A DNA stretch of 64,000 nucleotides, from positions 100,812,001-100,876,000 of the forward strand of contig OZ024741.1 in the NCBI GenBank assembly GCA_964016885.1. The letters run 5' to 3'. Position numbers and translations under genes: made by a program. Positions 1-64,000 of this stretch are shown here, piece by piece. Below the pieces are notes generated by a model. That model searched no databases. It had not been told where the DNA came from and saw only the letters and a program-made list of their open reading frames with translations. This stretch comes from Eledone cirrhosa. Taxonomy: Eukaryota. The stretch's first letter is position 1; the number at the start of each line of letters is the position of its first letter.

Positions 1-687
1 AGGTTAATTTTAAGGCCTTTTGATTCTAGGCCATGCTTCCATGTTTGGAATTTCTTCTCTAGTTCGGCCATTGATTCAGCTATGAGCGTTAGATCATCTG
101 CGTATAGGAGTTCCCATGGGCAGCCGGTCTTGAACTCCATTGTTATAGCCTGAAGGGCAATAATAAATAGTAGGGGGCTAAGAACGGACCCTGATGAACA
201 CCAACTTTTACGCTAAACTCTTCACTATATTCGTTGTTAATTCTCACAAGCCATTCATCAACACCTAGTTTTCTAAGAACCCACCAGATAATGGAACGGG
301 GGACTCTGTCGAAGGCTTTCTCCAAGTCGTCAAAAGCTAAGTATAGGGGTTTACTTTTAGCTAGGTACTTCTCCTGTAGTTGTCGTACAATGAAAAGAGC
401 GTCTGTGGTACTTTTACCTGACACAAACCCGAACTGCATTTCATCTAGATCAATTCTCTCTCTGATTAGTTGCGCTATTACTTTTTCTGTGACCTTCATG
501 ACCTGGTCGATTAATTTAATGCCTCTATAGTTACTCTTAACTAGGGCATCTCCTTTACCCTTGTAACAGTGAATGATGATGCTGCAACGCCAGTACTTCG
601 GAACAACCCCACTCTGTATGACTTTGTTTTCTATCCGGGTGACCATGGTGTGTCCCACCGTTCCAGAAGCTTTCAGCATTTCAGAAG
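1..687 (-). mobile_element. RTE-clade LINE reverse transcriptase fragment (degenerate)
   Basis: ORF 143-679 has YKGKGD..NYRGIKL, QFGF..GKSTTDA, DLEKAFDRVPR and GVHQG. LLYADDL follows in another frame near 91-111. There is an internal deletion and a frameshift. Confidence 0.9.
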
Positions 688-756
<69 letters not shown>

Positions 757-1098
757 TAGATATACAGATATATATTTATATACATACAGATATACATATA
801 TATATATACAGATATACATATATATATATACAGATATACATATATATATATACAGATATACATATATATAGATATATATATATATATATATATACAGATA
901 TACATATATATATATATACAGATATACATATATATATATATATATATACAGATATACATATATATATATACATATACAGATATACATATATATATATACA
1001 TATACAGATATACATATATATATATACATACAGATATACATATATATATATATATATATACAGATATACATATATATATATACATACAGATATACATA

Positions 1099-1154
<56 letters not shown>

Positions 1155-1307
1155 TATACATACATATATATATATATATATATACAGATATACATATATA
1201 TATATATACATACAGATATACATATATATATATATATACATACAGATATACATATATATATATATACATACATATATATATATATACATACATACATATA
1301 TATATAT

Positions 1308-1347
<40 letters not shown>
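688..1347. repeat. Compound (TA)n/TACA/CAGA microsatellite
   Basis: Seen directly. Confidence 0.98.
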
Positions 1348-1351
<4 letters not shown>

Positions 1352-1419
1352 GTCCCACCCTTGCAAGCAGGGAAAAGCAGACGTAAAATAAAATGATGAT
1401 GATGATGAAAAGTCTAAAG

Positions 1420-1690
1420 TCTGTCTTAAGCCAAAAGACTCATTTGGTCGGTGCTTATCCCAGTTTCATGGCATGAAGCGACTGAGAGTACAAGACTCCC
1501 CCCTGGACAAGATGCCAGTCCATCGCAGGGTTAAACCTCCAGCTATTGCTGGTACTGATTTTCAGCTGAGTATACTGGAGCAACGTGAAATGAAGTGTTT
1601 TGTTCAAGAACACAACACGCAACCCAGGAATTGAGCCCACGACATTATGATCGTAATCCCAACACCCTTACCACTAGGCCACGTGCCTCC
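1420..1690 (-). mobile_element. tRNA-derived SINE (family 1)
   Basis: Reverse complement starts ggaggcacgtggcctagtggtaag (A-box), then gggctcaattcc (B-box-like) and a central cttga.caaaacacttcatttcacgttgctccag block. Homologous to 29822-30102. Confidence 0.85.
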
Positions 1691-1733
1691 ACATATATAG
1701 ATATACACACACACACACACATATATATATATC

Positions 1734-1999
1734 ATAAATGTAATCTGAGTTTTTTTAATATTAATAATAACATTCGATTTGTTTGCAATTATGCAAACAA
1801 ACCTCAATTTTATAGCCATGTCAGTAGAATGAACACTTCATTCTTGCTTTTGTGTTAGCATGGGAACAGAACTGCAGACACAAAAGCAACAATGAAGTGT
1901 TCATTCTACTGACATGACTATAAAATTGAGGTTTGTTTGCATAATTGCAAACGAATCGAATGTTATTATTAATATTCGAAAAACTAAGATTACATTTAT
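1734..1999. repeat. Fold-back inverted repeat, ~122-bp arms, 22-bp loop
   Basis: 1734-1855 is the near-perfect reverse complement of 1878-1999. Confidence 0.95.
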
Positions 2000-2078
2000 T
2001 GTATTCAGCCATGTAGAGCGAAAATTTCTTTTTTATATGTATACCTATCTATCTCTATATATATATATATAGATAGAT

Positions 2079-4077
2079 TTCTTTATTTACCATAAAGGCA
2101 TAAAAAGAAGGGACAAATACAAAGGGGGAGTTTACATATAATCGAGTAAAAAGGGTGTAACATGAAAATAATCGAAAATAACCTCAAAAGGGAGGGGACG
2201 TGATGGGGGTTGCACACACCCCCGAAAAAGTGTGCAATCCTTTGCCCGGGGAGCACATGGAGAAGGTGCTCCCCTCTCCTTTACTTCTTTACCTACAGGA
2301 TGGTATACAGAGAAGGCCCATTTACACGAGCCATTCTCGCTACTATCACCCACCTTTCATAAAACTGCCTGTGGCCAATCACCTCTCTCTCCATTCTTAT
2401 CCTTCTTCCGAAGTGATATCGGAAGAAGTAGACCAGACTATGGCCAGAGAGGAAGTTGCCTGACCTCAGACCTTTCAATCGTGTCCACCAAACAACCTCT
2501 TTCAACATGGCTATTACGCACAGAAAAACCGCCTTTGCTTCCTTTGTGAAGAGGGGAGGCGGTTTGATTGTCATCACGGACTCGGCGGTCAATTTAATCG
2601 GCGCCACCCGCGACAGCAGTTGTTCGGCGTAGCCCCACAGATCAGCCACGCCTGGACATTGCACCAATGCGTGCGCTACGGTTTCTTCGTGACGCACGCA
2701 TCTAGGGCAAATCTTTTTTGAGGGATCCCTGCCCGGGCGCCCGTGTCTGTAGAGCCTCTCTCGAACGGGTAGAGCCCCTCGGTAGCACTGCCAGGCCAGT
2801 GACTTCTGGAAGTTGTCCATTGGTCCTGGGCCGAAAGTCCTACCGAACAGGCTAGCCAGTTCGTCTTCTTCCATGTCCAGCGACTCTCCAAGGGTGTCAT
2901 CGCCCCTGCTAGCCACCAGCCCTCTATAGAATGATGAGGTGGATTCTCCACCGATGGCCTGGCCCGCTTGCCAGAGAGCCCTGAGCGCCTGAGCACACTC
3001 AGTGTGCCAGTCTCCCAGTTTTCCGGATCTTTGCTTGACCCAGGACTGTAGCTCGGTGAGTGAGACGAGTCTCGGAAAGGCTCGTTTCACGAACGGAGCC
3101 CACACCGGTTGACCAGTGAGGAATACCTGTAGGTGCCGTAGCCTTAATGCGTGCCTACGCATCATCAACCACGGCATCCCCAGCCCTCCTTTCGAAGGTT
3201 GTTGGCAGCAGATGGATCTTCTCACCATAGGAGGACGCTTCTTCCAAAGAAATTGGAAGAGCATGCGTTCCATGGTGGTGAGTGTTTCCTTAGGGCAAGG
3301 CACGACAGTCAGGCGGTAGTAAGTGACGGACGCTATGTAAATGTTCGCCACCTCCGCCCGGCCTTTTAGGGACAGCTTACACTTGGCCCATTTCTGGGTT
3401 AGTGCAAACACCTTGTTCGTAACCTCGTTCCAGTTCTTTTCCACCTGGAGGTCCGGTCCAAACCAGACCCCAAGCAACTTTACCGGGCCCTCCGTCCAGT
3501 GTCCGACGACACCGTCAGGAGGCATCGGTTTGCCTCTCCACGTTCCGAGTTGCAGCCCGATGGATGTTTCCCGGTTCTGTTTCGCTCCTGACAACCTTTC
3601 GTACTCCTCCAGTAAGGTACCGATCGCCTCGATCTCCGAGTCGGTCGATACCATTACTGTTACGTCATCGGCGTAGGCCGACACCGCTTTGCTCAATCCT
3701 GGTTCCAGGGGGATACCCTGCAACAACTCCAACTTCCTCAGTAAAGGCTCGAGAGTCAATACGTACAGAAGGGAGGAGAGAGAGCACCCCTGTCGAATGG
3801 ATCGTGTGATTTCGAACGGCTTCGAAAGGTAGCCGTTCACCTTGATCCTAGAACAGATGTGGTTGCTATGTAGGGCAGTGATCCAGCCTCTGAAAACAGG
3901 ACCGAACCCAGCCGCCGCTAGCACCGCATCCAGGTAACCATGGTCGACCCTATCGAAGGCCTTAGACTGATACAAGTTGATCAGGGCCCCACCGAAGCCA
4001 GGTTTGTTGCCAACCCTCTCTATGATGTATCGCATGAGGTGGAGGTTATCGTGAATGGACCTGGATGGGATAGCACA
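2079..4077 (-). mobile_element. 5'-truncated L1/Tx1-like LINE (RT C-terminal part, zinc knuckle, 3' UTR)
   Basis: Uninterrupted frame 4077-2293 with [27 protein letters not shown] and [15 protein letters not shown]. Flanked by the direct repeat atagatagat (2069-2078, 4078-4087). Confidence 0.92.
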
Positions 4078-4087
4078 ATAGATAGAT

Positions 4088-6049
<1,962 letters not shown>

Positions 6050-6292
6050 ATGTAAGTATGCATGTATACGTACATACATATATGTATACAGACGTACAGT
6101 AGCATGCACATATATATATATATATATACACATACATATGCATACAGGTACACATACATATATGCACGTATCAGTTTAGCGGCGCTTATTATAACGTCGC
6201 TTTGTTCGTTTGTAAACAAACTGAACAGCCTGAATTTATGCCATACGGTGTTAAGGCAACCACGTCACCTTTTTGTTCAACACTGACACAGG

Positions 6293-6337
6293 AACGATGT
6301 ACTAGTTTCAAGCTTGTTAGCTATCATCAGCACCGTT
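6293..6337 (-). ncRNA. Minimal type I hammerhead ribozyme
   Basis: Minus strand reads aacggtg CTGATGA t-agct-aaca-agct-t GAAA ctag TA catcgtt: 7-bp stem I, intact core, palindromic stem III, UA cleavage site. Confidence 0.88.
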
Positions 6338-6370
6338 TACCCATCTGCCAGATAGTTGAACGTTCGAAAG

Positions 6371-6418
6371 TATATACTTTCCTTATGAAAATTAACGGCT
6401 GAGCAGCCTAATTTGCAT
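6371..6418 (-). promoter_or_regulatory. Candidate octamer + TATA promoter module upstream of the hammerhead
   Basis: ATGCAAAT (6418-6411), 34 bp, TATATA (6376-6371). Same spacing at 34811 and 58339. Confidence 0.5.
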
Positions 6419-6655
6419 ATTGAGTGAGTTAAATCGGTCAGGCATACCGAAAACGATAAATTGAAACAAAATGAAAACGAAATTTCATTTCTGACTCTTA
6501 GTATGGCACTTACTTAAATGTAAGTATGCATGTATACATACATACATATATGTATACAGACGTACAGTAGCATGCACATATATATATATATACACATACA
6601 CATGCATACAGGTACACATACATATATGCACGTATCAGTTTAGCGGCGCTTATTA

Positions 6656-6702
<47 letters not shown>

Positions 6703-6703
6703 C

Positions 6704-6812
<109 letters not shown>

Positions 6813-6945
6813 CATACATATATATATACATACATATATATACATATATACATACATATATATATACATACATATATATATACATACATATATATATACA
6901 TACATATATATATATATATATATACATACATACATATATATATAT

Positions 6946-6976
<31 letters not shown>

Positions 6977-6977
6977 C

Positions 6978-7577
6978 ATGGTGGCTGCCAACTCGTTTTC
7001 GAGTACGGCCACTACTTTATATCCATGTAGGAGAACCCCTACCGAAGCGCTGAACGAGTGTGACTTTTTAGTCCAGCCAGCGACTTGAAAACTCTGGTAC
7101 AAACACTACACTTGTGACAATTATTGACACATAGTGCTGGGCCCATGGTACCATGTGACGACAAGTGCAGAGAGATCTCCAGATATAAAGCAATGCCTGT
7201 GCCGTGAAGCTTTTATAGTGAGCAAAGGCACTGCACAAAGCCAGTCCCACTCTCTTAACCAAGATGATATTTACCAAAAAGAAGAACAAGTCAACATCAT
7301 TGGCTACCATCAGGGTTGCAGGTGTTATATCAGAGTTTTCCTTCTCCTAGAATTCTGCCTTGACAAAGGCTAAGGGGTCATCTCTCCCGGTGATTTTGGA
7401 TGGCCATTGACTCTTAAAAGCTCCTTTGCCCTTTGACAGGTTTTGTTTTTAGTCCTGCAGGATGTCCAAAGTCACCCTCCTCACCAAGAAACCTTGGTGG
7501 GGTTGCCAGTTTAGTCGCCAACGACCCGACCATGAGACAGGTTGTACTGGGATACATGTTACCAGTAGCACCAACTG
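6978..7577 (-). mobile_element. Probable RTE-type LINE 5' UTR fragment
   Basis: Minus strand contains tctaggagaaggaaaactctgat, which I recognise from RTE 5' regions. It is a GC-richer island between (TA)n tracts. Confidence 0.5.
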
Positions 7578-10311
<2,734 letters not shown>

Positions 10312-10439
10312 AATATAAGATCAAAAGATGGTTAAAGGAGTTCCATATATTTTATTATTATTATTATCAAACTGTAGAGTGCTTCTTATCCGATATCTGC
10401 ATTGCTTTATTGTACTACAATAAAACTCACCTCCTACAT

Positions 10440-11054
<615 letters not shown>

Positions 11055-12566
11055 AATTCCTTCACCTATTTTGGCTCCACTTCCACCTCTTTTAAAGCTC
11101 GTCTCTATAATCACCATTCATCTTTCAAATACAAACTTAAAAGAACCAACACGGCTCTCTCAGAACTCATATGGTCCTTGAAAGACAAAAACATTAAATA
11201 TACCATCTTTTGGAAGAAGGTTTCTTCTGCATCCTCATACTTGAACAGCTCTCTATCTAAAATCTGTAATCTCTGCCTAAATGAAAAATTTACCATTATC
11301 TCTAATCTAGATTCTATAATAAATAGACGTACAGATTTGTTTTCTATCTGCCTGCATAAATTCCATAGGACTTTTCACAAAGTATACAGTTAATATTCAA
11401 TTCTTTATCAATTTAGAATCTTTTCTCAAAGGCACATATACATACACCTCTTTAAAATATACCCATCTTCCTACCTTACTTTAAAGGGCATTATACACTC
11501 TATAATACCTGTTTACTCATTACCCTCTTTCTATCTTCACCTTGTAAAATCCTTCATAACATATACATTTGTTTTTTTGACGTTAGAATATTCATCCGCA
11601 ATTATTATTATTTTTTCTCTCTATCATAAAACTTTTTAATCTCAATTTCATCCTTAATTTATTATTTTTTTTCTCCCCATCAACGAACTCATTCTTAATA
11701 CATATTAACTCGTTCTTCGCACATATTATCAATTCCTTCAATATACAAACTTTAACTTCACATTATTTTTCTCAAATCCTTCTACACACAAACCTTAATA
11801 ATTTTTTCTCTTCGTTAATTTTGAAATTGCCACAATACTTATCAACATACACCTTTTTGACGTTAGAATATTCATCCACAATTATTATTTTTTTCTCTCT
11901 ATCTTCATACATAAACTCCCTCTCTTTCCACGCAAATATTTTTCCCTTCGTTAATTTTCAAATTCTTTTAATTTATACATTATCTTCCAACGGTTCTCAA
12001 CCTCTCTATGTAAAACAATATATCTTTTCTCAGTTATAAAAACTATCTCTTTCTCTCTATCACCCATCTCTCCCTCTCCACCTTCACTCTCATCTCCTCC
12101 CCCTTTTTTCATCCTTTCCACCCCCCCTCCCTAAATAAAATATTTTTTCCTCGTACATATCTTTCCCTTCGTTAATTTTCAAATTCTTTTAATTTATACA
12201 TTATCTTCCAACGGTTTTCAACCTCTCTATGTAAAACAATATATCTTCTCTCAGTTATAAAAACTATCTCTTTCTCTCTATCACCCATCTCTCCCTCTCA
12301 TCTCCTCCCCTTTTTCATCCTTTCCACCCCCCCCCCCCCGCTCTCTAAATAAAATATTTTTCCCAATATCACACATCAATCTAAAACCACTTTTCATATG
12401 TTGATTTAAAACTGCACTATCCACAAGTGTTTTTTAGCCTTCATATCATGTTCTCCTGTTTTATCTGATGAAAACACAAATATTATTGCATGATGATGTT
12501 TGTTTTTGAAATGCGCATAATAAAATACATGGAACTCCTTTAACCATCTTTTGATCTTATATTATA
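11055..12566 (+). mobile_element. 5'-truncated Penelope-like element: GIY-YIG endonuclease C-terminus, 3' UTR and hammerhead
   Basis: Frame to 11393 reads [53 protein letters not shown], resembling Hydra-clade PLE endonucleases. The UTR has an internal duplication (~11940-12150 / 12160-12362) and an HHR near the 3' end. Flanked by (TA)n. Confidence 0.85.
12457..12529 (+). ncRNA. Type I hammerhead ribozyme (PLE-associated)
   Basis: tgttttat CTGATGA (12465-71) aaacacaaat...gtttgttttt GAAA (12508-11) tgcgca TA ataaaataca. Confidence 0.82.
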
Positions 12567-12573
12567 TATATAC

Positions 12574-12710
<137 letters not shown>

Positions 12711-12725
12711 CATATACATATATAC

Positions 12726-12805
<80 letters not shown>

Positions 12806-12806
12806 C

Positions 12807-12919
12807 TTGAGCTCAGCCGTCGGGGTCTTACTTGTTCCTATTACCCACTGTACTACTCTAAGTATTGAGTACTTTGGTGCGTTATGGTCCACCTGGTTCC
12901 TTACCACATTTCCTTCGTT
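12807..12919 (+). mobile_element. Short (TA)n-embedded repeat, family B (truncated)
   Basis: gagctcagccgtcggggtc...ctaagtattgagtact..ggtgc...cttaccaca, shared with 26180, 32378, 59076, 60209 and 60911. Confidence 0.8.
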
Positions 12920-14629
<1,710 letters not shown>

Positions 14630-14985
14630 GGGCAATTATATACACAATATATTTCTTATAACTGAATCAAAAAAGAATGGATGGTGCTAAGACTAAATAT
14701 GGCTCTATCAACATAGACATGCAAAGAAATAGATGTAAGGAAGAGCATCCAGCTATAGAAACCATGTCAAAAAATGGAATATATGAACAAGGTGAGGTTC
14801 TCCAACCCATCCAGTCCCAAATTGTGGCAACCTGTCCACCTAATGCCAACATGGAGATCAGATGTGAAATGATGATTACATCACCACCATTATCAATATT
14901 TTACATCCTTTATACATATGCTGGCAGAGGATATTTTAGCGCCATGGTTGTATACTGAAATAGCTGCTAGTGGCTATATACTTAC

Positions 14986-15152
14986 CGTAAATGAATAAGA
15001 TATCGCAGATAAGAATGCTCATCGCTAGTTGGATCGACAGGCATATACATTGTTCTTTGACGCATGAATGTCTGAGAGTTCGATGGCATATCTTGCAGGT
15101 CATACATCACCACAAACATTTTCACCACCGTCTTGTTTGGATTAAATAGTGT
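14986..15152 (-). CDS. ATOSA: Atos/FAM214A homolog, exon 9 of 9 visible
   Basis: TLFNPNKTVVKMFVVMYDLQDMPSNSQTFMRQRT...LRYLIHLR matches the conserved FAM214 C-terminal domain. Boundaries cag| and |gtaag; 167 nt; phase 0 to 2. Confidence 0.95.
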
Positions 15153-15209
15153 CTGCAAATTAAATGGAGCAAAAAGTAAATCAATAAATTCTATAACAAT
15201 AATGATAAT

Positions 15210-15580
15210 AATAATTTCGGATATAGGTACAAGGACAACAATTTGTGGGGAGAGGCAAGTTGATAAATACAACTCCAGTGCATTACTGGTACTTTATTTT
15301 ATCAATCCCATAAGGATGAAAGGCAAAGCTACACTAGCAGGATTTGAACTCAGAATGTAAAGAGCTGGTAAAATGCTGCAATATACCACCCTCAACAAGC
15401 AACAATAATTTTTCTACTTTTGGTACAAGGCCAGCAATTACTGGTGCTTTATTTTATCGACCCGGTAAGGATGAAAGGCAAAGTTAACCTCGGCAGATTT
15501 GAACTCAGAACGTAAAGGGCCATAACTCTATGCTGCAAAGCATAGTTTCTGACGCTCTACTGATACTACCAAATCACCAT
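15210..15580 (-). mobile_element. Two SINE family 2 copies
   Basis: ggtactttattttatc..ccc.taaggatgaaaggcaaag..aacctcggc.gatttgaactcag occurs twice. Confidence 0.8.
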
Positions 15581-16687
15581 ATCCATTATGTTACTTATTT
15601 ACCATATCTCTCTCTTCCTCTCTCACACACCTCAATATAGAGGCAAAGTGTCCAAGAGAATATACCACTGGACTACAAAATGAACACAAAATCTGTTTAT
15701 TTTTGGTTCATCTATTACATTCTATTTCTCTCCACTGCTTTAGTTTCCCTGGCTGTAAGGGAGCAATACAGAGCAGGGTTTTCTGGGAAAATACTTGTAA
15801 CAGCCCAGACAGAGTCCTATCTAGGAAAGATATATAATTGTTAGCTAATTATCTCTGTGCTGTGAAGAATCATAGGTTATTAGTTACTGTGTATGGCTCA
15901 TTAGTTTAATTCTCAGTGGATCATAGTGACCTTGAGCAAGACACTTCATTTCATGTTTTAGTCCACTTAGTTAGCAAAAATGAGTTGTACCTTGTCATGC
16001 TGTCTTATGCTGAATCTCCCTGAGAACTACATTAAGGGTGTACATATCTGTGGAATGCTCAGTTACTTGTACATTAATTTCACAAGCAGATTGTTCAATT
16101 GACTGAACAACTAGATCACTTGTTATCAGAAACATTGAAGATCTAACAACTCATCTCAGTGGAACTTACAATGCAACACTGACTCAATGAGTAAGTGGCT
16201 GAGCATTCCACAAACATATGTACCTTTAACCTAATTCTCAGGAAGATTCTGCATGACATAATTTGTGACAAGGCTGGTCCCTTGAATTACAAGTACAACT
16301 CATTTTTGCCAGCTGAGTGAACTGGAGCAATGTGAAATAAAGGGAAATAAAGTGTCTTGCTTAAGGATACAATACACTACCTCACAACCTTACAATCATG
16401 AACTCTTAACCCATGTGTCTTCACAGTGGAGCTTATTGATTCGTGAAAGAATTAAGAAAGACTCACACACAATCTAGCCTGAAATAGTTTTATATGAACA
16501 AGACATGGTCACCCGACCCAACTTACCTCTAATGGGACAACCCGTCTAACCCATGTTAGAATGGAAAATGGATGTTAAACGATGATGATGACAATCAATC
16601 ATAACTGAAAACATCACGTGTCGTGTGATTGATTTTAAGGTTTAAGATAAGCAAAAATTATTTAAATAATTAAATATTTCTACTTAC

Positions 16688-16756
16688 AACTTGGACGGTT
16701 CCAACTTTTGGTACATGATATCCTTTTTTGGAATAAGATTCTAAATTTATGTGCCC
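16688..16756 (-). CDS. ATOSA: Atos/FAM214A homolog, exon 8
   Basis: GHINLESYSKKGYHVPKVGTVQV; 69 nt; cag| and |gtaag; phase 0-0. Confidence 0.92.
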
Positions 16757-17040
16757 CTGCAGAGAAAATAACAATTTTGAAAAGATGTAAAAATAAAATC
16801 AAACAAAATGTAATCTAAATATTAACAAATAAATGAAAGAAGCCAGAAAAAAAAAGCTTGCAGGCTTTCTTCCTTCCTAGCTCAAGCCAGTGGGTCTGGA
16901 CTGAGGTGACAGTAAATGGCCAGACAGCATAATGATCTTCCCATTCTGTGATAAAGCCCCCACCCCTAATCTGGGATACTACATGCAATGACACCTTTTC
17001 AAGCAGCAACCTGGCACATTCAGTGAGTAACTCAGGCTTC

Positions 17041-17105
17041 ACTGAGAAGATTGATCACTGAGAAGATTGATCACTGAGAAGATTGATCACTGAGAAGATT
17101 GATCA
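17041..17105. repeat. 16-bp tandem repeat x4
   Basis: (actgagaagattgatc)4. Confidence 0.9.
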
Positions 17106-17479
17106 AGACGAAGATTGCAAGCTGCCAAAGTATCAGTCACTCTCCAATGGGGTTTTGATTGAATTGTAACAAAGGAGACTTCCAGTATTCTTGGTCCCTG
17201 GACCACCTCCTATCAGGACATAGTTGGCCACCCATAGGAGAAAGCTCCATGAGTTGGAATCGCTATTCCAATACATCTCCCTTGTCACACTCCAGGACAA
17301 TGCTTTCTCTGTTCTGTCTGCTGGGACTACAAGGCAGCCTGTATATGGGTTTCCACACACCAGAGAACACACCCCCACACCATCCAGGCCCTCATTGCTG
17401 GGGTAGTTTTGAAACCAATGGTAACCAACAATAATTCTATTTATGCACAAAGTTGTAATAAAACACAATACCAAGTAAA

Positions 17480-17529
<50 letters not shown>

Positions 17530-17687
17530 GATAACAAGTTATCGTTATAGGTAATCCAGTTAGAGGTTGTGAGTACTCTGCGTTGTGGATAGTTTTAATG
17601 TACGGCTTTGTTTGACTCAACAAGATGTTTCCATAGTTAGGTAGCGAGTTCACAGTAATTCCTATGCAGGTTATACTTGGAGTAATA

Positions 17688-18020
17688 ATAGTGAAAGAAT
17701 GAAGAGTAACATGGTTGGCTGTACAATAAGGGGCTCTATTACAAGTACTGACAATTGTTTCATTGATCAGGTGAGTCTAGAGGTCGCTAATCGCTTGAAG
17801 TTGCATCACTCGATCTCCAATACATTATTTACCTCTGATCAACACATCAGAGTACGTAGATATATATCTACATACCCTGATGTGTTGATCAGAGGTAAAT
17901 AATGCAACTTCAAGCGCTTAGCGACCTCTAGACTCACCTGATCAATGAAACAATTGTCAGTACTTGTAATAGAGCCCCTTATTGTACAGCCAACCATGTT
18001 ACTCTTCATTCTTTCACTAT
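17688..18020. repeat. Fold-back palindrome made of two divergent hammerhead-like modules
   Basis: Arms are reverse-complementary around agatatatatct. The left arm has a ~19-bp extra segment. Confidence 0.95.
17745..17855 (-). ncRNA. Variant type I hammerhead (CUGAUGU core, long stem II)
   Basis: gtact CTGATGT gttgatcag...ctgatcaat GAAA caattg TC agtac. Mirror copy on + at 17872-17963. Confidence 0.65.
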
Positions 18021-18469
18021 GGAAATTCTCTGAATTTCCAATCTTTGTAAATGGAAACCGCCGGTGATAGCATTATGAACAGGTAGATATTTAAATCATT
18101 TTTTAATTTATTTAAAGGATTGTTTAATGTTTGTTAGTTCTGCTCGTCAATTTTTATATATATAAATATATATATGTGTGTGTGTGTGTGTGTGCATATG
18201 TATGTATGTATGTATATTTATATATTTATATATATATAATATATGTCTGTGTGTGTGTGTTATATGTTACTTAGTGAAGGGAGGAGAGACAATATGTTCT
18301 CTGCTTCATCCTCCCAGATCTTTGCAACTGATTGTCAGCCTGAACATCTGTAAACCAATGTTTACTGGAGAAATAAGCACTAATGGTGTGTTGGTGAATG
18401 AAGTGTCTGATGTGAATAACTAGGACAGAATGAAGGGCACTAATGGTAAACAAACACCAGGTGGAGGTC

Positions 18470-18777
18470 ATGCTGATAGTGGTGGTGGGGTGGTGGTTAG
18501 AGGTGACAATGGTGGTGGTTGTGGAGATGGTGTTGTTGTGGAATGTGTTGTTGTTTTTAGGGGGTGTGCCGGTGATAGGAGGTAGTAATGTTGGTGGTGG
18601 TGGTTGTGGTTGTGATGTTGGTGTTGGTGGTAGCACTATTGTTGTTGATCATGGACATGGTGGTAGTGGTTGGTGGTGGCAATGGTGATAGAGGTATGTT
18701 GGTAATGTTAGTGGTGGTGGTGATGGTGGTTGTGGTGGTGGTGGGGATGGTGGTGATAGTGATGACAACAACAGCAG

Positions 18778-18810
<33 letters not shown>

Positions 18811-18830
18811 TTGAGGTAGTAGTGGTGATA
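18470..18830. repeat. (GGT/GTT)n low-complexity tract
   Basis: Seen directly. Confidence 0.85.
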
Positions 18831-19649
18831 AACCAGGTGGCATGTTAGGCCAAAAATTAATTTAATAAAACAACAGCAGAAGTGCTATAAAAATTGACAA
18901 GAGGTTTGTTATTTTTCAATACTGAGTTGTTGTTGTGTATCCCAGTGATGGTGATCCTGTGACAAGCTAGTCAGATATGACATGTCATGTTTTTAGATGA
19001 CATGCAATTGACTTTGAAAAAGTAATTGAAATTAAAGTAACTTTTTTTAAAATTTTGTTTAACAATGGTCAGTGTTGGTGATCTACACAATAAATGCACC
19101 CAGTACACTCTGTAAAGTGGTTGGTGATAGCAAGGGTATCCAGCCATAGAAAATCTGCCAAAAAACGGATTGGCAAGACTGTTCAAGTGTGTCAAAGACA
19201 TGACATGACACTCTCCTTGGTGTTTGGTGATTTACACACTAAACACAGCCAGTACACTCTGTAAAGTGATTGCAGATAGGAAGAGCGTCCAGCTGTAAAA
19301 GATCTGGCAAACAAAAGGTCAGAAGGACTCTTCAACTGTGTCAAAAACATGACAACTTTCCTATTGTTAGTTAAGGACTTTCCAGTTGCATTAAAAACAT
19401 GACAACCTCGCTAGTGTTGGTGCAATACATGATAAAGTCACCCAGTACACTCTGCAAACTGGTTGGTGATAGGGAGGGCTTCAAGGACTTTTCCATTATC
19501 TCAAAATATGACAACCTCCCTAATGCTATTGCCACAATTAAATGCACTCAGTATAGTGCAGGAACATATGTAAGCCAAAAACTAAGTCATAGAAAAAAAC
19601 CCCAAAAAAACAGTATAGATGAATAATAATTAATATTTTTTTTACTCAC

Positions 19650-19808
19650 CAAATAGGGGGAAGGTGCATTGTCATCAGAAAGACTGAAGAAATATGAGGT
19701 TACTGGCAAACAGATGTGTTTTGGACAGAATGTTCCACTGGCACCAATCTCTGCAACAAATCCTTCCACTACACCACTTGGCTCAATACGACCATTTAAA
19801 ATAGATTC
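19650..19808 (-). CDS. ATOSA: Atos/FAM214A homolog, exon 7 (DUF4210 region)
   Basis: ESILNGRIEPSGVVEGFVAEIGASGTFCPKHICLPVTSYFFSLSDDNAPSPYL; 159 nt; cag| and |gtgag. Confidence 0.95.
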
Positions 19809-19873
19809 CTGCAAAGTTGAATTTTACATTTTACAATTGCAAAATTAAATTAATTATAATTATTATTATTATG

Positions 19874-20515
19874 TGGATTGGCAGTGTCGGTAGAGGGTCG
19901 GACGCCATGCTTTCCAGCATAGTTACGTCCCTTTACGTTCTGAGTTCAAATCCCGTCGAGGTTGACTTTGCCTTTCATCCTTACGGGGTCGATAAAATAA
20001 AGTACCAGTAATGCACTGGGTAATTTGCTGGCCTTGTGCCAAAAGTAGAAACAATTATTATTATTATTATAAGAGCGGTGGATTGGCAGTATCAATAAAG
20101 AGTTTGACAACATGCTTCGCAGCACAGAGTTACGGGGGGGTTGGAAGAGTGGTTAAAGCGTCGGACAAATCCTTTGCAGCATTTACATTTTGAGTTCAAA
20201 TTCTGCTGAAGTTAACTTTTCCTTCCAGCCTTCCAGGTCGATATAATCAACTTTCCTCTACTCAAAAATTTATGTCCTTGTGCCTAATCCCGTCAGGTCA
20301 ACTTTGCTTTTCATACTTCCAAGATCGAAAAAATAAAGTTCCAGTAATACACTGGGGTCGATTTAATCGACTTTCCCCCACCCTCAAATTTGTTGGCCTT
20401 GTGCCTAAATCAGAAACCATTTTGCCTTTCATCCTTACGGGGGTCGATAAAATAAAGTACCAGTAATACACTGAAAAATTGATGGCCTTGGGCCAAAAGT
20501 AGAAACAATTATTAT
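19874..20515 (+). mobile_element. Cluster of SINE family 2 copies (tRNA-like head, gcctttcatcc...ggtcgataaaataaagtaccag central block resembling the MetaSINE domain)
   Basis: Repeated motif with (ATT)n tails. Further copies at ~31395-31578 (+), 44443-44634 (-), 49195-49530 (+), 50975-51158 (-), 56095-56710 (-) and 63405-63505 (+). Confidence 0.85.
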
Positions 20516-23382
20516 TATAGTCATTGAAATATATATAAGGTAGAAAGATGTCCTTCTTTAGTTTGTTTTATCCATCCCAGCTAAAGACATGGTAAAGTTT
20601 GCTCACAAGACTATATATCTAACATCCAACTAAATACATCGAAATATTAGCACAGGTTTCTTCACTTACGGCCGAATCAAAATGTATTTATTTTATTAGC
20701 AAAATCTGTTTTTAACAAAAATGTATCTTTTACATTATGAAACATCGGATTAATAAATAAATAAATCGGCTTGGAAAGTTGTTTCCCTTGATCTATTAAA
20801 AGTTATCTCCCTTAAAATAACCCCTCCTTTTTCTTCGACACGTACAAAATATCTTATAACTGACAAGCTATACAATAACAAAAACTTAAGTAGAATGCTT
20901 TTATGCAAATACTATAATATTCTATTATATAAATGCATCAAAATTTGCTATATTTAAATCAATTATATAAAGTACGCTCCACCTATCATCCAACAGGCTT
21001 GCAATGTTTTGAGTACCGATTAACAACAAGCTTGGAGACAAACCAGCTGACACTTTTCAGTCCGTAATATTCAAGACATTCGTGGGAGCTGGGCTGCTGA
21101 CAACGAAGTTTTAGACTTCGTTGGCGACTCACCTTACTGAAGTATCAGATGATGCTTGTATGTGTGCTTGGCTAGTCAAGAGCTTTAGCCACGCTAGCAC
21201 CCACGATAATACCATGAGTAATTTGGAGTTACCTTAAAATTTATAGGAAGGCAATACTATCATTCCATTGTAGTGCGGTATAATTGAGAGAGTATGCATG
21301 TGAGTTTTATTCAATTCTTTCTAACTCATTTTATTGATCTTATTTTAATCATATTCATTATATAAATTATGTTTATTGATAAAGGTTATTTGATCTTTGG
21401 AATCAGGTAAAAACTGCTAGGGAAACAATGGTATAGTCACTGCTGGAATGCCTTTGATAATGTGTCTGTCCGATATGTCTGTCCTGGGACTAAACAACAA
21501 TACAGTACAGTACAGTACAAGAAGCCAACGAGAGGGCCTGTGCATGGCACTCGATTTACTAGAAATTACAACCAAATCTTCCTCATTAGATAATGTTATC
21601 CAAGACACACTGTGTCTGGATCTAGATGGTAAATTTGATTGGCTTTACAATTCCACTCAGTTATTTTTACACTGTTATTGTAAACAACTTATAGTAGACC
21701 ATGACACACTTTTTTCTGTATTAAAATTAGAATCGTAATTATATTGGAGTTAAGTGTAAATACAATACCATCGAAGTATTAAATGTTAAGACAGGTGTGA
21801 AATAATTCAACTTGTTGTTGTTGGGTAACTCAGCACTGCTGCTTAAGATTAAATGCAAAAACAGGTGTTAAATTATATAACACATTACATAGAGCTTACA
21901 AATTAATTGATTCTATATAAGTATTTATTTATAGAATTGTTCTCTATTTGGATATGAAAGGCTTTTAACCCCATAACATAGGGGTGCTGTAGTGGCATAC
22001 AACATTTCTTGAGCAGTTTAAACCTGTGGAGCCCATCACTCTCCAGGTCTGAATACAGTAGATTTTTTTCCAGAGAAGGATAGAGAGTGAGAGAGAGGAA
22101 CTGTGAAAGAGATACAGAGGAAGAATCAACCCCAGTACTAAACTGGTACTTTTTTTTATCGATTTCAAAAGGACAAAAGGTATCTACAATCAAAGGAATT
22201 CCAACAAAGATTCTTTTCTGTCTTTTTTTAGGGAAATCTAAAACCTTAGAATAAGCAAAAGTGGATTGGTTAGTGTTGAGTGCACAACACTGTGAACTAC
22301 TCTGTATGAAGTAGATGTCAAAGAAAAAGTCCAGGACTAATTTATCCTGTATGATGATAGGGTTTGATTTGCTGAAGATTTTGTTGCTATTTCTAGCAGG
22401 TAAAGCTAACACATAGAGACTCCCTCATTGGTTGACTTCGATGATGTGTTAATTGAAGTGCAAATATAGCAGATTAATTAAGACAATTTAAAAAACATGA
22501 AACACGTTAAAAGTAATTACATCATCAGTAACATTCCTTTACTACTATGGATGTTTGTGAGGTTTTTGAAACCCCAAGGGTCATTTGACAATGAAACAGT
22601 CTGTGTGCAGAAGTAGCCACAAGTCCTGAAAGTCCCTGCTGTCATGAAAGTATATTGAAGTGATCAGAGAGCTGTCTAATTTTAAAGAGATGCTAGTTCG
22701 CAGTCTATCATGATCCATCATAACACCTTCTCTCAGTATATGAGATGCAATAACATGGCTATCGTTGAGATCTGAATCTCTAGGCAAAACTTGAATTCAG
22801 AATGCATGAGCTGGAACAGATACTGCCAAGCATTTTGTCCATCACTAACAAATCTGCCAATCCACTACCATGGACAGTTACTTTATTTATTGATGTACAG
22901 CAAAGTTAACCTCAGCAAGATTTGAACACAAAATGCAGAGAACCAGAACAAATGCAGTGAGACATACTTAGATATGCTCTATTGATTCTGTCAATTCACT
23001 GCCTTCTTTGCTGTAATTACATGAGTGAGTAAGATGTTGGGCAGACAACTGTAAGGCTGTGAGTTTGATTGACAGACTAGGCAGAGCCTTGTGGCCTTGA
23101 GCAAAACATCTAGTTTCACTCAGCTGGAAAACATGAATTGCAGCATCACTGATGCCAAGCTAAATCAGTTTTGCCTTTCCTTTGGAGAGGGGTGACAGAC
23201 ATGCTTGGGTGACTGTTGGTCTTCCACAAAACACCTTGTAGAGAAACTTTCCAGATACAAACCCATGTTCAGTCAGTCATGACAAAAGGAGGCCTTTAAG
23301 CAAGAGTTTATATAATTAAACACCTATATAACATACCACAACTTTATAATGAAGTTATATAAAAAGAATGAATGTAACTTAC

Positions 23383-23512
23383 TTCAAAGTTGCCAAGGAG
23401 ACAGTTTGTTGATGCAGGAGCACTGGTGCTGAATGTTTTTTGGTTGTTTTCTTTATTATCAATTTCATCACAGGAGCTAGATTTTACCACTAATTTGGAG
23501 CAAGACAGGGCA
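23383..23512 (-). CDS. ATOSA: Atos/FAM214A homolog, exon 6
   Basis: ALSCSKLVVKSSSCDEIDNKENNQKTFSTSAPASTNCLLGNFE; 130 nt; phase 2 to 0. Joins the next exon to give LLGNFEESIL. Confidence 0.9.
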
Positions 23513-24085
23513 CTGGTAAAAACACAAAATTGACATTAAATACTCTGCTATGATTAATTACATACCATACAAACCTCAAATATAAACTGAGGAACATGTG
23601 ACCAAAACATTGATGGTAAAATTGGGGGGGGGGGGGGGGCATCTAAGCAATGTTGATTAGCTGCCTCGGCTTATATATGGAGTTTGGATTTTTGCCAATT
23701 TCTCAGGCATAAAATGGGGGAGGGGGGCATCCTTTCATGATTGCTAAAATAAAGTACCAAGCAAGTACTGGGGTCAATATAATCAACTTGGTAAATACAT
23801 AGAGTAGTACCTTGCGTTTCCTACTAATTGAGTAACCGAAACCCTGACCAAGGACATACATACCACCACCACACCACTATCATCATCCTCACCATCACCA
23901 TCGAGGTGTCTAAAAGGGTTGATGCCAGGAAGGGCATCTTACTAAAGCACTGCTTCAAAAAAGACTCCATGATGCTGCAAAGCTAACCTTTGCTTTAACA
24001 GGGAAAATGAACTTAAAATTCTTGTCGCTGTTATATTATTATTATCATCATTGTCATTGACAACCTTTCCTTTAAGCTTCATGAG

Positions 24086-24301
24086 TTAACCCTTTAGCAT
24101 TCAAACCGGTTATATCCAACCAGAATTATCTCACCTTTTTCTGTTCAAACTGGCCATAACTGGCCACTCTTACTGATGTTAAGGTATTGTTCTCAAAATA
24201 AATAATATCAAAATCTCGTAGATTCGATATTATGTGAGATAAAGTGTTTACCATGAAAATACAATAGTAATTATAGAGTAATATAAATGCTAAAGGGTTA
24301 A
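24086..24301. mobile_element. piggyBac-like MITE (TTAA-CCCTTTAGCATT...AATGCTAAAGGG-TTAA)
   Basis: TIRs and TTAA flanks. Copies at 29497-29729, 43240-43445, 55337-55552, 57814-58028 and a partial one at ~41780-41972. Confidence 0.85.
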
Positions 24302-25188
24302 ATAAAACAAAGTAAAAACATAGATGTCATACTGCCTGAATATGAAACCAACATTGTCAACTGCCACAATCAACTAACTTATGTAGACAGGGAAAACTAA
24401 TATTAACTCTCAATCTCCTGTACTGCATCAAACCACATTTGCAAGATATTCTTGAAAAGTACAAAACAACACTATGACTGTATCACATTAAATATTCAAG
24501 TCTTTACTTTAGTCTAATGCTGCAAATTTTCACAATGATCTGTTCACTAATAAAGACACTATAACCCTTTGAATTAACAAACCTGTTTTTAGATATTTTT
24601 GCTAAATCATCACAATGTTAAGAGTTAAACAAGTGTTGTTGTTGTTGTTTAATCCTGCTCAAGTAAAGCTATGATCAAAGGTGTTCCATCCATGACCACC
24701 CTGTCTTCCATTTCAGACATTGTGTATCTAGGACCTCATTATCTAATGTGTACTTTCTCTTGTAAGATGGTGGGATGTGATTTGAAGGGAAATTATAGCT
24801 GCTATCACTAACAGGTAGAGGATTCAAATAGGAAGTCCCTTGTTGGCCTGTGTTGTTCCAATGCAAGATTATATATTAAGTGATAATTACTCATAATCTT
24901 TAATGGGTAAATGGACCAGCCTGAGTTTCTCATACTTGCAAGATCCACCTCTAGTTTAAAAAGAAATGTTGACTTGATTGAGACATTCTTCATGAAAACT
25001 AAGGGTGGATCTTGCAGGTATGAGAACAAAAATTAGACCAGACTGACCCACAAACTCAGCACAGCAAGAACTTATCACCAGTCCACAATACTTGCTGTTG
25101 TTGTTGTTGTCCTTGTTGCTACAGCTCAAACCTGTATAGGTTTAGTCAGCCTCTTAAAAGGTTGTATCTCATAAGTTTCTTGGGCACA

Positions 25189-25445
25189 TTAACCCTTTTG
25201 TTACTATATTTCTAACAAAAGACACTACTTATAATTTTCAAATCAATTTTGAAAATAATCAAGAATTTGGAGGGATTAAATGATATTACTTTCTCATTAT
25301 TAAGCTGGTGTTTGGAGCATACCTTAAGAAAGGTTCTTACATAAAATTATGATGGAAGGGTTTTAGATAAATATAAACACTTAAAATAAACAGCTTAATA
25401 CCATAGAATCAAGGTGGTATTATGTGGTTTACTATCAAAAGGGTT
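25189..25445. mobile_element. Second TTAA-CCCTTT MITE family (older)
   Basis: ttaacccttttg...caaaagggtt. Relatives at 38367-38764, 41724-42158 and 43122-43561. Confidence 0.7.
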
Positions 25446-25932
25446 CATGATAGTGGTAGCAGTCTTATCATAACTTGTCTAATGTTCACTCATGATTATG
25501 TATACAGTTTTATTAATCATAACATGTGTATATGTATATGTATACATGTATATGTATGCCTGTGTGTGTGTTTTGTAATGAATATTATAGTATAGCTACA
25601 CCAAAAGATTTCATATTTAGATAATAACCACACTTATCAGTGTGTTGGATATAAGTATAAGAATATAAGTAAAAGTATATCAATTTACACTGTACTCTTA
25701 CTATCACTACAAGTATACACAAGTACTCATGTTATATATGAAACACTATAAATATGCGTTTGTATAGGGGGGGGGGGTGTACTATTTTCTGTTATGATCA
25801 TATAGATTGTTCAGTTGTTTTTTGTTTTGGTGCTTTTTTTAATCTCTTTTTTACTGGTTTTAGTCAGCAGCACACGGCCATGCTGAGGCACTACCTTAAA
25901 AGTATTTAGTTGATAATATTTTATTGAACTAA

Positions 25933-26088
25933 AAAAAAGGAAAAGAATGACTTCACTTGTAGTGTTAAATAATTTTATTTAATTTTATAATATTATGAGT
26001 TGGTAGATCTACCAACTCATAATATTATATTATAAAATTAAATCAAATTATTTAACACTACAAGTGAAGTCATTCTTTTCCTTTTTTT
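25933..26088. repeat. Loop-less palindrome, ~75-80-bp arms
   Basis: Centred on agatct (26005-26010). Confidence 0.95.
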
Positions 26089-26396
26089 CAAATATACCTA
26101 ACTGTACCAAGGATCTCACACATTTTCCAATATATACACACACGCACACGCACACACACACATATATGGAGTCAATTTGAAACTGGTTAGACCATTACTC
26201 AACAGAGAACTCAATACTTGGGGTAGTAGAGTATGGTTATATTATAAAGAGTCGGGACCCAACGGCTGATCTCTTGCCATTTCAACAGCTAACTCCAGAA
26301 TATGCATATATATAGACATATCATCACCATCATATATATATATGTGCATATATATAAAATATTAAATTTAAGCCCATATTTGGTGAGGATACATGT

Positions 26397-26430
<34 letters not shown>

Positions 26431-26436
<6 letters not shown>

Positions 26437-27706
26437 TAAAAAAAACGAAAAATCAGTGATGCATCTGGACTCAGTTCATTGTGTGTTACAATTGTTTCGC
26501 CGGCAGGTAGCTCGAGACATGATCACTGCATGGATCTGGCTGATTCTACGGCTGCAGGTTCCTTCGGACACGGGTAGTTCGTTCGGAGCAAATGTTCTCA
26601 CTGCGGTGTTATCGTCAAAAGAACACCTTCAAAAAACATATTCCACTCTTGTCATGCCATTGGCTGTTGCTATTCCACGTCATCTTAAGTTCTGGTCATT
26701 ATTTACTGCTACACGGGTCATCAGCCATTTTCCGTCCGACACACTTCAATGAAGTATATATGTATATATTTATATAAGGTTGTGCGTAAGTATGTGTGCG
26801 CGCGTATATGTGTATGTTTGCGTGGGTGTGTGTACACATATGGACATATGTGCATATAAGTTTCTATGTGTATGTGCGTGTATACATGTGTATGTGTATG
26901 TATGTGAGCGTATGCGTGTGTGTTTGTCTATGTACACACACACATATAAATAAAGATATATATATATGGTGTGGGTATCTGTCAGTGGGGGTGTGTGTGG
27001 GCGCGTACGTACACCCACATAGGACATGGTTTGTCTATGTGTTTGTATACGGGTGTATATAAATGCATGTGTATACAGACGTGTGTGTCTGCACGTGTGT
27101 GCGCGTTTGCGTGCGTGTGGAACCGGATGTATGGCACGGTTTAGGCAGGCGCTAATAGGCTTGTGGCGGTCAGTATCTAGAAGTGGGTGTGCCTGGGTTT
27201 GTAGAAGGGAGAGTGTGTGCATGTATATATGTGCATGGGGGTAGGTGTGTCTACACATGTATGCGCGCATGTGTCTGTGTATATATGTGTGTGTGTATAT
27301 ATGTGTGTGTGTGTATGTGTGTGTATGTGTGGGTACATACTCTGGAGTGTGGACAGACGTATGAGATACCGAACCCAGCATGACTCCATTGAAGTGTGTC
27401 GGACGGAAAATGGCTGATGACACGTGTAGCAGTAAATAATGACCAGAACTTAAGATGACGTAGAATAACAACAGCCAATGGCATGACAAGAGTGGAAGAT
27501 GTTTTTTGAAGGTGTTTTTTTGACGATAACACCCCAGTGAGAAAATTTGCTCCAAACGAACTACCCGTGTCCGAAGGAACCTGCAGCCGTAGAATCAGCC
27601 AGATCCATACAGTGATCATGTCTCGAGCTACCTGCCGGCGAAACAATTGTAACACACAATGAACTGAGTCCAGATGCATCACTGATTTTTCGTTTTTTTA
27701 TACTAT
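26431..27706. mobile_element. Element with ~325-bp inverted repeats around a ~630-bp GT-rich spacer
   Basis: 26431-26755 vs 27383-27706 are reverse-complementary with few mismatches. The left end abuts (TA)n. Confidence 0.9.
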
Positions 27707-28314
27707 CCACAATCTACTCTGTATGAATATTGAGTGCTAATTTTGGCATACTGCCTATGGAAGCACCATAGCTACCATTATACACAAGTATATATATATA
27801 TATATATGAAAATGTGGGAGTCCAAAATGCAGAAAATAACTGTAACAACAGTTGATTGCTATAAATAATAGCTTTGAAAATCAGGTAACATATTCCTAGA
27901 TGGAAAAAATGGATAATAGCCACTGTTGATGAGCTTCCACATAGTTTCCGCCTGCCAAATTTCACTCACAAAGTATTGGTCAACCCAAAGCTATAATAAT
28001 TGAAATTTGCCACACAATGGGACAGAACCAGAAACTACATGATTCCAAAGTGACCTTCTTCACCACACAGCAATGCCTGCTCTTAGTTTGGTAGCATCTT
28101 TTGAAAACTTGAAGAGCTACTACTTTGATATAGCTCAAGATGTGTGGGTGTTTGTTTTTTGGTGTTTTTTTGGTGTGTGTTTTTTTTCATCTTTTTTTAA
28201 GGTAAGGGTTTTACCAATTGTTTGATTTTCTTATCAATAACAATTCAAGTGAAAAGTTGAAGTAGTTATTGATTTCTCTTGAAAGACTTGAAAGATTGAT
28301 TAACATAAAATATT

Positions 28315-28414
28315 ACAATGACTGAGAGTGCAGCTAAACATTTCAGTAATTGTTTGATTGTTATATTACCACTGAACTATTATTGAAAGGTTTAGCTGCA
28401 CTCTCAGTCATTGT
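28315..28414. repeat. 100-bp hairpin with a perfect 25-bp stem
   Basis: acaatgactgagagtgcagctaaac / gtttagctgcactctcagtcattgt. Confidence 0.9.
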
Positions 28415-28429
28415 TTTTTTTCTCCATAG

Positions 28430-28640
28430 TCAGGTGATTCTTTAAGACATATCCATAGTATTGGAGCTTTCAATTTGAAGAAGTGGCTCTACCTGGAGTG
28501 ACTCTCTGATCTCTGAGCTACGCACCCTACAGAGGAACCCTATTTTGGCCACTTGTTTTTGCGATCATATTCTTTTGGTCATTACCCAAGATTCATGACC
28601 ATAGATAAGGGTTGGCATGAATACTGAACTGAAGATAGCC
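28430..28640 (-). mobile_element. Degenerate RTE ORF C-terminal fragment
   Basis: Reads IFSSVFMPTLIYGHESWVMT...LQVEPLL. Homologous pieces at ~30990-31330 (-) and ~47060-47290 (+). Confidence 0.65.
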
Positions 28641-29251
28641 ATTGGCAGTATCTTTGATTATAAATATGGTAATGAAAGAGTTAAATTCACCATGGTAGGA
28701 AGGTGAACTGTAAAGGTCAGGGACTTTGACACTCCAGCTTCCCTTTCCTTCCTTCACTAACTTATTAAAACAAAATGTCTAGACTCTCAAGCTGAATACT
28801 TTATCTTCAAAACTGCATTTACGTCACTCATTATTCTTTATTCCTAAGATGATTTGGAAAGTTTATGGGCCCAGCCCTTCCTACCACAACTAAATTATAA
28901 AATAAATAACAACCGCATCAACAACAATAACAACAACAACAACACCAACACTACCAACAATGACACCACCATCAACAACACCAACAACACCACCACCAAC
29001 ACCAACAACACCACCAACAACAACAAAACAACACCACTAACAACAAAGCACCACCACCAACACCAATAACAATAAACTGAATTTCCTAAGACATTAAAGA
29101 TCTTTACTACTTTGCTATAACAAAACAAACCAACTAGGCAAGTAACCCTGCTCTAGTTCAACAATCACACTTCAGCAACAAAAGACTGTGTAAGTAAACC
29201 TGGACTGAATATAAATGTAAGACTTGTAAGGTAAATAAATAATAAACATAC

Positions 29252-29322
29252 TTTTTGATAGCCTTCGTAGATGTTAATGTACTGTCATAATCAAACCGGC
29301 CGGATTTTTTCTTCACAGGTGC
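29252..29322 (-). CDS. ATOSA: Atos/FAM214A homolog, exon 5
   Basis: APVKKKSGRFDYDSTLTSTKAIK; 71 nt; cag| and |gtatg; phase 0 to 2, fitting both neighbours. Confidence 0.85.
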
Positions 29323-29821
29323 CTGGGTAAAAAATAAATATAAATAAATAAAAAATAATAAATTAAATGAGAAAGGTAATTGATGAAGGTTTTTCTTTTC
29401 TTTTTTTTAAAGCAAATGAGACATTTTACTTTCAGTCAAGTCAAGTACAAACACCTGCAAACTGAAGGCGTCTTCATTATGGGTGTGTTGTGTGTGTTAA
29501 CTCTTTAGCAATTACATTACTTTATATATACTATTGCATTTTTGTGGTGAAGGCTTTATCTTACATAATTATCTCACATAATATTGAATCTATTTTTGAT
29601 GATTTTGATCTTATTTATTTTGAGAACAATACCTTAATGTCAGTATGAGTGACCGGTTACGGCCAGTTTGAAAAGAAAGAGGTAGAGAATTCTGGCCGAA
29701 TACAGCCAGTTTAAATGCTAAGAGGTTAAGGTGTAATATGGACAGAGCATTGCCAAATGGTTAAGAAGTTTGCTTCACAATCATTAGGCTCCAGATTTAA
29801 TCCCACAGCATGTCATCCATT

Positions 29822-30102
29822 GGAGGCACGTGGCCTAGTCGTAAGGGTGTTAGAGTTACGATCATAATGTTGTGGGTTCAATTCCTGGGCTGGGTTCTGT
29901 GTTGTGTTCTTCAGCAAAACACTTCATTTTACGTTGCTCCAGTATACTCAGCTGAAAATGAGTTCCAGCAATAGTTTGGGGTTTAACCCTGTGATGGACT
30001 GGTGTCCTGACCTGAGGAGAGATCAGTACTTTCAGTCACTTCACGCTATGAAACCGGGATAAGCACCTGCCTAACGAGCTTTTTGGTTTAAGATAGACTT
30101 AA
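29822..30102 (+). mobile_element. tRNA-derived SINE (family 1)
   Basis: Homologous to 1420-1690. Confidence 0.85.
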
Positions 30103-30192
30103 GACGTGAGAAATTAGGTAGATGGAAACTGTTTGGAAGCCTGTTGAATGAACTATACTAGTAATTCAAATGACTAGACTTGTTACACACTA

Positions 30193-30384
30193 CAAACCTG
30201 CCAACCTCTAAAAACCCAACGAGAGTACCATGAAAAATAGTGCCCCCAAATGGGAAGAAATGCAGCAAAATGGGGAGATTTTACATAATAAAACTATATC
30301 CATTTTCACAAGAGAAGACATCTCTCACCCACCCCAAAGTGGGTAGGAGATCTCCCCGTCAAACGGGGAGAGTTGACAGGTCTG
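30193..30384. mobile_element. ~190-bp MITE (caaacctgccaac...gttgacaggtctg)
   Basis: Imperfect TIRs. Second copy at 48763-48946. Confidence 0.8.
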
Positions 30385-31673
30385 CATACTCTAGAAGGAT
30401 GAAAAGCAAAGTTGACCTCTGTAAGATTTGAACTCAGAATGTAAAGAGCTGAGATAAATATTGCTCAGAAAAAGTAACCTCAGCAGGGTCCAAACTCAGA
30501 ACTTAAACAGCTGGAACAAATAAAGCAAGTCTTTTCACCAAAACTTTAGCAAGCCAATCAATTAACTCATACCCATAATAGAATTTAAGCAAAACAAAGT
30601 ATGCCTGTTTCAAAGACAAAAATAAAAAATTTTAAATAAAAACAATTGAATTTGGTAAAACAATTAACAAATTTGTATTTCTCCTGGTGGCAAGTCAGAC
30701 TACGAGGAGACTAAATGAAACAAATCAATTATAATGAAGCTTTTACTGCCAACATTTTTTTATCATGCAAGAGGCCAAGCGTAATTGGGGGTAGGTGTCA
30801 GATGGTTGAGGGAAGTCATCCTCGTCATCTTCATCTTCTCCCACTTATTCCTAAAAGAGTCTTTGAGGTAGAGTCTTCAGAAAAACCTTCTAGAGAGTCT
30901 CATCAGAAGCAACTGTCTCCAAGAAAGATCAACCGAGCTTATCGATGTTATCCAACCATTTTGCTTGTGGTCTACCTCTGTATCTCTTGCTAGTTGGCTT
31001 TACCTGTAAAATCTGCCCAGAAAGTTTTCAGGAGCTGTGATCTCTCAATGTAGATAAATAGTGGCTCTACCTGGAGTACTTTCCTGATCTTCAAGCTATA
31101 TACCCTATCAAAGTGATTTGTTAATATCTTTAAAGTTTGTGGAAAAGTAATTGAATGAGATGTCATATTACATAATATGAATTGAGATACCAGTAATATT
31201 AATAGCAGGTATGCCAATAATTCATATTTTGACTTTTGTACTATGAAGACTCCAAATACATGGGCCAAAATAGTTTTGCCTCACTAACCCAGTCAACCTA
31301 GCTGTAAGGAGGTAGGTACCATTAGAAAGCATGGGTTACTGATATAAGCAACAGGAGCACAATATAATTAAAAAGTATTTCATTATCTATATTGGATTGG
31401 CAGTATGGGTAGAGGGTCGGGCGCCATGCTTTGAAGCATAGAGTTACCTCCCTTTATGATCTCAGTTCAAATCCCGCTGAGGTTAACTTTGCCTTTCATC
31501 CTTACGGGGTCGATAAAATAAAGTACCAGTAATGCACTGGGATAAATGCTGGCCTGGTACCAAAAGTAGAAACAATTATCTATATATATGTATATATATA
31601 TATAAAATAAAATAAAATAAAATAAAATAATTAAGTCAAATATTTAAAATTTGGCTTCATTTATTAAAGGTGT

Positions 31674-31728
31674 ACTGCTATATATATTTCGGTGACAGCC
31701 ATCCTTGGCTGTGACCTCTTCAGGCAGT
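31674..31728 (-). ncRNA. Type I hammerhead ribozyme (family A)
   Basis: actgc CTGAAGA ggtcacagcca-agga-tggctgtcacc GAAA tatata TA gcagt. Confidence 0.9.
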
Positions 31729-32377
31729 CCGAATTGGTGTGGTAGAGACAGGTACGCATGTTGTTGAAGTGTTTCATCATCATCATCATCATCACCGTTT
31801 TACGTCCGTTCTTCCACGCTAGCATGGGTTCGACGGGTTGTCCTGTTGTGGGCAGTGTCTGGTCGGCTGACCATGCCTTGCTCATACAGGAACTGATTTG
31901 GCTTGATTTCTACAGCTGGATGCCCTTCCTAACACCAACCTCATTTACAGTGAGTGCTGGGTGCTTTTTCGTGGCGCCTACACGTCCACTTTACAGTGTG
32001 GGCTGGGTGCTTTTTTGCCGTGGCACCTCCACGACCACCTTGCGGTGGGGGGTGTGGGGGCTTATTGTCTATATGCTTAACTCCGTCAATACTCCGATAC
32101 GCCCAGTTCCTGGTTGGGTTGTTATTTCTCTGAGGAACTGGAATCATTATCATCATCATCATCGTTTAATGTCCATTTTCCATGCTAGCATGGGTCTGGA
32201 TGGGAATTGTCCCACTTGAAGCAAAATTGGTTGTCTTGCTCAGGACTGTCTGGCGGGTTTTCTACGACTGGATGCCCTTCCTAACACCAACCACGTTTAC
32301 AGTGTGGACTGGGAGGTTTTTACCATGTTACCTACACGGCCACATTACAGCGTGGACTGTGTGTTTTTTTGTCGTGA

Positions 32378-32539
32378 CCATTTCAACAGCTTGATCCGAA
32401 CGTGTTTGGATCTACCTGTCAAACCGGCCGGAGCTCAGCCGTCGGGGTCCTGACTCTTTTCCTATTACCTACTCTACTACCCTAAGTATTGAGTACTCTG
32501 GTGCATGATGGTCCACCTGGTATCTTACCACACCCTCTT

Positions 32540-32545
<6 letters not shown>
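32378..32545 (+). mobile_element. Family B repeat
   Basis: Shares the tail and central hairpin with 59076-59287. Ends at (TA)n. Confidence 0.8.
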
Positions 32546-32585
<40 letters not shown>

Positions 32586-33985
32586 GCACACACACACACA
32601 TTGAAACATACATCTAGTATGCACCTTCACCTCCGGTATCCTAACACCCCACCCAGTAGAGACTGTAAATGTGGTTGCTGTTAGGAAGTGCATCCAGCCA
32701 TAGAATCCAAACCAGAAACAGTTCTTTATGAGCAAGACACGGTCATCTAATCTGGCTTATCTCACAATGGGACAACTTATTTAACCCATGCTAGTGTGGT
32801 TTTCCATGGATGTTAAACAGTGATGATGATATATACAAGGGGAAGCTGCAAAGTTACTCGCTTTTGGTAAAAGAAAATACAGGAGGATCTGTTAATTATG
32901 ATTTTATTTAACATATTCCCCTCTCAGATTCACACACTTATTGCAGCCGTCTTACCCCCCCCCCCCCCCCCCCCCGTAAAGATAACAGATCTACCCTTTT
33001 GTAATACTCTTAATGCCAGGAACTTTTCAGCACCTTGCAATATATAAATATACGCTCACAAACACACACACACACATATATATAATATCATTATCATCAT
33101 CATTTCTGTTTAGTATCAATTCTTCCATGTTTGCATGTTTTATATTGTAATACTGAGTTGAATTTCACCAGTGGTTCTGGGTCATAAGTACGCTCATACT
33201 ACAATACTGCTTAACCAATTCTATCAACTAAATTGATCTAGATATTTATGACTCAAACTCTAACAACAACAAGAATTAATAAGGAACAATAAACTACTTT
33301 CATGCTAAAGTGGAAGCCTCTACATGGTCACTCAACCAACAGAAATAACAGTAAAATCTCCCTCAAATCTCTCCCTGCCATCTTAATCACTTCCCCAAGA
33401 TGTGTCACAATAGGACAAAATCCAAGACCAGATGGTTGTGAAGCAACCATGCCTACACCTATACACTAGGTTTTAAAAAAATGTAAGAATAAATAGTCAG
33501 TTGCTAGAATGTCTTTGGTTATAAGTCTGCTCAATCAGAGCTAACCTGTGGTTAAACAAAAACAACAACAAAAACAATTTTCACAACAATTTGTTCATTA
33601 GAAATTTTATAAACATTTGAAGTCGTTTTTAGATATCTTTTGCCAAATCATTACAGGTAGTCTCGAGTTAAAGTCCTAAATCTTAGGATAGCATAATTAA
33701 AGAATAAAGATTAGAGGATTATAACTGGAAACAGTAAATGATCAGTAAATGATGAGCAGCCATCATGTAAAGGATTTGAACAAACAAAGTATATGCATTT
33801 AAAATATTGAAAAGGAGAAAGTAAACATATATACAAATGACAAAAAACAACAAGTCATCTTCTCTGTTAAAGCAGAGGTTAGTTGTACAGGCCCGATACA
33901 AAATGTCTTCATTTTCCCATATGTGTGTATATGCTTATATATATATATATATTTAAAAAATAGAGGTGTGACGCACGAGTTGTGA

Positions 33986-34713
33986 TATATTAGTAAAAAG
34001 GAAAAGAAAATGCTGACAAATTTTTCCCAGTGGAAAATAGTTTAATTAGGAATAAGTATAAATTAGTAATAAGTATTAGTTAGTATTCAGTTTTAGTTTT
34101 AAGTTTTTACTGGTTGCGCATTTCTAATGCTTTTCAAAAATAATTTTGAGATAGAGGGCTCATGATTTTTGCTGTAATCTGATCAGTTTGGGAAATTCTT
34201 CCTGTTTTATGTGAAAAAAGTGGCTTCAGAGGTATTAAGATTTGGTTGGTTGTTGAGTGTCACGTGAATAAGCACTATCAATTTCGCACTATAAATTGAT
34301 TTTAGCGAGAACTGGACCAGTTTGCACTAAAATCAATTTAAACATTCACGTGACATCTACCGACGAATCAAAATTGTTTTGACTACAAGAATTTTTGCAA
34401 CACGAATTGGCGCAAAATTTATAGTGCTTATTCACGTGACACTCAACAACCAACCAAATCTTAATACCTCTGAAGCCACTTTTTTCACATAAAACAGTAA
34501 GAATTTCCCAAACTGATCAGATTACAGCAAAAATCATGAGCCCTCTATCTCAAAATTATTTTTGAAAAGCATTAGAAATGCGCAACCAGTAAAAACTTAA
34601 AACTAAAACTGAATACTAACTAATACTTATTACTAATTTATAGTTATTCCTAATTAAACTATTTTCCACTGGGAAAAATTTGTCAGCATTTTCTTTTCCT
34701 TTTTACTAATATA
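33986..34713. repeat. Fold-back element, 293-bp nearly identical arms, ~142-bp loop
   Basis: 33986-34278 vs 34421-34713, with (TA)n on both sides. Confidence 0.95.
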
Positions 34714-34810
34714 ATATATATATATATATATATATATTAAGTATATATGTATATTGCTATGTCAGAGCACCAATACATTTTAATTTATGCTAGGCCGGCT
34801 ACCACTCCAT

Positions 34811-34972
34811 ATGCAAATGAGTTTCATCAGCTCATAAACATAAGCAGAATTCTATAAGAATCTAGCTTACTTTAGCTTCAGCAAAGGTAGGAAGATATAT
34901 AATCTTGATAAACATTAATAAGTGAGAAACTATTGCATCATTGGTTACTTCCTCCTGCTTTTGCTGAAGCTA
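34811..34972 (+). other. Degenerate octamer-TATA-stem-hammerhead module
   Basis: ATGCAAAT at 34811, TATAAG at 34853, then stem tagcttcagcaaa / tttgctgaagcta enclosing TTGATAA...GAAA. Confidence 0.45.
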
Positions 34973-35076
34973 GGTATGTGACGATCATCACAACCTAAAA
35001 ATTCATTTATATATATATATATATGTATATATATAAACATATACACACATAACACACATATACATTTAATACTCAC

Positions 35077-35196
35077 AGGACTAGATTGGGTTGGTAAACC
35101 AGTGGATGCATTGAACACCATACTGGTACTTTTATTGAGGTTTTTGTGGAAATTGGTGATGTCTTCGATGGAAGGGACATCCTTTTTTATAGACTT
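35077..35196 (-). CDS. ATOSA: Atos/FAM214A homolog, exon 4
   Basis: KSIKKDVPSIEDITNFHKNLNKSTSMVFNASTGLPTQSSP, with the conserved TGLP..SSP motif; 120 nt; cag| and |gtgag. Confidence 0.9.
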
Positions 35197-35399
35197 CTGC
35201 AACAGAAACAAATGGAGACATAATTCTCAGTTGCTGATCAATTTTTATATGAACCCTCTCAACAATACCAATATTTGAAAATAAATATGGTAATTATTTT
35301 ATATTTTGACTTTAAAAAAACCTAATCAATAATCATGGCTTATTTATTTAAATTCTACTATTAGAGAATATTAAACCTTTTAATTACCAAATTCCCAAT

Positions 35400-35920
35400 G
35401 AAAGATACTGACTATGATTTTCAAATAATTAAGAATTTGGAAAGATATAGACTTTGGCACTATTTGTTCCAATGTAGAAACTATCAGTCTGAGAGAGAGG
35501 CCATGCTGAAACCAATCTTCAAAAACCTACCAAGATTGGAAGTTCAATATTTGATTACAGATCTACCAAATATAAACAAAATCTTTGAGTAGATGGAAGC
35601 TACAAAAAGATCTCAAGAGAAACTTCTAGCTGTTTTACAGCTTCCCTTGTTGTTTCCTGTTTTCTTTTGTGTTTTCTTAGGCATAATCTGCCTCCCATTG
35701 GCTTTCAATATTTCAAATGATATTTTTGTTATTTTTCCAGCTTTTTCTCTTTTTTATTTTTTATTTTATTTTTTATATTTATTTATTATTTTTTTTTATT
35801 ACTGTCTCACTAGGTCTTTTTGATTACCAACTGTAGGGAGTACTCGATACTTCCCTTAGTCTGTCATGGCTTACTAGCTCTATACAACGTTTAAATTGAA
35901 TAAATAAATAAATAAATAAA
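35400..35920 (+). mobile_element. Possible degenerate LINE 3' end
   Basis: HYLFQC..Y..ER...IFE.MEATKR resembles LINE ORF2 C-termini, followed by a T-rich UTR and a (TAAA)n tail. Confidence 0.4.
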
Positions 35921-36528
35921 ATAGTAATTTAACTAGCTTTTCCATTAATAAGCTGATGTTTGGAACATAACCTAAAAGCTTTTAGATAAACCTGATACTA
36001 CAATAAAATGCACACAGTACTCTGTAAGGAGGCAATGCAAGTGCCATGATAAAATGAATCCAGTACACCATGTAAGGTAATGGGGTGTTGAGAAGGGTAT
36101 CTAGTCATAGAAACCATGCCAAATATGGAATGTATGAGCAAGATAAAGTCTCTCTGGCCTGCCTAGTCTTGGACTATGACAACTCATCCAACCCGTGCCA
36201 GAATATAAAACAATAATGAGGAAGTGGAAGAGAAGGAAGAGGATGACAATGATGATAAACACTTTGAAATTGAAAGTTTAGTGTTGTAGAACCAGGAGCA
36301 GTTCCAGGCAGATTGAATGAATGACTGAAATCAGTTAAAGGATATGTCATACAAGAGAAGAACTATTGATCTATTAAACATGTTGATATAAGTGAGCTAT
36401 TGTAACTGGTAGAAGTATTGACTTATCCAATCATATAAGTACATATGACATATAAACTCACTCTGTTACTTAGAGTGCTCTAAACCTACATGTTCTGCAG
36501 AGTTGGGAGTGACTTATGCTTTACTCAT

Positions 36529-36998
36529 AGTTAATATAAAGAATGGTGTATTCATGCACAGAAATACTATAAAGATAGCTTATAAAATAAGGTGAAGACC
36601 CTTAAAGATGGAAAAAGAAGTTGCTATCAGCTGCTGCGAGAAATCAAACCTTGTATCCCCTAGATACTGGCTAGGCACTTTGAACCATTAAGCTAAGGGA
36701 TCATGAGAACTCTTACCATCTTAAATTAGATCACTGATTCAGAGCTTTTAAATTTCAACAAAGATCATGTGTACATAGCCGATCTCTCGGACTTTTACAA
36801 AGTGCTGAGGGGATAAAGTTAATATAAAGAGTGGTGTGCTCATGCACAGAAATGCTATAAAATAGCTTATAAAATAGGGTGAAAACCCTTAAAGACAGAA
36901 AAAGAAGTTGTCATTGTCTACTACGAAAAATTGAACCCCATATCACTCATATACTAACCAGACATTTTGAACCAAGGGACCGTGACAACTCTTACCAT
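36529..36998 (-). repeat. Diverged direct duplication (288-bp period) containing a tRNA-like segment
   Basis: 36529-36719 resembles 36817-36998. The minus strand has tagcttaatggttcaaagtg cctag-ccagtat-ctagg. Confidence 0.65.
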
Positions 36999-39775
36999 TA
37001 TCGTAAAATCAATCTAAAGCATTTATTATTTATACAACTCACAAACCTTCTCAATGACTCACCTTGCAGTTCAGAATTCTCTAGATTTAGAAAATTATAA
37101 TCATCTATACATATTTTTTTCATACTGGTAACATAGGTTGTTAAGATCTTTATAATTCTTCCTAAAAGATTTTACTTAGCAACATTTTACTCAGTTAGTA
37201 TATTCTATTTAGAAACATTGCATGCAATAAATCATCCCTATCATCATCATTATTATCATCACTATTTAATGTCTGTTTTCTATGCTTGCATGGATTAAAC
37301 AACTGCCATGCGTTGAGGTCAAACTGGTCAGGTGACTAGGTCCTGCTCATAGGCTTTGTTGAGGCATGATTTCTATACCTAATGCCAACCACTTTACAAT
37401 GAAACGAGAGCATGGTTTCTATGGCCGGATGATCTTTCTAACATTAACGACTTTACAGCGTGTACTGGGAGTATGGCTTCTGTGGCTAGATGCCCTCCCA
37501 AATACAAACCATTTTGCAGTGTGTACTAGGAGTATGATTTCTACAGCTGGATGCCCTTTCTAACACCAACCACATCACTTTACAGCATGTGCTAGGTAGG
37601 AGCATGGTTTCTATGGCTGGGTGCCCTTCATAATACCAAGCACTTTACAGCATGTACTTGGAACATTTTATTATCATTCCGGCCCTACTACCTTACAGGG
37701 TAAACAGGGTACTTTTCATCAAAGCACCAGTACTATTACCTTGCAGGGTGGGCTGGGTGCTTTTGTTGTGGCACCGGCAATACCTCATTACAGCACTAAT
37801 GTGGTCAGTGTCCTTGGTTTTGCTGTGGAGGTATTAATAAGACTCAAAGATAAATATTAACCTAGTGTATAGGGTGGCATATAAGATGGGTTGGTAGTTA
37901 CTAAGGCAAGAGATAGCTTACCATCAGTTATCATCTATGCTAATAACTTATACACCTGAAGTATAAGACAATCCCATACTTGGTGGTGGAGGACATTTTT
38001 AAGGTTAACTAGTCTTCTTATAATTCAACATACACATCATCATTATCATCATCATCATCATCATCATCACCATTTAATGTTTAGTTTTCAAGCTGTCATG
38101 GGTTAACAGGCTAACCCCTTATGTGGTTTGACCAGTCAGGTGACCATGCTGAGCTCATATGTTTCCTTTTTGGCATGGTTTGCATGGCTGAATGCCCTTC
38201 CTAACACCAACAACTTTACAGCATATACTGGGAGCATTTAATCATGGCACCAGCAGCTCTTATATAAACATAGGTGTTCTTTCACCACCTCCACCAGTAA
38301 CACCACCATTATCACCATCACCACCACCACTACTACTACTACCACTTACACAATGATGTGTCCATATTAACCCTTTAGTTAACAATCCAACTCTGGTTCC
38401 ATGAAATAAAACCACTCATTTTAAAGGTTTCTAATTTAAATTAAAATCTCCCAACAATTTTATATAAGAACCTTACATTAAGTTAATATCTTGATAATGA
38501 AATAATTAATAATTTTAGTAAATCCCTCAAAATTCTTCATAAATTAATTAAAATAGAGTGTATTTCATTAGAAATGCAGTCATGAAAGGGTTAAATTTAA
38601 ACTTTCTATTATAATTTTATCTAAGAAAATATATTTTAAACACCAGCTTAAGAAAGAATAAGAAAAGTTCTTTAATGAAATATCTCAGAATTCTTGATTG
38701 TTTTTAATTATTTAAAAATCATATGAAGTGTTTTTCATTAAAAATATAGTAATGATAGGGTTAAATTAATATATACTAACTGGTGTTTTGATATATTATT
38801 TTACAGGAACTCTTACTCAGTCGTACATTAATTAGAGCCCACCCCACCCTTCGTCAGTAGCTGGAGATGTGGAAATACCAAGTTATTTTGATGATTTTGA
38901 TGATTTTGTTGTCTTAAAATAGAGAAACGGGTGAGGGGGTAGCACCAAGATGATGTGAATCATGTGAGAATTTATTAAAGAGTTAGATTGAGGTGTAGAG
39001 GGTTAAGAAGGACAAAGAGAGAGAAGAAGGACACAGAGAGAAAAATGACTAAACTGGAGCTATTCCAAGACATATTTCTAATTCAACTTCACTTACGAGA
39101 GAAAAAAAAATGAAAACTTGGCAATGTAAAATATTCCATCTCCACATACATTCTTGATGATGTAGAACACAGTGAATATCATCTTTTAAGGTCAAACTAT
39201 TTACATCAATGATATATTGTTCTTTTCCCTACCTGCGTAATTTGAATTGATTAAAATTTCTTGGTTTACTACACTGTGTATGTTAGCACTCACTTAACTA
39301 TTTGTTTTTAATGCAGAAGGCCCCCTGTGTATTCTTTCTTCAGTCATTATTTTAAGATATCCCATCACTTAATATTCATTCAAAAAATTCTTATATCTTA
39401 TCTAGTTCTTCTAAAATCTGGCAGTAATGGTTTGACTCTGCTACACTGATGATGTCTAACAACATTGAAATATATTCACAATTGTCACTGTAATACCTCA
39501 CATCTGACTTACTATCTGAAGTAGTCTTTTGTTTTATTAATTTTATTTTGAATCCTGATGCTGTTTTTTGACAATTAGCTTTTTCCTCTCCCCCCTCAAC
39601 ACTCCATTACCATATTTCTAATGGAATACACTGTATTGGAATTAATTAATGAAGAGTTGAAAGTTATGTACTAAAATTATTAATTATCTAATTATTAAGA
39701 TTTCTTTAACATATATCAAATTATGATGGAAGATTCAAATTTAAACAGGAAACCTTTTAAATGGGTAGTTTTGGG

Positions 39776-40779
39776 CAGTGTGGAATGGCTGCATTTTATC
39801 ATGGCATCAGCACTACCACTTTACAGTGTGGAATGGCTGCATTTTATCATGGCATCAGCACTACCACTTTACAGTGTGGAATGGCTGCATTTTATCATGG
39901 CATCAGCACTACCACTTTACAGTGTGGAATGGCTGCATTTTATCATGGCATCAGCACTACCACTTTACAGTGTGGAATGGCTGCATTTTATCATGGCATC
40001 AGCACTACCACTTTACAGTGTGGAATGGCTGCATTTTATCATGGCATCAGCACTACCACTTTACAGTGTGGAATGGCTGCATTTTATCATGACACCAGCT
40101 CTACAGCTTTACAGTGTGGAATGGCTGCATTTTATCATGACACCAGCTCTACAACTTTACAGTGTGGAATGGCTGCATTTTATCATGACACCAGCTCTAC
40201 AACTTTACAGTGTGGGATGGGTGCATTTTATCATGACACCAGCTCTACAACTTTACAGTGTGGGATGGGTGCATTTTATCATGACACCAGCTCTACAACT
40301 TTACAGTGTGGAATGGCTGCATTTTATCATGACACCAGCTCTACAACTTTACGGTGTGGGATGGGTGCATTTTATCATGACACCAGCTCTACAACTTTAC
40401 AGTGTGGAATGGCTGCATTTTATCATGACACCAGCTCTACAGCTTTACAGTGTGGAATGGCTGCATTTTATCATGACACCAGCTCTACAACTTTACAGTG
40501 TGGGATGGGTGCATTTTATCATGACACCAGCTCTACAACTTTACAGTGTGGGATGGGTGCATTTTATCATGACACCAGCTCTACAACTTTACAGTGTGGG
40601 ATGGGTGCATTTTATCATGACATCAGCTCTACAACTTTACAGTGTGGGATGGGTGCATTTTATCATGACACCAGCTCTACAGCTTTACAGTGTGGATTGA
40701 GTGCATTTTATTGTGGCATCAGCACTACCACTTTACAGTGTGGATTGAGTGCATTTAATTGTGGCATCAGCACTACCAT
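39776..40779. repeat. 48-bp minisatellite, ~21 units
   Basis: cagtgtggaatggctgcattttatcatg(gcatcagcactacca/acaccagctctacaa)cttta. Confidence 0.97.
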
Positions 40780-43700
40780 CAGTGTTAGGGAGCTTATCAG
40801 TAATTATCTTGTCCCAAGAAGGGTGGCAAGTATGAAGTCATGGGTGTATGTCAATAGGTGTAAGGGTGAGCATAAGGAAGGATGACAAGTGTGATGGGAT
40901 TTGGTAGAGAGACATGAGGAAGACAAAGGGTGGGAGCAGTGGTGAAGAAAATCGTTACTAAACTAGATAGGATAAGCGTGGTAGGATTTAACAGTAAGGG
41001 ATGGCATAATCTCAGACAAAGTTGGGAGTGGGCACTTACTAAAGAACAATGGTGTTGTAGAAGGTAAAGTATGAAGGAGTCAGAAGATGTTTTAGATGAA
41101 AGAAGGGAAGGGGCTAATGAAAAGCAGAAATAGAAGGACACTTTCTTTTATAGGCAGGTCTTCTTCACTACTACATGTCAACAGTCATAGTGGTCCTTCA
41201 TCATCTCCTATATTGATCATACTACGATATGTAATAAAATATCAGCTTTTATTGGAAGGGGGTGTGCAAACTATGAAAACCACCTGGGCAAGCTTCATCC
41301 TAACCAGTTGGTAAAAATCATGGAAAAACTCTGGTCACAAAAATATAGAACATACTGGAATTAACTTTTTTCTCAAATTGGTAATATATCCATTTATTAG
41401 GGTTTTTTTTAAAATATGTACCACAAAAAATAGAAATAAAAAGACATGATGGCAAAAGTTTTGCCACAAAGAACAGCCAACAATATCTGCTACATCAGCC
41501 ATTCCATTTCATGGGACTCCTTTCTTGGGTCCTGTCACTTTATCCCAATTTGGTAAAAGAAAATGACAGCATGAAACAGAATTTGTCATTAACAATCAGG
41601 GTATCTCCAGTTCTTTCAGTTTTTAAAAGTAAAGTTTAAAATATGTATTTCTCATTGATTAAGAAATATTTTCTAAAAATTAAATAATCTATGGAATACT
41701 CTGTAGAGTACTCTTGAACCACATTAACCCTTTCGATACCAAATCGCCTGAAACTGCCACAAGCTCTATGATGCAAACCTGTATTTTCATGGTAAAGTCT
41801 TTACCTCACACAATTTATCTCACATAACATCGAATCTATGAGATTTTGATATTATTTATGTTGAGAAGAATACCTTAATGTCAGTATGAGTGGCCGATTA
41901 CAGCCAGTTTGAACAGAAAGAGGTGAGAGAATTCTGGCCACGCTTACAGCCGGTTTAAATGCTAAAGGGTTTTAAAAAAACCTTCCATCATAATTTTATC
42001 TAAGAACCTTTATTAAGTTATGCTCTCAACACTGGCTTAATAATAAGAAAGTTAATTATGTATGTTACTAAACTCTTTCATATTCTCAATTATTTTTTTA
42101 ATTATTTAAAAATCATAGGCAGTGTCTTTCATTAGAAAGAAATATAGGAATGAAAGGGCCGGTAGCTGTATGTACAATGTAAATGTTCATCATCATCATC
42201 AACATCATAATTATTATCATTTTCAGTAAACAGAAACAAACAACATCACCACCACAAATGATTATTTTTTTATACAAAACCTCTTATTTTAAAGTGCTTA
42301 TTAGAAAAAACAGCAATCATAATTTTATGTAAAAACCTTTGTTAAGTTATGTTCCAAACACTAAGTTAATAATGTCAAAATTAGTTATTTTATTTAATCC
42401 TTCCAAATTTTTGGTTATTTTTTAAAATTATTTGAAATATACTCAAGTCCATCTCATTACATCTTGAGTTCAAATCTTATCAAAGTTCACTTGGATTTTC
42501 ATTTCTCATTGTTATTTTTATGTCAGCTTTTCCATGCTGGCCTGGGTTGGACAAATCCATTTCAACATAGCATCTTTCCCCTTATCCCAATTTTGTTGTC
42601 ATCTCCCTTGTGAAGCCCAGTATCATGAGGTGAAACACCACCACTTCTCTCCAAGTTTTTTATGTAGTCTTTTGGGGGTCCTTCCTTTTCTTTCACAAGC
42701 TTCTACTTCTTTCGATGTGCACTGTTTCACACTTTTTTCACCCAACTATCATTCTTCATGTAGACACTACGGTAGTCTTCTCTCTGTAAACTATGGTTAA
42801 TATCTTTAATGCCCAGTATTTTATGTCAGTGCACTTGAGCTCCATCATTTTTGCATTATGTACTGGGGTTGATTCAATTCATTAAACTCCTTTCTCTACA
42901 AATTGCTGATCTTAAACCAATTTAAAAATTCATTATTGAGGAATGTTAATTTCTTCTTTATGAATCACAAGGATTATTCTAATAGTGACTAATAGTGGGT
43001 TGTGGAAGAACACTTAGTTAAATTAACCTTCCTCTCCAGTTCAATGGTCATAATTATTTTATCAATGTGCCAAAAATATAAAAAGCAAAGATCTTGAACA
43101 TCACATAAAGGGTATTCATATTTAACCCTTTTGATACCAAATCACCTTGGTTTTATGGTACAAGTGTTTATAGTTTTCTAAAACCTCCCATCATAATTCA
43201 GTATGATAACTTTTTTTCATTTATGCTCTAAACAAGAGCTTAACCTTTTAGCATTTACATTACTATTATATTTTCATGGTAAAGACTTTACCTCACATAA
43301 TATTGAATCTATGAGATTTTGATATTATTCATTTTGAGAACAATACCTTAACATAAGTATGAGTGGCCAGTTACAGCCAGTTTGAACAGAAAGGGGTGAT
43401 TGAATTCTGGTCAGATACGGCCAGTTTAAATGCTAATGGAGTTAATAATAAAAAAGTAAATTATATTATTACATTTTTTTCAAATTGTTTTATTATTCTC
43501 TAAATTATTTGAAAATCATAAGCAGTGTCTTTCATTAAAAATATGGTAATGAAAGGGTTAAGCTAGAATATGAAAACATTTAGTTCACTCAACTGTTTCT
43601 GCCAATCAGTTACACAAGACAATGTTCTTGATAGAATGTTAAAGGTGAAGAGATAAGATCTTGAATAAATATTTCATAATTATAAAGTCAATTTATAGCA

Positions 43701-44689
43701 TAGATATCCATATTACTGCTAAATTAATTATTTTTATGAATCAATTAACTGCTAAGATTTTCAAAATACAAAATGTTTTGTTTTGTTTCCGCATATCACA
43801 TTTTAATTATATTTAATTCAACATTTAAATATAATTCATTATTGGTGTTAAAGAGTAACTGTAGTAGAGCAATGGAAAGCAAAACAGGCATGAAATAGTG
43901 AGGTTGAATCATTTGTAAATGCTGATAAAATATGTACGAAAATGTGGTATTTTGTCTACTCATCCAACCCAACCCATACCTATATATTATGATGATAGTG
44001 ATAACAACAATGATGATATGTTGAAAATGAAAACAATGAAGTTGTTAATAAACTACGCCTTTCATTTTAAAATAAAATGGCCATATATTAATACAGAAAA
44101 CTAGAAGGAATAATTCCAGAAATTCCTCTAACTCCAATTGCCTCTGGAAGAGGATTTGACAGGATCTGGACAAACAAAATAATTCACTAAGAGATATTTA
44201 ACATTTTTACATATCTATGTTTTGTTCTCCAAGTGTGGTTTGATTAGTCCTGTAAAACACAAATATTTGTTGCAGCAAGTGTTTTACATCAACCATAAAG
44301 TAGAAGCCACCATTATTTCTCTATATTGGTGACAAAAGCAAATACATAGCGAGTGGAAAGAAACTCCCTATTTAAAATTGTTAATAACTTTATTAATTAT
44401 GGGTCAATTTTCATAAAACATGTTTTATTTTGAACAATATAATAATTGTTTCTACTTTTGGCACAAGGCCATCAATTATCCCAGTGTATTACTGGTACTT
44501 TATTTTATCGACCCCCAAAGGATGAAAGGCAAAGTTAACCTCGGCGGGATTTGAACTCAGACCATAAAGGGCTGTAACTCTTTGCTGCAAAGCATGGCGT
44601 CCGACCCTCTACCGATACTGCCAATCCACCGCCCTTTGAACTAATATAATAATAGAAGTACATCACAATGTTAAAATTCTACATAGGCA

Positions 44690-45060
44690 CCAGCATTGTC
44701 CACAGGTATTTGTAATCATCTGAGTATATCCTCAACTGACCTTAACAAGAACTCAGGAGGTATGTTGTTCAGTACATGACAAATAAGTTTCTCCAATTGA
44801 GTCAGAGCTTTTGGTTTTGAGCCATAAATTTCTTCCTTTGCTCACCTCCACAGGAAAAAGTTGCATAGCATTAAATCAGGGTTTCTTGCTGAACCTCGAC
44901 AACCTAGCCAGCAGCCTGGAAATTGGACATCAAGCCACTCACGGACAATGCATGCTAAATAAGGAGAGGCCCCATCTTGCAGGAATATGAGGTCATTGAT
45001 GTTGTCCCAAGTGGTCACAGTAGGCCAAATGTTATAAGTAATTTTCAATAGGTAGTTTCT
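44690..45060 (-). mobile_element. Tc1/mariner transposase remnant
   Basis: FLQDGASPY...VREWLD.QFPG.WLG...ARNPDL..CNFFLW. Confidence 0.8.
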
Positions 45061-45214
45061 TTCCACCCACCCTGTACAGTTCTTTTCTTTTCCAACTATA
45101 GAGCTAATTTTCAAAGTAAACATCAATGATGAGTTTTAAAAAAATGAATTAATTTGAAACACAAACTTGGAAGAAACCCTAGTAATCACAAAATATAAGA
45201 ATCATAATACAAAC

Positions 45215-46823
45215 CTTTTCAAATTCAGAACTGAAGTCCTTCCTGAGAATAGTTGCATAAATAGATCGCTTTCCTTGATTGGGAGTCTGTGGATCTTTGG
45301 TTATGTCTTTGAAATGTTGTTTATCTTCATGTTTTATGCTACTACCACAATCTTTAGTACCATTCACAATGCTACAATTGTCAGCCTCTAGAAACACATT
45401 GGTTTTCTCATCAGCTGCTTTTGTTGTATCATCTTTCTTAATTGCTGTTTCACAACAGTCCACCCTAGAATAATCACTGGTATTTTGTGGCTTTGTCTTA
45501 TGAGCATCTGAATTAGTAAAATCTTTCATAGTATTGTTATTGGCTAAATAAGTAGCATCTGTTCTGTTTTCATTAATGTTTTTAGAAAGATCCATCCAGA
45601 CTCCTGCTGACCTTTTCAAACTTGTTTTATTGTGGTTAAAATCTTCATGTAGTTCTCGGGGGACATTATTTGTATCGTATGTGTCTTTGGCAAGCCCTCT
45701 CTTTTTAGTTGAAGTTACATTAGATGTCATCTCTGACTTATTTTCTACATATGAAGATAATGAATTATTAGCTGTGGAAGAAATACTTTTATCAGTGTCT
45801 TTTTCAAATACCTCATCACCGATTTGAAATTTGCATTTCGTAACTGGAATGTTTTCAAGGCATGTTCGTCTAACCTTAGGTAATGATGTGCCCCAGGTTG
45901 GTAGACTTGCAAGATACGCTTCAATTTGGTCTGATGTTAAAGGTTTGGTCAATTCCTGGATGCCAGGTTGACACAATAACTCCGGATACCATTCTGTTTT
46001 TGTATTCCACTTGGTATCTGAACTGGAATTGCTATTTCTTTTTTGTTTTGAGTAATATGACTGTTCACCAGACTTACAATTTGTCAACAACACTTTAGGG
46101 CTGTGAAGTACTGGTGTTTTATTTTTTGACTGGTCGTCATGAAGATCATCCTTTGTATGAAAGACAAGAGGCTTTTCTGAGAACATATTCCGCGATGCTG
46201 GTGATAATGTACAATTATTGCTGGACTTCACCTCTAGCTTAGCAAACTTTGATGCCAGTTTTAAGGAATCTTCTTCAACATTCATTACAGAGCATTCCGA
46301 AAAAAAAGACGAGCTCCTCTGTTGTGAAGGAATTTTATTGTAGGATACTGCTGGCGAAACTGAACTAGATGGTGCACTTATAGTCTGTGGGTGTTCCTTT
46401 CTGTTAATGGAACTAGTTTTAGATTTAGATTGTGTTAAATTATTGTGCCTGTTCGAAATTGTTGTTGTTGAGTTTGATATTGTTGATGGCAGTTTCTTTG
46501 GATTATATTTTTTTACATCGCTATTATTACTGTTATCACAAATTGCAGCAGTTGTCAAAGTCTTTTTTCTTCGAGACGGTTCTGAAGTGTCAGGTGGAAA
46601 TTTAGGTGGTTTGTTTTTGTAAAGCTGATCTGTAATCAATGCAGATTTACTTAATACACTACTCATCGGGTTTTGACACAGAAGAATTGGTATGTTCTGC
46701 ATTCTTTGAGAAGCTGTCACACTCACTCTGACTGTACTATGTGACAGATTTGCGACTGGAAAATGATGAACTGTAGAAGCTCCTTCAAATAAGTAGGGTG
46801 TAGATTCTCCTGGAGCATACAAC
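45215..46823 (-). CDS. ATOSA: Atos/FAM214A homolog, exon 3 (large, mostly S/T/N/K-rich)
   Basis: 1609-nt open frame LYAPGE..HHFPVANLSHSTVRVSV...SSEFEK; tttcag| and |gtttgt; phase 2 to 0. Confidence 0.92.
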
Positions 46824-47804
46824 CTGAAATTATGGATTAATAGAATCAGAAATCTGCAGAAGTTTAAGAAAATATTAATATTGTCTGAAATGGTAAGAAA
46901 GTAGATAAGAGATTAAAAAGAATCCTAAATCTGCAGAAGGTTTTGAAAAATATTATTGTGAGGAATGGTAAATGATTAAGTTAATGTTGAACAAAATCTC
47001 AACATTTTTATTTTCTAGGTTGAGGAGAAGGTAGGTAGGTGTAAAAGCCAAAATCTCTATCTTCAATTCAGTATTCATGCCAACCCTTACCTATTATCAT
47101 GACTCTTGGTAATGACTGTAAAAATACAAGCAGCTGAAATGGGGTTCCACCAAAGGGTCTTTGGAGTAATGTTACTCAATAGAATGTGTAGCTCAGAGAT
47201 CAGAGACACATTCTAGGTAGAGTTGCTACTTCTCTGAATTGAGAGATCACAGCTCCAATACTATGGACATGTAGTTAGAATGTTTCAGGAAGGATCGCTG
47301 AGTGTTTGAGGTCTCTGTCCCCATGACCTTCCCAGAAATAAGGAGGATGAGGTGGAGGAGGATGAGAGGGGACTATCAGTGTCAAAAGCCATTTTAAGTT
47401 TTCCTAGATGTTAAGGACTAAGACAACTGTGAATTATTTGTAGGTTTAATGGTCAGTGTAAGCTATTCCAAGCTGAGAAGTAATATGAAAAGAGAAAAAG
47501 TGCAAGGGGATGACATTTGTTTTGAGGAGGAAAGACTGGACAAAATGTTTACTATTGGGTCTGGGAAATGAAAGATAGAAGGGGTGGTATATAGTCAGTA
47601 TATTCAAGAGATGAATAGACCATTATAGTTGCATATATATATAACCCATGCCCCATCTAAGCAATGGCAGCATGGAAAATAGTCATAAAACGGTAATGAT
47701 ATATACTTGTATGTCTGTGATGTGTGCATATACTATATAAACCAAACACACACAGAGTTACATATACATTGATAAGGTGATTTAAAACAATTGTGTATGG
47801 ATGC

Positions 47805-47919
<115 letters not shown>

Positions 47920-48124
47920 GGGGGTCTAATAAATAAACAGAAATTTATTATTAATACTTCTACTACTACTATATAACAACAGTAATAATAATGATAATAA
48001 TGTATAAAAATGAGAGGAGAGCCATTAACTGCTGCTTGATGAATAGTAACAAAAGACATCTACAGAATGCCTCAACTGTCATGGGTCTAGAAAGATTTTT
48101 AAAAAAAAGTTTAAGAGAAAATTA

Positions 48125-49170
48125 AAGTTGTATTTGGAAACACATTGCATGGCCAATTTGAAGAACAAATGTCTGAATTAAAGAATAAAAGGTCTCGGGC
48201 TTGGCTCTCCTGCAGTGATCTAAAAAGGGTGACAGAAGCACTGCTGATATCAGCCCAAGACCAAAGTTTTGAGTACTAAGTCAGTAACTAAAGGTAAATA
48301 TTATCTTGGTGAAAGTGTGAAGTGCTGCTTGTGTGGAATTAATACAGAAAAGGTCACCCACATAGTGAGTACTTGCAAAATGCTAACTCAAAAAGAGCAT
48401 AAAAGAAGACATGACAAGGTCTTTATGTACCTTCACTGGTCAAGGTGCAAAAAATATGGATATCAGGTGTCCGATATATGGTACCATTATGCCTCAGAAT
48501 GTGTCCTTGATGACAGAGACAAACCCAAGATACTTTGGGACTTCACTATCCAAACGGACTGCAGGCTTGAAACACAACAGACCTGATATTGTAGTAATGC
48601 ACAGAAATAGACATGAATGTCAGATGGTTGATGTTACCATCCCAGGAGACCACAACATAGCCTTGAAAGAAATTGAAAAAAATAACAAAATATATTGACT
48701 TGAAGATTGAATTGCATGAATGTAGTCAATACCACCAAACAACATGAAGATAATTCCAGTTGCAAACCTGCCAACCTCTAAAACCCAGACATGAAAAAAA
48801 GTGCCCCAAAATGGGGAGAAATGAGGCAGAATGAGGATATTTTACACAATGAAAGCTATACCCATTTTTTTAAGAGAAGATATCTCTCACCCAACCCAAA
48901 GTGGGTGGGAGATCTCCCCGTCGGATGGGAAGAGTTGACAAGTCTGCAGTTGTCATTGGAGCTTTAGGCTTGATATTTCTAAAACTGAGAAAGCACCTTA
49001 AGCAAATCGACTTCAACTCACAAATTACTTTTTTTACAAAAGACTTCCCTATTGGGCAGTGCCCATATACTCAGGAAAGTACTGTTTGTCTAAGGTCCTT
49101 GTTGAGGACTGACAGGTAAAAGATACAATTATAATATTTACTGTGCAAACCCATAATAATAATAATAATT
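48125..49170 (+). mobile_element. R4/Dong-like non-LTR retrotransposon 3' fragment (restriction-like endonuclease)
   Basis: LHGQF, ISAQDQ, C.LC...E.VTHIVS.C, RHDKV, KILWDFTIQTD, RPDIVV, KEIEK, PVVIGALG. Ends in (TAA)n. Contains frameshifts. Confidence 0.88.
48763..48946. mobile_element. MITE inserted in the R4/Dong fragment, 6-bp TSD cagttg
   Basis: TSD at 48757-62 and 48947-52. Removing the MITE restores IIPVVIGALG. Confidence 0.88.
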
Positions 49171-50056
49171 GTTTCTGATTATGCACAATCTTTTATATTC
49201 TGAGTTTAAATCCCAACGAGGTTAGCTTTGCCTTTCATCCTTACTGGGTCGATAAATAAAGCACCAGTAATGCACTAGGGTCGATTTAATCGACTTTCCC
49301 CAACCCCAAAATTGCTGACTTTGTGCCTAAATCAGAAACCATTAACATGCTTTATGGCATAGAGTTAAGGCCTTTTACAATCTGAATTCAAATCCTGCAG
49401 AGGTTAACTTTGCCTTTCATTCTTATGGGATCGATCAAATAAAGTACCAGTAACGTACTAGGGTCGATTTAATCAACTTTCCCCTCCCACAAAATGTTTG
49501 GCTTTGTGCCTAAATGAGAAACCATTATTATAATCAAATGTCTGTGAAAAAAATGGAAGTTTCTAGTAACAAAGAATTTTTTTAATATTTTAGCAGATAA
49601 TAGCATTAATCTGTAGAGTTCCATTTAAAATGGAACCAGTCAGTAAAGGAGGTTGTTAGTTGAGTCAAAGACAGCCGAAACAATTCAAAAATAGATTTGA
49701 TAACTATTAAAAGGACATTAAATTTTAAAAAAAAAAAGGTTCTAAAATGTCTTTTACAAATGAATCAGCATTTACAGGAGACTGTTTGTCAGCTGTAAAA
49801 AAAAATGCTACAAATTAGATTTCATCACGATAGGCTTAAATTTCTTAAGTCAGACAGAAACAACATTTTGCTAATAAACCATAGCAGACCAAATATTTCA
49901 GAACAACTAAATATTGTTTACTCTACAAGAAATTAAAAAAAAAAGTTTTTAAACAGTTTTATAGAAGTATTTTCAGTCAAGTATTCAGAATTTAAAAAAA
50001 AGAATAACTATACTCTTAAAAAATAGCTTTCAACATTGCTGTTTATTTAATGTGTG

Positions 50057-50103
<47 letters not shown>

Positions 50104-50147
50104 TCATCATCGTTTAACAGTTTAACATCCATTTTCCACGCTAGCAT

Positions 50148-50780
50148 TGTAAACTTAATTAATCAAGTGTTCCCTAATTTTCAAATCCTTCATTCAAACA
50201 AGGAATGGCTGTGTGAAAGAACAAACCTTGTTCCCCAAAACATCGCAGTAAATGCTATCAACAAAAATCTCTCACAAATGATCCCTGGTGAGGACGAAGC
50301 TGTTCATTATCCCGTTGAATTTCTCAACAGTCTGAACCATCTGGTATGCTGCCTTACATTCTTGAATTGAAAAAGGGTACAGTCATCATGCTTCTCAGAA
50401 ACCTGGATCAGCCATAACTGTGCAATGGGATGTGTATGGTTGTGACTGCACCACGGCCTCACATTATTGAAGCCAAGATCCTCACTGGCTGTGGTAAGGG
50501 AGACATCGTATTTATACCTAGAATACCGCTAATACCAACAAATGTCCCCTTTCATTTCAAACAATTGCAATTCCTAGTGAGCATCAGTTTGGCAATGACC
50601 ATTAACAAGTCCCAAGGCCAAACACTGCAAGCTGTCAGTCTCCATCTAGAAGAGGGATGTTTCTCATATGGTCAATTGTATGTAGGTTATTCCATACTAG
50701 GAAGACTCCACAAACTCTTCATATAAGCGCTCCAAAGAAAAAAAAAAGTTTAAAACATTGCATATGCTAAAGTTCTGTAA
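50148..50780 (+). mobile_element. Helitron PIF1-type helicase C-terminal fragment
   Basis: YPVEFLNSL, MLLRNLD..LCNG, VFIPRIPLIP, AMTINKSQGQTL, FSYGQLYV; frameshifted. Confidence 0.9.
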
Positions 50781-52078
50781 ATGTTTTATAATTTTTATAG
50801 AATACATTTTTCTATTATTTTCTTTATTGCTTACTGTATTCAGATTTTCTAAATAAATCTTTTAAATAAATCTTATTTTATTTTAAGGAAAATGGGCATT
50901 ATGATAGATGCCAATAGGTGCCTTATAAATAGATTTGAGCATAGCACAGACGATAGGAGGCTGCTAGTATATATAATTGTTTCTACTTTTGGCACAAGGC
51001 CAGCAATTACCCAGTGCATTACTGGTACTTTATTTTATCGACCCCATAAGGATGAAAGGCAAAGTCAACCTCGGCGGGATTTGAACTCAGATCGTAAAGG
51101 GACGTAACTATGCTGGAAAGCATGGCGTCCGACCCTCTACCGATACTGCCAATCCACTATCAAACTTAGAGCTGCAAATCTCTACCAGTGATTTGAGGGC
51201 CAGGAATTTCATACTTAATGCAGTCTTCAAACTACCAGCTTTATATATGAAACACTTGGCCATCAAATAATTGGAATGGCTTTGAGCTGTAATAAAATAA
51301 ATTATCCCTTACTCTACATAATGAGGTTGGCATTAAGAAGGGCATCCAGCTGTAGAAATCAAGCCAAAATCAGTTCTGTATGTGCAAGACATGGTCACCT
51401 GACCTGGCATTGCACACAACAGGACAACTCATCTAACCCATGCTATAGTGGAAAAATGGATGTAAAGCGATAATGATGATGATGATGTAGCATGGAAAAA
51501 TTAACATAAAACAGTGATGATGATGAAGTTTTGTTTCTCCCGTTTGCACAGCCAAACCTATATATGATTGCTATAATTTAGAAATATTTTTTTTCATACT
51601 TTAATTCCATAAAAACCGTGAGAAAATATCTACTTAAAACAGTAAAAAGAAAATTTCAAGTAAGATTTTCACAAGGAAATTGCATCAACAAACAGTTAAA
51701 ACAACATATGTGTGTATCAAAAAGTTAAACCAACATAAGTATATATATAGATAAATTGATAAAATATCAACAGTCAAAGATATAACAGACATTTCACAGA
51801 ATTACTTCACTTGCATTTTTCGTTCATCGTACTTATATTGATTTTAATTGATTTACTGTCATTCTTTGAATAACAAGACTTAGAATGGGATTGTGACAAC
51901 ATTCAATTTCTCAATTTCTTGAGTGAATAAGTCAAAGTATTTCCAATGAACTTTGCAATACATATATACACACATATATATGTATATATAGACGCTAAAT
52001 GATGATGATATTTTATATATATATATACACACACACACACACATATATATATGTATATATAGATGTTAAATTATGATG

Positions 52079-52126
<48 letters not shown>

Positions 52127-52167
52127 TATAATATATATATACATATATATAATATATATTGTATATA

Positions 52168-52199
<32 letters not shown>

Positions 52200-52201
52200 C
52201 A

Positions 52202-52585
52202 TAGGCACATGGCTTAGTGGTTAGAGCATTGGCCTTGCAATCGAAAGGTTGTGAGTTTAATTCTCAGACCGGGTGATGTGTTGTTTCCTTGAGCAAGACA
52301 CTTTATTTCACATTGCTCCAGTTTACTCAGCTGTAGAAATGAGATGATAGGGACTGGGGTACCTATCATTCCACTGCAAAGTGGTCGTAGAGGTGCCACA
52401 GAAAAAAGCACCCAGCCCACACTGTAAAGTGGTCGTGGAGGTGCCACGGAAAAAAAGCACCCAGCACTCACTGTAAATGAGGTTGGTGTTAGGAAGGGCA
52501 ACCAGCTATAGAAATCAAGCCAGAATCAGTTCCTGTCCCACCCTTGCAAGCAGGGAAAAGCTGACGTAAAATGATGATGATGATA
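52202..52585 (+). mobile_element. Full-length SINE (tRNA head, central block, internal subrepeats, (GAT)n tail)
   Basis: ggcacatggcttagtggttagagc...aggaagggca.ccagct.tagaaatc...gacgtaaaatgatgatg. Near-identical copy at 60458-60838 and many 3' fragments elsewhere. Confidence 0.88.
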
Positions 52586-52646
52586 TATATAATATATATG
52601 TATATATGTATATATAATATATATGTATATATGTATATATATATAT

Positions 52647-53020
52647 ATATTTATTAAAATAACAGATTCAAGTTTAAACAAAGAATCGCTGCTTTCACCC
52701 TTAACAGGATCTTCTGACACTAAAAAAATCAATCTGTGAACGCAGAAGTAAATATTTCGAAAAACGTTGTAACCGAAGGAAAACAGGAAGATGATACTTT
52801 GGTTCGTGAAGACGTTCCCGGGCAATGAACAGAAAAAAAGCGAAGATAAAACGTTGTTATGTGGAGCGATGAGAACAAATACACACAAAGACAAAACCAC
52901 ATTTATGGTATAAATGAAGTTGTAGACTAATTTAGGAAACCGAATGATTCTCGGCTTCAGAGTTAAGGGTGAAAGCAGAAATTCTTTGCTTAAACTTTAA
53001 TCTGTTATTTTAATAAATAT
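52647..53020. repeat. Inverted repeat, 59-bp arms, ~256-bp spacer
   Basis: 52647-52705 vs 52962-53020; (TA)n-flanked. Confidence 0.9.
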
Positions 53021-53353
53021 TTGCTCTAGGGTTCTTATATATTTGATATATATTTATCCTTATCGAGCCCTCTTTGGATATTAGTCTTCAAATTTATTAT
53101 TATTACTATTATATATATATATAATATATATTGTATATATATGTATATCATCATCATCATCATTTTACGTCCGCTTTTCTCTGCTTGCAAGGGTTGGACG
53201 GGTCCTATTCAGCACAGCATCTCTCCACTTATCACGGTCCTTCGTCATCCCCTCGGTAAGTTTCAGCGATCTGATTTCTGCTCTCACCACCTCCGGCCAT
53301 GTTTTACATGGTTTACCTGTTCTGCGTCTTCCTTCTACTGTGATTTCTTGGCA

Positions 53354-53416
<63 letters not shown>

Positions 53417-53420
<4 letters not shown>

Positions 53421-54013
53421 GAGAAAAAACTCTAATTCTGGGAGTACAAATAAGATAGAAGAAACATTTTTCTATCTAACTTCGCTTATATATAGATCTT
53501 CTTACCATGGTTTCATATGGAGAAGATCCATTATTGAAACTACCAATAATTCAAGACCCACCCCATATTCTTCAGGGGAGTTAAATTCTTCAAGTTTAAG
53601 AGAAATGGAACGAGATATAATATATACTGTTTCCAAAGCTAAAGCACCATGGTGATATAATAGCATGTGTAGTGTTACACTCTCAAATCTCTTAAGATAA
53701 TATGACTACTTGACAGGCTTATAATGTTGCTAGAAATTGCAGCCTAAAAACTGTCTGGTCCAGCTTGACAAATTTCGGAGCAGTTAAATAATTAAAGGTT
53801 AATAAAGTATGTATTATATCTTGTTCCATTTCTCTTAGACTAGAAGAATTAAACTCCCCTAAAGAGTATGGCAGATTCTTCAATTATTGGTGGTCCCAAC
53901 AATAATTCTTCCCCATATGAGACCATGGTAGGGAGATCTATATATAGGTGAGGTTAGATAGAAATATTTTTTCATCTATTTTGTTTATATTCCCATAGAG
54001 TTTTTTCTCATTT
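53417..54013. repeat. Older fold-back element, ~210-bp diverged arms
   Basis: 53417-53628 vs 53806-54013. The left end abuts (TA)n. Confidence 0.88.
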
Positions 54014-54447
54014 AATTTTAATATATGATATTGCTTCTCTGAGAGATTTCTTTCATTAAGCTATTTGGGCATTAATGACTAATTAACCTTCATTGTCTTT
54101 GTCATCATATACATCATCATCATTGTTCATTTTCTATGATGGCATGGACTTGGTTGTCATGTTCTTAGACTAGATGGGTTGGAAAACCACATCTAACAGG
54201 TATATTCTATTTTTGGCATGGTTTCTATGGCTGAATGTGCTTCCTAACACCAACCACTTTACAGAGTGTACTGAGTGTATTCTATAGTGGCACCAGCACT
54301 ACCACTTTACAGTGTACCATGAACATTTTATTGTGGTACCAACATCACCACATTACAAAGTGTATTGGGTTCATTTTATAGTGACACCAGCACTACCACA
54401 TTACAGAGTATAGAGGAAATGTTAAAAGTATGAGAACCAGAACTTAC

Positions 54448-54582
54448 CGGTAAGCCATTGTAAGAGGCAGTAGTCCACCTGTTGAATTCAACCAAGAACT
54501 TAGCTGAGAAAAAAATAAGTAAGACCTCATGGCTTGAACCAGGAACATTCCTGTCACCAATTTCTCAGATTTATCTGTCCAC
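54448..54582 (-). CDS. ATOSA: Atos/FAM214A homolog, exon 2
   Basis: WTDKSEKLVTGMFLVQAMRSYLFFSQLSSWLNSTGGLLPLTMAYR, cf. FAM214A AVRSFVFFSQLSAWL; 135 nt; phase 2-2. Confidence 0.92.
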
Positions 54583-56706
54583 CTGTCAAAATAAAAGAGA
54601 AAAATAGATTTTTACACTTTATTACAGATATTTTGGGGGAGGAGAGAGGAATCAAATTTCTTAACTATCATCATAATCATCATCATCATTTAGCATCTAC
54701 TTTCCCTGCCAGGAATGGCTGGATGGGTTGTCACAGACCAAGTCAGTATTTAATCAGAATTACTGACCTCTCTGACAGGCTGAGGGCCCACATCTTGCTT
54801 ACATGTGTTCCCACACTCTACCGAGTACATTTTACTCTGACACCAGCACTAGGGGGGTTGTTATGTTTTGACACAGCTGAAGAGAGCTTCAAACCCTTTG
54901 TTTTGCAAGTTTTCTATGGCTGGATGCTCTTCCAATTATTAACCACTTTACAGAGTGCTCTGGATGTGTTTATTGTATAGGACACCAATACTAGAGAGGT
55001 TGTCATGCTCTAGACACAACTGAAATGAAAAATATTTCTTCATATAATTTGTGAATTTGATAATAAAGTACAGTGGCCATAAACTTTTCAGATCCCTGTA
55101 AAGAAAGAACAACAAACATGAAATGAGAAAGACTGACCAAAACTTAGATATTAGATATATTGCACTAAATTAGAAAAATCGTAAAGGTGCATAATGGTTT
55201 TGGTGTTGGACTTATGATCATAGTGCCATGATTTTGATTCCTGGATCAAGTGCTGCATTATGTTCTCGAGCAAAACACTTCATTTCACGTTCCTCCAGTA
55301 CACTCAGCTGAAAATGAATATTCAGGTGGGTGATACTTAACCCTTTAGCATTTACGATATTCTATATTTACTATTATATTTTCATGGTAAAGGCTTTATT
55401 TCACTTAATATCGAATCTATGAGATTTTGATATTATTTATGTTGAAAACAATACCTTAACATTAGTATGAGTGACTGGTTACAGCCGGTTTAAAGAGAAA
55501 GAGGTGAGAGAATCCTGGCCAGATATAGCCAGTTTAAATGCTAAAGGGTTAAGCAGCAGCCTAATGAGCCGCTGTGCTTGGAACAGGCTTTAATATTTTT
55601 TTAAATTAGGAGACTTGCAAGTAATGGATTTTCAATTATGAAGTCCCAGTGATGGTTTTGTTGAATATAATCTTAATATACATCAGTGACTATAAGTATG
55701 TTCCAAGTTGAAGGGTAGAGATTTACATATATATAGCTAAAAGTTTTCAGAGGGATACAGTTTTTCAAGATTGTTATAAGCTATGTGAAATTTTTGAAAT
55801 TTAGTTTTTAGTTCCAGGCAGAATATTGTATGCTCCTAAGCAATGCAAATACATTGAAAAGTTACTGATTAGAAAAATAATTCATTTAGAGTAATTATGT
55901 AAATTACTATGTTATGTTGATTTAAAAATTAGTAGGTTTTCTGAGAAAATAAAGAAGTGTAGCAGTAAAATTTTATTTTTGGTTCTATATTTATTTATTT
56001 ATTTTATTTCATGAGCATATATTTTATTTCATGTGTTTATATATATTTGTTATGAAGCTCAAAGTGAACCATCTTCTGAGTGTCTTGGATTTAATAATAG
56101 TTTCTAATTTAGACATAAGGTCAGCAATTTAGCAGGAAGGGCAAATCGATTAAATCAACCATAGTATTTGACTAGTAGTTTATTTTATCAACCCCTGAAG
56201 AATGAAAGGCGATGTTGACCTCCGCTTGATTTTATAAGGGGGTGTAACTAAATCTTACAAAGTATTTTGTCTGACACTCTAACAATATTGTCAATTTACC
56301 ACCCATGACTTGGATGAAGGGAAGTGGGGAAAGTCGATTAAATCGACCCCAGTGCATTACTGGTACTTTGTTTTATCGACTCCATAAGAATGAAAAGCAA
56401 AGGTAACCATGGCGGGATTTGAACTCAGAATGTAAAGAGCCATAACTCTATGATGCAAAGCATGTTGTCTGATGCTCTACTTGGATATAATAATTGTTTC
56501 TACATTAGGCACAAAGCCAGCAATTTGGGGGGAAGGGAAAGTCGATTAAATCGATCCCAGTGCATTACTGGTGCTTTATTTATCGACCCTGTAAGGATAA
56601 AAGGCAAAGCTAACCTTGGCGGGATTTGAACTCAGATTGTAAAGACCCATAACTCTATGCCACAAAATATGTTGTCTGACATTCTACCAATACTGCTAAT
56701 CCACTG

Positions 56707-56815
56707 CCCTTGGATATAATAATGCTTTCTTTATTTGCCCTTGGATATAATAATGCTTTCTTTATTTGCCCTTGGATATAATAATGCTTTCTTTATTTGC
56801 CCTTGGATATAATAA
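56707..56815. repeat. 31-bp tandem repeat x3.5
   Basis: gcccttggatataataatgctttctttattt. Confidence 0.9.
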
Positions 56816-58338
56816 TAACAACTAAAAGTTATCAATAAAATTTTGAACAATTAATCCAAAATGTAGTCAAATCATGATTAATATTTATTTTAGGTATTAA
56901 TAGAGCCAATCAAGGTCAGATATGACTGCTAGTTTTTAAATACATTGACTTGGCTTTGTTGTGCTGTGAGAATTGTCATGACAATTTACTTAAAAACAAA
57001 ATATTAAAACACCCAAGAAAATGTTGTTAACGTTCAACAACAATCACAATCATCATCATCATCATCATCATTTAACATCCACCATTTTCAATGTTAGCAT
57101 GGGTAGGACAGGTTGTCTCTTTGTGAGAGATCAGGTTGGAGGACCATATTTCGCTCACACAGAATTGATTTGGGCTTGGTTTCTACGGCTGGATGCTCTT
57201 CTTAATGCAAACCACATTTACAGTGTGTGCTGGGTGCTTTTTGTCGTGACACTGACACGACCACCTTAAAGTGTGGGCTTGGTACTTTTTGTTGTGTCAC
57301 CAACACAACCACTTTACGGGCACTTTTTGTTGTGACATCTACATGACCACTTTACAGTATGGACTAGGTACTTTTTGTCAGGTCACCAACACAACCACTT
57401 TACAGTGTGGACTGGGCGCTTTTTGTCATGACACCTACATGACCACTTTACATTTCAAAATATTTTTAATGAGAAAAAGAGTTTATATTTTTATCATTTT
57501 TCATGAGATTAAGAAGTTTAAACAATTGCAGTTAACAATATGTATTTAACAATGTGAAGCACATAATGATGATTAAAGAAATTGGTTTTCATAGTAACTA
57601 AAATGGAAACTTATAAATTGAGCCAGTGTCCACTGCTTTTAAATGAGATTTATCTTTAGAAGCTTAAAATATTTTATGGTTTGTATTTTAGTCTCTTGAC
57701 ATCATCAAAGATTAGATCACATTTGGTGTCATATATATATATATATATGTCTGTATTCATGAGAAAGAGGCTTCATCGAAATGTTTTTACTATAAAAAAC
57801 TAGTTTTAATGGTTTAACCCTTTAGCATTCACATTATTTTATATATACTATTATATTTTCATGGTAAAGGCTTTACCTCACATAATTATCTCACATAATA
57901 TCGAATCTATGAGATTTTGAAAGTATTTATTTTGAGAACAATACCTTAACATCAGTTTGAGCGACCAGTTACAGCCAGAGGTAGAGAATTCTGGCCAGTT
58001 TTGGCCGGTTTGAACATTAAAGGGTTAATAATAGTGTATATAATCCGCCTTAACAGGAAAAAAATGGACATCAGCAGGTGCTAATGCCCATTTATATACA
58101 CCATCATCATCACCATTCAATGTCCATTTTTTCACACTAGCATGGGTTATATATATGTGTGTGTGTGTGTGCTGGACACCACTAGAGGGCGTTAGCTCCG
58201 GTGTTTGCATAGCCATGGCTTCCTAAAACCGTATTTCTTTAGAAATACAAAATTTCTATCCAAATTGTATAGAGCTATGCTTGAAGCGAAATCTTATTTC
58301 TTTTCTATTACAAGTTGAGACAACTTATGCAGCTTCAT

Positions 58339-58387
58339 ATGCAAATGAGATTAATCACCTCATTTACACAGACGAGAAAACTATATA
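58339..58387 (+). promoter_or_regulatory. Candidate octamer + TATA promoter module
   Basis: ATGCAAAT 58339-46, 35 bp, TATATA 58382-87. Confidence 0.5.
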
Positions 58388-58431
58388 TTCTCGACTGTTT
58401 TCAAGTCCAGCAGTAGCAAGCGGTGGGAGGG

Positions 58432-58475
58432 ACTGTCCTGACGAAGGCCAGTCAAGCCCGAAATGCATAGATGGT
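58432..58475 (+). ncRNA. Minimal type I hammerhead ribozyme
   Basis: actgtc CTGACGA a-ggc-cagtcaa-gcc-c GAAA tgca TA gatggt, enclosed by gtccagcagtagcaag / cttgcttctgctggac. Confidence 0.85.
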
Positions 58476-58802
58476 TGTACCCCTTGCTTCTGCTGGACAC
58501 CACCAGAGGGCGTTAGCTTCCGGTTCAGTCCCAATTTGTGGCACCTTGAGCAAGTGTCTTTCATTATAGCTTTCTGTTCACCACTACTCAGTTAAGAAAA
58601 TTTGTTAGACAGAGACTATGCAGAAAACTGACGCATATACGTCTGTGTGCATATTTTTTTTTGTTTTGTTTATGTCCCACAACTTAGCAGTTCAAAGAAC
58701 AGAGATCAATAAGATAAGTAAATATGATTGATTAAAAACTTTTAAGGTGATGCACTATCATGCCCGCAGTCTAATGACAGAAAACAGGAAGAGAATAAAA
58801 GA

Positions 58803-58853
<51 letters not shown>

Positions 58854-58980
58854 GTATAGTACCAGGAAAAACAAATGACTGCAATGACCATGTTGAGAAA
58901 AATACTTTGGTAAGCAATTTTCCATATTTGTTTGTTTGCACATTGATTCACACAAACAAATTTTAACCTGACATATTATC

Positions 58981-59019
<39 letters not shown>

Positions 59020-59075
59020 CCCCGGCATGGCCTCAGCCGGATAGCTGGAACTGGTAAAAGAGTATATATATATAT

Positions 59076-59287
59076 AAAACAAAGAGCGTGTGGTAAGATA
59101 TACCTGGTGGACCATAATGCACCAGAGTACTCAATACTTAGGGTAGTAGAGTAGGTAACATGAAAAGGAAAAGAGTCAGGACTCCGACGGCTGAGCTCCG
59201 GTCGTTTCAACAGCTTTATCCAAACTGTTAGGATCTAACTGTCGAAACGGCTGGAGTTCAGCTGTCGGGCTCCTGACTCTTTTCTTT
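59076..59287. mobile_element. Family B repeat with fold-back end
   Basis: Arms ~59165-59213 and 59238-59287. Confidence 0.85.
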
Positions 59288-60005
59288 ATAGAGAGAGAGA
59301 GGGGGGAGAGAGGGAGGGAGGGGGGGAGAGAGAGAGAGAGAGAGAGATTGGGAGGGGGGAACATGGACAATGAACAGCACCAGTAACAAGCTACAAAGAA
59401 AACCAATAAAAGCCGACACTCTTTGTTTGGTAGCCCAACACACTGTCAACTCAGCTATCAGCAGCTATCATCACAATCTTATCCAATTATATTATTACTT
59501 AACTTACAAGTAACAAAAATTCCAGTTGATTCTCTTATTTCTAAAATCAATACATAAAATAAAACAGATTAATGACAACAAAATCCAAAGGTAATCTTAG
59601 TATCTTGATATGACTAAATCAATAGAATAAAAAACTTAGAAACTATGAATTAATTTGATGCCATGATGACTAACAAGATAGGACTGCTGAAATAATCTCA
59701 CCTTGCTTTTTATTTTAAACCACACCTTACTGACTCTTCCACCATTGCTTATTGCACTTTTACAAGAAATACTAAAGACCTCCAACAATAACAACATATA
59801 AAGCATTAGTATTTATTTTAATCATCGTTTATTTATATATATATATATATATATATTTTTTTAGTATATGTTGGTTGTTTACCGACACCTCAGTATGCAG
59901 ATTGGAGCACTCGATGAAGTGCGCAGGCTGGTTTGGTTACTCCGGATTAATGTAAAATAAACTAAAATAAATAAGTCAAATATTTACAATTTGGCTTCAT
60001 TTATT

Positions 60006-60063
60006 ACTGCTATATATATTTCGGTGACAGCAGCCATCTTTGGCTGTGACCTCTTCAGGCAGT
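60006..60063 (-). ncRNA. Type I hammerhead ribozyme (family A, left arm of palindrome 59957-60200)
   Basis: Same as 60097-60151 but with a 3-nt duplication in stem II. Confidence 0.85.
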
Positions 60064-60096
60064 CCGAATTGATGTGGTAGAGAGGGGTACACTCGG

Positions 60097-60151
60097 ACTG
60101 CCTGAAGAGGTCACAGCCAAAGATGGCTGTCACCGAAATATATATAGCAGT
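60097..60151 (+). ncRNA. Type I hammerhead ribozyme (family A, right arm)
   Basis: actgc CTGAAGA ggtcacagcca-aaga-tggctgtcacc GAAA tatata TA gcagt. Confidence 0.92.
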
Positions 60152-60208
60152 AATAAACGAAGCCAAATTGTAAATATTTGACTTATTTATTTTATTTTAT
60201 ATATATAT

Positions 60209-60383
60209 AACAAAGGAATTGTGGTAAGGAACTAGATGGACCATAACGCACCAGAGTACTTAATACTTAGGGTAGTAGAGTGGGAAATAGGAAAAAGTAT
60301 GACCCCGACAGCAGAGCTCAAGCCATTTCGACGGTCCAGAAATAGCCGTCGAAATGGCTTGAGCTCTGCCGTCGGGGTCATAC

Positions 60384-60391
<8 letters not shown>
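60209..60391. mobile_element. Family B repeat with fold-back end
   Basis: Arms 60289-60335 and 60345-60391. Confidence 0.85.
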
Positions 60392-60457
<66 letters not shown>

Positions 60458-60458
<1 letters not shown>

Positions 60459-60838
60459 GACACATGACTTAGTGGTTAGAGCATTAGCCTTGCAATCGAA
60501 AGGTTGTGAGTTCAATTCTCAGACCGGGTGATGTGTTGTTTCCTTGAGCAAGACACTTTATTTCACATTGCTCCAGTTTGCTCAGCTGTAGAAATGAGAT
60601 GATAGGACTGGGGTCCCTATCATACAAATGCAAAGTGGTCGTGGAGGTGCCATGGCAAAAAAGCACCCAGCCCCCACTGTAAAGTGGATGTGTAGGCGCC
60701 ACAGAAAAAAGCACCCAGCACTCACTGTAAATGAGGTTGGTGTTAGGAAGGGCATCCAGCTGTAGAAATCAAGCCAGAATCAGTTCCCGTCCCACCCTTG
60801 CAAGCAGGGAAAAGCGGACATAAAATGATGATGATGAT
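60458..60838 (+). mobile_element. Full-length SINE (same family as 52202-52585)
   Basis: High similarity by eye. Confidence 0.88.
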
Positions 60839-60910
60839 ATATATACATAATTAGAATTTTATTTCTCGCCCTAGCACAGCTGATACATTCTTACATTTAT
60901 ATATATATAT

Positions 60911-61022
60911 AATAAAGGAAGTGTGGTAAGAGTACTCGATCCTTAGGGTGGTAGATGAGTAATAGGAAAAGAGTCAGGACTGCGACAGCCAGAGCTCAGC
61001 CGTTGGGGTCCTAACACTTTTC
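60911..61022. mobile_element. Family B repeat folding back at the gagctc hairpin
   Basis: gaaaagagtcaggac...gtcctaacacttttc; (TA)n on both sides. Confidence 0.75.
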
Positions 61023-61313
61023 ATATATATATATATATATATATATCATGTTTAATGTAGAGATGGCTTCTACAGGACTAGAACTGTTTTATTAAAAAAA
61101 ATAAATCTACTAATGTATTGAGTACCTTACTTACAGGCAACTAATGAAATTTTTAAATTTATATTAATAGAGCTGACTTTAGATTCTAATAGTGGCTGTT
61201 TGTAACACTTTGATAAACCTACACTTTTGTCAGACAATATGATTAATTACTTTACATATTAATCAATATTTTAACACACACACACGCGCACACACACACA
61301 CACACATATATAT

Positions 61314-61624
61314 AATTAGGTAGTAACATTTGCTTACACCGTATTTGACTAAATAGAATTAGCCTGTTAGTTGCGATTTAAGAAACCCCGCTGAATGGGA
61401 AAAAGGATGAGTATTGATGTACATGGGACACGAACCCACATCTTTGGTTTGCCAGACCAATGTGTTACCATTACACATTGGTTCGGCAAACAAAATATGT
61501 AGGTTCTTGTCCCATGTACATCAATACTCATCCTTTTTTCCATTCAGAGGGGTTTCTTAAATCCCGACTAACAGACTAATTCTATTTAGTCAAATACGGC
61601 GTAAGCAAATGTTACTACCTAATT
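61314..61624. repeat. 311-bp palindrome centred on a truncated tRNA-like sequence
   Basis: Arms are reverse-complementary up to a 7-nt loop (61466-72). Minus strand 61476-61415 has D, anticodon and T arms. Confidence 0.92.
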
Positions 61625-61691
61625 TTCAAATTCGCTAGCTGTTTCTTAACAAAACTTGCTTTGTGTCTGCATATTCATATATACATATATG

Positions 61692-62520
61692 AACCAAACA
61701 CACAGACTTACATACACATTCACAGCATGGAGGAATGGACGTTAAACGGCAATGATATATATATATATATATATATGAACCAAACACACAGACTTACATA
61801 CACATTCACAGCATGGAGGAATGGACGTTAAACGGCAATGATATATATATATATATAAACCAAACATACAGACTTACATACACATTCACAGCATGGAGGA
61901 ATGGACGTTAAACGGCAATGATATATATATATATATATATAAACCAAACATACAGACTTACATACACATTCACAGCATGGAGGAATGGACGTTAAATGGC
62001 AATGATATATATATATATATATATATAAACCAAACATACAGACTTACATACACATTCACAGCATGAAGGAATGGACGTTAAATGGCAATGATATATATAT
62101 ATATATATATAAACCAAACACACAGACTTACATACACATTCACAGCATGGAGGAATGGACGTTAAATGGCAATGATATATATATATATATATATGAACCA
62201 AACACACAGACTTACATACACATTCACAGCATGGAGGAATGGACGTTAAACGGCAATGATATATATATATATATAAACCAAACATACAGACTTACATACA
62301 CATTCACAGCATGGAGGAATGGACGTTAAACGGCAATGATATATATATATATATATATAAACCAAACATACAGACTTACATACACATTCACAGCATGGAG
62401 GAATGGACGTTAAATGGCAATGATATATATATATATATATATAAACCAAACATACAGACTTACATACACATTCACAGCATGGAGGAATGGACGTTAAATG
62501 GCAATGATATATATATATAT
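61692..62520. repeat. Ten ~80-86-bp tandem units, each a constant ~63 bp plus variable (AT)n
   Basis: aaccaaaca(c/t)acagacttacatacacattcacagcatggaggaatggacgttaaa(c/t)ggcaatg(at)n. Confidence 0.97.
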
Positions 62521-63661
62521 CATCATCATCATCGTTTAACGTCCATCTTCCACGCTAGCATGGGTTTGGACGGGAATTTTCCCACTTGAGGCAAGATTAG
62601 TTGTCTTGCTCGTATAGGACTGTCTGGCGGGTTTTCTACGGCTGGATGCCCTTCCTAACACCAACCACGTTTACAGTGTGGAATATATATATATATAAAC
62701 CAAATATATATATATATATATAAACCAAACATACAGACTTACAAACACATTCACAAGCTGATTTTAAACAGCATGTCTGTATGTATACAGCTGTTTCTTA
62801 AAACACATAGGGTGCTGATATTAGTATGGATGTGCATGTAAGTGATGTCCTTAGAAAAGAGTAGGTATGGTATGACTGGGAAAAAGGAATATGTGCATCA
62901 TGCCTAGAGCTGACTTGAAGCTTCACAACAATAGTATATGTTTTCAAATCTAACCAAAACATAATAACCAATCATTAAGAGCCACATCACTGTCATGCTC
63001 CATGCATCCGGTTTAAATAATAAATGGAAAAAACATATAGTAACCATAACGATAAAGCGATAGACTATTGATTGAGGGTCATGGGGTACTATTGAATTTT
63101 ATTGTTGTTGTTGTTGGACATCTCTAGTAAGTTCTAAATAAACATATAGTACAAAGATATATGTTGAAATAAAATATTCAGTCAATGACTCTAGCCATAG
63201 TCATTTAAATTTAATAGGGATGTTTTCAATGTTATGCAGAACAGTACTGGTGATCTGATGACTGCTAAGAAAATCAGTGTCTTACTCCTAAAGCAATATA
63301 CATTTATTCTATTTGCTTATGTAGTTCTAGCTGACCTCAAATGACTCCTCCTGAAAAAATGGTGTTTAACTGTAAAAACTATTGTGCCTACAGTATATTA
63401 TCAGTGGATTGGCTGTATCGGTGGAGCGTTGGACAGCATGCTTTATGGAATAGAGTTACGGCCCTTTACGATCTGTGTTCATATCCCGCCATGATTAACT
63501 TTGCATAATTGATTGGTATATAGTTTATCAGACCTTGGTGGGGATAAAAGGCAAAGTCAACCTCAGCCAAAAGAAAATAGAAGCAATACAAAAATAAGAT
63601 AAAAATATAAAAACAATTTTAACGATTTATACTTGAATTAAAACTGGAATTGAATATTTAC

Positions 63662-63861
63662 CTTTTTGGTGTCATATTAACATCCCACCGTTCCAAAAGG
63701 AACTGTTCCCCACCATGTTCGGCATTACTGTCGACAAACATGATATCGGTCTGTTGCTGGTTATGTCTGCATTTTGGAAATAGAAGTAGTTCTATACACA
63801 TAGGTATACTATTCTTCCAAAGTGTTTCCATATACATCTTGAATTTCTTTGCTTCACAACA
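63662..63861 (-). CDS. ATOSA: Atos/FAM214A homolog, exon 1 of 9 visible (not the first coding exon)
   Basis: CCEAKKFKMYMETLWKNSIPMCIELLLFPKC...FLLERWDVNMTPKR, cf. FAM214A LWKNNLPIMVEVMLLP...LLERW; 200 nt; tttag| and |gtaaat. Confidence 0.92.
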
Positions 63862-63919
63862 CTAAATGGAAGAAAAATAAAATCATTTAAGCTACAATTA
63901 AAATGATGGATCTGTATAT

Positions 63920-63971
<52 letters not shown>

Positions 63972-64000
63972 GCTGTCAGTGGAGAATCCACCTCGTCATT

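What the first reader, a model, noticed from the sequence alone, without database searches (positions are those of the whole stretch)
58170..58524. Compact 321-bp retrozyme-like monomer with all parts visible
In order: terminal repeat, octamer, TATA, 16-bp outer stem, intact CUGACGA hammerhead (cut after 58469), terminal repeat. This is the best single test case for the proposed class.
Basis: partly seen in the sequence, partly recalled or inferred. Interest (0 to 1): 0.7.

Follow-up and report, generated by a model that had tools for sequence, protein, structure and literature searches.

The report
Solo hammerhead retroelement with internal promoter
A single, slightly more than unit-length copy of a small self-cleaving-RNA retroelement sits in an intron of a mollusc gene, and it shares a fixed-spacing promoter-like module with two distant relatives nearby, which may explain how such RNA circles get transcribed.

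Summary
The anatomy is real: 33/34-nt direct repeats 321 nt apart, an octamer (58339), TATA (58382), an outer stem with 15 of 16 pairs, and a type I hammerhead core cutting after 58469. It is best read as a solo 1.1-unit copy of a non-LTR retrozyme-like element, copied from a circular or multimeric RNA, probably by a Penelope-like element (a fragment of one lies in the window). Two diverged relatives (6050-6655 minus; about 34755-35005 plus; 57-62% identical in the core block) keep octamer, TCASC and TATA at +0, +16 and +42/43. The hammerhead helices covary between this copy and the 6050-6655 relative. Caveats: there is no second copy or array in the window. With one ribozyme this copy cannot release a circle. 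Helix II has a mismatch, and a competing hairpin puts the active fold about 9 kcal/mol above the ensemble (3.5 for the relative), so 'intact' and 'best test case' are overstated. The class is known (animal retrozymes; newt satellite 2 has an snRNA-type promoter). The possible novelty is a compact TATA-containing promoter module conserved across mollusc families. Promoter activity, polymerase and cleavage are untested.

The parts
58170..58490 (+). One full unit (321 nt, 41.7% GC) of element A; insertion 58170 to about 58524 is about 1.1 units
   Evidence: Repeat spacing 321; as a circle it folds at -94.6 kcal/mol against -69.2 +/- 5.9 for 60 shuffles
58170..58202 (+). Left copy of the terminal redundancy
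58491..58524 (+). Right copy of the terminal redundancy; begins 22 nt after the cut site; its first 8 nt close the outer stem; 58514-58524 also matches the flanking SINE-like repeat (9 of 11 to a paralog)
58339..58346 (+). Octamer ATGCAAAT (POU-factor site by established knowledge); perfect in relatives B and C
58355..58359 (+). TCASC pentamer at +16 from the octamer, same offset in A, B and C; candidate PSE-like element (resemblance recalled, spacing does not clearly fit)
58382..58387 (+). TATA box at +43 (+42 in B and C), lying in the loop of a hairpin (arms 58368-58378 / 58388-58398)
58405..58498 (+). Outer hairpin enclosing the hammerhead (arms 58405-58424 / 58479-58498); inferred transcription start about 58410-58413 at its 5' foot
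   Evidence: start site inferred from about 30 nt TATA-to-start spacing
58431..58476 (+). Type I hammerhead: helix I 58431-58437 / 58470-58476, core CUGACGA 58438-58444, helix II 58445-58459, GAAA 58460-58463, palindromic helix III 58463-58468, cut after 58469
   Evidence: covariation with B at 4 of 13 pairs
58148..58171 (+). TA/TG microsatellite at the left junction
58514..58620 (+). Right flank: 5'-truncated, decayed tRNA-SINE-like repeat beginning at a B-box-like motif (B-box label recalled); 69% identical to a copy at 28037-27940
6050..6655 (-). Relative B: 464-nt unit plus about 140-nt terminal redundancy, octamer 6418, TATA 6376, well-formed hammerhead (core 6330, cut after 6300), TA microsatellites on both sides
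34755..35005 (+). Relative C: shorter than one unit, octamer 34811, TATA 34853, long outer stem, decayed hammerhead core (TTGATAA at 34905), TA microsatellites on both sides, no terminal redundancy found; boundaries approximate
11058..12530 (+). 3' end of a Penelope-like element: C-terminal endonuclease fragment (11058-11390) followed by a hammerhead at 12465; candidate kind of helper, not shown to mobilise A

Best explanation
58170-58524 is a solo, 1.1-unit insertion of a non-autonomous hammerhead retroelement of the animal non-LTR retrozyme type. Shown by sequence: the insert runs without a break across the ribozyme cut site and closes head-to-tail on itself, so its template held more than one turn of the unit (a ligated circle or an uncleaved multimer). 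Inferred: (1) at a tandem source locus an internal octamer-TCASC-TATA promoter starts RNA about 30 nt past the TATA, at the foot of the outer hairpin, and reads into the next unit; (2) neighbouring hammerheads pair through their palindromic helix III and cut after AUA, releasing 321-nt RNA that a host ligase circularises; (3) a Penelope-like RT/endonuclease starts internally about 45-55 nt downstream of the cut site, possibly primed through about 11 nt of microhomology at a nick in an old SINE, copies one turn plus 23-34 nt, and ends at a TA/TG microsatellite. Going round the circle is what regenerates the promoter upstream of the start site. This copy has one ribozyme only, so it is probably a dead end unless it expands into a tandem.
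For: Repeat and motifs are not chance. The repeat's first 8 nt pair with the element's interior, so the repeat is element sequence. Relative B has the same design with a 464-nt unit and about 140-nt redundancy. Leave-one-out profiles recover each of A, B and C as top non-training hit at E 2e-16, 2e-9 and 6e-8. Helices I and II covary between A and B (4 of 13 pairs changed on both sides); both have different palindromes in helix III (self-duplex -4.7 and -4.8 kcal/mol) and a mismatch at the base of helix II, as in axolotl HHR_Amex2. TCASC at +16 with TATAW at +42/43 occurs at 8 positions in the window; the 3 with a perfect octamer are A, B and C, the other 5 have 4 or more octamer mismatches. 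Octamer flanks share 12 of 37 columns three ways against 2.9 +/- 1.7 in random triples (columns chosen after seeing the data). A Penelope-type endonuclease end with its own hammerhead is in the window. Size, GC below 50%, dimer-type helix III and solo copies match published animal retrozymes; a 30-40 bp tail and internal RT start are published for Penelope elements.
Against: No second copy of family A and no tandem array in 64 kb. Active fold of A is +9.0 to +10.1 kcal/mol against the ensemble, compared with +3.5 (B), +0.6 (D) and +2.9 (E) (nearest-neighbour model, no tertiary contacts or dimers). Rfam hammerhead models give no hit. The promoter-like motifs sit in hairpins that fold better than shuffles in all three copies (1, 5 and 6 of 300), so they may be RNA features. 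A, B and C are related (57-62% identical), so they are not independent witnesses. The endonuclease fragment has no Pfam GIY-YIG hit; its assignment rests on motifs seen in the alignment with homologs. The one Penelope RT tested in vitro starts at a site not homologous to the target, unlike the microhomology proposed here. Eight of nine Xenopus retrozyme dimers tested did not cleave.
Confidence: 0.7

Rival explanations
1. It is the isolated pseudo-LTR plus 'tail' of an autonomous Penelope-like element, a truncated insertion rather than a self-standing circular replicon.
For: Penelope pLTRs carry type I hammerheads and probably the promoter, and copies end in a 30-40 bp tail. An extra A after CUGANGA, one possible register here, is typical of PLE hammerheads. 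PLE fragments are in the window.
Against: A tail copies the sequence that follows the 5' pLTR (start of the ORF region); here what follows the unit is the unit's own beginning, which needs a tandem or circular template. The open frame across the unit has no protein homolog among proteins of 54-174 aa. The real PLE-linked hammerhead at 12465 and family D have long helices II and no octamer module.
Confidence: 0.15
2. The element is a retrozyme, but octamer, TCASC and TATA are conserved as RNA hairpin and loop signals (for RT or host-protein binding, or circle compaction), not as a DNA promoter; transcription comes from read-through.
For: In A, B and C the segment folds better than shuffles (1, 5, 6 of 300), and the TATA lies in or at the tip of a hairpin whose stems differ in sequence. 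The non-ribozyme part of A is also unusually structured (0 of 100 shuffles). Read-through was proposed for the lampbrush transcripts of newt satellite 2.
Against: The octamer is letter-perfect in 3 of 3 copies while its pairing differs among them; linear spacing is held to within 1 nt; TATA lies about 25-30 nt before the ribozyme hairpin. An internal snRNA-type promoter is reported for newt satellite 2.
Confidence: 0.25
3. The 33-bp repeat is a long target-site duplication around a 288-bp insertion.
For: Animal retrozyme TSDs, when present, are longer than 4 bp. The end of the right copy matches host SINE-like sequence.
Against: The repeat's first 8 nt form part of the element's outer stem. 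The left flank is a microsatellite plus another repeat, not the missing 5' half of the SINE. B has a 140-nt redundancy.
Confidence: 0.05
4. Chance co-occurrence of short motifs in repeat-rich DNA with a local duplication.
For: TATA-like words are common here (3% of positions have TATAW at the tested offsets); no Rfam hit.
Against: Fold z = -4.9; two relatives found at E of 6e-8 or better; covariation; chance of 2 of 6 octamers being followed by a strict core is about 1e-5 (interval chosen after the fact).
Confidence: 0.01

Closest known systems
Animal non-LTR retrozymes (Cervera and de la Pena 2020, PMC7229834; Li, Clavereau and Pollet 2026, 10.64898/2026.07.22.740005)
   Same: Non-coding unit of 170-400 nt (mussel 350-390), GC below 50%, one type I hammerhead with short palindromic helix III per unit, highly self-paired circle, solo monomers common, PLEs in the same genome.
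   Different: Here only a 1.1-unit solo copy is seen, no array. The 2020 paper's main text has the word 'promoter' twice, and the one shown is the T7 promoter of a clone; no internal promoter is described in the parts I read of either paper. The predicted fold of A blocks the core, which that paper reports only for some mussel circles.
Newt satellite 2 (330-bp hammerhead satellite)
   Same: About 330-bp unit, dimer-type hammerhead, reported internal snRNA-type promoter. That this promoter consists of an octamer and a PSE is recalled from Coats et al. 1994, which could not be read.
   Different: The newt promoter is reported as Pol II; Pol II snRNA promoters are TATA-less in vertebrates, whereas A, B and C have a conserved TATA. 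Mollusc host. Sequence homology to satellite 2 was not tested.
Penelope-like element pseudo-LTR hammerheads and tails (PMC4209133, PMC11167929, 10.1101/2021.04.23.441226)
   Same: Type I hammerhead with palindromic helix III, 30-40 bp terminal extension, microsatellite-biased insertion, internal RT start downstream of the ribozyme.
   Different: No ORF; helix II is short (3-4 bp) rather than the 7-8 bp of Schistosoma minimal hammerheads; the unit closes on itself.
Compact type 3 promoters (H1/U6) and octamer-TATA Pol II promoters (Ig VH)
   Same: Octamer, an intermediate element and TATA within about 80 bp, as in the 84-bp mouse H1 core, which can load Pol III and Pol II; octamer plus TATA with family-conserved spacing in VH genes.
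   Different: No Staf site is evident (not tested). TCASC-to-TATA is 26-27 nt against 35 nt for PSE start to TATA in the predicted Schistosoma U6 promoter. The octamer-TATA gap is 34-35 nt against 8-19 nt in the five VH1 rows I saw.

Membership tests
Animal non-LTR retrozyme | Type I hammerhead with conserved core and NUH cut site | tested here: met
   Rfam models did not detect it
Animal non-LTR retrozyme | Short non-coding unit of about 150-450 bp, GC below 50% | tested here: met
   321 nt, 41.7% GC; open frame has no homolog
Animal non-LTR retrozyme | Tandem organisation with at least two hammerheads (definition of an active copy) | tested here: not met
   One hammerhead, 1.1 units, no array in 64 kb. 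This copy is therefore not an active retrozyme by the 2026 definition; solo monomers are a recognised derivative.
Animal non-LTR retrozyme | Multi-copy family in the host genome | not testable with these tools
   No eukaryotic genome collection on hand. Two distant relatives in the window; no match in prokaryotic genomes or plasmids.
Animal non-LTR retrozyme | No LTR, PBS or PPT | tested here: inconclusive
   No long terminal repeats, only 23-34 nt of redundancy; PBS and PPT were not searched for explicitly
Animal non-LTR retrozyme | Self-cleavage and expression as circular RNA | not testable with these tools
   Only folding energies: active fold disfavoured by 9 kcal/mol in this copy
Animal non-LTR retrozyme | Co-occurrence with Penelope-like elements | tested here: met
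   Endonuclease end at 11058-11390 with 3117 homologs at E up to 0.001; homologs show an RT-like DDG motif, a Cys-rich linker and conserved Cys/His residues (motif labels recalled and); hammerhead at 12465. No Pfam confirmation.
Autonomous Penelope-like element | RT plus GIY-YIG ORF between pseudo-LTRs | tested here: not met
   No such ORF in or next to 58170-58524
Plant LTR retrozyme | Type III hammerhead in LTRs, 4-bp TSD | tested here: not met
   Topology is type I and there are no LTRs; definition
snRNA-type (type 3) promoter | Octamer, PSE and TATA with PSE-TATA spacing | tested here: inconclusive
   Octamer and TATA present with fixed spacing; no mollusc PSE matrix found; spacing is 8-9 nt shorter than in the Schistosoma prediction if TCASC is the PSE start
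snRNA-type (type 3) promoter | Pol III-compatible transcript without T-run terminators | tested here: inconclusive
   No run of 5 T in A, B or C, but 46% of 321-nt background windows also lack one; runs of 4 T occur 2, 4 and 2 times

The most novel reading that the evidence does not exclude
Molluscs (probably cephalopods) carry a superfamily of hammerhead retroelements whose diverged families all keep a compact, fixed-geometry octamer-PSE-like-TATA promoter. A self-contained snRNA-like promoter plus ribozyme cassette, so far reported for newts, would then be a general design of animal retrozymes, with promoter DNA doubling as hairpin-forming circle RNA. At the boldest, family A would also spread CTCF-consensus sites in its terminal repeat, and its 107-codon circle, which has a single stop in one frame, could be translated by rolling circle in other copies. 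Each of these two extras is below 0.05 on its own.
Probability: 0.3. Interest if true: 0.65.

Novelty: new variant of a known kind. Interest (0 to 1): 0.42.

Why it matters
Animal retrozyme circles are abundant in many tissues, yet the papers read here do not say what drives their transcription, apart from older reports for newt and schistosome satellites. Three diverged copies with invariant octamer-TCASC-TATA spacing give a precise, mutable prediction of promoter and start site. They could also yield a 75-bp promoter for small-RNA expression in molluscs. The 1.1-unit structure with mapped ends is a direct footprint of reverse transcription round a circle or multimer, and it predicts where the helper RT starts.

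Tried and rejected
Rfam at gathering threshold (whole window) and at E up to 10 (57500-61000): no hammerhead family. Exact scan of 185,579 prokaryotic genomes for a 21-nt repeat pattern: 0 loci. blastn against plasmids: no match. The open frame 58227-58523 as a protein: 0 hits among proteins of 54-174 aa and no Pfam family, so coding is not supported. The endonuclease fragment gave nothing in the word-index search restricted to 61-195 aa and no Pfam GIY-YIG hit for itself or for 7 homologs. Of the 8 descriptor hits, two (36216, 51230) with mismatched cores were dropped as chance before the count of 6 strict cores used. Three of 6 octamers in the window (20903, 55843, 45836) have no module. Absence of long T runs is not significant. 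My recalled match to Ig VH promoter geometry was not borne out by the five table rows seen. A covariance model from A and B found no further clear member beyond C (E 0.088); 39428-39493 scored E 2.9. TSD and chance readings were rejected (see rivals).

Full report
Setting. The window is AT-rich, microsatellite-laden animal DNA. Exons of an Atos/FAM214-like gene lie on the minus strand between 63861 and 14985; the named homologs are from a bivalve and a chiton at about 30% identity. The host is therefore a mollusc by inference; that the repeat landscape looks octopus-like is my recollection, not a tool result. The finding (element A) lies in the intron between the exons at 63861-63661 and 54584-54447, antisense to the gene.

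Observation. The direct repeat 58170-58202 / 58491-58524 matches at 32 of 34 columns with a 321-nt period, and 0 of 100 shuffles gave two matches. Octamer 58339, TATA 58382, outer stem with 15 of 16 pairs, core CUGACGA 58438, GAAA 58460 and the cut after 58469 were confirmed. The hairpin region folds at z = -4.86 and the whole insert at z = -4.21. AUA is a natural hammerhead triplet (PMC1636495, search listing only). Rfam does not detect this hammerhead.

How intact is the ribozyme. All core nucleotides are present. Helix II is either three pairs on an A.C mismatch, or an extra A followed by G-C, G-C, C.C, C-G. The 5' strand of helix I can also pair with helix II and loop 2 (8 of 9 pairs), looping out the core. 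Forcing the active fold costs 9.0-10.1 kcal/mol, against 3.5 for relative B, 0.6 for family D and 2.9 for the PLE-linked hammerhead E. This may be decay or a switch that protects circles from recutting; one copy cannot tell. Helix III is the palindrome typical of hammerheads that work as dimers.

Relatives in the window. Family A has no second copy, but two diverged units share its layout. B (6655-6050, minus) is a 464-nt unit with about 140 nt of terminal redundancy differing by two substitutions and a 4-nt indel. C (about 34755-35005, plus) is truncated and has a decayed core. They are 57-62% identical over the octamer-to-cut block, and leave-one-out profiles find each at E 2e-16, 2e-9 and 6e-8; upstream of the octamer they do not align. 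Between A and B, 4 of 13 predicted pairs changed on both sides and none broke; two sequences are a thin basis. In all three, TCASC lies at +16, TATA at +42/43 and a TYYRGCAR word 24 nt after the TATA. TCASC with TATAW at those offsets occurs at 8 positions in the window, and the 3 with a perfect octamer are A, B and C. A possible fourth, old copy at about 39350-39510 has TCAC, TATA, the TYYRGCAR word and a core at similar spacing but only 4 of 8 octamer letters, and it is not significant (E 0.17 and 2.9). These tests were designed after seeing the motifs, and the three copies share ancestry; they show conservation, not function.

Junctions. The left end abuts a TA/TG microsatellite. The right end runs into a decayed, 5'-truncated SINE-like repeat, and the last 11 nt of the right repeat match a paralog of that repeat at 9 of 11, including the extra base that distinguishes the two repeat copies. 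The element's own redundancy is thus about 23-34 nt, with 1 difference in the first 23. B and C sit in TA microsatellites. The repeat is not a target-site duplication, since its first 8 nt close the element's outer stem.

Mechanism. Shown: the insert crosses the cut site and closes on itself, so the template held more than one turn. Inferred from published retrozymes and PLEs: multimeric transcription, dimer cleavage, ligation by RtcB, then reverse transcription by a Penelope-like enzyme that starts internally, downstream of the ribozyme, and leaves a 30-40 bp tail. A Penelope-type endonuclease end followed by its own hammerhead lies at 11058-12530, with an inverted truncated copy at 10315-10358; Pfam did not confirm the domain, and nothing shows that this family mobilised A. 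The inferred start about 30 nt after the TATA falls at the foot of the outer hairpin, so the promoter lies outside a primary transcript's 5' end and is regained only from a circle or multimer. With one ribozyme, this copy cannot release a unit-length RNA.

Promoter or RNA structure. The module resembles compact octamer-PSE-TATA promoters, but the PSE assignment is uncertain and T-run evidence is neutral, so Pol II against Pol III is open. The same segment forms hairpins in all three copies (1, 5 and 6 of 300 shuffles), so an RNA-level role remains a live rival.

Comparison. It works like an animal non-LTR retrozyme; this copy fails the tandem criterion for an active one and corresponds to the solo monomers of the 2026 preprint. 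An internal snRNA-type promoter is reported for newt satellite 2 (one sentence and a title in PMC2220036; its octamer/PSE content is recalled). Six searches (listings of up to 20 papers each) showed no paper on cephalopod retrozymes or on a TATA-containing retrozyme promoter. A 2026 Octopus vulgaris repeat annotation has no occurrence of 'ribozyme' or 'retrozyme' in its main text but lists active Penelope families. The library lacks most subscription papers and Repbase/Dfam, and unread supplements may bear on this.

Papers seen. 10.64898/2026.07.22.740005: parts 1-3 of 5. PMC7229834: parts 2-4 of 6 plus passages, supplement unreadable. PMC11167929 and PMC4209133: parts 1-2 of 4; for the latter also supplement passages, file 1 not searched. 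Passages only: 10.1101/2021.04.23.441226, PMC2220036, PMC2837043, PMC10886601, PMC9652321, PMC11340601, PMC5460494, PMC13282606, PMC6746451, PMC2212390. PMC2114352: an abstract passage. PMC1636495: listing. Coats et al. 1994: title only.

Verdict. A real feature and a new variant of a known kind. The strongest new point is the fixed promoter-like geometry across diverged families, which the single element could not show. Interest 0.42.

Noticed in passing
window 58179-58191 and 58500-58512 (+): Both repeat copies match 13 of the 14 positions of the human CTCF consensus (consensus confirmed in PMC6746451); 0.03 matches expected per window. The one difference between the copies falls at a degenerate position. 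Not present in B or C; noticed after the fact.
   Followed up: partly
window 58170-58490 (+), frame starting at 58170: Closed as a circle of 107 codons, one sense frame has a single stop (58224-58226), three codons after a GCCATGG start at 58212; 41 of 2000 shuffles are as open. No protein homolog.
   Followed up: partly
window 31617-31755 (-), 59957-60058 (-) and 60102-60220 (+): A second hammerhead family (D; CUGAAGA core, long helix II, AU palindrome), three copies 87-90% alike, two of them as an inverted pair, without the octamer module; looks like truncated Penelope-type ends.
   Followed up: partly
window 10315-12530: 3' end of a Penelope-like element (endonuclease fragment, internal duplications, hammerhead at 12465) with an inverted truncated copy, embedded in TA microsatellite.
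   Followed up: partly
window 39350-39510 (+): Possible old fourth relative of A/B/C: TCAC 39365, TATA 39392, core 39446, decayed octamer; not significant.
   Followed up: partly
window 58493-58506, 6222-6203 (-), 34971-34986: Small hairpins with A/C-rich loops or flanks lie near the 3' ends or repeat starts of A, B and C, recalling the AC-rich stem-loop where the anole PLE RT starts. Seen by eye; in A it competes with the outer stem.
   Followed up: partly
window 59017-59285, 60210-60390, 60910-61025: A repeated element beside microsatellites that ends in long inverted repeats (for example 60290-60390); unclassified.
   Followed up: no
window 33990-34350 (-) and 34300-34720 (+): About 350-bp inverted duplication directly upstream of relative C.
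   Followed up: no
window 61360-61660: tRNA-like Rfam hit at 61423-61476 (-) inside an inverted-repeat structure, probably a SINE head.
   Followed up: no
window 2293-4080 (-), 143-690 (-), 48248-48698 (+), 50020-50726 (+): Open frames that by eye look like LINE reverse-transcriptase fragments and a Helitron-type helicase fragment (labels recalled, not scanned).
   Followed up: no
window 39776-40756 and 61677-62520: Young minisatellites: a 48-bp unit in 20 copies (96%) and an 84-bp unit in 10 copies (95%); neither holds a hammerhead core.
   Followed up: no
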